From contig CAYIWD010000003.1 of assembly GCA_964367055.1 (NCBI GenBank), positions 1 to 38,580 of the forward strand: 38,580 bases of DNA. Direction: 5' to 3'. Numbering within the stretch: the stretch's first letter is position 1; every line of letters begins with the position of its first letter. The notes under the pieces were generated by a model that saw nothing but the letters and a program-made list of their open reading frames with translations, ran no database searches and was not told the DNA's origin. Origin of the DNA: an uncultured Candidatus Saccharibacteria bacterium. Its GTDB lineage: Bacteria; Patescibacteriota; Minisyncoccia; UBA6257; UBA9933. This document shows positions 1 to 38,580 of this stretch, piece after piece. The position numbers and the translations under genes are program-made.

Positions 1-11
1 GTTCTAGAATG

Positions 12-82
12 TGACCCTACGGGGAATTGAACCCCGACCTCAGCAATGCGAATGCTGTGTAATGCCGTTTTACTATAGGCCC
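12..82 (-). tRNA. tRNA-Ala(CGC), atypical acceptor stem
   Basis: Minus strand GGGCCTATAGTAAAACGGCATTACA CAGCA-TTCGCAT-TGCTG AGGT CGGGG-TTCAATT-CCCCG TAGGGTCA folds as a cloverleaf with anticodon CGC. No encoded CCA. Confidence 0.85.
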
Positions 83-88
83 AAAAAC

Positions 89-400
89 TTAATACGGCTG
101 ATTTTCAAAAATTCTCTTTATCCTCTGCACTTCTTTTCCCAAAATTTCGCTGTCTTCGTATTCGCCGGAATGAGCGGTGTAGCCGCCATACGACGGTTTT
201 TTCTGGTCCAGATGCAAATTTACAGAGACAGAATCGCGGTCGGCCTTCACAAACGCATGAAATTTTGGATAATCAGCGCCAGAAAGCCGGCGTTTAAATT
301 CTTCCTCGCCTGTTTTATTATCCATTCGCACAAAACTATATCCGGCGCTGCGCATCAAGTTCAATGAAGAATTTTTTATATTTTTAAAAACCAACCGCAT
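89..400 (-). CDS. hypothetical protein (103 aa)
   Basis: ATG-started ORF filling the gap between two same-strand tRNAs, with normal composition. No family recognised. Confidence 0.75.
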   Translation of the reverse strand: MRLVFKNIKNSSLNLMRSAGYSFVRMDNKTGEEEFKRRLSGADYPKFHAFVKADRDSVSVNLHLDQKKPSYGGYTAHSGEYEDSEILGKEVQRIKRIFENQPY

Positions 401-416
401 GTATTTTATTTTTCAG

Positions 417-487
417 TCGGACCGTCGGGAATCGAACCCGATCTTCATGAACCCGAATCATGTGTACTACCGGTATACTACGGTCCG
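417..487 (-). tRNA. tRNA-Pro(CGG)
   Basis: Acceptor CGGACCG/CGGTCCG with C1-G72 and A73. Anticodon arm CATGA-TTCGGGT-TCATG, T-loop TTCGATT. Confidence 0.95.
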
Positions 488-495
488 AATATTAT

Positions 496-2028
496 TTATT
501 TAACGTAATATTTTTTCTTCATTTCCTCCTCAACACCGCTTTCAAACTCGTCTTTTCTTTCGCCCGCTTTTTTTGCTAATTTTTTAAGCTCGGCGTCTGG
601 TAATATTCCTAAATCTTTAATCTTTAATTTTAAACCTTCAATATTATTTTTTTCCGGCTCTTCAATTACTTCGTCTAGTAAAATCGCCAAAATCTGCCCC
701 ACTTTTGGCCCAGCTGGAATACTTAAAATTCTCATCACATCATTACCGTTGACATTTAGCATTTTTGGCGAGAGCGGATCGTGTTTGACCTTCTCAATCA
801 TAAAAAGTAGGTGTCGATTTTTATAAGGCACCGCCTTGGGCGTGCCTGAGCCGATTCTATCCGCTTCGCGAAGTTTTAATAGATCATCTACATTTTCCGG
901 CCCCACCCGCGCCAAAAACCTTCTCACCCCAGCTTCTGAAACTTCGCCCACATTGTAATAAAACATATGATATCTGACAAGATGGCTAACTTTTTCTATC
1001 GTTTCTTTGGGGAAGCATAATATACCAAGCGCTCGAGCGGCCATTTTAGCGCTAAGTATTTCGTGTCCGTGAAAAGTCGCGTTATAACCTTCGCCTTGTT
1101 TGGTTTTGGGCTTGCCTAAATCATGTAATAAAGAAGCCAGGCGAATTTCCAGCGAATAATTTTGCTTGGCGGCATAATCAAGAGATCTGATATGGTGTTC
1201 AAATACTTCGTATATATGATGAAGATTTTGGGCGGCGCCGATGCCTTGTTCCAATTCGGGGAGAATATATTTTAATAGTCCTAATTTTTCTAAAAGCAAG
1301 ATGCCGCGGCTTGCTCCGGACGCCATAATTGTTTTTATAAATTCGTCGCGGATTCTTTCTTTGGCAATAATTTCTAAGAGCCCAGCGTGTTTTTCTATAG
1401 CTTCACTGGTTTTATTTTCAATCGTAAAATTAAGTTCAACCGCAAATCGCACCGCTCGCAACATTCGCAAAGCATCTTCAGTAAATCGTTTTTCTGGTTC
1501 ACCAACCGCGCGGATAAGTTTGCTTTCTAAATCTTTCTGGCCGTTAAACGAGTCAATTAATTCGTATTCATTCGTATCATTAGTATGCATTCGTATATTG
1601 GTATCACATTTTAATGCGATAGCATTAATCGTGAAATCGCGCCTAGCTAAATCTTCTTCTATTGTTCTGGCAAATTTGATTTCGTCCGGATGGCGTTTGT
1701 CGGTATATTTTCCTTCCAAGCGAAAAGTGGTAATTTCAACAATTTTTAGCGACAGTTCTTCGTTTTCTGTTTTTACGCCAACCGTGCCAAATTGGTTCTC
1801 GTAAACACTATCTGGAAAAATCTCTTGAATTTCTTCTGGCCTTGCGTTTGTCGCAATGTCCCAATCTTTGGGTCCGACCCGTCGGTCGGACTCCGACTGC
1901 GGTCGGAGTTCTTTTAGTAAAAGATCGCGAACGCAACCACCCACCAGATATGGCTGAAAATTAGCTTTAATCAATTGTTTTGCAATATCAATAATCTCTT
2001 TTGGGATTTTTAAATTCTTGATTTCCAT
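496..2028 (-). CDS. cca: CCA-adding tRNA nucleotidyltransferase with HD domain
   Basis: Motifs LVGGCVRD...PKDWDIAT, EITTFR, DLARRDFTINA, RFTEDALRMLRAVRF and LLHDLGK (HD). Confidence 0.93.
   Translation of the reverse strand: MEIKNLKIPKEIIDIAKQLIKANFQPYLVGGCVRDLLLKELRPQSESDRRVGPKDWDIATNARPEEIQEIFPDSVYENQFGTVGVKTENEELSLKIVEITTFRLEGKYTDKRHPDEIKFARTIEEDLARRDFTINAIALKCDTNIRMHTNDTNEYELIDSFNGQKDLESKLIRAVGEPEKRFTEDALRMLRAVRFAVELNFTIENKTSEAIEKHAGLLEIIAKERIRDEFIKTIMASGASRGILLLEKLGLLKYILPELEQGIGAAQNLHHIYEVFEHHIRSLDYAAKQNYSLEIRLASLLHDLGKPKTKQGEGYNATFHGHEILSAKMAARALGILCFPKETIEKVSHLVRYHMFYYNVGEVSEAGVRRFLARVGPENVDDLLKLREADRIGSGTPKAVPYKNRHLLFMIEKVKHDPLSPKMLNVNGNDVMRILSIPAGPKVGQILAILLDEVIEEPEKNNIEGLKLKIKDLGILPDAELKKLAKKAGERKDEFESGVEEEMKKKYYVK
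1561..1605. repeat. 45-bp ATACGAAT-type degenerate tandem repeat, in frame in cca
   Basis: TTCGTATTCATTCGTATCATTAGTATGCATTCGTATATTGGTATC is nearly identical to intergenic 4239-4284 and encodes DTNIRMHTNDTNEYE. Confidence 0.85.
1873..1908. repeat. double-hairpin element (36-bp variant), in frame in cca
   Basis: TCCGAC-CCGTCG-GTCGGA-CTCCGAC-TGCG-GTCGGAG, with the same stems as the copies at 2195, 27456 and 27901. Confidence 0.92.
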
Positions 2029-2091
2029 TGATTTTAATTATATATTATAAATTGGCAATTGGAAAATTAGGAATTAGAAATTTCAAAGTAT

Positions 2092-2163
2092 GCCCTTGTA
2101 GTGAAATGGATATCATCACTGCCTTCGAAGCAGTTGTTCCCCGTTCGAATCGGGGCAGGGGCA
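2092..2163 (+). tRNA. tRNA-Arg(TCG)
   Basis: Acceptor GCCCTTG/CAGGGGC, anticodon arm ACTGC-CTTCGAA-GCAGT, T arm CCCCG-TTCGAAT-CGGGG. Confidence 0.95.
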
Positions 2164-2174
2164 CAAAAATAAGA

Positions 2175-2233
2175 CCGCCCATAGCTCAATTTGGTCCGAC
2201 CGTAGTCGGACTCCGACAAGGGTCGGAGTAGAG
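2175..2233 (+). pseudogene. 5' tRNA fragment with 34-bp double hairpin (2195-2228) in the D-loop
   Basis: CCGCCCA-TA-GCTC-AATTTGG-[element]-TAGAG(C) gives the acceptor 5' strand plus D arm. It runs straight into tRNA-Lys. Confidence 0.85.
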
Positions 2234-2304
2234 CCCCCCATAACTTAACGGCAAAGTAGCTGCCTCTTAAGCAGTAAATCTAGGTTCGATTCCTAGTGGG
2301 GGGA
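2234..2304 (+). tRNA. tRNA-Lys(CTT)
   Basis: Acceptor CCCCCCA/TGGGGGG, anticodon arm GCTGC-CTCTTAA-GCAGT, T arm CTAGG-TTCGATT-CCTAG. Confidence 0.92.
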
Positions 2305-2326
2305 CATTAAAAAATCAAAAATCAAA

Positions 2327-2653
2327 ATGAGTCAATCTAATAATGTAAAAATCGTTTTATTTGTGCCTGAATCGCACGCGGACGTGGTTCGCGAAGTAAT
2401 CGGCAGTGCCGGCGCGGGAAAAATCGGCAACTATACTTATTGCAGTTTTTCTTCAAAGGGAATTGGACGATTTAAGCCAGAACAAGGCAGCCATCCAGCG
2501 ATTGGCGAGGTTGGTAAATTAGAGTCGGTGAAAGAGGAACGGATAGAATTTGTGTGCAGCCGCGACATCCTAAGGGACGTTATTGCGGCAATTAAGAAGG
2601 TACACCCTTACGAAGAAGTCGCGTTAGACATATATCCATTGGAAGAAATCTAG
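2327..2653 (+). CDS. stand-alone PII/CutA-like domain of the YqfO/NIF3 type
   Basis: KIVLFVP...AGAGKIGNYTYCSF...G.F.P and the terminal HPYEEVALD signature. Confidence 0.85.
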   Translation: MSQSNNVKIVLFVPESHADVVREVIGSAGAGKIGNYTYCSFSSKGIGRFKPEQGSHPAIGEVGKLESVKEERIEFVCSRDILRDVIAAIKKVHPYEEVALDIYPLEEI

Positions 2654-2704
2654 TACACGACTTTACTGATTTTATATTTCGGCTATAATTATTTAGCTTA
2701 ATAC

Positions 2705-2778
2705 GCGGGTATCGTATATCGGTATTACATCTGGTTGCCAATCAGATAAGAGGGGTTCGACTCCCCTTACCCGCTCCA
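2705..2778 (+). tRNA. tRNA-Gly(GCC), CCA encoded
   Basis: Acceptor GCGGGTA/TACCCGC, U73, CCA. Anticodon arm TCTGG-TTGCCAA-TCAGA. Confidence 0.95.
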
Positions 2779-2809
2779 AGAAACTAATTACTACTTTATT
2801 CGTTTTCTT

Positions 2810-3349
2810 ATGATAGATGGCGATAAAAATTTAATTGAAAAAGCCATTAAGGGTGAGGCTTCGGCTTTTGGCCTTCTTTACGATAAATATCAACCGCAGA
2901 TTTATCGGTTTATTTATCTTAAAGTAGGCCTTCGTGAGGAAGCCGAGGACCTCACCCACCAAGTTTTTTTAAAAAGTTGGCAGAATATAGAAAATTTTAA
3001 TTTTCAGGGCTTTCCGTTTTCCAGCTGGCTTTATTCAGTGGCTAGGCACCAAGTGATTGATTTTTACCGAACAAAAAAAACAAGCATTGTTTTGGAAGAA
3101 ATAGTGGAATTAAAAACCAATGATCCCTCAGCCGAAGAAGCGCTGGATAGCGAAGTAATCCTTGAAAAAGTTAAAAAAGCCATCGCTCAACTTGGCGATG
3201 AACAGCAGGATGTGATTATTTTGAGATTTATTGAGGATTTTTCTCTTCAAGAGGTGGCTTCAATTTTAGATAAAACAGAAGGCGCGGTTAAATTATTGCA
3301 GCATCGAGGCATTAAAAACTTAAGAAAAATATTAAATTCTAAGCCATAA
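2810..3349 (+). CDS. ECF-family RNA polymerase sigma factor
   Basis: Region 2 (AFGLLYDKY, AEDLTHQVFLK, FSSWLYSVARHQVIDFYR) and region 4 (QQDVIILRF, SLQEVASIL, GAVK). Confidence 0.93.
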   Translation: MIDGDKNLIEKAIKGEASAFGLLYDKYQPQIYRFIYLKVGLREEAEDLTHQVFLKSWQNIENFNFQGFPFSSWLYSVARHQVIDFYRTKKTSIVLEEIVELKTNDPSAEEALDSEVILEKVKKAIAQLGDEQQDVIILRFIEDFSLQEVASILDKTEGAVKLLQHRGIKNLRKILNSKP

Positions 3350-3354
3350 ATAAT

Positions 3355-3861
3355 ATGAATAACGATTTATTCAAAATTTTAAAAGAGTTAAAGGAAATTA
3401 AACCTAGTGCTGATTATTCCAAAAAGTCAAAGAAACTGCTTCTTTTGGAAATTAAGGCGGGTAAAAGGTATGGGTTTAAATTCGGAGATATTTTAACCAG
3501 TTTTTATTCCCGTAAATTTATTTTAAGCACAGTCAGTGCGATTGTTTTGCTTTTAATAATTTCTGGCGGTATTTATTATATTAAAAATCAAGCGAATGAA
3601 AGCGATTTAATTGTAAAAGCGAGCGAGGTAAACGCCTCAATTCAGGTGAAATTAAATGAAATTCAGTATTTAATAAAAAATCCTAACAACAATTTTGATG
3701 CTGGCAAAATCATAGTTATCCAATCATTACTTCAAAGAGCGGCAGATGATTTAAGGGCTGCGGTAAGTTCAAATTCTCAAGACTTAAATCAATCCTTAGA
3801 AAAGATAAAGGCAGTTCAAGAAATACTTAATCAAATTGATGCTTCGCCTATAAATAAATAA
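3355..3861 (+). CDS. probable single-pass anti-sigma-like membrane protein
   Basis: Starts 5 bp after the ECF sigma gene. Short cytoplasmic N-terminus, one TM segment (FILSTVSAIVLLLIISGGIYYI) and a helical C-terminus. Confidence 0.6.
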   Translation: MNNDLFKILKELKEIKPSADYSKKSKKLLLLEIKAGKRYGFKFGDILTSFYSRKFILSTVSAIVLLLIISGGIYYIKNQANESDLIVKASEVNASIQVKLNEIQYLIKNPNNNFDAGKIIVIQSLLQRAADDLRAAVSSNSQDLNQSLEKIKAVQEILNQIDASPINK

Positions 3862-3888
3862 TCCCGATATTCTCGGGATTATTTATTT
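3852..3888. terminator. bidirectional intrinsic terminator
   Basis: Perfect 16-bp inverted repeat AAATAAATAATCCCGA-TATTC-TCGGGATTATTTATTT between convergent genes. Confidence 0.85.
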
Positions 3889-3908
3889 CTTTGTAAAGCC
3901 TTTCTTTA

Positions 3909-4184
3909 TTATTTTACTGCTTCCTTAAGAACCTTGCCTGCCTTAAATTTTGGCTTGATTGCGGCGGCTATTTGTATTTTTTCTCCGGTTTTTGGGTTAA
4001 CACCCATTCGAGCCGCTCTTTTCACCACTCGAAAAGTACCAAAGCCAGCAATTGCCACTTCTTCGCCGCGAGCCAAGGTTTTAGTAATAGTATCAAAAAC
4101 AGCTTCTACGATTTCAGTGGCTTGTTTCTTAACCTCAATATTGCATGCTTTCATTATTGCTTCGGTAAGCGCTACTTTATTCAT
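3909..4184 (-). CDS. hup: DNA-binding protein HU
   Basis: MNK..L, GFGTF, RAARMGVNPKTGE and PKFKAGK.LK motifs. Confidence 0.97.
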   Translation of the reverse strand: MNKVALTEAIMKACNIEVKKQATEIVEAVFDTITKTLARGEEVAIAGFGTFRVVKRAARMGVNPKTGEKIQIAAAIKPKFKAGKVLKEAVK

Positions 4185-4192
4185 AGTAATCT

Positions 4193-4284
4193 GATACCAA
4201 TATACGAATGGATGCGAATTATACTAAATAAATACGAATTCGTATTCATTCGTATCATTTAGTATGAATTAGTATATTAGTATC
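4193..4284. repeat. 92-bp imperfect inverted repeat built of ATACGAAT-like units
   Basis: Left arm GATACCAATATACGAAT...AATACGAA, right arm TTCGTATT...AGTATATTAGTATC. It lies 8 bp upstream of the hup ATG. Confidence 0.85.
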
Positions 4285-4406
4285 TCATTTATTCTTTCGA
4301 CCTTTATATTTTAAGTACATCAAAATTATATAGTAAAAACCTAATTAAAACAAGGGCTTATTTGTTAATAATTTCTGGATATCTTTTTGGGCGAAAAAAC
4401 CTCATT

Positions 4407-5933
4407 TTATTTGGCGTATTCAACTGCCCTGACTTCTCTGATGACATTAACCTTGATTTCTCCTGGATATTTTAGTTCAGATTGTATCTTAGTCGCTATT
4501 TCTCTGGCTAATTGAAGGGCTTTGAAATCATCTATTTTTTCCGGCACCACAAAAACTCTTAATTCTCGGCCCGCTGAGATTGCATAAGCGCTTTTTACGC
4601 CCTCAAATTCTAAAGCAATTTTTTCTAAGTCCTCTAATCGTTTTAAATAATTTTCTAAGGTGTCCCTACGGGCGCCTGGCCGGCTAGCTGATAAAGTATC
4701 AGCTGCCGCCACAATATAAGCTTCCGCCGTGGCAAAGGGATATTCTTCATGATGTGGCTCCATCGCTTTAATAATCTCTTCTTCAACTCCGTATTTTTTA
4801 AGAATCCTCCTACCTAATTCAACGTGGCTGCCTTGAATTTCGTGGTCAACTGCCTTGCCAATATCGTGAAGTAGGGCGGCTTTTTTAGCTACCTCGACAT
4901 TTCTTCCTAATTCAGCCGCCATCATAGAGGCGAGGTATGCGGTTTCAATGGAATGAATTAAAACATTTTGACCATAACTAAGACGAAAATGTAAACGGCC
5001 TAATAATTGGATAATTTCTTTAGGTAAATCATATATCCCTGTTTCATAAGCCGCCGCCTCACCTAATTCAATTATTTTTTTATTTAATTCTTGTTTTGCT
5101 TCTTCGACTTTTTCTTCAATTTTGGCTGGTTGGATTCGTCCGTCTTTAATAAGTTTCTGTAGAGCTAATTTGGCAGTTTCCCTGCGCACCGGGTCAAAAG
5201 ACGAGATAATAATACTTTCCGGTGTTTCATCAATAATAAATTCCACGCCAGTGGCACGTTCTAAAGCCCTAATGTTTCTGCCTTCACGGCCAATGATTTT
5301 CCCTTTTATATCTTCGTCTCCAATGTTAAAAACTGTGGTAGTAATTTCTCCGACATGGGAGCGAGCGTATCTTTGAATGGCGGTTGTCATAATTTCTAAG
5401 CTTTTGCGTTCAATTTCTTCCCGCCTTTCATTTTCTAGCTTAGTAATTGTAGTGGCTAAATCTTGTTGATATTTTTCTTGGATGTCTTTCAAGAGAAATT
5501 TTTTAGCGTCAGATACAGAAAGACCGGTTATTTTTTCTAACTCAATTATGACTTTTTGTTTTAGGGTTTCTATTTCGGCTTTGGCAGTTTTTAATTTTTC
5601 TATATCCTGAAGAGTTTGATCTTCTCGATGCTTTAAATCAGAAGATTGCCCCTCTAATTGAGATTCTTTTTTTAAGAGTCGCTCTTCTAATCGGGTTAAT
5701 TGAGCCTTGTTTTCTCTTTCCTCTTTTTTAATCTCCTCTAAAAGAGTGGTTGATCTTTCTTGAGCTTCAAGAACTATTTCTTTGGATTTGGCCCTGGCTT
5801 CCTCAATCTGTTTTTTAATTCTTTGTTCTACGGAATTAGCTTGTCTAACAGCAATAAGCTGCCTGACAAAATAGCCAAGAACTGTTCCGAGTATAATTAA
5901 AGCGGCCCAAAAAATTGGACTTTGATAAATCAT
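4407..5933 (-). CDS. rny: ribonuclease Y
   Basis: N-terminal TM, coiled coil, KH domain (KGKIIGREGRNIR) and HD (LLHDIGK). ATG at 5933 preferred over TTG at 5942. Confidence 0.96.
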   Translation of the reverse strand: MIYQSPIFWAALIILGTVLGYFVRQLIAVRQANSVEQRIKKQIEEARAKSKEIVLEAQERSTTLLEEIKKEERENKAQLTRLEERLLKKESQLEGQSSDLKHREDQTLQDIEKLKTAKAEIETLKQKVIIELEKITGLSVSDAKKFLLKDIQEKYQQDLATTITKLENERREEIERKSLEIMTTAIQRYARSHVGEITTTVFNIGDEDIKGKIIGREGRNIRALERATGVEFIIDETPESIIISSFDPVRRETAKLALQKLIKDGRIQPAKIEEKVEEAKQELNKKIIELGEAAAYETGIYDLPKEIIQLLGRLHFRLSYGQNVLIHSIETAYLASMMAAELGRNVEVAKKAALLHDIGKAVDHEIQGSHVELGRRILKKYGVEEEIIKAMEPHHEEYPFATAEAYIVAAADTLSASRPGARRDTLENYLKRLEDLEKIALEFEGVKSAYAISAGRELRVFVVPEKIDDFKALQLAREIATKIQSELKYPGEIKVNVIREVRAVEYAK

Positions 5934-6065
5934 AAAATACAATTAAATTGTTCGCTAAATTCTTCATAATAAATCAGCAAATAATAAATCCGCTGTTAGT
6001 TTATTTTTGAATTGTGTTAGGAACGGTTATTTTGCGATATATTAATTATAGGTTAAAATAAAAGA

Positions 6066-7610
6066 ATGTCAAAAAGAACAGTCGTCCTTGTAATTTTAGA
6101 CGGTTGGGGGGTGGGGCAACCAAATGATTTTAACCCAATTTATGTTGTCAATCCGTCAAGTATAAATTATTTAAAAGCTAATTTCCCTAGTAGCTTACTC
6201 CAGGCATCAGGCATTAGCGTTGGCTTACCTTGGGGCGAGGAGGGTAATTCAGAAGTCGGGCATCTTAATTTGGGAGCCGGCAAAATTATTTATCAGTATT
6301 ATCCCAGAATCAGCTTATCAATTAGAGACGCCAGTTTTTTTGAGAATAAAGCTTTGCGGGGAGCATTTGAGCACGCCAAAAAGAATAACTCCAGCGTTAA
6401 TATTATTGGCCTACTGGGGCAGGGCAACGTTCATAGCTCTTTGGAGCATTTATCGGCGCTTATTGAATTCGCCAAAAAAGAAAATATCACCAAATTAAAT
6501 CTCCATCTTTTTACAGATGGCAGGGACAGCCCACCAGAGTCCACCTTAGAATTATTGTCTCAAATCCCCAAAGAAAAATTAGCGAGTTTAAGCGGCCGTT
6601 TTTATGCGATGGATAGAGAGGCTCACTGGGAACGAACCCAAAAAGCTTATTCTGTTTTAATAGGCGAAGGAGAGGTGGTTAGTAATATTGAAGCCCACAT
6701 TAAAGAAACCTACAGTCGAAAATTAAGCGATGAGTTCGTTGAGCCGATAAAAACCAAAGCTGATGGTGAGATTAAAAACAACGATGCTCTTATCTTTTTT
6801 AACTTTAGAGAAGACCGCATTCGGCAATTAGCAGCGGCTTTTATTAATAAAAACTTCACCAATTTTCCGGTAAAATCATTTAATAATATGCATATTGCGA
6901 CAATGACTGAATATGATAATGAATTTAAGGTGCCAATAGCATATCCTCCGGAAAAGATTGGGGTTTGTTTAAGTAAAATTTTATCAGACAACGAGAAAAC
7001 TCAGCTAAGAATCGCCGAAACTCAAAAATATCCCCATATCACATATTTTTTTAATGGATTAAAAGAAGAGCCCTTTAAAAATGAATATCGCGTGCTTATT
7101 CCGTCAAGAACCATTATTCGCCAAGATGAGCATCCGGAAATGATGGCGCAAGAAATTACTACTCGGGCCATTGAGTCAATTGGAGAAAAGGCCTTTGATT
7201 TCATTTTAATTAATTACGCCAATCCCGACATCATTGCCCATACCGGAAATTACGAGGCGTGTCTTCAGGCAGTAAAAATCATGGATAAACAAATTGAGAA
7301 AGTTGTAAAAACGGCTTTAGAAGCTGATGCCGTTTTAATTATCACCTCTGACCACGGTAATATGGAGAAAGTAATTGAGCCACTTACCGGCTTAATGGAA
7401 ACCCAACATGACCTGAGCCCAGTACCGATTTATATCGTGGCCAAAGAGTTTATGAAACAAAGGACTGAAGCCGAAATCAGGCAGTCAGAAAAAGAAACCA
7501 TCGGCATTTTGGCTGATGTAGCGCCGACAATTTTGGAATTAATGGGAATTAATAAACCTGAAGAAATGACTGGTCAAAGTTTATTAAAGTCTCTAGTGGC
7601 TAATCCTTAG
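6066..7610 (+). CDS. gpmI: 2,3-BPG-independent phosphoglycerate mutase
   Basis: ILDGWG, GNSEVGH, TDGRD, GRFYAMDR, NFREDR and TSDHGN motifs. Confidence 0.96.
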   Translation: MSKRTVVLVILDGWGVGQPNDFNPIYVVNPSSINYLKANFPSSLLQASGISVGLPWGEEGNSEVGHLNLGAGKIIYQYYPRISLSIRDASFFENKALRGAFEHAKKNNSSVNIIGLLGQGNVHSSLEHLSALIEFAKKENITKLNLHLFTDGRDSPPESTLELLSQIPKEKLASLSGRFYAMDREAHWERTQKAYSVLIGEGEVVSNIEAHIKETYSRKLSDEFVEPIKTKADGEIKNNDALIFFNFREDRIRQLAAAFINKNFTNFPVKSFNNMHIATMTEYDNEFKVPIAYPPEKIGVCLSKILSDNEKTQLRIAETQKYPHITYFFNGLKEEPFKNEYRVLIPSRTIIRQDEHPEMMAQEITTRAIESIGEKAFDFILINYANPDIIAHTGNYEACLQAVKIMDKQIEKVVKTALEADAVLIITSDHGNMEKVIEPLTGLMETQHDLSPVPIYIVAKEFMKQRTEAEIRQSEKETIGILADVAPTILELMGINKPEEMTGQSLLKSLVANP

Positions 7611-8808
7611 CGGCTATTTTAATAATTCTTTCGTATTTTACCATTCTTTCCGGAGCGGCTGGCGCGCCGGCTTTTAATCCCCAAGCATTAATAGCAACCG
7701 CTAAATCAGCGATAAAATCATCCATTGTTTCGCCGCTGCGGTGGCTGATAACTACTTGCCAATTAGCTTCATAGGCCATTTTTACTACTTTTAATGTCTC
7801 GGTAAGCGTACCGATTTGGTTAGGTTTAATCAAAATCGTATTGCCGGCTTTTTTATCAACAGCTGTTTGTAATCTTTCGGGATTGGTGGTCGTCAGGTCA
7901 TCAGTAATCACTTTTACGTTTTCTGGTACTATCACGTGTGATAGTATTGAAAAGTCATCAAACGCTTCTTCATAAAACGGGTCCTCAATTGATAAAATTT
8001 TATAAGATTCAATGAGTTTCAGATAAAAATTTTTTAATTCTTCCGCAGAATAATTTTTGCCGCCAATAATATAATTATTTTCTTTATAGAATTGCGTAGC
8101 AGCCGCATCCAACCCGATTCTTAAGGGGTAATTATATTTTTTAATTAATTCCGCTAAAATTTCAATTGCTCCTTCATTGTTTTTAAAAGAGCAGGAAAAT
8201 CCAGCTTCATCGCCGAGTAAAATATTTTCCTTGCCGAATTTGTTTTCTAAAAATTCCTTAAGCTTTCTATAAAATTCTTGGCCCAAACCTAGAGCCATTC
8301 CGAAATCTTTAACTTCTGGAATAATTTGAAATTCTTGAAAATCAAGTTTGGATTGCGGGTGAGTGGCATGAGCGCCGCCGTTAATCACGTTAAAAATGGG
8401 GTGAGGTGGTTGGGTAATCGGGGAGTTGGTAATATGTCCAATTGATTGGACATATTGAAAAAGCTCAAGATTTTCTGTTTTCGCCATTAACCGTGCGAAA
8501 GCTAAGGACAAAGCTAAAATCAAGTTAGTACCAAGATTCTGCTTATTCGGCGTGCCATCCAATTGAATCAAAAAATTATCAAATTCTTCTTGGCTGTTAA
8601 ATTCTCGGCTTAAAATCTGCGGTTTAATGTCCTCAAATTTCTCTAGTGCCAGTTTCGGCTCCAAAACAAACGCCTCGTGTGCCCCACGGCTTTTCCCCGA
8701 AGGCACCGAAGTTAATGCTGAAAATTTATCGGTTCTTAATTCTGCCTCTAAAGTTTCTTTTCCACGGGAATCTAAAATTATTTTTAAATTGGCGTCAGAA
8801 ATTTTCAT
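7600..8808 (-). CDS. eno: enolase
   Basis: ILDSRG, VPSG.S, INGGAH, QEF, GDE, IEDP, LIKPNQIG and SHRSGET motifs. Its 3' end overlaps convergent gpmI by 11 bp. Confidence 0.95.
   Translation of the reverse strand: MKISDANLKIILDSRGKETLEAELRTDKFSALTSVPSGKSRGAHEAFVLEPKLALEKFEDIKPQILSREFNSQEEFDNFLIQLDGTPNKQNLGTNLILALSLAFARLMAKTENLELFQYVQSIGHITNSPITQPPHPIFNVINGGAHATHPQSKLDFQEFQIIPEVKDFGMALGLGQEFYRKLKEFLENKFGKENILLGDEAGFSCSFKNNEGAIEILAELIKKYNYPLRIGLDAAATQFYKENNYIIGGKNYSAEELKNFYLKLIESYKILSIEDPFYEEAFDDFSILSHVIVPENVKVITDDLTTTNPERLQTAVDKKAGNTILIKPNQIGTLTETLKVVKMAYEANWQVVISHRSGETMDDFIADLAVAINAWGLKAGAPAAPERMVKYERIIKIAAKD
7927..7946. repeat. 20-bp palindrome within eno
   Basis: TACTATCAC-GT-GTGATAGTA. Confidence 0.7.
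8431..8456. repeat. 26-bp palindrome within eno
   Basis: AATATGTCCAAT-TG-ATTGGACATATT, perfect 12-bp arms. Confidence 0.8.
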
Positions 8809-8819
8809 ATTTCCTAAAT

Positions 8820-9272
8820 TTATAACTTTTTCTTTTTATATCTTTCGAAATATTCTTGATAATGTGTATATGTGGAATAAAAACCGCTATGCAAAGGGGT
8901 GGGTAAATTGTCTAATTTAAACCAGCCGATTTCGTCAATTTTTTCCGGAATGTTATTTTTTTCTTCCCCAGGATTAATTTTTACAAAAAATGGAATTGCC
9001 AACCAGTGCGTCTTTTTACCATTTAGTTCTCTAAAGATAGAGTGAGCTGGTAATTTTTCCTGAATCTCGCCTTTGCAGCCGTACTCCTCAAGTACTTCTT
9101 TTAAAGTATTTTCTTCGGGTGTCAGTCCAAATTCCAATTCTCCAGAGCCAGGATCCCAACGGCCAACCTCATCTCTGCTTTTATCTCCTCTTTTGTGTAA
9201 TAGAAAAAGACCATTGCCGTCATTACAATAAAAAGGAGTAGCGATACCAATATAATCAATTCCAGCAAGCAT
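8820..9272 (-). CDS. NUDIX-family hydrolase
   Basis: Degenerate Nudix box WDPGSGELEFGLTPEENTLKEVLEEYG, with EIGWF..LP at the C-terminus. Confidence 0.85.
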   Translation of the reverse strand: MLAGIDYIGIATPFYCNDGNGLFLLHKRGDKSRDEVGRWDPGSGELEFGLTPEENTLKEVLEEYGCKGEIQEKLPAHSIFRELNGKKTHWLAIPFFVKINPGEEKNNIPEKIDEIGWFKLDNLPTPLHSGFYSTYTHYQEYFERYKKKKL

Positions 9273-9278
9273 AAATAA

Positions 9279-11708
9279 TCATTTAAGTTTTTTCTCTTTT
9301 TCGTAAACTTTTAAAGTTGTTTTGATTATTGTATCAGGATTTAAGGAGATACTTTCAATGCATTGCTCTACCAAAAATTCGGCGAATTCTGGAAAAGTTG
9401 AGGGCGCGTCACCGCAGATGCCTATATATTTCTTTTTGGCTCGGCAAATTTTAATAACTTCGGCGATGAGTTTTTTCACCGACTCGTCGCGTTCATCGGC
9501 AATTTGATGGACCAATTCGCCGGCATCCCTATCAATGCCGATAGTCAGTTGAGTTAAATCATTAGAACCAATGCTCATTCCGTCAAAAATTTTCAAGAAT
9601 TCGTCGGCTAAAATGACATTTGAGGGGATTTCGCACATGACATACACCTTAAGAGGTTTTAGGTCTTGGGTTTTAAGTGTTAGGTTTAACTTCAAACCAT
9701 TTTTTGCCATTATTTCCAGTACTTTTTTACCCTCCTCGGCTGTACGGCAGAAGGGTACCATTACAGAAACATTATCTAATCCCATTTCTTCGCGGACTTT
9801 TTTAATAGCTTTGACTTCCAAAATAAAAGCTGGAGCAAAATTTGGATGATAATATCTTGAAGCGCCGCGCCAGCCGAGCATTGGATTTTCCTCTAACGGC
9901 TCATATAATTCGCCGCCAATTAAAGTTCGGTATTCATTGGTTTTAAAATCAGAAAATCTGACAATAACAGGTTTAGGATAAAAAGCCGCGGCAATTTTAG
10001 CAATGCCATAAGCTAATTTATCAATATAAAATTGGGTTTTATTTTTATAGCCAATAGTTTTTTTGTCTATTTGTGCCTTTAGTTTCGCGTCTTTAAGCTG
10101 TTTGTAGTTTATAAGCGCCATAGGATGAATGTCTATATCTGAAGCGATAATAAATTCTTCTCTGGCTAAACCCACGCCACTATTTGGCAAAAATGATTTT
10201 TCAAAAGCTGTTTCAGGCGTGGCGATATTCATCATTATTTTTGTTTTTGTCCGCCAGGTGGCAGAGGCAAATTTTTTAATATTATGTTCAATTACTTCAA
10301 ATTTCAAAGCGCCATTGTAAACAAAACCTTCGCTACCGGTAGTATCAATTGTAATGGTTTGGCCGGTTTTGATTTTTCGGGTAGCGTTTTCGCTACCAAC
10401 AATGCAGGGGATACCAAGTTCGCGACTGACTATTGCCGCATGGCTGGTGCGACTGCCTTTATCCGTGACAATCGCCGCGGCAATTTTCATTATTGGTTCC
10501 CAATCTGGGTCAGTCATATCGGTTACTAAAACTTCGCCGGCTTTAAATTGATTAATATTTTTTGCACCTAGAATCACTCGGCTAGAGCCTGTCGCTATTT
10601 TGTTGCCAACTGAAATGCCTCTGACAATAGGTTTTAGGTTTTGGGTTTTAGGTTTTAGCAACGCGTATTCTTTAATTTTTGAAAAATCTCGTAAAGAGTG
10701 AACTGTTTCTGGCCTGGCTTGAACAATGTAAAGTTCTTTAGTTTTGCCGTCCTTTGCCCATTCAATATCCATCGGCGTCCACTTTTTGTATTTTTGGCTG
10801 TAATGTTCTTCAATCAAAACGCACCACTTAGCTAATTTGAAAATTTCTTCATCGGATAAAACAAAAGATTTTTTTTGTTTTTGGGGAGTATTAATAATTT
10901 TAGTTCTTTTGATGCCACGACCGATTGAATAAATCATTTTTTGCGCTTTTTCGCCTAGTTTTTTATCAATCATCGCGTTGGTTTTTTTAAATACCAAAAA
11001 TTCATCCGGAATGACCTCTCCTTGGACAATCATTTCTCCCAAGCCCCAGGCGCCATTAATTAAAACTAAATCCCTAAAGCCGGATTCGGTATCCAATGTG
11101 AAAGCCACGCCAGAACAGCCTAAATCAGAGCGAATCATTTTTTCAACGCCAACCGAAAGCGCCACTTGAAAATGGCTAAATCCTTTATCAACCCGATAAG
11201 AAATCGCTCGGTCTTTAAAAAGCGAGGCAAAACAGGCCCGGACCGCTTCTAAAAGCTCTTCTTCGCCGCGGATATTTAAAAATGTTTCATGCTGGCCAGC
11301 AAAAGACGCTTCTGGAACATCTTCGGCAGTAGCTGAAGAACGGACCGCTACGTCAACGTTTTTGCCGTATTCCTTCTCCATCAATCGATAATTTTTAGCA
11401 ATTTCGCTTTTAAGGTTATTAGGCAGCTGCGCGGATTTAATCGCTTCGCGAATTGCTTTTCCACATTTCTCCAAGTCTTTCAGATTTGTAACGTTCAGCC
11501 CCTTTAATGTTTTTTTGATAAATTTACCTAAACCTGTTTGTTTCAAAAAATAGCGATAGCCAGTAGCAGTTACCACAAAACCATCGGGAAATTTTATTCC
11601 CTTTAGCTTCAAATATTTTATCATCTCGCCAAGCGAAGCGTTTTTACCGCCGGCTTCTGGCACATCTTTAATGCCAATGTCTTTAAGTTGTTTAGTAAAT
11701 GGTTTCAT
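9279..11708 (-). CDS. ppsA: phosphoenolpyruvate synthase (pyruvate,water dikinase)
   Basis: GGKNASLGEM, AVRSSATAED, DIEWAKDG, QARPET, TSHAAIVSRELG and SIGSNDLTQ motifs. Confidence 0.97.
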   Translation of the reverse strand: MKPFTKQLKDIGIKDVPEAGGKNASLGEMIKYLKLKGIKFPDGFVVTATGYRYFLKQTGLGKFIKKTLKGLNVTNLKDLEKCGKAIREAIKSAQLPNNLKSEIAKNYRLMEKEYGKNVDVAVRSSATAEDVPEASFAGQHETFLNIRGEEELLEAVRACFASLFKDRAISYRVDKGFSHFQVALSVGVEKMIRSDLGCSGVAFTLDTESGFRDLVLINGAWGLGEMIVQGEVIPDEFLVFKKTNAMIDKKLGEKAQKMIYSIGRGIKRTKIINTPQKQKKSFVLSDEEIFKLAKWCVLIEEHYSQKYKKWTPMDIEWAKDGKTKELYIVQARPETVHSLRDFSKIKEYALLKPKTQNLKPIVRGISVGNKIATGSSRVILGAKNINQFKAGEVLVTDMTDPDWEPIMKIAAAIVTDKGSRTSHAAIVSRELGIPCIVGSENATRKIKTGQTITIDTTGSEGFVYNGALKFEVIEHNIKKFASATWRTKTKIMMNIATPETAFEKSFLPNSGVGLAREEFIIASDIDIHPMALINYKQLKDAKLKAQIDKKTIGYKNKTQFYIDKLAYGIAKIAAAFYPKPVIVRFSDFKTNEYRTLIGGELYEPLEENPMLGWRGASRYYHPNFAPAFILEVKAIKKVREEMGLDNVSVMVPFCRTAEEGKKVLEIMAKNGLKLNLTLKTQDLKPLKVYVMCEIPSNVILADEFLKIFDGMSIGSNDLTQLTIGIDRDAGELVHQIADERDESVKKLIAEVIKICRAKKKYIGICGDAPSTFPEFAEFLVEQCIESISLNPDTIIKTTLKVYEKEKKLK
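9655..9689. repeat. degenerate heptamer array in ppsA
   Basis: GGTTTTA GGTCTTG GGTTTTA AGTGTTA GGTTTAA, encoding LNLTLKTQDLKP. Confidence 0.65.
10250..10265. repeat. TCCGCC-N4-GGCGGA-type hairpin (1 mismatch) in ppsA
   Basis: TCCGCC-AGGT-GGCAGA, encoding SATWR. Compare 19989 and 28932. Confidence 0.65.
10630..10658. repeat. heptamer array in ppsA
   Basis: GGTTTTA GGTTTTG GGTTTTA GGTTTTA, encoding LKPKTQNLKP. Confidence 0.8.
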
Positions 11709-13024
11709 TGCTTTAATATTATCATCAAATCCGAAACATTAAAAGTTTTTGGTTTGGTAAAAATTAAATCCCCGGTTTTTTTGAAAAAATTAAAAGAACC
11801 ATGATTATCAAGGAATTTTTGAGGGTCTAAATTCAATTTTTTACTTTTTTCAATCGTTAAATAATCAGCCAAAGCGCCAGCTGCTTCGGTATTATCGCGA
11901 CCGTCGGAGGCAAAAGACATTATTAATAAATCATTTGAAATTTCGGCAATAGCGCCTAATATCGCTTCGGTATTTCTGCCGCCCTTGCCTTTTAATCCAT
12001 TACCTAATTTTACCGTTGTTTCGCCGGCCGCGAGTATCGCGCTATTTTTCTTTATTGCTTTCATTAATGGAAGCAAGGACTTTTTTGCCTCGCCCTGAAT
12101 TTTTAGAGAATAGATTTTTGGTTTAAAGCCTAATTTTTTTGCTTTTTCTACCATTGCCAAAATCGGCTCGCGGTTAGATAAAAACAAAATATTTTTGACT
12201 TTTTGGAAATACTTTTTGTCTTTCGGGGCCTCTAAAAATTTAATCTTACGAGGCTTAGCCTCGTAAGATTGATATTTTTGCCAAATTTTCTCCGCGTCTT
12301 TTTTAGTGGTTTTATCATTAACTGTTGGTCCGGAAGCAACCATTGATAAATCATTACCAATAACATCCGAGACAATTAAAGAAATTATAGTTGCTGGATA
12401 AGCTATTTTTGCCAAGCCGTCGCCTTTTATTTCAGATAAATGTTTTCTGACCGTGTTTAATTCAACTATATTTGCTCCTTTTTTGGTCAATTCTTTAAAG
12501 ATTGTCCGTGAAGCGTTCAATTCAGATTTCGAAGAGCAGAGCAATGCCGAGCCTCCGCCACAGATAAAAGAAATTATTAAATCTCTTTCGCCAGCGTTTT
12601 TCGCTAATTTTATAATTTCCTGCGTGGCTTTAACGTTTTGTAGGGAAGGCAAGGGATGCGTCCCGGTAAAAATTTCTAATTTTTTATCCGTGTTTGTCCG
12701 TGTTCTAATCCGTGTAAATCTGTGAGGCGGCTGGATATCTAGCGCTAATCCTTTTGTTAGCCGCCTGCTTAAAATTTTGGCTAAACCCGCGCAAGCCAAA
12801 GCTGAACCCTTGCCTATGCCTATAACAAAAACATTTTTATAATTTTTTAAATCAACGCTATGACGCGTCATAGCGCCGTGGTCTATAGACAATTTATTAT
12901 TTTTGAGTTTTATTCTCTGGCTGATTACACTTTCAATATCAATTGCTTCGTATCCGGCTTCAGCAATTAAAAGCGCCTTTTCGCGAAGAGGATTTCTGGC
13001 TAAATTTTTGAAATTAGTAATCAT
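11705..13024 (-). CDS. glycerate 2-kinase-like protein (DUF4147/MOFRL, class II glycerate kinase)
   Basis: VIGIGK, THPLP, GGGSAL, ELNTVRKHLSEIK, SDVIG, ASGPT, GETTV, GKGGRN and DG.D motifs. Confidence 0.9.
   Translation of the reverse strand: MITNFKNLARNPLREKALLIAEAGYEAIDIESVISQRIKLKNNKLSIDHGAMTRHSVDLKNYKNVFVIGIGKGSALACAGLAKILSRRLTKGLALDIQPPHRFTRIRTRTNTDKKLEIFTGTHPLPSLQNVKATQEIIKLAKNAGERDLIISFICGGGSALLCSSKSELNASRTIFKELTKKGANIVELNTVRKHLSEIKGDGLAKIAYPATIISLIVSDVIGNDLSMVASGPTVNDKTTKKDAEKIWQKYQSYEAKPRKIKFLEAPKDKKYFQKVKNILFLSNREPILAMVEKAKKLGFKPKIYSLKIQGEAKKSLLPLMKAIKKNSAILAAGETTVKLGNGLKGKGGRNTEAILGAIAEISNDLLIMSFASDGRDNTEAAGALADYLTIEKSKKLNLDPQKFLDNHGSFNFFKKTGDLIFTKPKTFNVSDLMIILKQ
12242..12270. repeat. 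perfect 13-bp hairpin within the glycerate kinase gene
   Basis: AATCTTACGAGGC-TTA-GCCTCGTAAGATT. Confidence 0.85.
12685..12724. repeat. 10-mer-type tandem array within the glycerate kinase gene
   Basis: TATCCGTGTT TGTCCGTGTT CT AATCCGTGTA AATCTGTG, encoding HRFTRIRTRTNTDK. Confidence 0.8.
12856..12875. repeat. perfect 20-bp palindrome within the glycerate kinase gene
   Basis: CGCTATGACGCGTCATAGCG. Confidence 0.85.
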
Positions 13025-13026
13025 AG

Positions 13027-16000
13027 TTAAATTTTTTTAATTCCCGCCCAAATTTTTTGGCCGTCAATTTGAGATTCATCCTCTACGTCGAAATTTTCAG
13101 TTCTTTGGAATTCAATATTTTTAGCGCCGACTTCTTTCTTGAATTCATCCAGGTGGCGATTTAAAATTTTCCCCAAATTATCAGCCGTTTCTATAAATAA
13201 ATAAATTTTGTCTTTCGGCTGATAGCCGGCTTTTTGCCGCAAACCTTGAACTAATCTGATAAAATCCCTTAAAATTCCTTGTTCGCGGAGCTCGGGAGTA
13301 ATTTCGGTGTCAAGCTCAATTTCTTCTTTAATTTCGGAATCAAAAATAATTTCCCTTACATTAATTTCATCCGCTAAAATTTTTAATAATTCTTCATTAT
13401 TTTTGATTTTTGATATTCGATTTTTGATTTTGAGCGAAGCGAGTGGTTGCCTGATGCGGATGCCAAGTTCGGCTCTTTTGGCTAAAGCTATAGACGCTAA
13501 CCGCCTAATCTCTATCATTTCTTCAATCAATTCTTTATCAATTAATTTTTTATTTTTCTCGGGCCAATCTGTCAGATGAATTGATTCCTGATGTTTTCCG
13601 TCTCCAAATTTTTCATTTAAATTCAAATATAGAAATTCAGCTAAATAAGGCATAATTGGCGCAATTATTTGACCCGTTTTTATAAGAGTTTTATACATAG
13701 TGCTAAAAAACGCTTTGTCTTTTCTGTTTCGACTGCGGCGCAAATACCAAGTAGAAAGGTCTTCAATAAATTCGGCAATGAGCCGCGTAGTTTTAACCGT
13801 GTTATAATTGTCTAAGCTTTCAGTTGTTAAGTTTATTAATTCTTGTGTTCGCGATATTATCCATTTGTCCAAAATAGAAATTTCTTTATCGTCTGATTTT
13901 TCTCCGTTAAATTTCCAGCCGGCTTCATCGGCGTAAATCGCGAAATAATTATAAACGTTTAATAGAATAGTAATGACTTTGCGGTAAACAACTTCTAAAT
14001 CTTTAACGTTGAAATTCAAATTTTCCGCCTGCATCACGACTGAATTCATCAGGTAAAAACGCAAGGCATCGGCGCCGTATTTTTCAATCACGTAAGACGG
14101 GTCGGGAAAATTGTTTTTGGATTTGCTCATTTTGGAGTCATCTTCGGCAAGGATAGTGCCGGTGGTGGCCACATTTTTAAACGGCGCTTTGGCAAAAAGA
14201 ATGTAAGAAATAACATGCATTACATAAAACCAGGCTCTGGTTTGGGCGATATATTCAGCCACAAATTGAGCCGGCAATCTTTTTTCAAAAATTTCTTTAT
14301 TGTCAAAAGGATAATGATATTCGGCAAAAGGCATAGAGCCAGCTTCGGTCCAAGAATCAAAAATCTCTTTGATTCGTTTTGCTTTGCTTCCGCACTTTGG
14401 GCATTTTAAAATTACTTCATCTATGTAGGGGCGATGGAGGTCGTTAATACCAACGCTAATTTCAAAAAGCTCGGCAAAATTAGGATATTCGCGTTCAGAG
14501 CCAAAATATTTTTGAACTAGCCAAAGCGGGTCACCGTGGCTAATTATTAAAATTTTTTTATTTTTGTATTTATGGTTAGTTTCGTTGACAAAATCTATCA
14601 TCCGATTTTGAATTTGCGTCCAGGTTTCTCCGCCTTTTGGCGCTTTTGTCCATTTTGCAGAGTCTTCCATAAAAGCATTATCGTAATCGTTCGCCGGCCG
14701 GCCGTTTAATTCACCAAGATTATATTCTCTTAGTCGTTCGTCAAAAGCCACTGGCGCGTTTAGTTCTTTGCCGATTATTTCCGCCGTATGCTTTGTTCGC
14801 AGCAAATCAGAAGCAAAAATTAAATCTACCCCGCCTTTGTTTTTAAGCTGTTCAATTAATTTTTTAGTTTGTTCTAAGCCGATTTCTGTTAGGTCGTAAA
14901 TTTCTTTTTCCGGATAAGAGGACTCGATTCCTAAAACATTTTGTCGCGCCTGAGCGTGCCGGCTGAAATAAAAAGTATTGGAAGTTAAGCCTAAATCTTT
15001 AATGCTGCCGATTATTATTGGCGGGCAGCCATTCTCGCATTTCCAAATCGGAATTGGATTTCCCCAATAACGATTACGAGAAATATTCCAATCCGGCGCG
15101 GATTCCACGCTTTTTTCATAGCGGCCGTGTTTTAAATGTTCAGGATACCAATTTATTTCTTTGCCATTGGATTTTATTAGCCCACTCTTAATTTTTTGGA
15201 TATTAATAAACCAAGCAGGAATGGCATTGTAATAAAGAGGGTTAGCGCAGCGCCAACAAAAAGGATAGGAATGAGTTTGTTTTTGTTTTTGAAAAAGCAA
15301 ACCGCGTTTTTCCAAATCGCTGATTACCATTTTGTTGGCGTCTTTGAAATAAATACTTCGCAAAAATTCCGGTGCCTCGTTATTAAATTTACCTTTTTCG
15401 TCTAAAAGCGGAACAACTGGCAAGCCAAATTTCTGGCCTAATTCATAATCTTCTTCGCCATAAACTACAGCTGTATGAACAATGCCAGTACCTTCTTCTG
15501 TTAAAACAAAATCAGCGGGATAAACTTTGAAAGTTTTATCTGATTTAATCGCTTCTACATCAAAAAGCGGTTCATATTCCAAACCAATTAAATCTTTGCC
15601 GGATATTTTTTTAATAGAATTTAGTTTTTTTCCTTCTGGCGAAGCTTCAGCAACAATAAATCTTTCACCATTTAATTCGGCAATGTTATAAATAAGGTCT
15701 TTATTAATAGCCAACGCCGCATTACCGGGCAAAGTCCAGGGCGTAGTTGTCCAAGCTAAAAAATAGGTATTTTGCCACTCCGATTCTTTGCTTTTTATCC
15801 TGAATTTTACCGTAACTGTATCTTCTTCTACGTCTTTATAAGAATTATCCATCGCCACTTCAAAATTAGAAACCGGCGTTTCGCAGCGCGGGCAATAGAG
15901 CAAAACTTTTCTGCCTTCATAAACTAAACCTTTTTCATAAATTTGCTTGAAAGCCCACCAGACCGATTCCATATAATCCCTATCCATTGTTTTATAGGAA

Positions 16001-16425
16001 TTCTCAAAATCAATCCAACGAGCAATTCTTTTTATGGTTTTTCCCCACTCGTCGGCGTATTCCAAAACTTTACTGTGGCAGGTTTCATTAAATTTTTTAA
16101 TGCCGATTTCTTCAATTTGCTTTTTACCGGAGATGCCTAGTTGCCGTTCCACAATTTCTTCAATCGGCAGTCCATGGCAGTCCCAGCCCCATCTGCGCCT
16201 GACAAAATATCCTTGCATTGTCTTATAACGCGGGATTAAATCTTTTATCGTAGAGGCCAAAATATGGCCGTAGTGCGGCAAGCCAGTGGCAAATGGCGGA
16301 CCATCATAAAAAACAAAATCACCCCTTGGGGATTCTTTTTTAAGTGTTTTTTCAAAAATCTTCTTTTCCTGCCAGAACCTCAAAATTTTTGGTTCAAATT
16401 CAGAGGGTTTGAGCGATTTGATCAT
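13027..16425 (-). CDS. ileS: isoleucyl-tRNA synthetase (type 2) with inserted histidine-phosphatase domain
   Basis: DGPPFATGLPHYGH, GWDCHGLP, WTTTPWTLP, DWNISRNRYWG, QTRAWF, KMSKS and a type-2 C-terminus. Extra SRHAQ...SHG domain at about 14455-14980. Confidence 0.95.
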   Translation of the reverse strand: MIKSLKPSEFEPKILRFWQEKKIFEKTLKKESPRGDFVFYDGPPFATGLPHYGHILASTIKDLIPRYKTMQGYFVRRRWGWDCHGLPIEEIVERQLGISGKKQIEEIGIKKFNETCHSKVLEYADEWGKTIKRIARWIDFENSYKTMDRDYMESVWWAFKQIYEKGLVYEGRKVLLYCPRCETPVSNFEVAMDNSYKDVEEDTVTVKFRIKSKESEWQNTYFLAWTTTPWTLPGNAALAINKDLIYNIAELNGERFIVAEASPEGKKLNSIKKISGKDLIGLEYEPLFDVEAIKSDKTFKVYPADFVLTEEGTGIVHTAVVYGEEDYELGQKFGLPVVPLLDEKGKFNNEAPEFLRSIYFKDANKMVISDLEKRGLLFQKQKQTHSYPFCWRCANPLYYNAIPAWFINIQKIKSGLIKSNGKEINWYPEHLKHGRYEKSVESAPDWNISRNRYWGNPIPIWKCENGCPPIIIGSIKDLGLTSNTFYFSRHAQARQNVLGIESSYPEKEIYDLTEIGLEQTKKLIEQLKNKGGVDLIFASDLLRTKHTAEIIGKELNAPVAFDERLREYNLGELNGRPANDYDNAFMEDSAKWTKAPKGGETWTQIQNRMIDFVNETNHKYKNKKILIISHGDPLWLVQKYFGSEREYPNFAELFEISVGINDLHRPYIDEVILKCPKCGSKAKRIKEIFDSWTEAGSMPFAEYHYPFDNKEIFEKRLPAQFVAEYIAQTRAWFYVMHVISYILFAKAPFKNVATTGTILAEDDSKMSKSKNNFPDPSYVIEKYGADALRFYLMNSVVMQAENLNFNVKDLEVVYRKVITILLNVYNYFAIYADEAGWKFNGEKSDDKEISILDKWIISRTQELINLTTESLDNYNTVKTTRLIAEFIEDLSTWYLRRSRNRKDKAFFSTMYKTLIKTGQIIAPIMPYLAEFLYLNLNEKFGDGKHQESIHLTDWPEKNKKLIDKELIEEMIEIRRLASIALAKRAELGIRIRQPLASLKIKNRISKIKNNEELLKILADEINVREIIFDSEIKEEIELDTEITPELREQGILRDFIRLVQGLRQKAGYQPKDKIYLFIETADNLGKILNRHLDEFKKEVGAKNIEFQRTENFDVEDESQIDGQKIWAGIKKI
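13400..13433. repeat. heptamer array in ileS
   Basis: TTTTTGA TTTTTGA TATTCGA TTTTTGA TTTTGA, encoding KIKNRISKIKN. Confidence 0.75.
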
Positions 16426-16434
16426 TTGATTCTT

Positions 16435-16463
16435 ATTTTATCAGGATAATAAATTAATTTCAA
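16435..16463 (-). promoter_or_regulatory. sigma70-type promoter of ileS
   Basis: TTGAAA-17 bp-TAAAAT with an extended TG, 9 nt before the ATG. Confidence 0.65.
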
Positions 16464-16470
16464 TTTTTTA

Positions 16471-16504
16471 AAAAAATAAAAGGTTGGTTTTTTAAGCCAA
16501 CCTT
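16471..16504 (-). terminator. intrinsic terminator
   Basis: AAGGTTGGCTT-AAA-AAACCAACCTT followed by a T-rich run on the minus strand. Confidence 0.7.
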
Positions 16505-16545
16505 AAAAGTCAAAGAATTTCAAAAAAACGAAAAGTGGGGGAGCA

Positions 16546-16749
16546 TTATGGGGCTGGCGGGAGGCGTCGACTCCCTTTTGGATGCTCTGGGGACATCAGT
16601 AACGCCCATGTTTCAGGCAAAAATTCTGTTTTTGCCCGGTACGATGCGAGACGCCCGCATCGCCGCGAACATCTCCGTCTGTCTACATTTGGCCCGCACT
16701 CTTGACACGGGCTCACCCTTGCCGAAAATTCATACTTAATGCAATTCAT
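16546..16749 (-). CDS. small Cys-rich hypothetical protein (67 aa)
   Basis: Strong SD (GAGGAGG) before the ATG and a terminator downstream. CxxC...C...C pattern, GC-richer than neighbours. Confidence 0.6.
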   Translation of the reverse strand: MNCIKYEFSARVSPCQECGPNVDRRRCSRRCGRLASYRAKTEFLPETWALLMSPEHPKGSRRLPPAP

Positions 16750-16795
16750 ACTCTTCCCTCCTCGTTTTAGATTTTAATGCTCTGTAATTATCTTA

Positions 16796-18529
16796 TCACA
16801 TTCTTTCCAAAACATCAATACCCAATAATTTTAACCCGTTCTTGATAATTAAACTCGCGGCTTCAATTAAAGCGAGCCGCGCTTGCCGCAAATTTTCCTG
16901 TGCTTTTAAAACTGGTGTTGTTTCGTAAAATAAATTCACTTTTTCAGCCAAGCGAAGAAGATAATCAGTCAAGCGATTGGGCTCGTATGATTTGGCTGAT
17001 TTTTCAACTACTTCTGGAAAATAAAGTAAGTGGGAAAGTACTGCTAATTCTTCTTTGGTATTTAAAAGCGAAGAATTAAATTTTTTAGCGCGATTTTTCC
17101 CAGCTTTTCTTAAAATGCTTTTTAGTCGGCTATAAGTATATTGAATATATGGCGCAGAAGCGCCTTTTAAATTCAGCATTTTATCCCAGTCAAAAATAAT
17201 GTCTGAAAGCCGATTTTGCGATAAATCAAAAAATTTCACGGCGCCGATGCCGACAACTTTAGCAATTTTTTGTTTTTCTTTTTTTGGCAAATCGGGGTTT
17301 AATTTTTCAACCAGTTTTAAACTGCGTCCAACCGCCTCTTTTAAAACGTTTTCTAATGGAATCAATTTACCCTCGCGAGTAGCGAATTTCTTGCCTTCTT
17401 GCCCCAAAATCATTCCAAATTTAACGTGTCCTAATTGCCCGGGCTTAGCAAAACCAAGCAGTTCAGCGCAACGAAAAACCTGCTGAAGATGAAATGTTTG
17501 CTGATTTGCCGCCACATACAGAATTTTATCCGCTTTCCATTTTTTGATTCGGTGGCGAATCGCCGCTAATTCGCGTGTGGTATAAATTGTGGCGCCGTCG
17601 GATTTTTGAATGATTTCCGGGGTGGCGCTTTCAGGAATTGGGATTATTACAGAGTCATCTTCGCCAATTTTGGCGATTTTTCGTTCAACTGCACTTTTTA
17701 CAAGCGTTTTCAATTCTGACTCGTAAAAACTCTCTGGAATTGTGTTTTCAATTTTAACGCCGAGAATTTTATAGACCCGTTCAAAATCTTTCATTGATTC
17801 TTTGGAAAACCATTTCCAGAGTTTTAAATTTTCTTTGTCGCCGTTCTCTAGTTTTTTGAATTCGTTTCTGCCATTGTCAAGAAGTTTGGGGTCGTTTTTA
17901 GCGGCCTCGGAAAATTTGACGTATAAATTTAATAATTCTGAAATCGGGTCTTTTTTTATTTTTTCAGGGTCTCCCCATCTTTTATAACCGGCAATAAGTA
18001 AACCAAATTGAGTGCCCCAGTCGCCGGGGAAAGAAAGCGAAATTACTTTGTAGCCATAAAATCGCAAAATATTAACTAATGTTTGGCCAATGATTGTAGC
18101 GCTTAAATGATGAATGCCTAGTGGCTTGGCGATATTAGGAGAGGAGTATTCTATAACAATAGTTTGTTTTTTATTTTCACCCTCACCGAATTTGTCTTTT
18201 TTATTTAAGATTTCTTTTAAATTTTCCGCTAAATATTCTTGGCTAATAAAAAAATTTATAAATCCCGGGGCCGCAACTTCAATTTTTTCAAAAAAATTTT
18301 TTGGCGCGATTTTATTCACGGAATCAACAACCCTTCGTGCTATATCCATCGATGTTAATTTATCCGCGTTAATCTGCGTGTTATCTGCGAAAATCCGCGT
18401 ATTGCGCAATTTTAGCGCAATGTTAGTGGAATAATGCCCGAATTTCTCGTTTTCCGGCACAAAAACTTCCACAGGGATTTTATCTCCGATGACTTTTTTA
18501 AGGTAATCCTCTATTTTTGATTTAATCAT
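16796..18529 (-). CDS. argS: arginyl-tRNA synthetase
   Basis: GHYSTNIA, GFINF, EYSSPNIAKPL, GDWGTQFG, KSDG, YIQYTYSR and LGI..LERM motifs. Confidence 0.96.
   Translation of the reverse strand: MIKSKIEDYLKKVIGDKIPVEVFVPENEKFGHYSTNIALKLRNTRIFADNTQINADKLTSMDIARRVVDSVNKIAPKNFFEKIEVAAPGFINFFISQEYLAENLKEILNKKDKFGEGENKKQTIVIEYSSPNIAKPLGIHHLSATIIGQTLVNILRFYGYKVISLSFPGDWGTQFGLLIAGYKRWGDPEKIKKDPISELLNLYVKFSEAAKNDPKLLDNGRNEFKKLENGDKENLKLWKWFSKESMKDFERVYKILGVKIENTIPESFYESELKTLVKSAVERKIAKIGEDDSVIIPIPESATPEIIQKSDGATIYTTRELAAIRHRIKKWKADKILYVAANQQTFHLQQVFRCAELLGFAKPGQLGHVKFGMILGQEGKKFATREGKLIPLENVLKEAVGRSLKLVEKLNPDLPKKEKQKIAKVVGIGAVKFFDLSQNRLSDIIFDWDKMLNLKGASAPYIQYTYSRLKSILRKAGKNRAKKFNSSLLNTKEELAVLSHLLYFPEVVEKSAKSYEPNRLTDYLLRLAEKVNLFYETTPVLKAQENLRQARLALIEAASLIIKNGLKLLGIDVLERM
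18361..18401. repeat. 10-mer-type tandem array in argS
   Basis: TATCCGCGTT AATCTGCGTGT TATCTGCGAA AATCCGCGTA, encoding TRIFADNTQINADK. Confidence 0.8.
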
Positions 18530-18612
18530 TATATTTAGTTTAATTCATTTGCCTGGGAAATTAAAGATTTAATAAAAAAGAAGATAATGGCTATTGTATT
18601 AAAGTAAAAATA

Positions 18613-18645
18613 AAGGGCTAAAATACATTACTGCATTTAGCCCTT
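18613..18645 (-). terminator. intrinsic terminator
   Basis: AAGGGCTAAA...TTTAGCCCTT 10-bp stem with a T-rich tail on the minus strand. Confidence 0.7.
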
Positions 18646-18670
18646 GAATGAATCCTGATGTGGCTGGAGT

Positions 18671-19168
18671 TCAAATTAAAATCTTATGGTTGCGTCCCTC
18701 TTTCTCTTGAATGTCTTCTATCACCTGTCTTAACTTAGTGAGGCGTTTTAGCTCGACGTGGGCTTCTTTGAGCTCATCTCTTACCTTTTTGAGCTCAATT
18801 TCTAATCTTTTTGCCCTGCCCCCATTAGCTTCAGCTTGGCGTTTAAATTGTCGTTCAAAACACCGTTTGACTTCCTGGAGATGGTGGTCGAGTTTTTCCA
18901 ATAGCGCTTTGTTTTTATCAGCCATAGATTCTTTAGTCTCCACCTTCGGCACCGAAAGCCGCTTCAGGTGCATATATACCGCATTCTTTGACCTTTCAAT
19001 TCCATCAACCTCCCTTAGCCGCTGAGATAATTCTTCCATCTCAGCTTTTTTAAATTGTCCTGTATTCCGTTTGCTTAAATAGTCAGAAAGAAATTCTTTC
19101 TCTTCCGGGGTTAGCCCTTTTCCCACTCTTTTTTTGGGCACCTCAACCTGTCCATTTTTTGTTTCCAT
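18671..19168 (-). CDS. hypothetical protein, possible N-terminal HTH plus C-terminal coiled coil
   Basis: Own promoter, SD TAAGGAGG and terminator. Highly charged heptad-rich C-terminal half. Confidence 0.75.
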   Translation of the reverse strand: METKNGQVEVPKKRVGKGLTPEEKEFLSDYLSKRNTGQFKKAEMEELSQRLREVDGIERSKNAVYMHLKRLSVPKVETKESMADKNKALLEKLDHHLQEVKRCFERQFKRQAEANGGRAKRLEIELKKVRDELKEAHVELKRLTKLRQVIEDIQEKEGRNHKILI

Positions 19169-19212
19169 TTGGTTCCCTCCTTATGATTTTATTTAAATCT
19201 ATTTCTTTACTT

Positions 19213-19241
19213 ACAATATCACCTCAATAAACATTTGTCAA
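19213..19241 (-). promoter_or_regulatory. sigma70-type promoter
   Basis: TTGACA-17 bp-TATTGT upstream of the 165-aa ORF. Confidence 0.7.
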
Positions 19242-19278
19242 ATTGAAAATTAAAATGTATGATAAGTATTAAGAAACT

Positions 19279-19725
19279 ATGAAAGATATTACTTTCAACC
19301 GTAGAGCTTTATATGATTATGAGATTTTAGAAATACTTGAGGCGGGTATTGAATTGAAAGGATTTGAAGTCAAATCCATTAAAACCGGCAGGATAAATCT
19401 GGCGGGTGCTTATGTTATTATCCGCGATAATCAGGCCTGGCTTTTAAATTCCGACATTCCCGCTTATCAGCCGAAAAATACGCCAGATGATTATAATTCC
19501 AAAAGAACCCGGAGGCTTTTGATTAAAAAATCGGAAATCAAAAACTTAATAGGCCGTGTTCAGGAAAAAGGCTTGACTTTGTTGCCTTTAAAAGTATATA
19601 CTAAGGGTAAGTCTGGTAGGATAAAGATAGAAATCGGCTTAGGAAAAAGCCGTAAAAAAGCCGACAAGAGAGAATTGATAAAAAAAAGGGAAGTTGAAAG
19701 GGAAATAAAAAGAATGGGAATGTAA
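19279..19725 (+). CDS. smpB: SsrA-binding protein
   Basis: NRRA..DY, EAGIEL.GFEVKSI, R.RRLL and G.....DKR motifs. Adjacent to tmRNA. Confidence 0.97.
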   Translation: MKDITFNRRALYDYEILEILEAGIELKGFEVKSIKTGRINLAGAYVIIRDNQAWLLNSDIPAYQPKNTPDDYNSKRTRRLLIKKSEIKNLIGRVQEKGLTLLPLKVYTKGKSGRIKIEIGLGKSRKKADKRELIKKREVEREIKRMGM

Positions 19726-20076
19726 TGTTTCGATGGCAGCACTTTTATAAAATTGCAAGTTGAGGACGATTCGTTACCTCATTAATCACCGAATCAAAAT
19801 CATAAGTGTCAACAAAAATTTGACTCCTGCTTTCGCTTTTGCCTAAGCGGCATCCCTTATTAATCGCTCAAGTTGATAAGAAGGGTGTTATACTTTGAGC
19901 TTACTCGTTGGGGTTTTACCAATTTTAACGAGGAAAATTTCAGGTAGAGAATTTGGAGGGTTTTGCTAAATTTTAACTTCTAAATTCTTCCGCCAGTTGG
20001 CGGATTCTAATTTAGCTAAACTTGTAGAGATTTTATAAATTTATTGTCAGACGCGGGTTCAACCCCGCCATTTCCA
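19716..20076 (+). ncRNA. ssrA: tmRNA, tag (A)VNKNLTPAFAFA* at 19808-19846
   Basis: Acceptor GGGAATG/CATTTCC-A with G3:U70, T arm GCGGG-TTCAAC-CCCGC, and a tag ORF after ATAAGT ending in AFAFA. Directly follows smpB. Confidence 0.92.
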
Positions 20077-20094
20077 CTAAAAAATTTAAATTAT

Positions 20095-20598
20095 ATTATT
20101 AATTACAAAATTAACAATCAGATAATATCTGTTGAGCTCAGAGTCGTTGACGAAACAGGCGAAAACCTGGGAATTATGCCGCGCGAGGCGGCATTAAAAT
20201 TGGCCGAAGATAAAGGATTGGACTTGATTGAAATTTCAGCAGTCGCTAAACCGCCAGTTGTAAAAATTATTAGTTTTGATAAGTTTCGCTATCAGCAAGA
20301 AAAAGAAGCCAAAAAGCAAAAAGCAACGCGAAAATTCAGCGAATTAAAACAAATCCAATTGAGCGCCAGAGCCGCCAAAAACGATTTAGAAATTAAGGTA
20401 AAAAAGCTTGAGGAATTTTTGGAAAAAGGTCATAAGGTTGAAATCTTTCTTCGGCTTAAGGGCAGAGAAAAATACAACAGAAATTGGGCTAGGTATAAAT
20501 TGGAAGAATTTTTGAAAATGATTAGCGTGGAATATAAAATTACTCTGGAGCCAAGATTTGGTGGACAGGGAATGGTGATGCAGGTGGTTAAGAAATAG
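20095..20598 (+). CDS. infC: translation initiation factor IF-3, probable ATT start
   Basis: INNQI...LRVVD, LDLIEIS...PPVVKI and F...GH.V...RLKGRE motifs. No ATG/GTG before the conserved N-terminus; in-frame ATT ATT at 20095-20100. infC characteristically uses AUU. Exact start uncertain. Confidence 0.9.
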   Translation: MINYKINNQIISVELRVVDETGENLGIMPREAALKLAEDKGLDLIEISAVAKPPVVKIISFDKFRYQQEKEAKKQKATRKFSELKQIQLSARAAKNDLEIKVKKLEEFLEKGHKVEIFLRLKGREKYNRNWARYKLEEFLKMISVEYKITLEPRFGGQGMVMQVVKK

Positions 20599-20600
20599 GC

Positions 20601-20656
20601 AGAGCGCAAAGCGCTTATCGCTAACCGATTTGCGCTTAGCGATTTGCGATTTGCTA
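20601..20656. repeat. 8 x 7-mer degenerate array filling the infC-rpmI spacer
   Basis: AGAGCGC AAAGCGC TTATCGC TAACCGA TTTGCGC TTAGCGA TTTGCGA TTTGCTA. Confidence 0.75.
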
Positions 20657-20660
20657 ATTT

Positions 20661-20837
20661 ATGCGCAAAAGTATTTCTAAACGTTTCAAAATTACTAAAA
20701 CTGGAAAAATTTTAAGGCGGGCAATGGCGCAAAGCCATTTTTTGGCAAAAAAGAGAGGTATTCAGATTAAACGCAAAAAATTATTCCGAGGACTTGATTC
20801 CGGGAAACAAATTATTAATAAATATAAAGGATTATGA
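20661..20837 (+). CDS. rpmI: 50S ribosomal protein L35 (58 aa, absent from the ORF track)
   Basis: Manual translation MRKSISKRFKITKTGKILRRAMAQSHFLAKK... Lies between infC and rplT, with an ATGA overlap to rplT. Confidence 0.93.
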   Translation: MRKSISKRFKITKTGKILRRAMAQSHFLAKKRGIQIKRKKLFRGLDSGKQIINKYKGL

Positions 20838-21181
20838 CTAGAGTTAAACGAGGAAAAATCGCTCACAAAAAAAGAGAAAGGCTATTGAAATATACCAAAG
20901 GTTTTAAGTGGGGAAGAAAGTCAAAAGAGAGAGCGGCCAAAGAAGCTTTGCTTCACGCATGGACTAATGCATTTCGCGGTCGCAAACAAAAAAAGCGTGA
21001 TTATCGTCGCTTGTGGGAAACGCAGATTAACGCCGGCGCGAGAGCGAACGGTTTAAATTACAGTAAACTTATTTCTGGTTTAAAAAAGCAAAATATTATT
21101 CTTGACAGAAAAATTTTGGCGGATTTAGCGGCAAGCGAGCCCGAAATTTTTAGCCTTATCGTGGATAAGGTTAAATCTTAA
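20834..21181 (+). CDS. rplT: 50S ribosomal protein L20
   Basis: MTRVKRG, R.QKKRDYRRLW..QINA and LDRKILADLA motifs. Confidence 0.98.
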   Translation: MTRVKRGKIAHKKRERLLKYTKGFKWGRKSKERAAKEALLHAWTNAFRGRKQKKRDYRRLWETQINAGARANGLNYSKLISGLKKQNIILDRKILADLAASEPEIFSLIVDKVKS

Positions 21182-21189
21182 AAAATCGA

Positions 21190-21639
21190 TTAACGATTTT
21201 GAATATTTTTTCGGCGAAGGAATTCATATGCTTGTATCAAAACTCTTTGGCTATCTTTGTGTCTGCTTAAAATTTTTAACGCCTCGCGATAAGTGAACCA
21301 CGCGTATCCTTCGTGTTCAGAAGAAATTCGCACATCAATTTTTGCGGTTTCGGCCAAATAAAAAATCACGATTTTGAAAATTTTTACATTTTTATTTTCA
21401 AGCCGACGCCAAAAGACAAATTTTTCATACACCTTGAAATCTTTTTTGAATTTCAAATCAGATAGCCGAAGCCCAGTTTCTTCGTGAATCTCCCTAACAG
21501 CTGCTTGCCAGCTTTTTTCCTCGCTTTGAATTTTGCCTTTGGGAAAATTCCAATACCCGCGGCCGTGATAAAGAATTAGAAACCTTGGTCCTTCAATAGT
21601 TTTACGATAAATAATAATACCAGCGGAAATTTCTCGCAT
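21190..21639 (-). CDS. NUDIX hydrolase, Ap4A-hydrolase-like
   Basis: SAGIII, WNFPKG...E....AAVREIHEETGL and SSEH..Y.W motifs. Confidence 0.88.
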   Translation of the reverse strand: MREISAGIIIYRKTIEGPRFLILYHGRGYWNFPKGKIQSEEKSWQAAVREIHEETGLRLSDLKFKKDFKVYEKFVFWRRLENKNVKIFKIVIFYLAETAKIDVRISSEHEGYAWFTYREALKILSRHKDSQRVLIQAYEFLRRKNIQNR

Positions 21640-21640
21640 A

Positions 21641-23371
21641 TTATTTCAACATTTTTAACATTTTATCCATTGGCCAAGTATTAATAATATCTTTTTTTTC
21701 AGCCCAGCCGCGACGGGCTTGGGAAACGCCGAAATCCATAAGTTTTAAATGGTCTATGTGGTGGCTGTCAGTATTAATTACCATTTTTATACCCATTTGC
21801 TTGGCTTTTTTGATATTAATATCTTTCAAATCCAATCTATCCGGAGAAGAATTAATTTCTAAAACCGTATTAGTTTGTTTTGCGACTTCTAAAATTTCAT
21901 CAAAATCAACTTCGTATTCGTCTCTCTTTTTTAAAATTCTGCCAGTCGGGTGAGAAATAATATCTACATTTTTGTTTTTCATCGCGATTATAATTCTTTT
22001 GGTCATTTTACTTTCAGGCATTTTCATCTGCGAATGAACGCCGGCAATAACAAAATCCATTTCTGCTAAAGTTTTATCATCAATATCAATTGAGCCGTCG
22101 CTTAAAATATTGGCTTCGCAACCTTTCAATACGCGGAATTTTAAATTTTCAATTTTAAATTTTAAATTAATTTCGTCAATTTTCTTATTTCGCGCGAGCA
22201 ATTGTTTTTCATCCAAACCGTGTTCAATTCTTAAAAATTTTGTGTGATCCGAAACGCCAATATATTGATAGCCCATTTTTTGAGCCACTTCCGCTAATTC
22301 TTTAATAGAGTTTTCGCCGCCATTCCAATTCGAATGAACATGTAAATCGCCTAAAATGTCACCATAGTTGATGAGTTTTGGCAGGTCGTTAGCTTGTCGA
22401 AGGGCGCTTTCAATTTCTCCGGTATTTTCGCGCAATTCCGGCTCAATATAATCCATTTTCAAAGCAGAATAAATCTCTTTTTCGGTTTTACCGGCAATCA
22501 TTTTTGAACCGCGGAATAATCCATATTCATTTAATTTCAAACCCTTATCAATGGCAATTTTCCTTAAAACAATATTATGTTCTTTTGAACCGGTGAAATA
22601 TTGAAGTCCTGAACCGAATTGTTTTTCTGGTAAAATTCTTAAATCCGCGTCAAAGCCCTCATTTAATCTAATTGATGCTTTGGTCGGTCCTTTGCCCCAA
22701 ATTTTTATAACTCCCGGCATTGAGACAAAATAATCAATAATCTTTTTGGGATTAGAGCTGGTAGCTAAAATATCCACATCGCCAATAGTTTCTTTTCTGC
22801 GCCTGACCGAACCAGCTTCAGAAATTTGTTTAATCTCTTTTAATTGTTTTAATTTTTCAATAATTTCGTGAACTTTGGGCAAAATTTCGCCTAGCAAAAA
22901 TCTGCCCTTGCTCCTTTTCAAGAATTTAATACTTTCTAAAATATTCTGTTCAGTTTTTTCTCCGAAATTTTCTATTTTTCTGATTTTTCCGGCTTTAGCA
23001 TTTTTTTCTAAATCATCAAGATTTTTTATTTTTAGATTTTTATACAGGTCTCTAACCATCTTTGGCCCAATGCCCTCAACGGAAGTCAGTTCTTCAAGGT
23101 TAACCGGCATTTTATGTTTTAGGTTTTCATATTCTTTAATTTTTCCCGTTTTAATATATTCAATAATTTTTTCCGCTAGGTTTTCGCCAATACCGGGAAT
23201 TTCTTTTAACGCTTTAATTCCGCCTTTTTTATAAATATCTTCAACATCTTCTGATAAGGTTTCCAAATTCAAGGCCGCCTTTTCATACGCTTGCGGCTTA
23301 AAAGCAACATCTTGCATTTCAAGATAAGTAGCGATTTCTTGAAATATTTTAGCTATTTCTTGATTGGCCAT
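21641..23371 (-). CDS. polX: DNA polymerase X with PHP domain
   Basis: HhH IPGIG, GSVRR.KETIGDVD, YFTGSKEHN, and PHP motifs DLHVHS, SDH, SHPTGR, TDSHH. Confidence 0.95.
   Translation of the reverse strand: MANQEIAKIFQEIATYLEMQDVAFKPQAYEKAALNLETLSEDVEDIYKKGGIKALKEIPGIGENLAEKIIEYIKTGKIKEYENLKHKMPVNLEELTSVEGIGPKMVRDLYKNLKIKNLDDLEKNAKAGKIRKIENFGEKTEQNILESIKFLKRSKGRFLLGEILPKVHEIIEKLKQLKEIKQISEAGSVRRRKETIGDVDILATSSNPKKIIDYFVSMPGVIKIWGKGPTKASIRLNEGFDADLRILPEKQFGSGLQYFTGSKEHNIVLRKIAIDKGLKLNEYGLFRGSKMIAGKTEKEIYSALKMDYIEPELRENTGEIESALRQANDLPKLINYGDILGDLHVHSNWNGGENSIKELAEVAQKMGYQYIGVSDHTKFLRIEHGLDEKQLLARNKKIDEINLKFKIENLKFRVLKGCEANILSDGSIDIDDKTLAEMDFVIAGVHSQMKMPESKMTKRIIIAMKNKNVDIISHPTGRILKKRDEYEVDFDEILEVAKQTNTVLEINSSPDRLDLKDINIKKAKQMGIKMVINTDSHHIDHLKLMDFGVSQARRGWAEKKDIINTWPMDKMLKMLK
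22137..22168. repeat. heptamer array in polX
   Basis: AATTTTA AATTTTC AATTTTA AATTTTA AATT, encoding NLKFKIENLKF. Confidence 0.65.
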
Positions 23372-23385
23372 TAGTTAAAAAGTTT

Positions 23386-25905
23386 TTAGATAAATTCCAC
23401 TTCGTTATTATTCAAGATTACCTTAGCGCTGCCACCCTTGGTAATTTCTCCTTTTAAAATTTTTTCCGCTAAGGGACCGCGGATTTTATCGGAAATTACG
23501 CCGCGAAGTGGCCTGGCGCCAAAAACCGGGTCATAGCCTAAAGTAGCGATTTTTTTAATCACCTCATCTGCAAAAACTAAATTAATTCCCTGGACTTCGG
23601 AAACGGTTTGCGATAAATCATCAAGTTGGAGTTTGGCAATAGTTTCAATGTTAGAAGGGGAAAGAGTTTTAAAAACAATAATGTCGGAAAATCGGTTAAG
23701 CAACTCAGGTTTGAAATAATCAGTCAATTTTTTCTTTAATTCCTCGGTGATTGTTTCAAAGGGCGTGTGCGCTTCAAGATGGGTTTTAATAAATTCCGAG
23801 TGGGCGTTGGAAGTGGCAATAATTATAGTATTGGTAAAATCAATTGTTCTGCCTAAGTTATCAGTCAACCTACCATCGTCAAAAACTTGTAAAAATAAAT
23901 TTAAAATATCAGGATGAGCTTTTTCAAATTCATCTAAAAGAATAAGAGAATAAGGTTTTTGGATAACGGACTCGGTCAAATTGCCGGCGATTTTTCCGTC
24001 AGGCGAACCGATAAATCTAAAAATACTTTGTTTGTCTTGATATTCCGACATATCAAATCTAAGCATCATATTTTCCGAGCCAAACTGGATTTTCGCCAGA
24101 ATTTTTGTCAGTTCGGTCTTGCCTACTCCCGTAGGCCCGACAAAAAGAAATACCGCGATTGGCCCGCCTTTGCGGCTCAATCCGCTGCGATATTCGCGAA
24201 GCGCTTGAGACACAGATTTTACCGCTTCTTCTTGGTCAACTAACTTTTGGTGAATTATATTTTCAAGATTCAATAATTTTTCCGCCTCTTTTTTAGTGGC
24301 TTGATGAATGGGAATATTGGTTTTTCGTTCGGCAATAGCAATAATATCGTCGGCTTGTAAAAGCTTGTCATCGCGTTGACTGGCGTCGGCTAATGCTTCT
24401 TTTAAGAGTTCTTCGGCGCTTGAAGGAAGCAACTTTTGCCGAAAATATTTATGCGCTAAAACAACTGCCTGTTTAATAGCGCCAAAACTAATAATAACCT
24501 TATATTGATTTTCTAAAATAATACCGTCATAAGTTAAAAGCTTAACCGCTTCATCTTCGCTGATTTCATTAATTCTAATAATTTCAAAGGCATTGCTAAA
24601 ATCGCTTTTGGTTTCAATAATTTCTTTGAATTCTCTGGGATAAGTGGCGCCGACTACCGGAAAAGCATCGCTAGTAATTATTGGGATAAGGATATCAGCC
24701 GCGTTTAAATATTGCATACCCGAGGTTTTAGACAAATTGTGGATGTCTGGAATATATAGAATAATGTTGCCGGCAGTAATAATTTCTTCAATAATTTTAT
24801 TGACTCGGGATGAAACCTCTTCGACTGAAGCGCCGGAAATCAGATTGCCGACCGACAAGGATACTAACCTTTTATCAAAAAGAGAGTTTGGCACTTTGTC
24901 TTTAACCAGCTCATATGCCAAATGATTAATTATAGTTTCTTTGCCGCTGCCGGGCTCGCCAACTAAAATAACATTGGGTTTGCTTATTTGCGATAAAACA
25001 TCAACTATTCGGTCATATTCAACAGTATGGCCAATCAAAAAACCAATTTGTTCTTCTCTGGCTAAATCCGTAAAATCACTGCTGTATTTATCGAGATTTG
25101 GCGTGGGCCTCGCGGTCCAGGCCCGATTCATGAAACGATGTCTAATTTTATAAGGCCGATGGCTAAAGCCGCCCAAGACCATAGGCATTTTTTTTAGCCA
25201 GCTGAATTTTTTCTGAAATCGGCCAAAAATTAAAGCGTTTTCTAAATCTCCTGAGGCAATGGAAAAAAGATTAAATAGCCGGCTGATTTTTTCACTATTA
25301 ACATAACTCAAAGACGAGAAAAGATTGCGGGGCTCAATAAACCTTTCTGAATTATTCAAGCTTATCTTAAAAGCGGCTTTTACCAAAGCTTCAATTTGGT
25401 TGATTAAATCATTTTTGGATAATTTTTGAGGATTTTTTTGTGTCTCGTTAATTAACTCGTCAATTTTTTGCTCAAACTCTTTTATATTTACATCCATTCG
25501 CATAACACCTTTTTGTATGTCGTTATTTTTAATTAAAAATTTTGCTAAGTAAAGAAAGATATCGTTGCGGCTGACAATTGTTTTTTCCAGAGCTCGTTCC
25601 AGAACCAAAAGAGTTTTTGGAGCAAGATATGGAGTAATATTAATTTTTTGCCCAGTTTTAAATTTTAAATCAAGAAGCGATTTTTCTGCTTGGCCGAAAT
25701 GGATTAAGCGGTGAATTAAAAACAATAGACCTAAAATTCCTAACCAAAAAAAGAACTTAACATCAGATAATAAAAAAGTGGCAATAGCGACAGTGGTTAA
25801 GATATAAAAACAGTAAACAATCAGTCGCATTAAAGCTCTTTCAATAAGGGTCATCTTCAGTCGGGACTCGGAAAAATATAAATTATCAGTTAAATCGTTA
25901 GTCAT
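23386..25905 (-). CDS. ClpA/ClpB-family AAA+ ATPase with N-terminal transmembrane helices
   Basis: Walker A motifs GEPGSGKE and GPTGVGKT, plus RFDMSEY, LLDEFEKAHP and FGARPL. Two hydrophobic N-terminal segments. Confidence 0.9.
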   Translation of the reverse strand: MTNDLTDNLYFSESRLKMTLIERALMRLIVYCFYILTTVAIATFLLSDVKFFFWLGILGLLFLIHRLIHFGQAEKSLLDLKFKTGQKINITPYLAPKTLLVLERALEKTIVSRNDIFLYLAKFLIKNNDIQKGVMRMDVNIKEFEQKIDELINETQKNPQKLSKNDLINQIEALVKAAFKISLNNSERFIEPRNLFSSLSYVNSEKISRLFNLFSIASGDLENALIFGRFQKKFSWLKKMPMVLGGFSHRPYKIRHRFMNRAWTARPTPNLDKYSSDFTDLAREEQIGFLIGHTVEYDRIVDVLSQISKPNVILVGEPGSGKETIINHLAYELVKDKVPNSLFDKRLVSLSVGNLISGASVEEVSSRVNKIIEEIITAGNIILYIPDIHNLSKTSGMQYLNAADILIPIITSDAFPVVGATYPREFKEIIETKSDFSNAFEIIRINEISEDEAVKLLTYDGIILENQYKVIISFGAIKQAVVLAHKYFRQKLLPSSAEELLKEALADASQRDDKLLQADDIIAIAERKTNIPIHQATKKEAEKLLNLENIIHQKLVDQEEAVKSVSQALREYRSGLSRKGGPIAVFLFVGPTGVGKTELTKILAKIQFGSENMMLRFDMSEYQDKQSIFRFIGSPDGKIAGNLTESVIQKPYSLILLDEFEKAHPDILNLFLQVFDDGRLTDNLGRTIDFTNTIIIATSNAHSEFIKTHLEAHTPFETITEELKKKLTDYFKPELLNRFSDIIVFKTLSPSNIETIAKLQLDDLSQTVSEVQGINLVFADEVIKKIATLGYDPVFGARPLRGVISDKIRGPLAEKILKGEITKGGSAKVILNNNEVEFI

Positions 25906-26252
25906 TTGGGAATTGATAATAAAATTTTATAAATTATGTATGGCGGAATTAATAGCCAAGAAATATAAATAATCAGGGCCAATAAAATAATAATTGAATA
26001 AATAATGCCGCCGATAATTATTCTCCAGCTTCTGAAGAAAAATCCCAAAATATAGCCGATAAAACTTCTATCAGAATAAAGCGGCTGGAATATATTTCTT
26101 AAAGTAATTTTAAAAGCTAAGGTTCGGTCAAGTTTTTCCAAAAGAGAAATAAAAAAATGGCTGTAAATTTTAAAACTGCCAAAATACCAATGCTTAAAAA
26201 ATTCTGTTAGGCGATAAATAAGACGAATAAAAAGATAGGGAATAAGAGTCAT
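25902..26252 (-). CDS. small membrane protein translationally coupled to the Clp ATPase
   Basis: Hydrophobic 116-aa ORF with an ATGA overlap to the ATPase gene. Confidence 0.8.
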   Translation of the reverse strand: MTLIPYLFIRLIYRLTEFFKHWYFGSFKIYSHFFISLLEKLDRTLAFKITLRNIFQPLYSDRSFIGYILGFFFRSWRIIIGGIIYSIIILLALIIYISWLLIPPYIIYKILLSIPK

Positions 26253-26295
26253 AATGAGCTGTTAATTTCAGTATATCCTATACTCTTAAAAAATA

Positions 26296-26313
26296 AAGGG
26301 GCTTTTGCCCCTT
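26296..26313 (-). terminator. intrinsic terminator
   Basis: AAGGGGC-AAAA-GCCCCTT then TATTTTTT, at the stop of the sigma gene. Confidence 0.7.
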
Positions 26314-27265
26314 AAGATGAATCATGAATTTCTTTTAATGCCTTGCCAATTCTTCCTTCCCTGATTTTTGCTTTTGTTTTGTTTTCAATTTGTCTTACTC
26401 TCTCGCGAGAAATTTTGAAATCCTTGCCGATTTTGTCCAGTGTTTCTTCCTCTGGCGCCTTTTCGCTATTTTGGGGATTTTTTATGGTATAAGCGTTTCT
26501 TCGGCAAAGAATCTCTCGTTCTCTTTTCGTGAGTTTAAACAAGGCAGAATTTAACTTTCTCCGCAAATCCATTTTTTCAGCCGGGTCCTTATAGGTAAAA
26601 GGATCAAATGACCCTTTACCTAACTTTAACTCCCCATCCTCAGCGACGAAGTCAATTAATTCGTCTCCTTCTTCATCGGCGATTTTGAGATTTAGCGAAG
26701 TTGATTTTCGCATTGCCTTTTTCGCGTTTATCACCTCTCTTTGTTTTAAGCCTGATAGTTTAGCGATACTAGAGATATCAGCTTTCTTATTAGTGGCTTT
26801 CAGCTTGGCTTCGACTCTGGCTATTCTTAACATTGGCTGTAAAAGATAAATAGGGAAGCCATTATTCTTGCACAGCTCCCGCTGGATTCGTACCCGTATT
26901 CGCCACCAAGCATAGGTGCCGAACCGGCCTTTTTTGGGATTGAATTTTTTGGTTGCTTCTATTAGTCCGATATTTCCCGCTTGAACCAAATCATCAAAAT
27001 CCAGGCCTCTGTTTAGATATTTTTTAGCCACCGCAAATACCAACTTCAGGTTAGAACAGATAAGTGTTTCTCTTGCTTTTCGGTCGCCGTTTTTTATCGC
27101 CTTAGCTAACCTATTTTCATCCTCTCTACTGATAAATGGGAAACAACCGACTGCTTTGTAATAAGCATTAGATACTGTAGTACCCATCTTCTTGGATTTA
27201 TCCTCCTTCTCTTCTTCATTGGATAAAACTTCTTCATTAATCTCCTCTTCATTATCCCAGCCCAT
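26312..27265 (-). CDS. sigma-70 family factor (RpoD-like regions 1.2-4, no region 1.1)
   Basis: SNLKLV..VAKKY..RGL...DLVQAGNIGL and ISRERVRQIE. Start moved to ATG 27265, which follows SD AAGGAGGT. Confidence 0.88.
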   Translation of the reverse strand: MGWDNEEEINEEVLSNEEEKEDKSKKMGTTVSNAYYKAVGCFPFISREDENRLAKAIKNGDRKARETLICSNLKLVFAVAKKYLNRGLDFDDLVQAGNIGLIEATKKFNPKKGRFGTYAWWRIRVRIQRELCKNNGFPIYLLQPMLRIARVEAKLKATNKKADISSIAKLSGLKQREVINAKKAMRKSTSLNLKIADEEGDELIDFVAEDGELKLGKGSFDPFTYKDPAEKMDLRRKLNSALFKLTKREREILCRRNAYTIKNPQNSEKAPEEETLDKIGKDFKISRERVRQIENKTKAKIREGRIGKALKEIHDSS

Positions 27266-27330
27266 CTGAACCCACCTCCTTTCCAAATAAAATTTTAAAG
27301 GAACTCAACATAAAATTTCAACATATGATG

Positions 27331-27368
27331 TGCGTGTGGATGGAATCGAACCATCGGCCTCCATTTTA
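27331..27368 (-). pseudogene. 3' half of a tRNA-Ile-like gene
   Basis: TAAAATGGAGGCC GATGG-TTCGATT-CCATC CACACGCA matches the 3' halves of the neighbouring copies. Confidence 0.8.
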
Positions 27369-27401
27369 CCCGCCTGCCAAAGCCGATCCGAAATTTTGGT
27401 G

Positions 27402-27502
27402 TGGGTGTGGAAGGGATCGAACCTTCGGCCTCCATTTTATCAGAATGGCGTTCTACTCCGACCGTGGTCGGAGTCCGACAAAGGTCGGACCACTGAGCTA
27501 CG
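27402..27502 (-). pseudogene. tRNA-Ile(GAT) copy lacking the 5' acceptor strand, with the 34-bp double hairpin (27456-27489) in the D-loop
   Basis: GTAGCTCAGTGG-[element]-TAGAACG CCATT-CTGATAA-AATGG ... TTCGATC ... CACACCCA. Confidence 0.88.
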
Positions 27503-27520
27503 TTTTTAAATTTGACAATT

Positions 27521-27880
27521 CTATTCTATATTTAATTTAGTGGGCACACCAAGGATCGAACTTGGGACCTCCATTTTATCAGAATGGCGTTCTACCACTG
27601 AACTATGTGCCCTATGATTCCACGGAAATGTTTTATCTATAATTACTTTTTCTAAAATATCCTTTCTTTTATAACTTTTCAAGCGGTATTCTGACTTTTT
27701 AGCTTCGGTTAAATCTCCGCATAAAATAAAACACTTTAATTCTAATGGACTAATATTCTTCGTTGCCTTAACCAGTCCTTTATTATGTTGTGAGAATCGT
27801 CTTTCTATATTATCAGAACTTCCAATATAATAATAACCATTTTTTAAACTTTTTAAGATATAGACACCAGCCTTTTTCAT
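27521..27880 (-). CDS. small GIY-YIG nuclease (YhbQ/UPF0213/SLX1-like)
   Basis: GVYIL...YYIGSS.NIERR..QHN.G...T....P...EA...E..LK. The last ~30 codons read through tRNA-Ile. Confidence 0.9.
   Translation of the reverse strand: MKKAGVYILKSLKNGYYYIGSSDNIERRFSQHNKGLVKATKNISPLELKCFILCGDLTEAKKSEYRLKSYKRKDILEKVIIDKTFPWNHRAHSSVVERHSDKMEVPSSILGVPTKLNIE
27541..27612 (-). tRNA. tRNA-Ile(GAT), intact
   Basis: Acceptor GGGCACA/TGTGCCC-A, anticodon arm CCATT-CTGATAA-AATGG, T arm CCAAG-TTCGATC-CTTGG. Confidence 0.93.
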
Positions 27881-27952
27881 TTTATCAGGACAGCGTTTTG
27901 CTCCGACCGTTGTCGGAGTCCGACAAGGGTCGGGTCACTGAGCCACACGCCC
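27878..27952 (-). pseudogene. 5' half of tRNA-Ile(GAT) with the double hairpin (27901-27934) in the D-loop
   Basis: GGGCGTG TG GCTC AGTGA-[element]-CAAAACG CTGTC-CTGATAA-AATG. The final ATG is the GIY-YIG start codon. Confidence 0.85.
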
Positions 27953-27957
27953 AAGAG

Positions 27958-28158
27958 TTATTGTATAATTCCTAATTTCTCTAACCCCTCAAAATTAAAT
28001 TGAGTGATTTCTTTGACGTTTGCCAAGTCAGAGTTTGAGGCGTTTCTGGTATTTGTAATCAGAAAATTTACCGAATAGATAATGAACAAAGTCGTAATTA
28101 AAAGCAATAAAACGCCGATGGCGATAAACAAAATTTCACGTTTATTTTTTAATTTCAT
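27958..28158 (-). CDS. small single-pass membrane protein
   Basis: Basic N-terminus plus one TM segment, downstream of the PilO-like gene. Confidence 0.7.
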   Translation of the reverse strand: MKLKNKREILFIAIGVLLLLITTLFIIYSVNFLITNTRNASNSDLANVKEITQFNFEGLEKLGIIQ

Positions 28159-28180
28159 AAATATTATTTGTTTTAATTTG

Positions 28181-28696
28181 TTAGAAGGAAAATACGCCGC
28201 CAGTCATCAATAATCCAAAATCTTTTTCTTGTTTGGCGATATCAATTGTTTTAAATTTAATGAAGTATTGGCCGTTTTCAAGCGTCTTTAAAAAAACCAC
28301 AAAACCCTCAAAAGAACCCTGGCCACTGATGGTGAAGTTGGTTTGCTGTAATTCTTCGCTGTCTTGATATTCTCCTTGGCCAAGAGTTGTATTTAAATTA
28401 AACTTATTTTGTTTGGCAATACTAACGATATTTTTGGGAAAGGCAATTAATTGGTCGCGACTAGGTAAAATATTTTGAAGCGTAGCTTCGTAACTTTTTG
28501 CTGTTTCGGCTTGTTGATTTAGAATTGCCAAAGAGTCAGTTAGCCCCGTCTGGAAAAGCAAATCCCCTCTTAATTTCTCAATTTGGCTAGTTTTTTTACT
28601 CATATCAGAGCCGACAAAAAACAGAGCCAATATTAAAGTTAAGCAAACGCCCAAGGGGACGGTAATAATAACCAAGAGACGCTTTCTAAAATTCAT
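28181..28696 (-). CDS. PilO/GspM-like type IV pilus assembly protein
   Basis: N-terminal TM, coiled coil, LP motif, then G.F.....FL..LE....FI pattern of the ferredoxin-like domain. Confidence 0.65.
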   Translation of the reverse strand: MNFRKRLLVIITVPLGVCLTLILALFFVGSDMSKKTSQIEKLRGDLLFQTGLTDSLAILNQQAETAKSYEATLQNILPSRDQLIAFPKNIVSIAKQNKFNLNTTLGQGEYQDSEELQQTNFTISGQGSFEGFVVFLKTLENGQYFIKFKTIDIAKQEKDFGLLMTGGVFSF

Positions 28697-28801
28697 ACCC
28701 AGTGCTACAACAATTTGTAATAATCATATAGTTTCGACTTTTTATATTTATTAAATATTTTTATGCCAGCACCACATTACTTTAGTTGTAGCACCGGGCA
28801 T
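28695..28801. repeat. 107-bp segment bounded by 17-bp inverted repeats (15/17 match)
   Basis: ATACCCAGTGCTACAAC ... GTTGTAGCACCGGGCAT. Confidence 0.75.
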
Positions 28802-28815
28802 ACTATAATTATAGA

Positions 28816-29691
28816 ATGAATAAACCAGAAATCAAATCAATTTATGCCAAAGAGCCGGGCTTCCCTTCGCTTCTGAAAGAAATTCAAAATCCACCTTCAA
28901 AAATTTTTATTTTGGGAAAATTACCAAGCGATCCGCCGGCTGGCGGACCTAAAATCGCCGTTGTCGGCACGCGAAGAGCTACTCTTCAAGGTCGTTTGCT
29001 TGCCAAGGAAATAGCCAAAAAATTAGCTGAAAAAGGGATAATAATTGTTAGTGGCTTGGCAATGGGTATTGATACTTCAGCTCACGAAGGCGCGCTTTTA
29101 GCTAATGGGCAAACCATCGGAGTTTTAGCTTGCGGTTTGGATAATATTTATCCTCGGCAAAACGAGAATTTAGCTAAGCATATTATTGAAAATGACGGGG
29201 CGATTATTTCGGAATATCCGGTTGGCACAGAAGCCTTTAAAAATCATTTTTTAGAACGCAATAGAATTATCAGCGGCTTATGTATCGCTACTATTATTAT
29301 AGAAGCGCCGCAGGAATCTGGAGCTTTGGTAACGGCTCGCTTAGCCGCCGAGCAAGGCCGGGAAGTTTTTGTTGTGCCGGGCGGAATTAACAATCCCAAT
29401 TATTATGGTTCTCATAAATTAATTAGAGACGGCGCGAGGTTGGTCGGTTCAATTGATGATATTTTTGAGGATTTAGGTATTGATATCCATCAGCCTAAAT
29501 TAGCGTTTGAAAAAATTAAAGACAAAAATCAATCAGCTATTTTTCAAACTATTCAAGAGGCGGGGGAGGCGTTAAATATTGACAAAATTATTGAACTGAC
29601 TAAACTTGAACCGCAAATAGTCAATCAATCTCTGGCGCTTCTAATTATTCAAGGCATAATAAAAGAGACAGAGAAGGGATATACAATATAA
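28816..29691 (+). CDS. dprA: DNA-processing protein DprA
   Basis: IAVVGTR, IVSGLAMGID..AH, F.ERNRIISG and SGALVTA..A.EQGREVF motifs. Confidence 0.97.
   Translation: MNKPEIKSIYAKEPGFPSLLKEIQNPPSKIFILGKLPSDPPAGGPKIAVVGTRRATLQGRLLAKEIAKKLAEKGIIIVSGLAMGIDTSAHEGALLANGQTIGVLACGLDNIYPRQNENLAKHIIENDGAIISEYPVGTEAFKNHFLERNRIISGLCIATIIIEAPQESGALVTARLAAEQGREVFVVPGGINNPNYYGSHKLIRDGARLVGSIDDIFEDLGIDIHQPKLAFEKIKDKNQSAIFQTIQEAGEALNIDKIIELTKLEPQIVNQSLALLIIQGIIKETEKGYTI
28932..28947. repeat. TCCGCC-N4-GGCGGA hairpin in dprA
   Basis: TCCGCC-GGCT-GGCGGA, encoding PPAGG. Confidence 0.75.
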
Positions 29692-29698
29692 AAATAAT

Positions 29699-31882
29699 AT
29701 GAAACTTTTAATCGTTGAGTCGCCGGCCAAAATAAAAACAATTTCAAAATATCTGCCCGAAGGGTATGTGGTTAAAGCGAGTATTGGCCACATTCGGGAT
29801 TTGCCGAAAAGAAATAAAAAAGCCATTGACATAGATGCCGGCTTTGCGCCGTATTATGAGATAATCAAAGGCAAAGAAAAGATAATTTCTGAAATAAAAA
29901 ATGAATCAAAAAAAGCCGAAGAAATAATTCTCGCGACCGACCCTGACCGTGAAGGAGAAGCTATTGCGTATCATCTGTCGCAGATTTTGGATTTAGACGG
30001 GAAGCGGTCGCCAAAAATTGAACGCATAACTTTTAACGAAATAACAGAGTCGGCGATTAAAGACGCCTTAAAGCATCCTCGCGCTATTGATATGGATTTG
30101 GTGAGAGCACAGGAGGCGCGCCGGGTTTTGGATCGTCTCGTGGGTTATGATTTATCTGGCTTAATCTGGAAAAAAGTGCGTTATGGATTATCTGCTGGTC
30201 GCGTTCAATCGCCGGCTTTAAGAATCATAGTGGAGCGCGAGCGGGAAATCCGCGCTTTTATTCCTGAAAATTATTGGGTAATTACCGGAGAGTTTAAGAC
30301 AAAAAGCGGGAAAAGAATAATTTTTAGTTGTGATGAGCAGCCCAAAAAAGAATCTGAGGCAAATCGAATTATTGATATCAGCCGTAAAAATGATTGGCGG
30401 ATAATCGATATTAATTCTATTGAAGCAAAACGTTCTCCGAGGCCGCCGTTTATTACTTCCACTCTTCAGCAAGCCGCTAGTTCGCGGTTCGGTTATTCGC
30501 CATCGCGCACTATGATGATTGCGCAAAGATTATACGAGCAGGGGTTTATAACGTATGTGCGCACAGACAGCGTAAATTTAAGCAAAGAAATCCTGCCGCA
30601 AATTTATGGGATAATAGAAAAAGATTTCGGAAAACAATATTTATATCCTAGAGCGTATACTTCAAAAAGCAAAACTAGCCAGGAAGCTCACGAAGCAATC
30701 AGGCCCGCAGATATGAGAAAAAAATCAGCCAACTTAACAAATGAGCAAAAAAATCTTTATGAATTAATTCTTACAAGAACTATCGCGTCTCAAATGTCAG
30801 ACGCCAAAATTCTGCGGACAAAAATAACTGCGAATATAGATAATGAAAATCCAAAAAACAGAATTCCGAATTTTTCAGCTACAGGCAGCGTCATAATTTT
30901 TCCGGGCTGGCTTGAAGCAGATGTTTTAAGCCGCGGAGAAGATGTTGAGCTTCCGCAAGTTTCAAAAGGCGAAGAGTTAGAACTTTTGAATATTTCAGGC
31001 CAAGGCAAACAAACTGAACCATTAGGCCGTTACACCGAAGCAGGCCTGATTAAAGAATTAGAAAAGCGGGAAATCGGCAGGCCAAGCACTTACGCGACTA
31101 TTGTCAAAACAATCCAAGATAGGGGATATGTGTTAAAAGAAGGAAAAACATTGAAACCAACCGACATTGGCGAAGTGGTGAGTAGTTTCCTTGAGAAAAA
31201 TTTTACAAAATACATCAGTGATTATTTTACCGCGGAAATGGAAAATGAATTGGACGAAATCGCTAATGGCAAAAGAAAATACGAAACAATGCTTTCTGAA
31301 TTCTACAAGCCGTTTTCAAAAGATGTCAAAGAAAAAGAAAAAACAGCTGGCAAAATCACGAATCTTGGCGAAGCGGATGAGAAAATTAAATGCCCTAGTT
31401 GTGGCGGGTCTATGGTTATTAAATTGTCGCGCACCGGAAAGTTTTTAAGCTGTAAGAATTTTCCAAAATGTTCGGGAGCGAGAAAAATTGACGGCTCAAT
31501 TATGGAAGGTCCGAAAGAAACAGGAGAAATTTGCCCTCAATGCGGAGGCAAACTTGTTGAACGCGAAGGGAAATTCGGCAAGTTTGTGGCGTGTTCAAAA
31601 TATCCTAAATGCCGTTATGTTCAAAAAAGCGTGGAGGAAGAAGCCAAAGGAAAAACCGGTATCAAATGTCCTAAATGCAAGCAAGGTGAAATTATCAGCC
31701 GACGTGGCAGATTCGGCGAATTTTATTCGTGCTCAAATTATCCGAAATGCGATTTTATTATGAAGGCGCGCCCCACTGGAAAAATTTGCGAGATTTGCGG
31801 CTCTTTAATGATGGAAGGAACCAAAACAATTTCTGAGAGATGTTCTAATAAATCATGCCCTGGCTACAAGGGTAAAAAATAA
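29699..31882 (+). CDS. topA: DNA topoisomerase I
   Basis: LLIVESPAK, ATDPDREGE, SAGRVQ, ITYVRTDS, GRPSTY and C-terminal zinc ribbons. Confidence 0.98.
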   Translation: MKLLIVESPAKIKTISKYLPEGYVVKASIGHIRDLPKRNKKAIDIDAGFAPYYEIIKGKEKIISEIKNESKKAEEIILATDPDREGEAIAYHLSQILDLDGKRSPKIERITFNEITESAIKDALKHPRAIDMDLVRAQEARRVLDRLVGYDLSGLIWKKVRYGLSAGRVQSPALRIIVEREREIRAFIPENYWVITGEFKTKSGKRIIFSCDEQPKKESEANRIIDISRKNDWRIIDINSIEAKRSPRPPFITSTLQQAASSRFGYSPSRTMMIAQRLYEQGFITYVRTDSVNLSKEILPQIYGIIEKDFGKQYLYPRAYTSKSKTSQEAHEAIRPADMRKKSANLTNEQKNLYELILTRTIASQMSDAKILRTKITANIDNENPKNRIPNFSATGSVIIFPGWLEADVLSRGEDVELPQVSKGEELELLNISGQGKQTEPLGRYTEAGLIKELEKREIGRPSTYATIVKTIQDRGYVLKEGKTLKPTDIGEVVSSFLEKNFTKYISDYFTAEMENELDEIANGKRKYETMLSEFYKPFSKDVKEKEKTAGKITNLGEADEKIKCPSCGGSMVIKLSRTGKFLSCKNFPKCSGARKIDGSIMEGPKETGEICPQCGGKLVEREGKFGKFVACSKYPKCRYVQKSVEEEAKGKTGIKCPKCKQGEIISRRGRFGEFYSCSNYPKCDFIMKARPTGKICEICGSLMMEGTKTISERCSNKSCPGYKGKK

Positions 31883-31885
31883 AAA

Positions 31886-31909
31886 ATGAGGTTGATTTCT
31901 CAACCTCAT
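31886..31909. terminator. terminator hairpin between convergent genes
   Basis: ATGAGGTTGA-TTTC-TCAACCTCAT with a T run on the minus strand. Confidence 0.75.
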
Positions 31910-31943
31910 GTTCATGTCCATACTCATTATATACTCAAGGGTT

Positions 31944-32147
31944 TTAAGAGTTTTTGGGGCTATCCACTCTATCGCATAGAGCGATCAGCCATTTGGCCGC
32001 CCATAACACCTCTTTTCCGAAGCGGTCTCGTTTAAGGGTTTTCTTTATGGCGGAAATATCTCCGCCATGCTTTTTGACGAGTCTTTCCGCCACAGTTGCT
32101 GCGGAGGCAGCCTGTTCTTGCACTTCAATAATATCTGTTTGCCTCAT
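31944..32147 (-). CDS. hypothetical protein (67 aa)
   Basis: SD AAAGGAG before the ATG and a terminator downstream. Confidence 0.65.
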   Translation of the reverse strand: MRQTDIIEVQEQAASAATVAERLVKKHGGDISAIKKTLKRDRFGKEVLWAAKWLIALCDRVDSPKNS

Positions 32148-32172
32148 CTTATTCTCCTTTCGTTTGTAAGAT

Positions 32173-32201
32173 TTGAAATAGTTCTATGATTATCATAAAC
32201 T
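32173..32201 (+). promoter_or_regulatory. sigma70-type promoter of rel
   Basis: TTGAAA-17 bp-TAAACT, 9 nt before the ATG. Confidence 0.6.
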
Positions 32202-32210
32202 AAAATCACT

Positions 32211-33923
32211 ATGAATGTCAAGGATTTATTAAATGAAATCCAAAAAAACAGAGAAATAAGCGAAGAAGAGATTAATTTAATCAAGCGCGCTTTTGATTTC
32301 GCCGAAAAATCTCATCAGGGTCAAAAAAGAAAATCCGGCGAGCCATATTTTAATCACGTCTATGCGGCGGCTCTTAAAATCACTCAGTGGCGTTTGGATG
32401 TTTCAACTATCGCCGCGGCATTGCTTCACGATGTAGTTGAATCAGGTGTTGCGTTAGATGAACTCAAAAAAGAATTCGGTGAAGAAGTCGCATATTTAGT
32501 AGAAGGCGTGACAAAGCTCGGCAATTTAAAATATCGCGTTCCCGAAGAGCAGCAGGCGGAAAATTTAAGAAAAATGCTTTTAGCTATTAGCCAAGACATC
32601 AGAGTTATTATTGTTAAGCTGGCTGACAGATTGCACAATATGAAAACCCTGAAATTTCTAGCGGCCCCAAAACAAAAAAGAATTTCTTTAGAAACTTTTG
32701 AAATTTACGCGCCCCTAGCTTATCGTCTGGGAATGACAAGCTTGGCTGGCGAACTTGAGGATTTAGCTTTCCCCTTTCTTTATCCTAAAGAATATGATTG
32801 GTTGACCGAAAATATTAAAGAACGTTACGAAGAACGTCAAAAGTATTTAGAAAAAGTTAAAGAAGCTATTGAACAAACACTCAAAAGTCATAATATTTTT
32901 CCTGTTCAAATTGATTTTCGGGCTAAGCATTACAGCTCGCTTTATAAAAAACTTCTCCGTTACGATATGAATCTGGAACAAATTTATGACTTGGTAGCTT
33001 TAAGGATTATTGTCAAAACCGTTGAAGAATGCTACGCGATTTTAGGAATTATCCATCAAATGTGGCCGCCTCTGCCTGGCCGAATCAAAGATTATATTGC
33101 CTTGCCAAAGCCCAACGGCTATCGCAGTTTGCACACCACGGTTTTTTGTATTAATAGCAAACCGACTGAATTTCAAATTAGAACCTTAGAAATGCACGAA
33201 CATTCGGAAAATGGTATTGCCGCCCACTGGGCCTATGAACAAAAAAAAGGCAAAAAAGAGTATTTAGAAGACAGAACGATTTTTGCCGATAAGAAAGAAT
33301 TAACCTGGGTGGAACAGTTGAGGAATTGGCAGAAAGATTTTTCTGACTCGGAAGAATTTCTTCGGTCATTAAAAATTGATTTCTTTAAAGACCGGATTTT
33401 TGTCATCACCCCAAGAGGAGAGGTAGTTGACCTACCATTAGCTGCCACGCCAGTTGACTTTGCCTACGCCATTCATAGTACTATTGGCGATGAATGCATT
33501 GGCGCTAAGATAAATGGCAAAATTATGCCTTTGGATTATTCTCTTCAGTCCGGCGATTTAGTGGAAATTTTAACGCAGAAAAGCAAAAAACCTTCGGAGT
33601 CGTGGTTAAAATTCGTTAAAACCAGCCAAGCGCGAAAAAAAATTAAATCTGGTCTTGCGCAATCATCGGGTTTGATTAAAAAAAGAAAAATGCAAACTGA
33701 ATTTAAGATTACAGTTGCCGACCGTATCGGAATTTTAAAAGACATCACTGCGGTTATTTCGCGTTCTCATATTAACATTAACAAAGTTAATGTCCCCCAG
33801 ACAGAAAATTTTCCGAATTTAAGAATTTATTGCGATTTATCTGATAAAGAAAAAATAGAGAAAGTGATTCTGAAATTAAAAAAGATAAAAGGGGTGAAAG
33901 AGATAAGTTATAGATTAGTATAG
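32211..33923 (+). CDS. rel: RelA/SpoT-family (p)ppGpp synthetase/hydrolase (HD-SYN-TGS-ACT)
   Basis: QKRKSGEPY, LLHD, KLADRLHNM, RIKDYIA.PKPNGY.SLHT, EFQIRT and TPVDFAY motifs. Confidence 0.94.
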   Translation: MNVKDLLNEIQKNREISEEEINLIKRAFDFAEKSHQGQKRKSGEPYFNHVYAAALKITQWRLDVSTIAAALLHDVVESGVALDELKKEFGEEVAYLVEGVTKLGNLKYRVPEEQQAENLRKMLLAISQDIRVIIVKLADRLHNMKTLKFLAAPKQKRISLETFEIYAPLAYRLGMTSLAGELEDLAFPFLYPKEYDWLTENIKERYEERQKYLEKVKEAIEQTLKSHNIFPVQIDFRAKHYSSLYKKLLRYDMNLEQIYDLVALRIIVKTVEECYAILGIIHQMWPPLPGRIKDYIALPKPNGYRSLHTTVFCINSKPTEFQIRTLEMHEHSENGIAAHWAYEQKKGKKEYLEDRTIFADKKELTWVEQLRNWQKDFSDSEEFLRSLKIDFFKDRIFVITPRGEVVDLPLAATPVDFAYAIHSTIGDECIGAKINGKIMPLDYSLQSGDLVEILTQKSKKPSESWLKFVKTSQARKKIKSGLAQSSGLIKKRKMQTEFKITVADRIGILKDITAVISRSHININKVNVPQTENFPNLRIYCDLSDKEKIEKVILKLKKIKGVKEISYRLV

Positions 33924-33933
33924 AATATAAAAT

Positions 33934-34881
33934 TTAGGATTTAGGGTGCAATTTATCGATTATCGATTGAATTTCTTCTGGTGAATAAAAAGTAATAATG
34001 ATTTTGCCGCCGTCGCCGGATTTTTCTATTTTTACCGGCGCGCTTAAAAGTTCAATTAATTTTTCTTGGAGCATATTTGTTTCCGGGTCAACCGCGGTTT
34101 GTATTTTGTATTCTGTATTTTGTATTTTGCTATTTTTTTTGACGCGCTGGCGTAATTCTCTGACGCTTAAATTATTATTCAGTAATTCATTAAAAAGATT
34201 TTTTTGTTGAAGCGGGTCTTCAATTATTAAAAGCAGTCGCGCTTGGCTTTCGTTAATTTGATTTTTTGCCACCGCGTCTTGAATCTCAGTCGGCAGATTT
34301 AATAATCTTAGAGTATTGGCAATAGTTTCTCTACTTTTTCCCAAACGCCCGGCGATTTCTCTTTGGGTGATGCCGAATTCTTCCTGAAGCTTAGCGTAAG
34401 CGCGAGCAGTTTCAACTGGATTAAGATTTTCTCTTTGAAGGTTTTCCAAAACCGCTAGTTCCAATTTTTCTGATTTTTGGGAAATTTTCCTGATAATTAC
34501 CGGTACTCTTTCCCAGCCCAGTATTTTGGTGGCCATTAGTCGTCTTTCTCCAGTAATCAGTTCATACTCAACGCTCGTGCCCATTTCATTTTCTGTTTCA
34601 ATTTTGGAAACAACTAACGGCTGAAGAATGCCGAATTCCTGAATTGAAGCAGCTAATTCTTTTAAAGTCGCTTCGTCAAAATTGCGGCGCGGTTGATGAG
34701 GATTAGGCTTGATTTTATCTACTTCAATATGGAAGATGGCGTCTTGATGAGCCGACGGCTTTTCGTTTTGAGGGATTATCGTTTGACTTATTTTTGAAGT
34801 AGTAAAATCTTCTGCCTGAGGAGGTTGTTGAATATCATTTTTTTTCGGAATTAATGAAGCTAAACCTTTTCCTAATGGCAT
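33934..34881 (-). CDS. parB: chromosome partitioning protein ParB/Spo0J
   Basis: LGKGL.SLI, PNPHQPR..F, GILQPL, GERR, ENLQRENL and HTH GKSR..IAN.LRLL. Confidence 0.96.
   Translation of the reverse strand: MPLGKGLASLIPKKNDIQQPPQAEDFTTSKISQTIIPQNEKPSAHQDAIFHIEVDKIKPNPHQPRRNFDEATLKELAASIQEFGILQPLVVSKIETENEMGTSVEYELITGERRLMATKILGWERVPVIIRKISQKSEKLELAVLENLQRENLNPVETARAYAKLQEEFGITQREIAGRLGKSRETIANTLRLLNLPTEIQDAVAKNQINESQARLLLIIEDPLQQKNLFNELLNNNLSVRELRQRVKKNSKIQNTEYKIQTAVDPETNMLQEKLIELLSAPVKIEKSGDGGKIIITFYSPEEIQSIIDKLHPKS
34098..34129. repeat. heptamer array in parB
   Basis: TTTGTAT TTTGTAT TCTGTAT TTTGTAT TTTG, encoding KIQNTEYKIQ. Confidence 0.8.
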
Positions 34882-34892
34882 AAATTTAGAAG

Positions 34893-35666
34893 TTAGATAT
34901 TAGAAATTTCTAGCACTATTATTTCCCTTGCCAACCTTTCGTACGCTTTGGCGCCTGGAGAATTCGGGTCGTATAAAATTATCGGTTTGCCAAAACTCGG
35001 CGCTTCAGCCAAAGCCACAGAGCGGGGGATTTCGGCTTCATAAACGTAATAAGGGAAATTTTTTCTGACTTCATATGCCACTTCTCGCGATAATTTTTCT
35101 CTTTTATCATACATTGTAAGTAACCCGCCCGCAATATTTATTTGACGACTAAGATTGTTATTAATCAAATCAACGATTTCTAAAAGCTGGCTTAATCCTT
35201 CAAGCGAATAATATTCGCATTGAATCGGAATTAAAACTTCGTCAGCCGCCACTAAGCCGTTAATAGTTAATAAATTTAAGCTTGGCGGCAAATCAATAAA
35301 AATATAATCGTATTCATGCCGTAAGCGGTTAATAAACTTTCTCAAAAAAAATTCTCGCTCATCTAAACCGACAAGCTCTATTAAAGCGCCAGCCAAATCT
35401 TGGTTAGCGGGAATAATGTGATAATTATAAAGCAGGGTATTTTTAATAACATTGGCGATTTCCGCGTAGCCGAAAATGGCGTGATAAATATGGTCAGTTA
35501 TTTTTTTCGGCTCAAAACCCAAACCAGAAGTGGCATTCGCTTGCGGGTCAAAATCAATTAATAAAACTCTTTTGCCAAGAGCGGCTAAGTATGCGGGGAG
35601 ATTAATGGCGGTCGTCGTTTTTCCCACGCCACCCTTTGCATTACAAATTGTGATAACTTTAGCCAT
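34893..35666 (-). CDS. parA: ParA/Soj ATPase
   Basis: KGGVGKTT, DFDPQANAT, QCEYYSLEG and EAPSFG motifs. True start is MAKVIT at 35666. Confidence 0.96.
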   Translation of the reverse strand: MAKVITICNAKGGVGKTTTAINLPAYLAALGKRVLLIDFDPQANATSGLGFEPKKITDHIYHAIFGYAEIANVIKNTLLYNYHIIPANQDLAGALIELVGLDEREFFLRKFINRLRHEYDYIFIDLPPSLNLLTINGLVAADEVLIPIQCEYYSLEGLSQLLEIVDLINNNLSRQINIAGGLLTMYDKREKLSREVAYEVRKNFPYYVYEAEIPRSVALAEAPSFGKPIILYDPNSPGAKAYERLAREIIVLEISNI

Positions 35667-35672
35667 ATCTTT

Positions 35673-35701
35673 ACTATAACGTTTTTTGGTGTTATTATCA
35701 A
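35673..35701 (-). promoter_or_regulatory. sigma70-type promoter of parA, probably leaderless
   Basis: TTGATA-17 bp-TATAGT, 6 nt before the ATG. Confidence 0.7.
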
Positions 35702-35710
35702 TGAAAATTT

Positions 35711-35797
35711 GCCCGGGTGCTGGAATTAGCAGACAGGATGGACTCAAAATCCATTGTTCGTAAGGACGTGAGAGTGCAAGTCTCTCCCCGGGCACCA
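35711..35797 (+). tRNA. tRNA-Leu(CAA), CCA encoded
   Basis: Acceptor GCCCGGG/CCCGGGC-A-CCA, anticodon arm ATGGA-CTCAAAA-TCCAT, long variable arm. The T-loop reads TGCAAGT. Confidence 0.92.
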
Positions 35798-35807
35798 AAA
35801 CTAAATT

Positions 35808-36062
35808 ATGATAATTTTTACCAAACACGCCAGAAACAAATTTGAAATTCTAAAAAGGCATAAATTTTTAATTGTCGAAAAACAAGTTGTAAAAACATTA
35901 GAAAATCCGGATTTAGTTGATAAATCGCGCTTGCCGCTTTTAATCGCCCAGCGAAAAATTGACAGAAATCACGTTTTAAGAGTAGTATATAAACAAGAAT
36001 TTGATGTTATAAAAGTTATCACATTTTATCCAGGAAGAATAAAACAATATGATGAAAAATAA
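35808..36062 (+). CDS. DUF4258-like protein (putative RelE/BrnT-fold toxin)
   Basis: IIFTKHA......R...V...L..P...LRVVY......VIT.Y pattern. Confidence 0.75.
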   Translation: MIIFTKHARNKFEILKRHKFLIVEKQVVKTLENPDLVDKSRLPLLIAQRKIDRNHVLRVVYKQEFDVIKVITFYPGRIKQYDEK

Positions 36063-36297
36063 AAATAAAGTAAAAATTTCATACGAACCAGACGCTGATA
36101 TTTTAATGTGGGAAATTACCGACGAGCCGATTGATTTCGCCAAAGAAGTCGGAGACGTTGTTGTCCATTTTACCAAAAATAACATACCGGTTTTGATTGA
36201 GATTTTAGAAGCCAGCAAATTTTTGGTAAAAGCAAAAAATCTTATAAAAAAACAAGACGGAATTTTAATTGGAAAATCAGCTTTAGCTGTTAAATAA
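36049..36297 (+). CDS. DUF2283-like protein (putative partner or antitoxin)
   Basis: KISYEPDADIL ... IEILEASK pattern. Overlaps the upstream gene. Confidence 0.75.
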   Translation: MMKNKNKVKISYEPDADILMWEITDEPIDFAKEVGDVVVHFTKNNIPVLIEILEASKFLVKAKNLIKKQDGILIGKSALAVK

Positions 36298-36363
36298 AAG
36301 CCACCATATTTTAATTTTGGAGGGAGAAAAGTTTTTAATCCTTACAATATAGATAAGGAGTAT

Positions 36364-36570
36364 TTGATTTGGAACATACCCCTTGTCTTGCTTTTAATTT
36401 ACATATTTGGTGTGTATATAAAATCTACCTGTTTTGATGACGATCAACAAAATGTACCCCAATTATTGCCACTAACCAAAAAGGAAAAGTTGTTATGGGG
36501 AACAAGGTGGTTATTGCTTACGGTTATTCTGTTTGCCGTTGCTTTTTATTCAAATTATTTAGAAGGTTAA
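36364..36570 (+). CDS. small two-TM hypothetical protein
   Basis: Two hydrophobic segments, with TAAGGAG just upstream. Start uncertain. Confidence 0.5.
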   Translation: MIWNIPLVLLLIYIFGVYIKSTCFDDDQQNVPQLLPLTKKEKLLWGTRWLLLTVILFAVAFYSNYLEG

Positions 36571-36584
36571 GTAAAAAAAATATA

Positions 36585-37334
36585 ATGCAAAATCAAATTC
36601 GCGTAATTTATGAAGATAAAAATTTCTTGGCGGTTTATAAGCCGGCAGGCGTGCTGGTACACAGCACGCAATTAAGAATTAAGAATGCAGAATTAAGAAT
36701 TAATGAGCCGACCTTGGTTGATTGGGTGCTAAAAAAATATCCGGAAATTAAGAATGTCGGTGATCAACCAGAAATCCGGCCGGGTATTGTGCATCGTTTG
36801 GACAAAGACACTTCCGGTGTTATTTTAGTTGCTAAAAACCAGAAATATTTTGAATATTTAAAAAATCTTTTTAAGGTCGGGCAAATTAAAAAAACTTATC
36901 TGGCTTTGGTTTATGGCAGGGTTGAGCCAAAAACCGGAGTTATAAAAAAACCAATTTATCTTAAACCCGGCACAATTAAAAGAACCATCTGGCAAGGTAA
37001 AATGGAAAAAGAAGCGATTACGGAATATCGTGTGCTGAAATATTTTCATATAACAAATCAGGACGATCGTCGCAATTTGTTATATTTTTCTTTAATTAAG
37101 GTGATGCCCAAAACCGGTCGCACACACCAAATTAGAGTTCATATGGCTTCAATTCAGCATCCTGTTGTTGGCGACGCTCTTTACGGCTTAAAAACAAATC
37201 CGTTTGGTTTGAAAAGATTATTTCTTCACGCCGAATCATTGGAATTTGAAGCGACGAGTGGCCAAAGAATTAAAATTGAATCCGGTTTACCGGAAGAGTT
37301 AAAATTGATTTTGAAAAAGTTGACTAATAAATAA
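36585..37334 (+). CDS. RluA/RluD-family pseudouridine synthase (no S4 domain)
   Basis: IYED, KPAG..VH, HRLDKDTSG, TGRTHQIRVH and LHA motifs. Start set to MQNQIR at 36585. Confidence 0.94.
   Translation: MQNQIRVIYEDKNFLAVYKPAGVLVHSTQLRIKNAELRINEPTLVDWVLKKYPEIKNVGDQPEIRPGIVHRLDKDTSGVILVAKNQKYFEYLKNLFKVGQIKKTYLALVYGRVEPKTGVIKKPIYLKPGTIKRTIWQGKMEKEAITEYRVLKYFHITNQDDRRNLLYFSLIKVMPKTGRTHQIRVHMASIQHPVVGDALYGLKTNPFGLKRLFLHAESLEFEATSGQRIKIESGLPEELKLILKKLTNK
36670..36704. repeat. heptamer array in the pseudouridine synthase gene
   Basis: AATTAAG AATTAAG AATGCAG AATTAAG AATTAAT, encoding LRIKNAELRIN. Confidence 0.82.
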
Positions 37335-37348
37335 GTAGTTGCTAATAT
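37320..37348 (+). promoter_or_regulatory. sigma70-type promoter of rplS
   Basis: TTGACT-17 bp-TAATAT, 8 nt before the ATG. Confidence 0.6.
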
Positions 37349-37356
37349 GTCATCGT

Positions 37357-37659
37357 ATGATTGATAAAGAAATTTTAGATCGAATAAAATCCGGAGCTAT
37401 GATTTCTGTTCAGGATAAATTCGGCAGTTTTCAGGGCATAGTTTTGGCTAGGAAACACGGCAATGAAATTGGCGCGACTTTTACGGTTAGGGCAACTATT
37501 GCCGGAGTAGCAGTAGAAAAAATTTACCCGATTAATTCACCTAATATTTTAAAAGTGAAAATTTTAAGTTCTCCAAAAAAAGTCCATCGGTCAAAACTTT
37601 ATTTCTTGCGCAATATCTCCAAGAAAAGATCACGTCAAAAAATCGGCGTGGCGGCGTAA
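37357..37659 (+). CDS. rplS: 50S ribosomal protein L19 (shortened)
   Basis: F.GIVLAR, TFTVR....GV.VE..YP..SP and V.RSKLYFLR motifs. Confidence 0.92.
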   Translation: MIDKEILDRIKSGAMISVQDKFGSFQGIVLARKHGNEIGATFTVRATIAGVAVEKIYPINSPNILKVKILSSPKKVHRSKLYFLRNISKKRSRQKIGVAA

Positions 37660-37845
37660 ACAACTTTAAATTAAAAGCAAATTTTACTATTTATATTATA
37701 TTTGTTTAATTTTTTATATATATATTAGGTATACGCTAATAGCTTGAGGTATGATATAATGATTTGGGGTAGGGAAGAGCGGAAAAAATAATAAAAATGC
37801 AGTAAAGAAGATGGGAAAAAGACGAGAAAAAGAAAAATAATTACT

Positions 37846-38493
37846 ATGAAACCGTTAGAAAAAGTTAAAATTAAGTGGTCGTCGAATTTTGCTTACGCGA
37901 TAGGGCTTTTAACAACCGATGGAAGTTTATCAACGGATGGAAGACATATAGAAATTACATCAAAAGACGAAGAGCAGCTTAAAAATTTTATTAAATGTTT
38001 AAATATTAAAAATAAAATAGGATTTAAACATTCTGGTTCTGGCAAATTACATAAAAGAGTCCAATTCAGTGATGTTAATTTTTATAAATTTTTAATGATT
38101 ATCGGCCTAATGCCAAGAAAAACGAAAATAATAGCGGCCATAAAAATTCCAAAAAGTTATTTTTTTGATTTTTTACGCGGCCACTTTGATGGCGATGGAA
38201 CTTTTTATTCTTATTGGGATCCGCGCTGGAGATCTAGCTATATGTTTTATAGTGTTTTTGTTTCGGCGAGCAAAAGTCATATTGGTTGGCTTCAAAAAGA
38301 AATTTCTAATTTTTTGAAAATAAAAGGACATATTACAAAAAGCGTTAATGATTCGGTTTATCAACTAAAATACGCAAAGGCGGAATCATTGAAATTATTG
38401 CCAAAAGTATATTATGATAAGAACGTAATTTGCCTTTCGCGAAAACGGCAGAAAATAGAAAAGGCATTAAAAATAATTAATAAAAATCTATAA
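37846..38493 (+). CDS. free-standing two-motif LAGLIDADG endonuclease-like protein
   Basis: Motifs AYAIGLLTTDGS and DFLRGHFDGDG, ending in LSRK. Confidence 0.88.
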   Translation: MKPLEKVKIKWSSNFAYAIGLLTTDGSLSTDGRHIEITSKDEEQLKNFIKCLNIKNKIGFKHSGSGKLHKRVQFSDVNFYKFLMIIGLMPRKTKIIAAIKIPKSYFFDFLRGHFDGDGTFYSYWDPRWRSSYMFYSVFVSASKSHIGWLQKEISNFLKIKGHITKSVNDSVYQLKYAKAESLKLLPKVYYDKNVICLSRKRQKIEKALKIINKNL

Positions 38494-38507
38494 AAATATA
38501 CAGATAC

Positions 38508-38580
38508 GCGCGGGTGGTGAAACCTGGTAAACACGCCATCTTGAGGTGGTGGTGCCGAAAGGCTTGGAGGTTCAAATCCT
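38508..38580 (+). tRNA. tRNA-Leu(GAG), truncated by the window end
   Basis: GCGCGGG TG GTG AAACCTGGTAAA CAC G CCATC-TTGAGGT-GGTGG, variable arm GCC-GAAA-GGC, GGAGG-TTCAAAT-CCT. Confidence 0.92.

Follow-up and report, generated by a model that had tools for sequence, protein, structure and literature searches.

Rickettsia palindromic elements (RPE), reportedly described by Ogata et al. in 2000, are about 100-150 bp long and are confined to Rickettsia. Double-hairpin elements are said to have been described in fungal mitochondria by Paquin et al. in 2000. REP and BIME sequences are palindromes of 20-40 bp, often paired, that are thought to move as single-stranded hairpins and are extragenic by definition. 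The SegB protein of phage T4 is a free-standing GIY-YIG homing endonuclease found in a tRNA gene cluster, and to our knowledge no dispersed hairpin module has been associated with the Seg genes.

According to the available part of PMC2800124, the hairpin elements of fungal and sponge mitochondria are adjacent GC-rich hairpins that are occasionally inside genes and are kept in transcripts. The Ssn system, as set out in the available part of Chenal et al. 2025 (PMC11893778), is composed of a small, single-domain GIY-YIG protein, the gene for which is flanked by an NTS/SRM hairpin repeat that is also scattered genome-wide, an architecture likened by its authors to an insertion sequence. The NTS consensus presented there is a single hairpin of about 30 bp, and neither "tRNA" nor "Patescibacteria" is found in the main text.

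In the 38,580 nucleotides of Candidatus Saccharibacteria sequence analysed here (the window), a double hairpin lies within cca, the gene for the CCA-adding enzyme. Like the RPE, it is a dispersed palindromic repeat that is found in frame in genes, including housekeeping genes, is apparently tolerated in a loop, and has no coding capacity of its own. Unlike the RPE, it is 35 nt (cores of 33-39 nt), has two small hairpins and CPR hosts, and is linked to a GIY-YIG gene and to tRNA pieces. It differs from REP sequences and their RAYT in having copies inside cca and other genes, and the RAYT-like genes here bear other palindromes. The small GIY-YIG gene among tRNA genes, with duplicated or displaced tRNA pieces around it, is reminiscent of SegB, but has only about 90 codons and is without a separate DNA-binding domain. 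Two adjacent GC-rich hairpins, conserved stems, variable loops, and an AT-rich genome are shared with the mitochondrial elements as portrayed in the available part of PMC2800124; those are organellar, unrelated in sequence, and have no linked nuclease described there, whereas this element is bacterial and tied to GIY-YIG/tRNA loci. The hairpin repeat beside a small single-domain GIY-YIG gene and scattered in the genome is as in the Ssn system, although the TCCGAC double hairpin differs by eye from the NTS consensus as given in the available part of PMC11893778. The likeness of the CPR GIY-YIG proteins to Ssn is one of domain content and gene setting, and they are at most candidate members of the Ssn clade (cd10448) and putative nucleases. 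No published description of the TCCGAC double hairpin was found in the literature searched.

The element in cca and its host enzyme

The + strand at 1872-1908 (Table 1) reads G-TCCGAC-CCGTCG-GTCGGA-C-TCCGAC-TGCG-GTCGGA-G, two TCCGAC/GTCGGA hairpins. Positions 1873-1908 are, as the initial annotation had it, 12 in-frame codons beside the catalytic DxD; they are exactly codons 41-52, reading LRPQSESDRRVG, followed by P53-K54-D55-W56-D57, and the hairpins are within three residues of the catalytic aspartates. The insert is a multiple of three in length and contains no stop codon. The first loop, annotated as 6 nt, has that length under strict 6-bp stems, but the folds give an 8-bp stem and a 4-nt loop, CGTC, because the two extra bases (C and G) are complementary. 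The equivalent loops in the three other window copies are CGTA, CGTG, and CGTT. The fold of 50 nt at the insert has an energy of -24.6 kcal/mol as RNA (z -3.76, equalled by 3 of 200 shuffles) and -14.7 kcal/mol as DNA (z -3.9, equalled by 0 of 200). A terminator role for hairpin 2 and the adjacent TTTT was rejected, the arrangement being terminator-like only on the + strand, antisense to cca. This T run is native LLLKE coding sequence of cca, and no U run is present downstream of the hairpins in the mRNA sense at cca.

Table 1. Features of the window that carry or accompany the double hairpin.
Feature	Position	Strand	Description
cca	496..2028	-	single-copy gene; class II tRNA nucleotidyltransferase of 510 aa with an HD domain
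Double-hairpin element	1872..1908	+	G + 35-nt core + G; centre C on + strand, hence antisense to cca
Dead tRNA 5' piece (acceptor and D arm)	2175..2233	+	double hairpin 2195-2227 in D loop at GG/TA
Intact tRNA-Lys(CTT)	2234..2305	+	CCA not encoded
tRNA-Ile-like copy without 5' acceptor strand	27391..27500	-	double hairpin 27457-27489 in D loop
Intact tRNA-Ile(GAT)	27540..27612	-	immediately after GIY-YIG ORF
Small GIY-YIG nuclease ORF	27605..27880	-	about 92 aa; frame open to 27521 across tRNA
tRNA-Ile(GAT)-like 5' half, ending at anticodon loop	27881..27953	-	double hairpin 27902-27934 in D loop, one stem mismatch

The cca gene looks intact and necessary. Its genome is 0.57 Mb, with 37% GC and 92% completeness, and contains one PF01743 match, cca itself, which is therefore not an inactive duplicate. 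The invariant residues are complete (G30, G31, D55, D57, R129-R130-D131, and D185-R188), and the protein combines the GG...DxD, RRD, and EDxxR motifs with a PolyA_pol head domain and has a fold like that of CCA enzymes of known structure. Scores against the NCBIfam equivalogs are under their cut-offs, thus its specificity may be CCA-, CC-, or A-adding. Of the 29 tRNA genes predicted in the genome, 8 encode CCA and 21 do not, in keeping with the earlier observation that most lack it. Since cca is single-copy, its catalytic motifs are intact, and most tRNA genes are without CCA, the enzyme with its insert is probably active, as had been presumed. There may be some catalytic cost, as the insert doubles the spacing from GG to the first catalytic Asp, which is 23 residues compared to 12 in orthologues; the nucleotidyltransferase signature has 9-13 residues from G[GS] to this Asp, a range that cca exceeds.

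Motif A of cca consists of G30-G31...D55-x-D57, and the insert is between a helix (31-41) and a strand (56-60). Both are preserved in the AF2 model, which has a mean pLDDT of 84.9 and is best matched in fold by CCA-adding enzymes (1miv, for example). The structure prediction that had been suggested for placing the loop shows the insert as a low-confidence block (pLDDT 56 for 41-50) between blocks at 90 and 87.

Judging by alignment, the 12-codon segment is an insertion. The spacer from RD to DWD has 18 residues here and 7 in orthologues, a net gain of 11 residues (33 nt) where 12 had been proposed. Deleting the 12 codons does restore a motif close to the usual one, but with the spacer ending one residue short of orthologues, a deficit located in the segment ahead of the insert. 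The empty site that was sought by orthologue alignment is the common state: the canonical spacer is present in 31 of 36 cca genes of relatives, 79 of 119 database homologues, 99 of 112 readable loci from a genome scan (own gene counted; relatives at 70% identity or less), and 58 of 76 loci from a metagenome scan (80 loci; 76% identity or less). In PDB 6ibp there is an 11-residue gap at the insert, the solved structures having the empty site. A search of genome contigs with the hairpin stem and PKDWD codon pattern returned 15 matches, all chance ones outside the CPR.

The insert is shared with P0002, an independent metagenome protein that is 81% identical to the cca protein of this genome (P0001); 11 of the 12 residues are the same and the single change is in a loop codon. 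In a phylogeny of 60 cca proteins built without the loop, these two filled proteins are sisters (SH-aLRT 96). There is no insert in P0003, P0004, or P0005 (75-83% identical). In P0051 and P0025, 42- and 60-nt versions of the element are in frame at the same Glu/Pro junction, which is placed here at the protein level. Insert state changes at least 13 times on the 60-row tree, and inserts of at least 4 aa are found in this loop in 22 of 164 distinct CPR cca proteins, with at least 10 unrelated inserts in other lineages. CPR cca genes have about six sites at which inserts recur, the GG-DxD loop among them.

It is possible to see in this retention a co-opted function, either as a protein loop near the active site that contacts tRNA or tunes CCA addition, or as an RNA hairpin through which the translation or stability of the cca mRNA is regulated. 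Conservation of the residues between two such diverged lineages, the same type of element at the same junction in P0025 and P0051, and the strong RNA fold are consistent with this. However, the insert is absent from most relatives, the confidence of the model is low here, and the unrelated inserts in the same loop, together with those in about six other cca regions, fit tolerance over need. Co-option is considered unlikely. Still less probable, to the point of being very doubtful, is removal of the element from the transcript like an intron to give a protein without it. Nothing direct favours this; the hairpin does occur in pieces of RNA genes as well, but these are non-functional tRNAs. A stop-free length that is a multiple of three is as expected for read-through, the 42- and 60-nt versions are likewise in frame, and precise loss of the 36 nt would produce the one-residue deficit that is seen in no orthologue. 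The fungal double-hairpin elements, as far as the available part of PMC2800124 reports, also stay in their transcripts.

Palindromes may form locally and repeats can mislead assemblers, yet the idea that the insert is a local accident of replication slippage or template switching, or an assembly artefact, and not a member of a family, is refuted. The same stems are at 5 sites here and at 52 credible sites in other genomes, against a chance expectation of 0.01. Logan contigs from three independently assembled runs of one study, probably the source samples, cross the cca hairpin with 0 differences, and the insert is likewise present in P0002. No RNA run was among those listed as containing this stretch. 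The contigs of four runs show neither an empty-site allele nor a joint that skips 1873-1908, which is weak evidence against mobility because contigs lose rare variants. The contig of one relative ceases to align exactly at 1873.

GIY-YIG cassettes and dead tRNA pieces

The three window copies that the initial annotation called tRNA-borne are all in dead tRNA fragments near small GIY-YIG genes. ARAGORN called none of the five hairpin-bearing tRNA pieces of the genome (including those at C5 and C21) a tRNA, with or without the hairpin. The piece beside cca joins tRNA-Lys(CTT) without a gap. At the other locus, the ATG of the GIY-YIG ORF is one base past the loop of the tRNA-Ile(GAT)-like half. 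PF01541 (E 7e-15) is the sole Pfam family found in this ORF, indicating a small single-domain protein, and NCBIfam gave weak, sub-threshold GIY-YIG matches only. It is 75% identical to the ORF at C5:20318-20587, placing them in one subfamily, and in both genes the hairpin precedes the ATG by 21 nt.

A GIY-YIG ORF is present in 7 external hairpin loci, each 53-68% identical to this subfamily compared to 37-48% to the other GIY-YIG proteins here. When 300 other genomes of the class were searched in an unbiased way, the subfamily was identified in 2, both times with TCCGAC-type hairpins directly upstream and a tRNA gene directly downstream. All 4 of the subfamily genes found independently of the hairpin have it just upstream, and at the window locus it is also beyond the downstream tRNA. 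A locus search with the GIY-YIG protein as query gave 6 weak loci. The element accompanies GIY-YIG cassettes and dead pieces of tRNA genes, not working tRNAs.

Alternatively, it could be a tyrosine transposase of the Y1 (RAYT or IS200) type, and not the GIY-YIG nuclease, that moves the hairpin, which would then be a REP-like repeat. REP elements are short palindromes and frequently paired, according to the available part of PMC3733652. Three PF01797 matches above the cut-off (C16, C1, and C14) show that this genome has Y1 IS200/RAYT-like genes that might, in principle, act on hairpins. However, those at C16 and C1 have their own, different palindromes on both sides (AAGGACGTC...GACGTCCTT and TAACGAC...GTCGTTA), none of the three has a TCCGAC hairpin at a distance of 300 nt or less, and across genomes it is one GIY-YIG subfamily that the TCCGAC hairpin accompanies. 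There is, therefore, little likelihood that a Y1 transposase is responsible.

Distribution and insertion sites of the element family

The single-hairpin pattern has 7 matches in the window against 0.01 expected (100 shuffles) and, in the genome-wide motif search that had been called for, 18 sites against 0 for the reversed control pattern. There are 5 exact copies of the double hairpin in this genome. Among species-representative genomes it was found at 57 loci, 52 of them credible and nearly all CPR, and about 50 other CPR genomes have it. The distribution is patchy, with the element in only 1 of 60 close relatives. A gathering-threshold Rfam scan of five loci with other hairpin copies found tRNAs only, and gave no assignment for the single hairpin at C6:4303.

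The flanks were initially described as GT...GT. Over 55 distinct copies the conserved bases are instead G...G, with G at -1 in 54, G at +1 in 54, and T at +2 in just 26. Core lengths range from 33 to 39 nt (33 nt in 21 copies, 34 in 19, 35 in 5, and 36 in 4). The stems are conserved and the loops vary widely in length irrespective of context.

Pfam-supported open frames run across the hairpin in genes for FtsK (2), PolA, LeuRS, a beta-CASP protein, NusA, GyrB (2), ParB, and a spermidine-synthase-like protein. Coding copies have cores of 33, 34, or 35 nt, with no single rule for the net insertion length. A D-loop-like target was rejected as a strict rule, since the coding copies vary at -2 and -3 and only the G at -1 and at +1 are near-invariant. 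The cca copy is antisense, whereas all 10 of the Pfam-supported coding copies elsewhere are sense, as is the C10 copy of this genome. The window appears to hold an origin-like skew switch near 28.7 kb. A replication-strand bias was rejected as well: the four window copies on the left arm of this switch are split 2:2 between the strands, so no replication rule is evident for the element.

The element is inserted, in frame, dispersed, and linked to one GIY-YIG subfamily. It is its distribution, over about 50 CPR genomes and also in housekeeping genes, that suggests mobility, in agreement with the initial proposal of a mobile or amplifying hairpin tolerated in frame as RPE are.

Origin of the insert and its implications

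It is likely that a miniature palindromic element inserted in cca, where it is tolerated as a loop, and that the hairpin is mobilized via the linked GIY-YIG nuclease. The 36 bases would be a copy of a non-autonomous element made up of two adjacent, GC-rich hairpins of 6-7 bp with variable loops and G...G bounds. Its usual home would be the D loop (GG/T, the slash marking the insertion point) of a disabled tRNA piece, just upstream of a stand-alone GIY-YIG gene of ~90 aa, followed by an intact tRNA gene. From such a home a copy may have landed antisense in cca, between the Glu and Pro codons of ...E/PKDWD, where that strand also reads GG/TT, probably in the common ancestor of this organism and that of P0002. 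The site is the link from helix A (GGxVRD...) to the strand with the two catalytic aspartates, in which foreign inserts have been accepted many times in CPR cca. The copy would have persisted owing to a length divisible by three, the lack of a stop codon, and its position in this insert-tolerant connection. It would be transcribed and translated as a net 11-residue extension of a disordered loop, in an enzyme that is still active. By analogy with SsnA and the NTS hairpins, the hairpin may be copied to new sites through single-stranded DNA intermediates that are recognized or nicked by the linked nuclease.

The element lengthens tRNA D- and T-loops by 33+1 nt, at GG/T. Such an addition would shift the reading frame; with one extra C-G pair the cca copy is 36 nt. 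The compensating 2-nt gain that was initially proposed fits this extra pair, but lengths vary in any context and compensation is unproven.

A more speculative possibility, which is tentative and less likely to be right than wrong, is that the hairpin and GIY-YIG gene are an undescribed class of mobile element homing to CPR tRNA genes, with the hairpin module transposing alone, preferring GG/T in a D- or T-loop-like context, and hitting cca antisense repeatedly. On the antisense strand of cca the site is ..CAATCTTTGG/TTC, and that in the tRNA piece, at a distance of 290 bp, is ..CTCAATTTGG/TAG. If real, a preference for GG/T would explain why at least three cca lineages (P0001/P0002, P0025, and P0051) have the element at the same Glu/Pro junction and in the same, unusual orientation, antisense to the gene. 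This would then be site-specific selfish insertion into a tRNA-finishing enzyme, beyond the tolerance of random hits.

The pairing of hairpin and nuclease is a testable model for the movement of mini-palindromes and would extend the Ssn/NTS principle to CPR cassettes lodged at tRNA genes. Inserts of this kind account for many of the odd "CPR-specific loops" seen when proteins are aligned. For protein engineering they point to permissive sites, and they can disrupt both assemblies and gene prediction. Even streamlined CPR genomes of ~0.6 Mb are colonized by selfish DNA of very small size, which essential enzymes take up as additional loops, in this case no more than three residues from the catalytic aspartates of the sole CCA-adding enzyme.

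The double hairpin in the CCA-adding enzyme gene

The GC-rich TCCGAC/GTCGGA double hairpin lies within the CCA-adding enzyme gene, cca, the 510-aa minus-strand open reading frame at 496-2028, which is the sole long frame crossing 1872-1908. Codons 41-52 correspond exactly to 1873-1908 and encode the peptide LRPQSESDRRVG, preceded by ...GGCVRDLLLKE and followed by PKDWDIAT, so the element is in frame. The hairpin motif is matched seven times in the window, where 0.01 are expected, and at 18 sites across the source genome, against 0 for a reversed control pattern, which is far from chance. Two adjacent hairpins are predicted for a 50-nt stretch around the site (RNA fold -24.6 kcal/mol, z -3.76; DNA fold -14.7 kcal/mol, z -3.9). 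What the initial annotation read as a 6-nt first loop is rather a CGTC loop closed by one extra C-G pair, the counterparts in the other window copies being CGTA, CGTG and CGTT. The site is covered without differences by Logan contigs from three runs of one study, probably the source samples. On the plus strand, antisense to cca, hairpin 2 followed by TTTT (1888-1921) has a terminator-like score; this is probably incidental.

The source genome (574,538 bp, 34 contigs, 37% GC), in which the window is contig C3, is rated 92% complete, and homologues of the protein carry the names Wolfebacteria, Paceibacterota and Patescibacteria. PolyA_pol head, RNA-binding, HD and tRNA_NucTran2_2 domains are present. 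The NCBIfam CCA equivalogs score under their cut-offs, and solved CCA-adding enzymes are matched by sequence (6ibp, 1miv) and by fold (1miv ranked first). The gene is single and intact rather than an inactive duplicate: PF01743 has no other match in the genome, and the protein keeps all invariant residues of a 60-sequence alignment, including G30, G31, D55, W56, D57, R129-R130-D131 and D185-R188. CCA is encoded in just 8 of the 29 predicted tRNA genes, in line with the initial annotation, in which most tRNAs lack it. Together these features suggest that the enzyme is very probably both needed and active. In another genome (locus L053, G030:C4), an in-frame TGA replaces the invariant Trp of DWD (VND*DITT); it may mean that this lineage reads TGA as Trp, that the codon is an error or that the gene is broken.

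Gain of the insert and tolerance of the loop

It is clear that the element is an insertion. The empty site that had been proposed as a check on this was found in most sequences of four sets, the spacer between RD and DWD having its canonical seven residues in 31 of 36 relatives' cca genes (two read by eye), 79 of the 119 best database homologues, 99 of 112 readable loci from genome searches (own gene counted) and 58 of 76 readable metagenome loci. The window protein has 18, a net gain of 11, and HMMER opened an 11-residue gap at the insert when aligning it to 6ibp. The element is 12 codons long, but the preceding segment, LLLKE, is one residue short of the usual LLLxxE. The nucleotidyltransferase signature allows 9-13 residues between the glycine and the first catalytic Asp; from G31 there are 23 with the insert, which falls outside this range, versus 12 without. 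In an AlphaFold2 model (mean pLDDT 84.9), helix 31-41 and strand 56-60 are kept. The low pLDDT of block 41-50 (56), between blocks at 90 and 87, suggests that the element is a floppy excursion, as modelled, in the helix-to-strand connection of motif A.

In a 60-row cca tree built without the loop, the window protein (P0001) and P0002, which carries LRPQSESDRWVG, are sisters (SH-aLRT 96), and the site is empty in the next relatives, P0004, P0003 and P0005. Since both sisters are filled, the insert is older than the split of these two lineages, whose cca proteins are 81% identical. The same kind of insert is found at the Glu/Pro junction in P0051 and P0025 (LRRASRSESDRSIG; LRPQSESDEAPTEVGVEIG), which keep all six residues ahead of it and are placed far away in the tree, surrounded by empty sequences. 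On these sequences, the same junction has probably been hit more than once; the alternative is that the insert was lost in the intervening lineages. The near-identical proteins P0012 and P0054-P0060 (branch lengths 0.013 or less) differ in whether they have the canonical spacer or a 10-residue insert, NPPHKFMWGMNRE. This insert was gained or lost very recently in that loop, and from its residues it would fit palindromic DNA.

Inserts of 4 aa or more were surveyed in 164 distinct CPR cca proteins, and the recurrent sites are listed in the table. Several loop inserts of other lineages are GC-rich hairpins from other families: two genomes have TCCGCCAGCTGGCGGA, for example, and four loci a nested GCCGCCCC.../GGGGCG... 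pair. On the 60-row tree, the loop switches between having and lacking an insert at least 13 times, so tolerance of the loop is well supported; a true target preference is possible.

Dispersed copies and the GIY-YIG genes

Coordinates of hairpin copies, associated genes and recurrent cca insert sites (window positions unless a contig of the source genome, C, or a residue is named)
Feature	Position	Strand	Details
Double hairpin in cca	1872-1908	+	G-TCCGAC-CCGTCG-GTCGGA-C-TCCGAC-TGCG-GTCGGA-G
One-stem-mismatch copy	27902-27934
Long-loop variant	C21		in T-arm fragment
Variant double hairpin	C10:19450-19500 (L014 1470-1520)		last ~15 codons of 292-aa ORF (...SDLLSDSDKVRRGGG*)
Dead acceptor-plus-D-arm piece with hairpin	2175-2233		abuts intact tRNA-Lys
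Locus order, 1	27953 to 27391	-	tRNA-Ile-like 5' half, hairpin in D loop
Locus order, 2	27953 to 27391	-	GIY-YIG ORF, ~92 aa, ATG one base past anticodon loop
Locus order, 3	27953 to 27391	-	intact tRNA-Ile(GAT)
Locus order, 4	27953 to 27391	-	second tRNA-Ile-like copy with hairpin, without 5' acceptor strand
Y1 (IS200/RAYT-like) transposase genes	C16:5397-5669; C1:1825-2058; C14:7636-7902
cca insert site	after residue 22
cca insert site	after residues 38-52		22 sequences
cca insert site	after residue 71		19 sequences
cca insert site	after residues 86-92
cca insert site	after residue 149		36 sequences
cca insert site	after residues 199-201		18 sequences

The element is dispersed, with five exact double hairpins in the source genome. 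The C10 variant forms the C-terminal tail of its ORF and has thus remodelled that C-terminus. An exact copy is present in just one of 60 close relatives. Scanning species-representative genomes gave 57 loci; five from high-GC non-CPR genomes were discounted as chance, and the remainder are almost all from CPR. Over 55 distinct copies the stems are conserved and the loops free to vary (core length 33 in 21 copies, 34 in 19, 35 in 5 and 36 in 4). The compensating 2-nt gain of the initial annotation may hold in that the extra C-G pair fits a frame filter (33+1 nt would shift the frame, 36 nt keeps it), but it is indistinguishable from this ordinary loop variation. Positions -1 and +1 are each G in 54 of 55; -3 is mostly T, -2 G or A, +2 T in 26 and +3 A in 35. 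The site is GG/TAGAGC (D loop) or GG/TTCGAAT (T loop) in tRNA pieces and GG/TTC on the antisense strand of cca.

Pfam-supported frames crossing a hairpin encode FtsK (2), PolA, LeuRS, a beta-CASP protein, NusA, GyrB (2), ParB and a spermidine-synthase-like protein. All ten (L228, L236, L247, L054, L264, L271, L276, L260, L227 and L225) carry the hairpin in sense orientation (centre C), as do the C10 copy and every copy that is tRNA-borne or lies upstream of a GIY-YIG gene. The cca copy (1873-1907) is antisense, and so, judged by their peptides, are those of P0002, P0025 and P0051. Many copies (L222, L256, L257, L265, L275, L276 and others) finish 10-12 nt ahead of an ATG; with GGAG at the end of its 3' stem, the element may supply a Shine-Dalgarno-like motif.

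The three window copies previously described as tRNA-borne are not in working tRNAs: they are among five pieces bearing the hairpin in which ARAGORN calls no tRNA, whether the hairpin is kept or removed. The plan of the window locus recurs on contig C5, where the 5' half is Asn-like, the GIY-YIG ORF is 75% identical and the intact tRNA is tRNA-Ile(TAT). The hairpin is paired with this one nuclease subfamily (window 27605-27880 and C5). Seven external hairpin loci have a GIY-YIG ORF, with 53-68% identity to the subfamily versus 37-48% to the other GIY-YIGs of the source genome. A search by protein alone in 300 further genomes of the class found two members; in both, TCCGAC-type hairpins lie no more than about 10 nt from the ATG, and the ORF is directly followed by a tRNA gene. 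No TCCGAC hairpin was found in the flanks of the other small GIY-YIG genes of the source genome, some of which are flanked by other palindromes, or within 300 nt of its three Y1 genes. The C16 and C1 Y1 genes have their own distinct palindrome on both sides, an arrangement like that of a REPtron, here in a CPR genome.

The tRNA-Ile piece cluster (27330-27960, minus strand) includes a further 3' half at about 27330-27370 and looks like repeated cassette invasions, each with a fresh tRNA. The window GIY-YIG frame has no stop ahead of tRNA-Ile and runs 27 more codons across the tRNA gene (27521-27612); on C5 the stop falls a few bases into the downstream tRNA.

Other repeats are also present. The TCCGCCAGCTGGCGGA family, with close variants, is dispersed in the source genome (window 19989-20004 and 28932-28947; C7, C9, C16, C21 and C30) and is in frame (NPPAGG / SPPAGG) in the same cca loop of two other genera (L040 and L111). 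There is also a longer repeat, rich in GC (C7, C10, C13, C14, C16, C18, C19, C20, C21, C28 and C30); it has CCCGACC(C)GTGGTCGGG hairpins flanked by gagcgggcatgg, is often at contig ends and probably breaks the assembly. At about 28,500-28,800 of the window there is a cumulative GC skew minimum, genes are mostly on the minus strand before it and mostly on the plus strand after it, and a replication origin may be present.

Possible mechanism and known systems

The SsnA nuclease cuts single-stranded DNA next to its hairpin, and an insertion-sequence-like layout of the Ssn system is noted in the main text of its description, which has neither 'tRNA' nor 'Patescibacteria' (PMC11893778). By analogy, the hairpin would serve the GIY-YIG cassette as its recognition module, in the way that NTS serves SsnA. 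Orphan hairpins would be copied into GG/T-like sites and, within genes, would survive only at frame-keeping lengths in permissive loops.

The link to a nuclease is shared with Ssn/NTS, but the NTS consensus is not matched. REP sequences differ in their extragenic rule and cognate Y1 gene. Rickettsia palindromic elements are alike in behaviour but not in size or host. Mitochondrial double-hairpin elements are also alike in behaviour (PMC2800124). A full-text literature search found no published description of such elements in CPR bacteria. This case adds cca as a host gene, an insert adjacent to the catalytic DxD, the antisense orientation, and a Glu/Pro junction reused in other lineages.

What the first reader, a model, noticed from the sequence alone, without database searches (positions are those of the whole stretch)
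2175..2304. 34-bp double hairpin at one D-loop position in different tRNA genes, with an intact tRNA nearby
Seen: copies at 2195-2228, 27456-27489 and 27901-27934 all lie at the D-loop GG-TAGA position in the same orientation (the 27901 flanks are degenerate). Stems are fixed and the 4-nt loops vary freely: CGTA/AAGG, CTTT/CACG and CCTT/AACG. A possible GT duplication flanks the two best copies. Every interrupted copy is incomplete. Here the fragment is fused with zero spacer to a complete tRNA-Lys of similar 5' sequence (CCGCCCATAGCTCAA vs CCCCCCATAACTTAA). Inference: a site-preferring non-autonomous element whose insertion is coupled to duplication or replacement of the tRNA. I know no named element with this behaviour.
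Basis: partly seen in the sequence, partly recalled or inferred. Interest (0 to 1): 0.85.

Follow-up and report, generated by a model that had tools for sequence, protein, structure and literature searches.

The report
Mobile double hairpin marking replaced tRNA genes
The 34-base double hairpin is a small mobile DNA repeat of ultra-small (CPR) bacteria that sits in the dead remains of tRNA genes which were replaced by imported copies, often next to a tiny nuclease gene, a kind of selfish tRNA-gene cassette that I could not find described in print.

Summary
The hairpin pair (HP: TCCGAC-loop-GTCGGA-C-TCCGAC-loop-GTCGGAG) lies at 2195-2228, 27456-27489 and 27901-27934, each between GG and TAGA of a truncated tRNA D-loop. 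A fourth copy lies in frame in the CCA-enzyme gene (1873-1908).

HP is a dispersed element that inserts cleanly, without target duplication, at WRG^TAR. I found 54 exact copies in other CPR genomes: 8 in tRNA D-loops, 2 elsewhere in tRNA pieces, and the rest intergenic or in ORFs.

At 2175-2233 the interrupted piece is the resident tRNA-Lys(CTT) 5' end, matching family relatives at the same syntenic spot. The abutting intact tRNA-Lys is a type native to other families, so the gene was replaced.

At 27331-27952 two HP copies flank a 90-aa GIY-YIG nuclease gene plus an intact tRNA-Ile, among three tRNA-Ile wrecks. In an HP-blind sample, 9 of 9 homologous nuclease genes sat between a hairpin-bearing tRNA 5' piece and an intact tRNA.

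My best reading is a hairpin repeat partnered with an Ssn-like nuclease. The cleavage and recombination steps are inferred, not shown.

The scan has flagged this cassette before on other DNA (at least 26 genomes). I found no paper describing it.

The parts
2175..2194 (+). 5' end (acceptor strand, D-stem and D-loop up to GG; 20 nt) of the resident tRNA-Lys(CTT), now a dead remnant
   Evidence: It matches positions 1-20 of the tRNA-Lys(CTT) found 2-20 nt after tRNA-Arg(TCG) in family relatives. Its closest match in this genome is the 5' end of tRNA-Lys(TTT).
2195..2228 (+). HP copy 1: 34-nt double hairpin, loops CGTA / AAGG
   Evidence: It folds at -13.3 kcal/mol, z -4.9.
2229..2233 (+). Continuation of the resident tRNA-Lys remnant (TAGAG, the 3' side of the D-arm). 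The break lies 5-6 nt after HP.
   Evidence: The C-run at the junction varies by one C between samples.
2234..2305 (+). Intact tRNA-Lys(CTT) of a foreign type (acceptor CCCCCCA, D-arm ACTT/AAGT), abutting the remnant
   Evidence: ARAGORN and Rfam at 67.4 bits. None of the 15 family relatives' tRNA-Lys(CTT) genes has this type. The best matches, about 85-94% identical, are in other families of the class.
1873..1908 (+). HP copy with 6- and 4-nt loops, inserted in frame (12 codons, LRPQSESDRRVG) in the CCA-adding enzyme gene (496-2028, minus strand)
   Evidence: Of 19 family relatives, 12 have no insert at this site and 7 have other short inserts there.
27881..27952 (-). Wreck a: tRNA-Ile(GAT) 5' piece running from the acceptor strand to the anticodon loop. 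It contains HP copy 3 (27901-27934, first stem C instead of T, loops CCTT / AACG). It ends where the nuclease ORF starts.
   Evidence: The first 18 nt match the relatives' alleles L121 and L134. The outer tRNA of relative G042 has the same acceptor strand, the same anticodon stem, and HP at the same site.
27611..27880 (-). Mini GIY-YIG nuclease gene (about 90 aa). The open frame runs on to 27521 through the tRNA, after a 1-nt difference from the contig-5 copy.
   Evidence: Pfam PF01541, E 7e-15. It is 75-76% identical to the contig-5 copy. Structure matches are weak: 1mk0 (I-TevI catalytic domain) and 1zg2 (UPF0213), both E about 1e-3.
27540..27612 (-). Intact tRNA-Ile(GAT), the working copy inside the cassette
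   Evidence: ARAGORN and Rfam at 71.7 bits.
27402..27500 (-). Wreck e: tRNA-Ile(GAT) copy lacking the 5' acceptor strand, with HP copy 2 (27456-27489, loops CTTT / CACG) in the D-loop
   Evidence: Rfam gives a partial hit of 26.3 bits, below the cut-off. Its T-arm and acceptor match the tRNA-Ile(TAT) on contig 5 and relative L125.
27369..27401 (-). Spacer ending in the right arm (..GGCTTTGGCAGGCGGG) of a second, inverted-repeat-bounded element that sits in anticodon loops
   Evidence: The same 32-nt spacer follows the inner tRNA-Ile in the same-genus relative G050. The same arm lies next to tRNA-Thr on contig 16.
27331..27368 (-). Wreck f: 3' part (anticodon loop to 3' end) of a tRNA-Ile(GAT) like the one that is intact in the same-genus relative
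   Evidence: It matches the 3' part of L117 (G050): the same T-arm and the same acceptor CACACGC.

Best explanation
HP is the short hairpin-pair repeat of a family of miniature selfish cassettes in CPR/Patescibacteria. The only protein gene of such a cassette is a roughly 90-aa single-domain GIY-YIG nuclease, comparable to the Ssn nucleases with their hairpin repeats.

On its own, HP behaves like a gene-less mobile insert. It enters DNA cleanly, with no target duplication, at WRG^TAR. The best match to that target is the GG^TAGA of tRNA D-loops.

In tRNA genes HP is seen only in copies that are already dispensable or dead. Beside each such copy stands a working tRNA that arrived with, or was kept by, the cassette (hairpin - nuclease gene - tRNA, sometimes followed by a second hairpin).

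In this window one cassette of that form occupies the tRNA-Ile locus, with two HP copies and three wrecks. A nuclease-less version occupies the tRNA-Lys(CTT) locus. There the resident gene survives only as a 25-nt 5' stub with HP, and a foreign-type tRNA-Lys(CTT) has taken its place.

Inferred, not shown: the nuclease binds the extruded hairpin in single-stranded DNA and cuts a few bases away. The break is then mended by recombination with incoming or neighbouring tRNA-bearing DNA, with conserved tRNA segments serving as homology. This would leave breakpoints 5-20 nt from HP.
For: (1) HP is a mobile repeat.
- 54 exact copies occur in named CPR genome records of several lineages.
- It is rare per lineage: 1 of 50 family relatives and 1 of 300 class genomes.
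- The stems are invariant and the loops are free.

(2) Insertion is clean.
- The CCA-enzyme gene has 12 extra codons where 12 of 19 relatives have none.
- L031 and L058 show interrupted and intact tRNA copies that are identical except for HP.

(3) The target consensus is WRG^TAR, from 56 copies.

(4) HP is linked to the nuclease.
- In the window, HP lies 20 nt upstream of the ORF, and again downstream after the tRNA.
- Elsewhere, 7 of 54 copies lie within 100 nt of a homologous ORF, all in one orientation.
- Nuclease homologues found without reference to HP (L073, L074, L146, L147) carry TCCGAC-type hairpins within about 20 nt upstream of the start codon.
- 2 of 5 genomes that I knew only from solo HP loci encode a close homologue (E 1e-29 or better), against 9 of 300 at E <= 1e-15 in the class sample.

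(5) The cassette architecture recurs. In 9 of 9 HP-blind homologue loci the ORF is followed at once by an intact tRNA of 6 different identities. It is preceded by a 5' piece of a tRNA carrying GC-rich hairpin(s).

(6) Replacement is supported by synteny.
- The order CCA gene - tRNA-Arg - tRNA-Lys(CTT) - tRNA-Gly is kept in the family.
- The Arg-Lys spacer is at most 20 nt in 9 of 19 relatives. In the window it is 69 nt, made up of 10 nt plus the stub with HP.
- The intact tRNA-Lys type occurs in other families, not in 15 of 15 family relatives.
- At the Ile locus, 0 of 28 relatives carry the nuclease ORF.

(7) Ssn nucleases of 94 aa cut single-stranded DNA beside hairpin repeats that often flank their gene (PMC11893778, Results part 1 and 'find' passages read).
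Against: - No biochemistry exists for this protein. Membership of the Ssn subfamily (cd10448) could not be tested.
- HP copy number is low: 7 double copies in this genome, against hundreds for Neisseria NTS.
- Most HP copies are solo, and 47 of 54 elsewhere have no nuclease gene within 500 nt.
- One genome with 3 HP loci gave no homologue at E <= 1e-8.
- Hairpin type does not track the nuclease strictly. L056 has CCCCGAC/TCCCGAC-type hairpins upstream and canonical HP downstream.
- The tRNA-Lys locus has no nuclease gene, so its link to the cassette rests on analogy.
- The genome also encodes three Y1 (RAYT-like) transposase homologues that could in principle move hairpins.
- The breakpoint distances from HP were read by eye on about a dozen loci.
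Confidence: 0.6

Rival explanations
1. Neutral-sink reading. HP is an independent REP/MITE-like repeat moved by some other enzyme, for example the Y1 RAYT-like transposases, or by host replication. It accumulates in tRNA wrecks only because these are among the few neutral stretches in a compact genome that hold its preferred target. The nearby nuclease gene would then be coincidental.
For: 44 of 54 copies elsewhere are not in tRNA pieces, and 47 of 54 have no GIY-YIG gene within 500 nt. The sequence preference WRG^TAR is enough to pick out D-loops. Three Y1_Tnp homologues are present in the genome. Insertion without target duplication is also typical of Y1-driven elements (recalled).
Against: The three Y1 genes are flanked by their own, unrelated palindromes, not by HP. 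HP or HP-like hairpins lie within about 20 nt upstream of the start codon of nuclease homologues that were found without using HP. In this genome 5 of 7 double copies are in tRNA pieces. By my rough estimate, not a computed count, D-loop targets should make up no more than a few per cent of matching neutral sites.
Confidence: 0.2
2. Junction-structure reading. HP does not move by itself. It is the terminal structure of the cassette, or is copied at its junctions during repair. Solo copies would then be what is left after the nuclease gene and tRNA were lost.
For: HP sits at a short, recurring distance from the ORF: 10-11 nt in L031, L037, L058, L073, L074 and L147, and 20 nt in the window and on contig 5. 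The window cassette is bracketed by two HP copies in direct orientation. A collapsed palindrome beginning with ATGAAA lies in the anticodon loop of L026.
Against: The sequence between HP and the ORF is the host tRNA's own continuation, not a constant cassette end (L058, L031 and L076). HP occupies different positions in the tRNA piece (7^8, 10^11, 19^20). Copies in the CCA-enzyme gene and in gyrB are exact 34-36-nt inserts with no trace of an ORF.
Confidence: 0.12
3. RNA-level reading. HP is an intervening sequence (intron- or IVS-like) in functional tRNAs, tolerated in the variable part of the D-loop or cut out of the transcript.
For: The insert lies at D-loop position 20, where tRNAs tolerate extra bases (textbook knowledge). 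CPR rRNA genes are known to carry short ORF-less inserts at stem-loop tips (PMC11270868, 'find' passages read).
Against: All 4 D-loop copies in this genome and all 8 elsewhere are in truncated or multiply disrupted tRNAs, each with an intact copy beside it. The tRNA model found no full-length tRNA with such an insert. No Rfam family matches HP. HP also lies in protein genes and spacers.
Confidence: 0.03
4. Assembly artefact. The tandem fragments would be chimeric joins of strain variants or repeats.
For: The source is a metagenome-assembled genome in 34 contigs, and repeats sit at contig ends.
Against: Independent Logan contigs from two samples bridge 2162-2734 and 1755-2279. The same architecture recurs in dozens of unrelated assemblies.
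Confidence: 0.02

Closest known systems
Ssn nucleases with NTS/SRM hairpin repeats (SsnA of Neisseria meningitidis; Chenal et al. 2025, PMC11893778)
   Same: Both have a single-domain GIY-YIG protein of about 90-94 aa. Both have a short GC-rich hairpin repeat next to the gene, sometimes on both sides, with further copies scattered in the genome. The paper itself notes the IS-like hairpin-gene-hairpin layout.
   Different: Here the repeat is a hairpin pair with free loops, and it is present in a handful of copies rather than hundreds. The gene is welded to a tRNA gene and to tRNA wrecks. The words tRNA and Patescibacteria each occur 0 times in the paper's main text. Subfamily membership and single-stranded-DNA cutting were not tested here.
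Free-standing GIY-YIG homing endonucleases, especially phage T4 SegB in the tRNA gene cluster (PMC2330249; search listing and start of abstract seen)
   Same: Both involve a GIY-YIG nuclease gene lodged among tRNA genes. The neighbouring tRNA region is inherited together with the nuclease gene.
   Different: Seg proteins carry a DNA-binding domain and cut double-stranded DNA of the rival allele (recalled). The protein here is the bare catalytic domain: TIGR01453 matches only residues 3-41, below its cut-off. The occupied locus also keeps an intact copy of any tRNA target.
REP/BIME (REPIN) repeats with RAYT Y1 transposases, and IS200/IS605 (recalled; cited within PMC11893778)
   Same: All are short palindromic repeats that are recognised as hairpins, insert without target duplication, and depend on an enzyme supplied in trans.
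   Different: HP does not flank the three Y1 genes of this genome. It also enters coding and RNA genes, so it is not only extragenic.
Rickettsia palindromic elements (RPE)
   Same: Both are palindromic mini-inserts tolerated in frame inside protein genes and inside RNA genes.
   Different: RPEs are about 100-150 bp and have no known partner nuclease. Sequence relatedness to HP was not tested. RPEs show no tRNA-replacement pattern.
Integrative elements at tRNA genes that restore the gene and leave a displaced fragment; disrupted and split tRNA genes of Archaea (PMC3293823, PMC4390854; search listing and abstract starts only)
   Same: In both cases the incoming DNA carries tRNA sequence, so a working gene remains and a dead piece of the old gene is left beside it.
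   Different: No integrase is present: the Arg-Lys interval is 69 nt, and the only ORF between the Ile pieces is the nuclease. The displaced pieces here are mostly 5' ends. The breakpoints lie in tRNA loops next to hairpins, not at a fixed 3' att core.

Membership tests
Ssn / SRM system (Chenal et al. 2025) | Single-domain GIY-YIG protein of about 90-100 aa with no extra domain | tested here: met
   PF01541 covers residues 4-73 of a core of about 90 aa. The tail beyond that is read-through of the tRNA gene.
Ssn / SRM system (Chenal et al. 2025) | Protein belongs to CDD subfamily cd10448 | not testable with these tools
   No CDD library and no SsnA sequence were on hand. The nearest solved chains are 1mk0 and 1zg2, at E about 1e-3 only.
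Ssn / SRM system (Chenal et al. 2025) | Hairpin repeat flanking the nuclease gene, often on both sides | tested here: met
   HP lies at 27901-27934 (20 nt upstream of the ATG) and at 27456-27489 (downstream, after the tRNA).
Ssn / SRM system (Chenal et al. 2025) | Repeat present in many (tens to hundreds of) copies per genome | tested here: not met
   This 575-kb genome has 7 double copies and about 6 further single hairpins of this stem.
Ssn / SRM system (Chenal et al. 2025) | Site-specific cleavage of single-stranded DNA next to the hairpin | not testable with these tools
   This needs an enzyme assay.
REP / RAYT (REPIN) and IS200/IS605 | The repeats flank a Y1 (HUH) transposase gene in the same genome | tested here: not met
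   Three PF01797 hits were found. Their flanks hold other palindromes, not HP.
REP / RAYT (REPIN) and IS200/IS605 | Insertion without target-site duplication | tested here: met
   Three filled/empty pairs show this: the CCA-enzyme gene, L031 and L058.
Free-standing GIY-YIG homing endonucleases (Seg/I-TevI type) | Catalytic domain joined to a DNA-binding domain (protein of about 200 aa or more) | tested here: not met
   The core is 90 aa. TIGR01453 matches only model positions 1-39 of 215, at 30 bits against a cut-off of 56.
Free-standing GIY-YIG homing endonucleases (Seg/I-TevI type) | Cuts the gene-less allele, while the occupied allele is protected | tested here: inconclusive
   The occupied loci keep an intact tRNA with an unbroken D-loop target. 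This argues against the tRNA being the double-stranded target, but no assay was done.
tRNA introns (bacterial group I; archaeal BHB introns) | Complete exons on both sides that join into a full tRNA, with a recognisable intron fold or BHB motif | tested here: not met
   All HP-bearing tRNA copies are truncated. No Rfam intron family was hit in the window.
Integrase-driven islands at tRNA genes | Integrase gene and a fixed 3' att repeat of the tRNA | tested here: not met
   There is no room for an integrase at 2165-2233. The only ORF among the Ile pieces is the nuclease. The displaced pieces are 5' ends or have varied breakpoints.

The most novel reading that the evidence does not exclude
HP together with its mini GIY-YIG nuclease would be a recombinase-free mobile system that uses conserved tRNA segments as portable homology arms. 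The nuclease would cut single-stranded DNA beside the hairpin. Repair would then install a foreign tRNA gene, with or without the nuclease gene, in place of the resident one. This would amount to a 'tRNA gene drive' that continually swaps tRNA alleles between distant CPR lineages. It would account for the extreme diversity of acceptor stems seen at one syntenic tRNA-Ile locus within a single family. It would also account for the inner and outer tRNA alleles being swapped between sister genomes.
Probability: 0.3. Interest if true: 0.85.

Novelty: new variant of a known kind. Interest (0 to 1): 0.66.

Why it matters
tRNA genes are usually treated as stable, vertically inherited landmarks. Here they are repeatedly broken and replaced by imported copies, in organisms with the smallest known bacterial genomes.

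If the hairpin and nuclease pair drives this, it would be a new way for selfish DNA to persist. It disables an essential gene only where a replacement is supplied.

It would also extend the newly described single-strand-specific Ssn-type nucleases to a concrete genomic role. That makes their natural function testable with a defined substrate: the HP in a D-loop context.

There are practical consequences too.
- The wrecks confuse tRNA annotation and completeness estimates for CPR genomes.
- HP read in frame adds about 12 residues to proteins such as the CCA-adding enzyme and GyrB.

Tried and rejected
- RNA evidence: no RNA holder was listed for the window stretch, so expression, processing and excision could not be examined.
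- Rfam: no family matches HP at gathering thresholds in the window. Only tRNAs and a tmRNA were hit.
- Full-length tRNA with HP: none was found in this genome with the tRNA model. The 105-nt weak hit on contig 16 is a tRNA-like piece inside another inverted-repeat element, not an HP-bearing tRNA.
- Genome-by-genome association of HP with the nuclease clade in one sample: not feasible. Exact HP occurs in only 1 of 300 class genomes, and that genome was not among the 9 with a nuclease hit at E <= 1e-15.
-, a search for a neighbouring gene, returned nothing in relatives because my threshold (1e-40) was too strict. I repeated the question with the gene on the other side.
- GT target duplication: rejected.
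- A fixed inserted length in coding copies: rejected. ORF-embedded copies measure 34, 35 or 36 nt, so frame preservation is not explained by one length.
- Strict one-to-one matching of hairpin type and nuclease clade: rejected after L056.
- Literature: searches found no paper on hairpin-interrupted tRNA fragments or GIY-YIG-tRNA cassettes in CPR. Supplements were closed. Those of PMC11893778, which list the genomes and repeats, could bear on whether CPR homologues were catalogued there.
- The tRNA-Ile region was not checked against reads, because only one read-laying run was allowed and I spent it on 1500-3000.

Full report
**What is in the window**

The window is contig 3 of a 575-kb genome in 34 contigs, 37% G+C and 92% complete. 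Its size and its named look-alikes place it among CPR/Patescibacteria.

The hairpin pair, called HP here, has the form TCCGAC-loop-GTCGGA-C-TCCGAC-loop-GTCGGAG. It lies at 2195-2228, 27456-27489 and 27901-27934. In the sense of the tRNA-like sequence around it, each copy sits between the GG and the TAGA of a D-loop.

- The single hairpin occurs 7 times in the window against 0.01 expected. None of 100 shuffles reached 7.
- The copies fold as two hairpins, or as one long hairpin for the third copy, whose loops are complementary. The z-scores run from -4 to -4.9.
- None of the interrupted tRNAs is complete.

**The rest of the genome**

Further double copies lie in three places.

- Contig 5: HP sits in the D-loop of a tRNA 5' piece. 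A GIY-YIG ORF follows, starting in the anticodon loop, and then an intact tRNA-Ile(TAT).
- Contig 21: HP sits at the T-loop of a 3' piece, downstream of another GIY-YIG ORF and an intact tRNA-Asn.
- Contig 10: the context was not resolved.

Thus 5 of the 7 double copies are in tRNA pieces. The genome has 7 mini GIY-YIG genes, and three of them are welded to tRNA genes in this way.

**The tRNA-Ile locus of the window**

Read on the minus strand, the order is as follows.

1. Wreck a (27952-27881): a 5' piece up to the anticodon loop, containing HP.
2. The nuclease ORF, starting at 27880. Pfam GIY-YIG matches at E 7e-15.
3. The intact tRNA-Ile(GAT) (27612-27540).
4. A 39-nt spacer.
5. Wreck e (27500-27402): it lacks the 5' acceptor strand and carries HP in the D-loop.
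6. A 33-nt spacer.
7. Wreck f (27368-27331): a 3' part beginning in the anticodon loop.

In family relatives the syntenic locus holds a tRNA-Ile(GAT) in 25 of 28 loci examined. None of the 28 has the nuclease ORF.

Wreck f matches the gene that is intact in the same-genus relative. The spacer before wreck f is the same as the one behind that relative's gene.

Relative G042 has an outer tRNA-Ile with the same acceptor strand and anticodon stem as wreck a, and HP at the same site. That outer gene is further split by three more palindromic inserts. One of them carries a whole intact tRNA-Ile in the anticodon loop.

**The focal site, 2175-2305**

The gene order CCA-enzyme gene, tRNA-Arg(TCG), tRNA-Lys(CTT), tRNA-Gly(GCC) is kept across the family.

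- In 9 of 19 relatives, tRNA-Lys starts 2-20 nt after tRNA-Arg.
- In the window the interval is 69 nt: 10 nt, then a 25-nt stub interrupted by HP.
- The stub matches the 5' end of the relatives' tRNA-Lys(CTT). Two relatives have the same acceptor strand.
- The intact tRNA-Lys(CTT) that abuts the stub has a different acceptor strand and an ACTT/AAGT D-arm. None of the 15 family sequences has these.
- Its best matches, about 85-94% identical, are in genomes of other families of the class. There it stands in the ordinary Arg-Lys arrangement.

So the resident gene was replaced by a foreign type, and only its first 25 nt, carrying HP, survive.

Contigs assembled independently from two samples bridge this junction. 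One shows an extra C in the C-run at 2233. Those samples belong to one study and may include the source.

**HP as an element**

An exact-pattern scan of one genome per species found 54 copies. All were in CPR-type records, apart from two with other bin labels. By contrast, only 1 of 50 family relatives and 1 of 300 class genomes have it. A patchy distribution with invariant stems argues for horizontal movement.

The flanks of 56 copies give the consensus W-R-G^T-A-R.

Three filled/empty comparisons show a clean insertion without duplication.

- In the CCA-enzyme gene, 12 in-frame codons stand between a Glu and a Pro codon. At that point 12 of 19 relatives have nothing, and 7 have other short inserts, among them a different palindrome read as PPAGG.
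- In L031 and L058, the interrupted and intact tRNA copies are otherwise identical.

The 54 copies elsewhere fall into these contexts.

| Context | Copies of 54 |
|---|---|
| D-loop GG^ position of a tRNA piece | 8 |
| Position 10^11 of a tRNA piece | 2 |
| Inside an ORF of at least 150 aa, read through in frame (for example gyrB at one site in two genomes) | 11 |
| Spacers | the rest |

HP is also oriented with respect to neighbouring genes. In 17 of 59 copies, an ORF of at least 70 aa starts 3-25 nt after the GGAG end. Only 3 of 59 show this at the other end. The GGAG end may therefore serve as a ribosome-binding site.

**Link to the nuclease**

Seven of the 54 copies lie within 100 nt of a homologue of the window's nuclease, always in the same orientation.

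I also searched for the protein without reference to HP. It was found in 9 of 300 class genomes at E <= 1e-15. In all 9 loci the ORF is followed at once by an intact tRNA (Phe, Ala x4, Arg, Asp, Ser, Val). It is preceded by a 5' piece of a tRNA, matching the adjacent one in most loci, that carries GC-rich hairpins.

- The closest homologues carry TCCGAC-type hairpins.
- More distant ones carry related stems, such as TCCGAT.., or TCCCGATGGACATCGGGA standing in place of the anticodon arm.

Two of five genomes that I knew only from solo HP loci encode close homologues. In each, an HP variant lies 10-17 nt before the start codon and a tRNA-Gly lies behind the gene.

The match of hairpin type to nuclease is not strict. 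L056 has a CCCCGAC/TCCCGAC pair upstream and canonical HP downstream.

The genome's three Y1 transposase homologues are flanked by unrelated palindromes.

**Mechanism**

The following is shown.

- HP inserts cleanly and site-selectively.
- HP-bearing tRNA copies are always dead.
- A working copy always stands beside them.
- At the Lys locus that working copy is foreign.
- The nuclease gene and the hairpin travel together.

The following is inferred, by analogy with SsnA. SsnA is a 94-aa GIY-YIG enzyme that binds a hairpin repeat and cuts only single-stranded DNA a few bases away, and its gene is often bracketed by the repeat (PMC11893778).

- The nuclease recognises extruded HP and nicks nearby.
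- Repair by recombination, using conserved tRNA segments as homology, installs the block of nuclease gene and tRNA, or the tRNA alone.

In keeping with this, the tRNA-derived sequence stops 5-9 nt after HP in the window's Lys stub and in L031, L037, L042, L044, L058 and L073. It stops 16-20 nt after HP, in the anticodon loop, in wreck a, the contig-5 copy, L026, L027 and G042. Downstream wrecks begin 6-13 nt before HP. I read these distances by eye.

The order of events remains open: HP may come first, or the cassette may.

**Rivals**

- A neutral-sink reading, in which HP is moved by something else and merely survives in wrecks, is not excluded (0.2).
- A junction-structure reading is weakened because host tRNA sequence continues between HP and the ORF (0.12).
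- An RNA-intron reading fails on the incompleteness of every interrupted copy (0.03).
- An assembly-artefact reading fails on the bridging contigs at the focal site and on the recurrence across assemblies (0.02). The Ile region itself was not checked against reads.

**Novelty**

Five literature searches and passages of three papers gave no description of hairpin-interrupted tRNA remnants or nuclease-tRNA cassettes in CPR. Work on CPR rRNA inserts mentions GIY-YIG ORFs in non-intron inserts, and short ORF-less inserts at stem-loop tips (PMC11270868). These may be relatives.

Earlier notes of this scan describe the same cassette in at least 26 other genomes. In this genome they describe two other mini GIY-YIG elements. 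Those notes gave me the lead to the Ssn paper. The architecture, the target consensus, the clean insertion and the replacement were tested independently here.

I class it as a new variant of a known kind, namely a hairpin repeat with an Ssn-like nuclease and homing-like inheritance of a tRNA gene.

Noticed in passing
window 28932-28947; window 19989-20004; contigs 9 and 16 of the genome: A second palindrome family (TCCGCC.GCTGGCGGA type) sits in frame in protein genes, where it reads PPAGG (a DprA-like ORF in the window). It also sits inside the tmRNA gene (tmRNA 19716-20079 by Rfam). The same palindrome occupies the HP site of the CCA-enzyme gene in two relatives (L089, L097).
   Followed up: partly
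L117, L124, L125, L012 (syntenic tRNA-Ile loci of relatives); window 27369-27401; contig 16 near tRNA-Thr(CGT): tRNA within tRNA: an intact inner tRNA, flanked by inverted repeats (CCCGCC.GCC.. / ..GGC.GGCGGG), sits in the anticodon loop of an outer wrecked tRNA. Two sister genomes (G044, G045) have the inner and outer acceptor alleles swapped. Clean single genes exist in L134 and L128. Acceptor stems at this one locus differ widely within the family.
   Followed up: partly
genome contigs 7, 10, 13, 18, 20, 28 and the ends of contigs 7, 16, 19, 21, 30: A GC-rich repeat of about 150 nt with a central CCCGACC..GGTCGGG hairpin (the same CCGAC core as HP) recurs and breaks the assembly at contig ends.
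   Followed up: no
window about 1579-1620 (CCA-enzyme gene, minus strand): A second short peptide-coding insert (TNIRMHTNDTNE) lies in the same enzyme. It resembles AT-rich palindromic repeats seen on contig 9.
   Followed up: no
genome contigs 16, 1 and 14: Three RAYT-like Y1 transposase homologues (PF01797) are present, each flanked by its own short palindrome that is unrelated to HP.
   Followed up: partly
window 27521-27612: The nuclease ORF lacks the stop codon that its contig-5 homologue has inside the first 10 nt of the tRNA. A 1-nt difference lets it read through the whole tRNA-Ile gene, giving a 119-aa frame.
   Followed up: partly
L019, L020, L041, L053, L055, L062, L070 and others: HP copies lie 9-17 nt upstream of the start codons of host genes, with the GGAG end proximal (17 of 59 against 3 of 59 at the other end). 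This hints that HP is tolerated or co-opted as a ribosome-binding hairpin.
   Followed up: partly
window 2233/2234: The C-run at the stub/tRNA junction is polymorphic: one sample's contig has an extra C.
   Followed up: no
genome contig 16: 10309-10413: A weak tRNA-like hit (22.9 bits) lies inside an element bounded by 16-nt inverted repeats. It is not an HP-bearing tRNA.
   Followed up: no

What the first reader, a model, noticed from the sequence alone, without database searches (positions are those of the whole stretch)
27331..27952. Nested tRNA-Ile locus around a GIY-YIG nuclease: candidate tRNA-targeting mobile system
Seen, in minus-strand order: 5' half tRNA-Ile with hairpin insert, GIY-YIG ORF, intact tRNA-Ile, 5'-truncated tRNA-Ile with hairpin insert, short GC-rich spacer, 3' half tRNA. 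The outer halves break at the anticodon loop and share TAAAATG (27878-27884 and 27362-27368), as if one gene were split by a ~0.5-kb insert carrying its own replacement tRNA. T-stems differ between copies but stay paired (CCAAG/CTTGG, GAAGG/CCTTC, GATGG/CCATC), so these are not recent exact duplicates. Double hairpins flank the nuclease gene on both sides, like REPs flanking RAYT transposases. No integrase is present. Inference: the nuclease cuts at hairpins or tRNA genes and drives spread of itself and the hairpins.
Basis: partly seen in the sequence, partly recalled or inferred. Interest (0 to 1): 0.9.

Follow-up and report, generated by a model that had tools for sequence, protein, structure and literature searches.

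The report
Mini nuclease gene nested in tRNA genes
A tiny selfish nuclease gene sits between a hairpin-plugged dead stub and a live copy of a tRNA gene, an arrangement that recurs at many different tRNA genes across ultra-small groundwater bacteria and looks like a mobile element specialised on tRNA genes.

Summary
On the minus strand lie a 5' tRNA-Ile stub with a 34-nt double hairpin in its D-loop, a GIY-YIG ORF, an intact tRNA-Ile(GAU), a 5'-truncated hairpin-bearing tRNA copy, a spacer and a 3' tRNA half. It is not a one-off. The same genome has a second copy at tRNA-Ile(UAU). Of 105 distinct homologue loci, 56 have a co-oriented intact tRNA at the ORF's stop, covering 27 anticodons, against 17 of 1440 control frames. 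Most have a hairpin-bearing 5' stub of that same tRNA upstream. Hairpin type follows the nuclease clade, not the host family. A same-genus genome lacks the ORF, the stub hairpins and a hairpin inserted in frame in the CCA-adding enzyme gene. The protein is under purifying selection. My best reading is a free-standing, catalytic-domain-only GIY-YIG homing-type element that colonises tRNA genes, with the window locus compounding several events. The closest precedent is phage SegB. I found no description of this bacterial form (six searches). The cleavage target and the role of the hairpins are inferred, not shown.

The parts
27878..27952 (-). Stub A: 5' part of a tRNA-Ile(GAU)-like gene (acceptor GGGCGTG, D-arm, anticodon arm up to TAAAATG). 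Non-functional.
   Evidence: Sequence. 69-nt direct repeat with copy C at 86% identity. Acceptor and D-arm match the stub and live tRNA-Ile of the 79%-identical homologue locus L083.
27901..27934 (-). 34-nt double-hairpin module inserted in the D-loop of stub A
   Evidence: (I6). DNA fold -13 kcal/mol, z -4.4.
27521..27880 (-). GIY-YIG nuclease ORF. The conserved protein is residues 1-90 (27880-27611). The open frame continues through the tRNA to 119 aa because the junction is 1 nt out of register with the tRNA's TAG.
   Evidence: Pfam PF01541 E 7.4e-15. 76% identical paralogue on C5. dN/dS 0.05-0.27 against close homologues. Conserved Y7, Y18, R28, H32, E64.
27540..27612 (-). Intact tRNA-Ile(GAU) (copy B, acceptor GGGCACA/TGTGCCC), the only tRNA-Ile(GAU) found in the genome
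   Evidence: ARAGORN. Rfam RF00005 71.7 bits.
27402..27501 (-). Copy C: 5'-truncated tRNA-Ile copy (positions 8-73) with the double hairpin (27456-27489) in its D-loop. It is the positional orthologue of the intact tRNA-Ile of G001. Its T-arm and acceptor are identical to the genome's own tRNA-Ile(UAU).
   Evidence: (26.3 bits).
27369..27401 (-). 33-nt GC-rich spacer, conserved letter for letter in the same-genus genome G001
   Evidence: Alignment.
27331..27368 (-). Fragment D: 3' half of a tRNA-Ile(GAU), from TAAAATGG to the discriminator. One mismatch to the 3' half of G001's intact tRNA-Ile.
2175..2233 (+). Second stub of the same kind without an ORF: positions 1-25 of a tRNA-Lys(CUU) of the G001/G021 type with the double hairpin (2195-2228) in the D-loop. 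It abuts a different, class-wide type of tRNA-Lys(CUU) at 2234-2305.
   Evidence: The syntenic locus L028 in G021 has a GIY-YIG ORF between stub and tRNA-Lys.
1873..1908 (+). 36-nt double-hairpin module inserted in frame (12 codons) in the CCA-adding enzyme gene (ORF 496-2028, minus strand). Absent from the G001 orthologue.

Best explanation
The locus holds a member of a widespread family of free-standing, catalytic-domain-only (about 85-90 aa) GIY-YIG nuclease genes. In Patescibacteria (CPR) these genes live inside tRNA gene loci.

The recurrent unit is:
- a dead 5' stub of a tRNA, interrupted or partly replaced by GC-rich palindromic hairpin modules;
- the nuclease ORF, packed against the stub;
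- an intact, co-oriented tRNA that starts at or within a few bases of the ORF's stop. The stop is often the TAG at tRNA positions 8-10.

I read this as a homing-type selfish element. The steps I infer are as follows. The nuclease breaks tRNA-gene DNA in genomes or alleles that lack the element. Repair copies the cassette, using the conserved tRNA sequence itself (stub on the left, live tRNA on the right) as homology. The host keeps a working tRNA, and the old copy is left as a stub. Expression would come from the tRNA promoter that the stub retains. The hairpin modules travel with each nuclease lineage and can insert alone. They probably destroy the stub as a nuclease target, or as a direct repeat that could delete the ORF.

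The window locus is a compound of several such events. Stub A, the ORF and imported tRNA B sit upstream of the former resident tRNA (C, now truncated and hairpin-plugged). An older 3' fragment (D) follows. Gene conversion from the tRNA-Ile(UAU) gene has also occurred.

Shown: the anatomy, its recurrence, its patchiness, target switching, hairpin/nuclease co-variation and purifying selection. Inferred: what the nuclease cuts, how the stub arises, and what the hairpins do.
For: 1. Recurrence in the same genome. C5:20246-20690 has stub plus double hairpin, a 76%-identical ORF, a stop at the tRNA's TAG, and an intact tRNA-Ile(UAU). A third nuclease lies next to tRNA-Asn and a hairpin on C21.

2. 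Enrichment next to tRNAs. A co-oriented intact tRNA starts -45 to +90 nt from the ORF stop in:
- 16 of 42 loci from 41 relatives;
- 27 of the 29 best-scoring loci from 401 genomes of the class;
- 13 of 34 distinct metagenome and genome-contig loci.
That is 56 of 105, at 27 anticodons. The control is 17 of 1440 stop-to-stop frames of 70 or more codons in G000.

3. Stub of the same tRNA upstream. tRNA positions 1-10 recur within 150 nt upstream of the ORF exactly in 21 of 56 loci and with at most 2 mismatches in 37 of 56. Cross-locus controls give 0.2% and 13.6%.

4. Hairpins. A GC-rich perfect hairpin lies within 110 nt upstream in 47 of 56 tRNA-class loci against 12 of 49 others. In L050-L053, and in L055/57/59/64/71, a conserved hairpin takes the place of the anticodon arm.

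5. Hairpin type follows the protein clade across host families. In the 14-row clade, 13 carry the CCGAC type. The Cys clade is 5 of 5 TCTCCC. Host families f1 and f40 each hold several types.

6. Target switching. Proteins at least 58% identical sit at 9 different anticodons.

7. Patchiness. 26 of 41 relatives have a hit at E<=1e-8. Same-genus G001 (84% complete) has none. Its FtsH/tRNA-Ile(UAU) locus is an empty site, its tRNA-Ile(GAU) locus has no ORF and no hairpins, and its CCA-enzyme gene lacks the hairpin. The hairpin core is absent from 3 of 3 nuclease-free family members tested.

8. tRNA replacement. The Lys stub is of the G001/G021 type, while the adjoining live tRNA-Lys is another, class-wide type.

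9. A protein under selection. dN/dS is 0.05-0.27 in the 21 of 28 pairs that could be computed. Y7, H32 and E64 are invariant, and Y18 and R28 are conserved in at least 90% of sequences.

10. Precedent. Phage SegB, a free-standing GIY-YIG endonuclease in a tRNA cluster, recognises the tRNA T-psi-C motif and spreads itself with neighbouring tRNA genes (PMC2330249, abstract). It cuts inside tRNA genes, drives segmental amplification of tRNA plus segB, and its homologues are enriched near tRNAs (PMC13096335, sections 7, 9, 10).
Against: - No cleavage data exist. A 90-aa protein has no separate DNA-binding domain of the kind that gives SegB and I-TevI their site specificity (PDB matches cover only the catalytic domain). 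Sequence-specific homing is therefore not assured.
- The live tRNA next to the ORF still carries whatever tRNA sequence the nuclease would recognise. Immunity of the occupied allele is unexplained.
- Moving to a different tRNA species by homology alone would create chimeric, dead tRNAs. Some other step is needed (structure-guided cutting, long target duplication or illegitimate joining).
- The stub begins within about 1-3 nt of tRNA position +1 in most loci (my reading). Simple DNA homology does not predict this.
- Stub break points are scattered over the D-, anticodon- and T-arms (automatic and noisy).
- In the window and on C5 the stubs are unlike the adjoining tRNA. In many other loci they are near-identical. 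More than one history is needed.
- 49 of 105 homologue loci are not at a tRNA start: 8 follow a tRNA, many are flanked by 16-23-bp inverted repeats, and 5 have cut flanks.
- The low dN/dS would also fit a host-beneficial gene.
- The class sample examined was the best-scoring 29 of 56 matches outside G000. It is biased towards the query's clade.
Confidence: 0.65

Rival explanations
1. Structure-guided hairpin element. The small GIY-YIG enzyme would be a structure-specific nuclease, like SLX1/UPF0213-type enzymes, that cuts at loops or bases of extruded stem-loops or cloverleaf-folded single-stranded tRNA-gene DNA. Its gene and its cognate palindromic modules would be pasted into such cuts. That would make it a GIY-YIG analogue of hairpin-guided systems (REP/RAYT, IS200/IS605).
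For: - Hairpin type co-varies with nuclease clade, not with host.
- The module inserts alone, in frame, in a protein gene and in D-loops at the same place, after AGTGG.
- Hairpins take the place of anticodon arms.
- The right edge of the ORF falls at the base of the acceptor stem (tRNA +1) in most loci.
- A sister class of these ORFs sits between 16-23-bp inverted repeats, that is, in the loop of a long hairpin.
- GIY-YIG-encoding non-intron insertions in CPR rRNA genes lie at the top or base of stem-loops (PMC11270868, passages).
- The protein matches UPF0213 protein BH0048 (1zg2) as well as it matches I-TevI.
Against: - Only 7 core sites in 574 kb, far from REP-like numbers.
- Stub break points are not confined to loops.
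- No terminal repeats or target duplications define a hairpin-bounded unit.
- No biochemical precedent known to me (recalled) for a GIY-YIG enzyme acting as a transposase.
- In most loci hairpins lie only on the upstream side.
Confidence: 0.2
2. Domesticated or host-beneficial gene. The small GIY-YIG protein would be a cellular factor (DNA repair, or tRNA/RNA metabolism) co-transcribed with tRNAs. The stubs and hairpins would be by-products of tRNA-gene duplication and of unrelated small palindromic repeats that settle in dead DNA.
For: - Strong purifying selection.
- Tight co-orientation and overlap with tRNA genes suggest co-transcription.
- Up to 6 matches at E<=1e-8 in one genome (G000).
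- A 2006 survey noted a GIY-YIG fusion to a TrmH-like tRNA methyltransferase and suggested RNA-related roles for Slx1-like prokaryotic proteins (PMC1564403, passage).
Against: - Absent from 15 of 41 relatives, including the same-genus genome, at E<=1e-8.
- Sits at 27 different anticodons with no fixed partner.
- The stub-hairpin-ORF architecture is recreated at each new tRNA.
- Hairpin type tracks the nuclease clade, which unrelated repeats would not do.
Confidence: 0.08
3. A tRNA gene interrupted by an intron that encodes a homing endonuclease. Examples are a group I intron in the anticodon loop, or a split tRNA whose halves A and D are joined at the RNA level.
For: A ends and D begins at the same TAAAATG of the anticodon arm. 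Group I introns with GIY-YIG genes exist, and bacterial tRNA anticodon-loop introns are known (recalled).
Against: - No group I or II intron match at E<=10 in 26800-28500.
- The would-be intron contains a complete tRNA-Ile and another tRNA copy.
- The acceptor strands of A and D pair at 5 of 7 positions only, and A carries a 34-nt D-loop insert.
- In homologue loci no 3' half follows: 2 of 52.
- An intact tRNA-Ile(GAU) already serves the genome.
Confidence: 0.02
4. Chance or artefact: ordinary tandem tRNA decay, or a misassembled repeat region in a metagenome-assembled genome.
For: The genome is a 34-contig assembly. Contigs, including this window, end in tRNAs. Positions 27369-27374 are not bridged by a listed contig piece.
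Against: Exact-match contigs from 4 runs tile the rest, one of them spanning 27433-28369. The same architecture appears in more than 50 independently assembled loci. Shuffles expect 0.19 hairpin-core matches against 8 found.
Confidence: 0.03

Closest known systems
SegB of T-even phages (free-standing GIY-YIG homing endonuclease in the tRNA gene cluster)
   Same: A GIY-YIG nuclease gene that is not inside an intron and lies among tRNA genes. SegB recognises a conserved tRNA-gene motif (T-psi-C stem-loop) and spreads itself together with neighbouring tRNA genes (PMC2330249, abstract). It cuts inside tRNA genes and produces tandem units of tRNA plus segB with junctions at tRNA/segB microhomology. 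Its homologues are enriched within 1 kb of tRNAs of many isotypes (PMC13096335, sections 7, 9, 10).
   Different: Here the protein is about 90 aa, only the catalytic domain. It is chromosomal in CPR bacteria and is wedged between a stub and a live copy of the same tRNA. It is accompanied by lineage-specific hairpin modules. Sequence similarity to phage homing endonucleases is limited to the N-terminal motif.
GIY-YIG-encoding insertion sequences in CPR rRNA genes
   Same: Same phylum. GIY-YIG ORFs inside genes for structured RNAs, in insertions that resemble neither group I nor group II introns. Most rRNA insertions lie at the top or base of stem-loops (PMC11270868, passages found with 'GIY-YIG').
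   Different: Those lie in rRNA genes, are sparse, and the authors judged them to be outside a homing context. The word tRNA does not occur in that paper's main text. Here the functional RNA gene is left intact beside the ORF, and a stub is created.
REP/RAYT (REPIN) and IS200/IS605 hairpin-guided elements (recalled, not searched)
   Same: Short GC-rich palindromes, often as doublets, associated with one enzyme gene and co-varying with it. The palindromes can occur alone.
   Different: The enzyme here is a GIY-YIG nuclease, not an HUH tyrosine transposase. There are only 7 hairpin-core sites per genome, most of them inside tRNA-derived DNA.
Integrative elements and the archaeal model of tRNA gene disruption
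   Same: A mobile element flanked by a tRNA fragment on one side and a working tRNA on the other. In Caldiarchaeum a 5' tRNA-Thr fragment lies 1.8 kb upstream of the tRNA, separated by a recombinase-encoding element (PMC3293823, abstract).
   Different: No integrase or recombinase is present. The insert is about 270 bp, essentially one ORF. The duplicated part is the 5' part of the tRNA and is plugged by hairpins.
Rickettsia palindromic elements (recalled, not searched)
   Same: Small palindromic modules inserted in frame in protein-coding genes, like the 36-nt module in the CCA-adding enzyme gene.
   Different: A different organism and sequence, a much shorter module, and a linked candidate mobilising enzyme.

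Membership tests
GIY-YIG nuclease superfamily (Pfam PF01541) | Profile match above the curated cutoff | tested here: met
   E 7.4e-15, 55.4 bits against a cutoff of 22.6, residues 4-73.
GIY-YIG nuclease superfamily (Pfam PF01541) | Conserved catalytic residues (Tyr of GIY, Tyr of YIG, Arg, His, Glu). The assignment of roles is recalled from I-TevI and UvrC. | tested here: met
   In 10 aligned homologues Y7, G20, H32 and E64 are invariant, and Y18 and R28 are conserved in at least 90%.
Free-standing homing endonuclease (SegB-like) | Nuclease gene not embedded in an intron or intein | tested here: met
   No intron family matched at E<=10 in 26800-28500. The ORF stands between tRNA-derived sequences.
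Free-standing homing endonuclease (SegB-like) | Presence/absence polymorphism of the gene at the same locus in relatives | tested here: met
   G001 lacks the ORF at both Ile loci. 15 of 41 relatives have no match at E<=1e-8.
Free-standing homing endonuclease (SegB-like) | Cleaves the allele that lacks it, and is inherited preferentially | not testable with these tools
   Needs enzyme assays and crosses or transformation.
Free-standing homing endonuclease (SegB-like) | Separate DNA-binding domain giving a long recognition site | tested here: not met
   The conserved protein is about 90 aa. Pfam finds only the catalytic domain. PDB matches cover catalytic domains only.
Free-standing homing endonuclease (SegB-like) | Association with tRNA genes | tested here: met
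   56 of 105 loci against 17 of 1440 control frames.
Group I intron in a tRNA anticodon loop | Group I ribozyme core between the two tRNA halves | tested here: not met
   No match at E<=10.
Group I intron in a tRNA anticodon loop | The flanking halves reconstitute one tRNA | tested here: not met
   The acceptor strands of A and D pair at 5 of 7 positions. A has a 34-nt D-loop insert and a divergent anticodon stem.
REP/RAYT-type hairpin system | HUH (Y1) transposase | tested here: not met
   The ORF is a GIY-YIG nuclease.
REP/RAYT-type hairpin system | Many dispersed copies of the palindrome in the genome | tested here: not met
   7 core sites in 574,538 bases.
REP/RAYT-type hairpin system | Palindrome type co-varies with the enzyme lineage | tested here: met
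Integrase-borne island at a tRNA gene | Tyrosine or serine integrase, and duplication of the tRNA 3' end | tested here: not met
   The ORFs around the locus are a sigma factor, a PilO-like protein and DprA. The duplicated part is the 5' part of the tRNA.

The most novel reading that the evidence does not exclude
A previously undescribed class of minimal bacterial mobile element. It would consist of a roughly 90-aa stand-alone GIY-YIG nuclease together with its own lineage-specific palindromic modules. It would recognise folded (stem-loop or cloverleaf) DNA rather than a long sequence. It would insert itself at tRNA genes while regenerating a live tRNA, and plug or replace arms of the leftover copy with its hairpins. 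In doing so it would carry tRNA alleles, and perhaps adjoining genes, between CPR lineages. That would make single-copy tRNA genes the main recombination hot spots of these tiny genomes.
Probability: 0.3. Interest if true: 0.85.

Novelty: new variant of a known kind. Interest (0 to 1): 0.72.

Why it matters
- It would extend the SegB principle, a GIY-YIG nuclease that exploits the conservation of tRNA genes, from T-even phages to the chromosomes of a whole bacterial radiation, and in a far smaller form. A 90-aa enzyme that finds tRNA genes would be a useful model for how catalytic-domain-only GIY-YIG proteins choose targets.
- The stub-hairpin-ORF-tRNA unit explains tRNA fragments, odd 'tRNA-like' pieces and contig breaks in CPR genome assemblies.
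- It points to tRNA allele replacement and adjacent gene gain as a route of horizontal transfer in genomes with very few classical mobile elements. Here the examples are a sigma-factor gene and a tRNA-Lys block that differ from the same-genus genome.
- The clade-specific hairpin modules, which can replace an anticodon arm or sit in frame in a protein gene, are a new small repeat family with a candidate mobilising enzyme.

Tried and rejected
- **Group I/II intron or other RNA family in the locus.** None at E<=10 apart from the tRNA hits and chance-level matches. The whole-window scan added only a tmRNA and a tRNA cut by the contig end.
- **Promoter/terminator scan of 27200-28250.** 4 promoter-like sites against 3.5 expected, and no terminator. 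Uninformative.
- **Synteny through the sigma-70 protein.** My E-value limit of 1e-40 was too strict. Only G000 matched, and the search was wasted. I used DNA searches of G001 instead.
- **The search for related loci with the 10-protein alignment.** The single protein found only 4 loci in genome contigs.
- **RNA evidence.** No RNA holder is listed among 6 runs, so nothing can be said on expression.
- **Contig cover.** 27369-27374 is not bridged by a listed piece.
- **Stub break points confined to tRNA loops.** Not borne out. The automatic mapping is scattered and partly spurious.
- **A 3' partial tRNA copy after the live tRNA as a general feature.** Rejected: 2 of 52 loci.
- **Import of the window's tRNA-Lys together with a nuclease.** The 11 best-matching loci elsewhere have no GIY-YIG match. 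Which of the two Lys types is ancestral in this family stays open.
- **Defence-system reading.** Only weak homing-endonuclease and N-terminal motif matches in PADLOC and PHROGs.
- **NCBIfam.** Nothing above its cutoffs.
- **Literature.** Six full-text searches found no description of GIY-YIG genes nested at bacterial tRNA genes with stubs or hairpins. Subscription journals are not covered. The supplements of PMC13096335 (gene-neighbourhood tables) were not seen and might list bacterial or prophage cases.
Full report
**What is in the window.** Read on the minus strand, the region 27952-27331 holds, in order:

- **Stub A (27952-27878).** It starts like a tRNA (GGGCGTG, then a GCTC D-stem). A 34-nt insert of two adjacent GC-rich hairpins sits in the D-loop (27934-27901). 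The stub ends in CTGATAAAATG, the anticodon loop and 3' stem strand of a tRNA-Ile(GAU).
- **An open frame (27880-27521).** Its ATG is the end of that TAAAATG. Pfam calls it a GIY-YIG catalytic domain (E 7.4e-15, 55.4 bits, cutoff 22.6).
- **An intact tRNA-Ile(GAU), copy B (27612-27540).** ARAGORN finds it and Rfam scores it at 71.7 bits.
- **Copy C (27501-27402).** It follows B after a 38-nt AT-rich stretch. C lacks the first seven bases, carries the same kind of double hairpin in its D-loop (27489-27456) and otherwise runs to a proper 3' end. Rfam gives 26.3 bits, below the gathering score.
- **A 33-nt GC-rich spacer (27401-27369).**
- **3' half D (27368-27331).** It starts at TAAAATGG.

A and C share a 69-nt direct repeat at 86% identity. 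The hairpin core is far above chance: 8 strand-matches at 4 sites against 0.19 expected. The inserts fold stably as DNA at -12 to -15 kcal/mol, z -3.3 to -4.9.

First, the frame has no stop before the tRNA and runs through it to 119 aa. Second, A and D do not fit together as one tRNA, because their acceptor strands pair at only 5 of 7 positions.

Exact-match contigs from four runs (two samples, one study, possibly the window's own source) tile the locus. One 937-nt contig spans C's hairpin, B, the ORF and A. Only 27369-27374 is not bridged by a listed piece.

**The same thing elsewhere in this genome.** The window is contig C3 of a 574,538-base, 34-contig, 37% GC genome. The genome is 92.3% complete. 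The hairpin core occurs at only seven sites:

- two in this locus (A and C);
- one in a 5' tRNA stub that abuts tRNA-Lys(CUU) at window 2175-2233;
- one in frame inside the CCA-adding enzyme gene, at window 1873-1908 (family assignment);
- one on C5;
- one on C10;
- one in the T-loop of a tRNA fragment at the end of C21.

The C5 site is a second copy of the architecture. It has a stub with a double hairpin in the D-loop, then TAAAATG, then a GIY-YIG ORF 76% identical to the window's. That ORF stops at the TAG formed by positions 8-10 of an intact tRNA-Ile(UAU). A 3' tRNA fragment follows. Against this copy the window ORF has lost one base at the ORF/tRNA junction, which explains its read-through. 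On C21 a more distant GIY-YIG gene lies just upstream of tRNA-Asn. The T-arm and acceptor of copy C are identical to those of the genome's tRNA-Ile(UAU). That points to gene conversion between the two Ile loci.

**Relatives.** I searched the 90-aa protein in 41 related genomes, and 26 had a match at E<=1e-8. I examined all 41 matches plus one more own-genome copy, 42 loci in total.

- 16 have an intact, co-oriented tRNA starting between 21 nt before and 31 nt after the ORF's stop. In the two loci whose frame reads through the tRNA (L001, L003) this was measured from the end of the protein match.
- 7 have a tRNA ending 11-93 nt upstream of the ORF. One of these, L012, also has a downstream tRNA and is counted in both groups.
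- About 13 are flanked by 16-23-bp inverted repeats and lie at no tRNA.

These context classes are clade-specific on the protein tree.

A sample of 401 genomes of the class gave 49 genomes with a match at E<=1e-12. The tool gave loci for the 29 best of the 56 matches outside G000, and 27 of those 29 have the tRNA directly downstream.

The metagenome scan (34 loci) and the genome-contig scan (4 loci) together gave 34 distinct loci. Of these, 13 have the downstream tRNA, and five have cut flanks.

In total, 56 of 105 distinct loci sit at 27 different anticodons. In G000, by contrast, 17 of 1440 stop-to-stop frames of at least 70 codons have a co-oriented tRNA start in the same distance range.

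**The stub.** In the 56 tRNA-class loci, the first ten bases of the live tRNA recur within 150 nt upstream of the ORF.

| Match of tRNA positions 1-10 upstream | Observed | Cross-locus control |
|---|---|---|
| Exact | 21 of 56 | 0.2% |
| At most 2 mismatches | 37 of 56 | 13.6% |

Reading the loci shows tRNA-like 5' parts in most of the remainder too, with diverged acceptors or with hairpins inserted inside the first ten bases. The stub ends at varied places: in the D-arm, the anticodon arm or the T-loop (which is noisy). The ORF follows within a few bases, and sometimes its ATG lies in tRNA-derived sequence. On the other side the ORF ends at or just before tRNA +1. In the window's own clade the stop is very often the tRNA's TAG at positions 8-10. 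A 3' partial copy after the live tRNA, as in the window, is the exception: 2 of 52 loci by a strict test, a few more by eye.

**The hairpins.** A perfect GC-rich hairpin with a stem of at least 6 bp lies within 110 nt upstream of the ORF in 47 of 56 tRNA-class loci, against 12 of 49 others. The hairpins sit inside tRNA-derived sequence.

- In the window's clade they are typically a doublet in the D-loop.
- In L050-L053 a conserved GGTCCGA-N6-TCGGACAGG hairpin takes the place of the anticodon arm.
- In L055, L057, L059, L064 and L071 a CCCGATGG-type hairpin does the same.
- In the tRNA-Cys clade a doublet sits inside the anticodon.

Hairpin type follows the nuclease clade rather than the host (FastTree).

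- In the 14-row clade around the window's protein, 13 rows carry CCGAC-type stems. Those 13 rows include four named host families plus metagenome rows.
- The Cys clade is 5 of 5 TCTCCC-type, across four host families.
- Host families f1 and f40 each carry several types.

The core is absent from three nuclease-free genomes of the same family and present at the nuclease locus of G097. That is a small sample. The module also moves alone. The same-genus genome G001 has the CCA-adding enzyme gene without the 36-nt insert, which in G000 adds 12 codons in frame.

**Empty and scarred sites.** G001 (84% complete) has no match to the nuclease.

- *The FtsH locus.* Its orthologue of the C5 locus runs from the FtsH stop through about 120 nt of unrelated spacer into tRNA-Ile(UAU). 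It has no stub, hairpin or ORF.
- *The window locus.* Its orthologue has a hairpin-free 5' tRNA fragment, about 55 nt of unassigned sequence, an intact tRNA-Ile(GAU) (acceptor GCGTGTG/CACACGC), the same 33-nt spacer letter for letter, and a 3' tRNA fragment.

So copy C of the window is the positional orthologue of G001's live tRNA-Ile. D is one mismatch from the 3' half of that tRNA. The outer fragments predate the split of the two genomes. Stub A's acceptor instead matches the tRNA-Ile of L083, a metagenome locus. L083's nuclease is 79% identical to the window's, and its structure is the simple one: stub, hairpin doublet, ORF, tRNA-Ile. The window locus is thus a mosaic of at least four tRNA-Ile sources.

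- *The tRNA-Arg/Lys/Gly cluster.* G001 has Arg directly followed by an intact tRNA-Lys(CUU). The window keeps only positions 1-25 of that type, with the hairpin doublet in the D-loop. It is fused to a quite different tRNA-Lys(CUU). That other type is the common one across the class: 100 of 401 genomes match at E<=1e-6, the best at 92% identity in another family, again next to tRNA-Arg(UCG) and without a nuclease. In G021 the syntenic site carries stub, hairpin, GIY-YIG ORF and tRNA-Lys (L028). The window therefore shows an ORF-less scar at a junction between two kinds of DNA.
- *The sigma-70 gene.* The gene beside the Ile locus (26312-27286) is missing from that place in G001. It has no match at E<=1e-40 in 40 relatives.

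**The protein.**
- The conserved part is about 90 aa, so it is the catalytic domain only.
- The GIY and YIG tyrosines, Arg28, His32 and Glu64 are conserved in ten homologues. Their catalytic roles are recalled from I-TevI and UvrC.
- PDB sequence matches are weak and equal for the I-TevI catalytic domain (1mk0, E 1.3e-3) and the UPF0213 protein BH0048 (1zg2, E 1.7e-3).
- NCBIfam, PHROGs and PADLOC give only sub-threshold, N-terminal matches to homing endonucleases.
- Among the eight closest homologues, dN/dS is 0.05-0.27 in the 21 of 28 pairs where dS could be computed. dS is often near saturation.
- These eight sit at tRNA-Ile(GAU), Ile(UAU), Val(CAC), Thr(CGU), Gly(CCC) and Phe(GAA). The protein is therefore kept intact while its tRNA neighbour changes.

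**How it most likely works.** The following points are shown.
- The gene is multi-copy and patchy.
- It is polymorphic between congeners.
- It switches among tRNA genes and recreates the same stub-hairpin-ORF-tRNA unit each time.
- It is under purifying selection.
- It is accompanied by hairpins that match its lineage.

These are the marks of a selfish mobile gene.

By analogy with SegB, I infer that the nuclease breaks tRNA-gene DNA and that repair copies the cassette. SegB's site includes the T-psi-C motif, and it spreads with neighbouring tRNA genes (PMC2330249, abstract). It cuts inside tRNA genes and drives recombination-dependent tandem amplification of tRNA plus segB (PMC13096335, sections 7, 9, 10).

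The stub and the live tRNA could then serve as the two homology arms. That would let the cassette enter any genome with a similar tRNA, without flanking homology. It would regenerate a stub plus a live tRNA and leave mosaics and replaced tRNA alleles like those seen here. DprA and pilus-like genes next door are compatible with DNA uptake, but that is context only.

The hairpins may protect the stub from the nuclease, or break up the direct repeat that could delete the ORF.

Several things remain open.
- How does a 90-aa enzyme find its target?
- Why is the live tRNA spared?
- How does a new tRNA species get colonised without making a dead chimera?
- Why does the duplicated part start so close to tRNA +1?

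The last point, the inverted-repeat class of sister ORFs, and the stem-loop positions of CPR rRNA insertions (PMC11270868, passages) keep alive a second model, in which the enzyme reads folded DNA and both it and its hairpins are pasted at stem-loops.

**Comparison and novelty.** The closest known system is phage SegB. The nearest in the same phylum are the GIY-YIG-bearing, non-intron insertions in CPR rRNA genes. REP/RAYT is a looser analogy for the hairpins. Integrase-borne elements, and the archaeal case of a 5' tRNA fragment separated from its tRNA by a transposable element (PMC3293823, abstract), are analogies for the stub. Six full-text searches found no account of this bacterial, tRNA-nested, hairpin-accompanied form. 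The library lacks most subscription journals, and supplements were closed. I class it as a new variant of a known kind.

**Verdict.** The mobile, tRNA-associated nuclease reading is well supported by comparative data. The specific claims that the nuclease cuts hairpins, and that one tRNA was simply split by a self-sufficient insert, are not established. Interest 0.72.

Noticed in passing
window 37846-38493 and 38508-38580: A LAGLIDADG-type ORF (215 aa, PF14528 E 1e-5) ends 14 nt before a type-II tRNA (anticodon loop reads TGA, Ser-like) that is cut off by the contig end. This is a second kind of homing-endonuclease gene directly upstream of a tRNA in the same window.
   Followed up: partly
window 26312-27286: The sigma-70 family gene next to the tRNA-Ile locus (regions 2, 3 and 4 found by Pfam, unusual acidic N-terminus) is missing from the syntenic place in same-genus G001. 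It has no match at E<=1e-40 in 40 relatives. It may have been gained at this tRNA hot spot.
   Followed up: partly
G000 C5:20587-20659 (locus L027 1770-1842): The genome encodes a tRNA-Ile with anticodon UAU, rare in bacteria as far as I recall. ARAGORN finds only one CAT-anticodon tRNA in the 92%-complete assembly. AUA may be read without a lysidine tRNA.
   Followed up: no
window 11-82, 38508-38580; other contig ends of G000: Many contigs of this assembly begin or end in or beside tRNA genes (C3 at both ends, C11, C21, C23, C28, C30). This is as expected if repeated tRNA-derived pieces break the assembly.
   Followed up: no
loci L010, L018, L019, L024, L025, L029, L030, L032, L035, L036, L093-L107, L111-L114; G000 C1:44755, C9:20849, C27:2522: Sister clades of the same small GIY-YIG family are not at tRNAs. 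They sit between 16-23-bp inverted repeats. The right arm overlaps the ORF's last codons and often abuts the start codon of the next gene. One group (ACCCTGTTAAATA / TATTTAACAGGGT) lies in front of an ORF with an IS200/RAYT-like MPNHIHGI motif (motif recalled).
   Followed up: partly
loci L006, L009, L014, L022, L023, L031, L047: A mirror arrangement occurs in other clades: intact tRNA, hairpins, then the GIY-YIG ORF. In L006 and L009 a 3' partial copy of that tRNA lies after the ORF. L047 comes from a Crocinitomicaceae (Bacteroidota) genome record, so tRNA adjacency is not limited to CPR.
   Followed up: no
locus L085 (metagenome), about 130 nt upstream of the ORF and after the tRNA-Val: The hairpin module is tandemly expanded (three or more units). 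It also occurs inside the T-loop of a 3' partial tRNA copy downstream of the live tRNA.
   Followed up: no
locus L002 1481-1512: The ORF of this 57%-identical homologue has its ATG out of frame with the rest, across a (TA)n run. This is a frameshifted copy or a sequencing error.
   Followed up: no
window 19716-20079: tmRNA gene (Rfam RF00023, 114.4 bits). ARAGORN did not report it.
   Followed up: no
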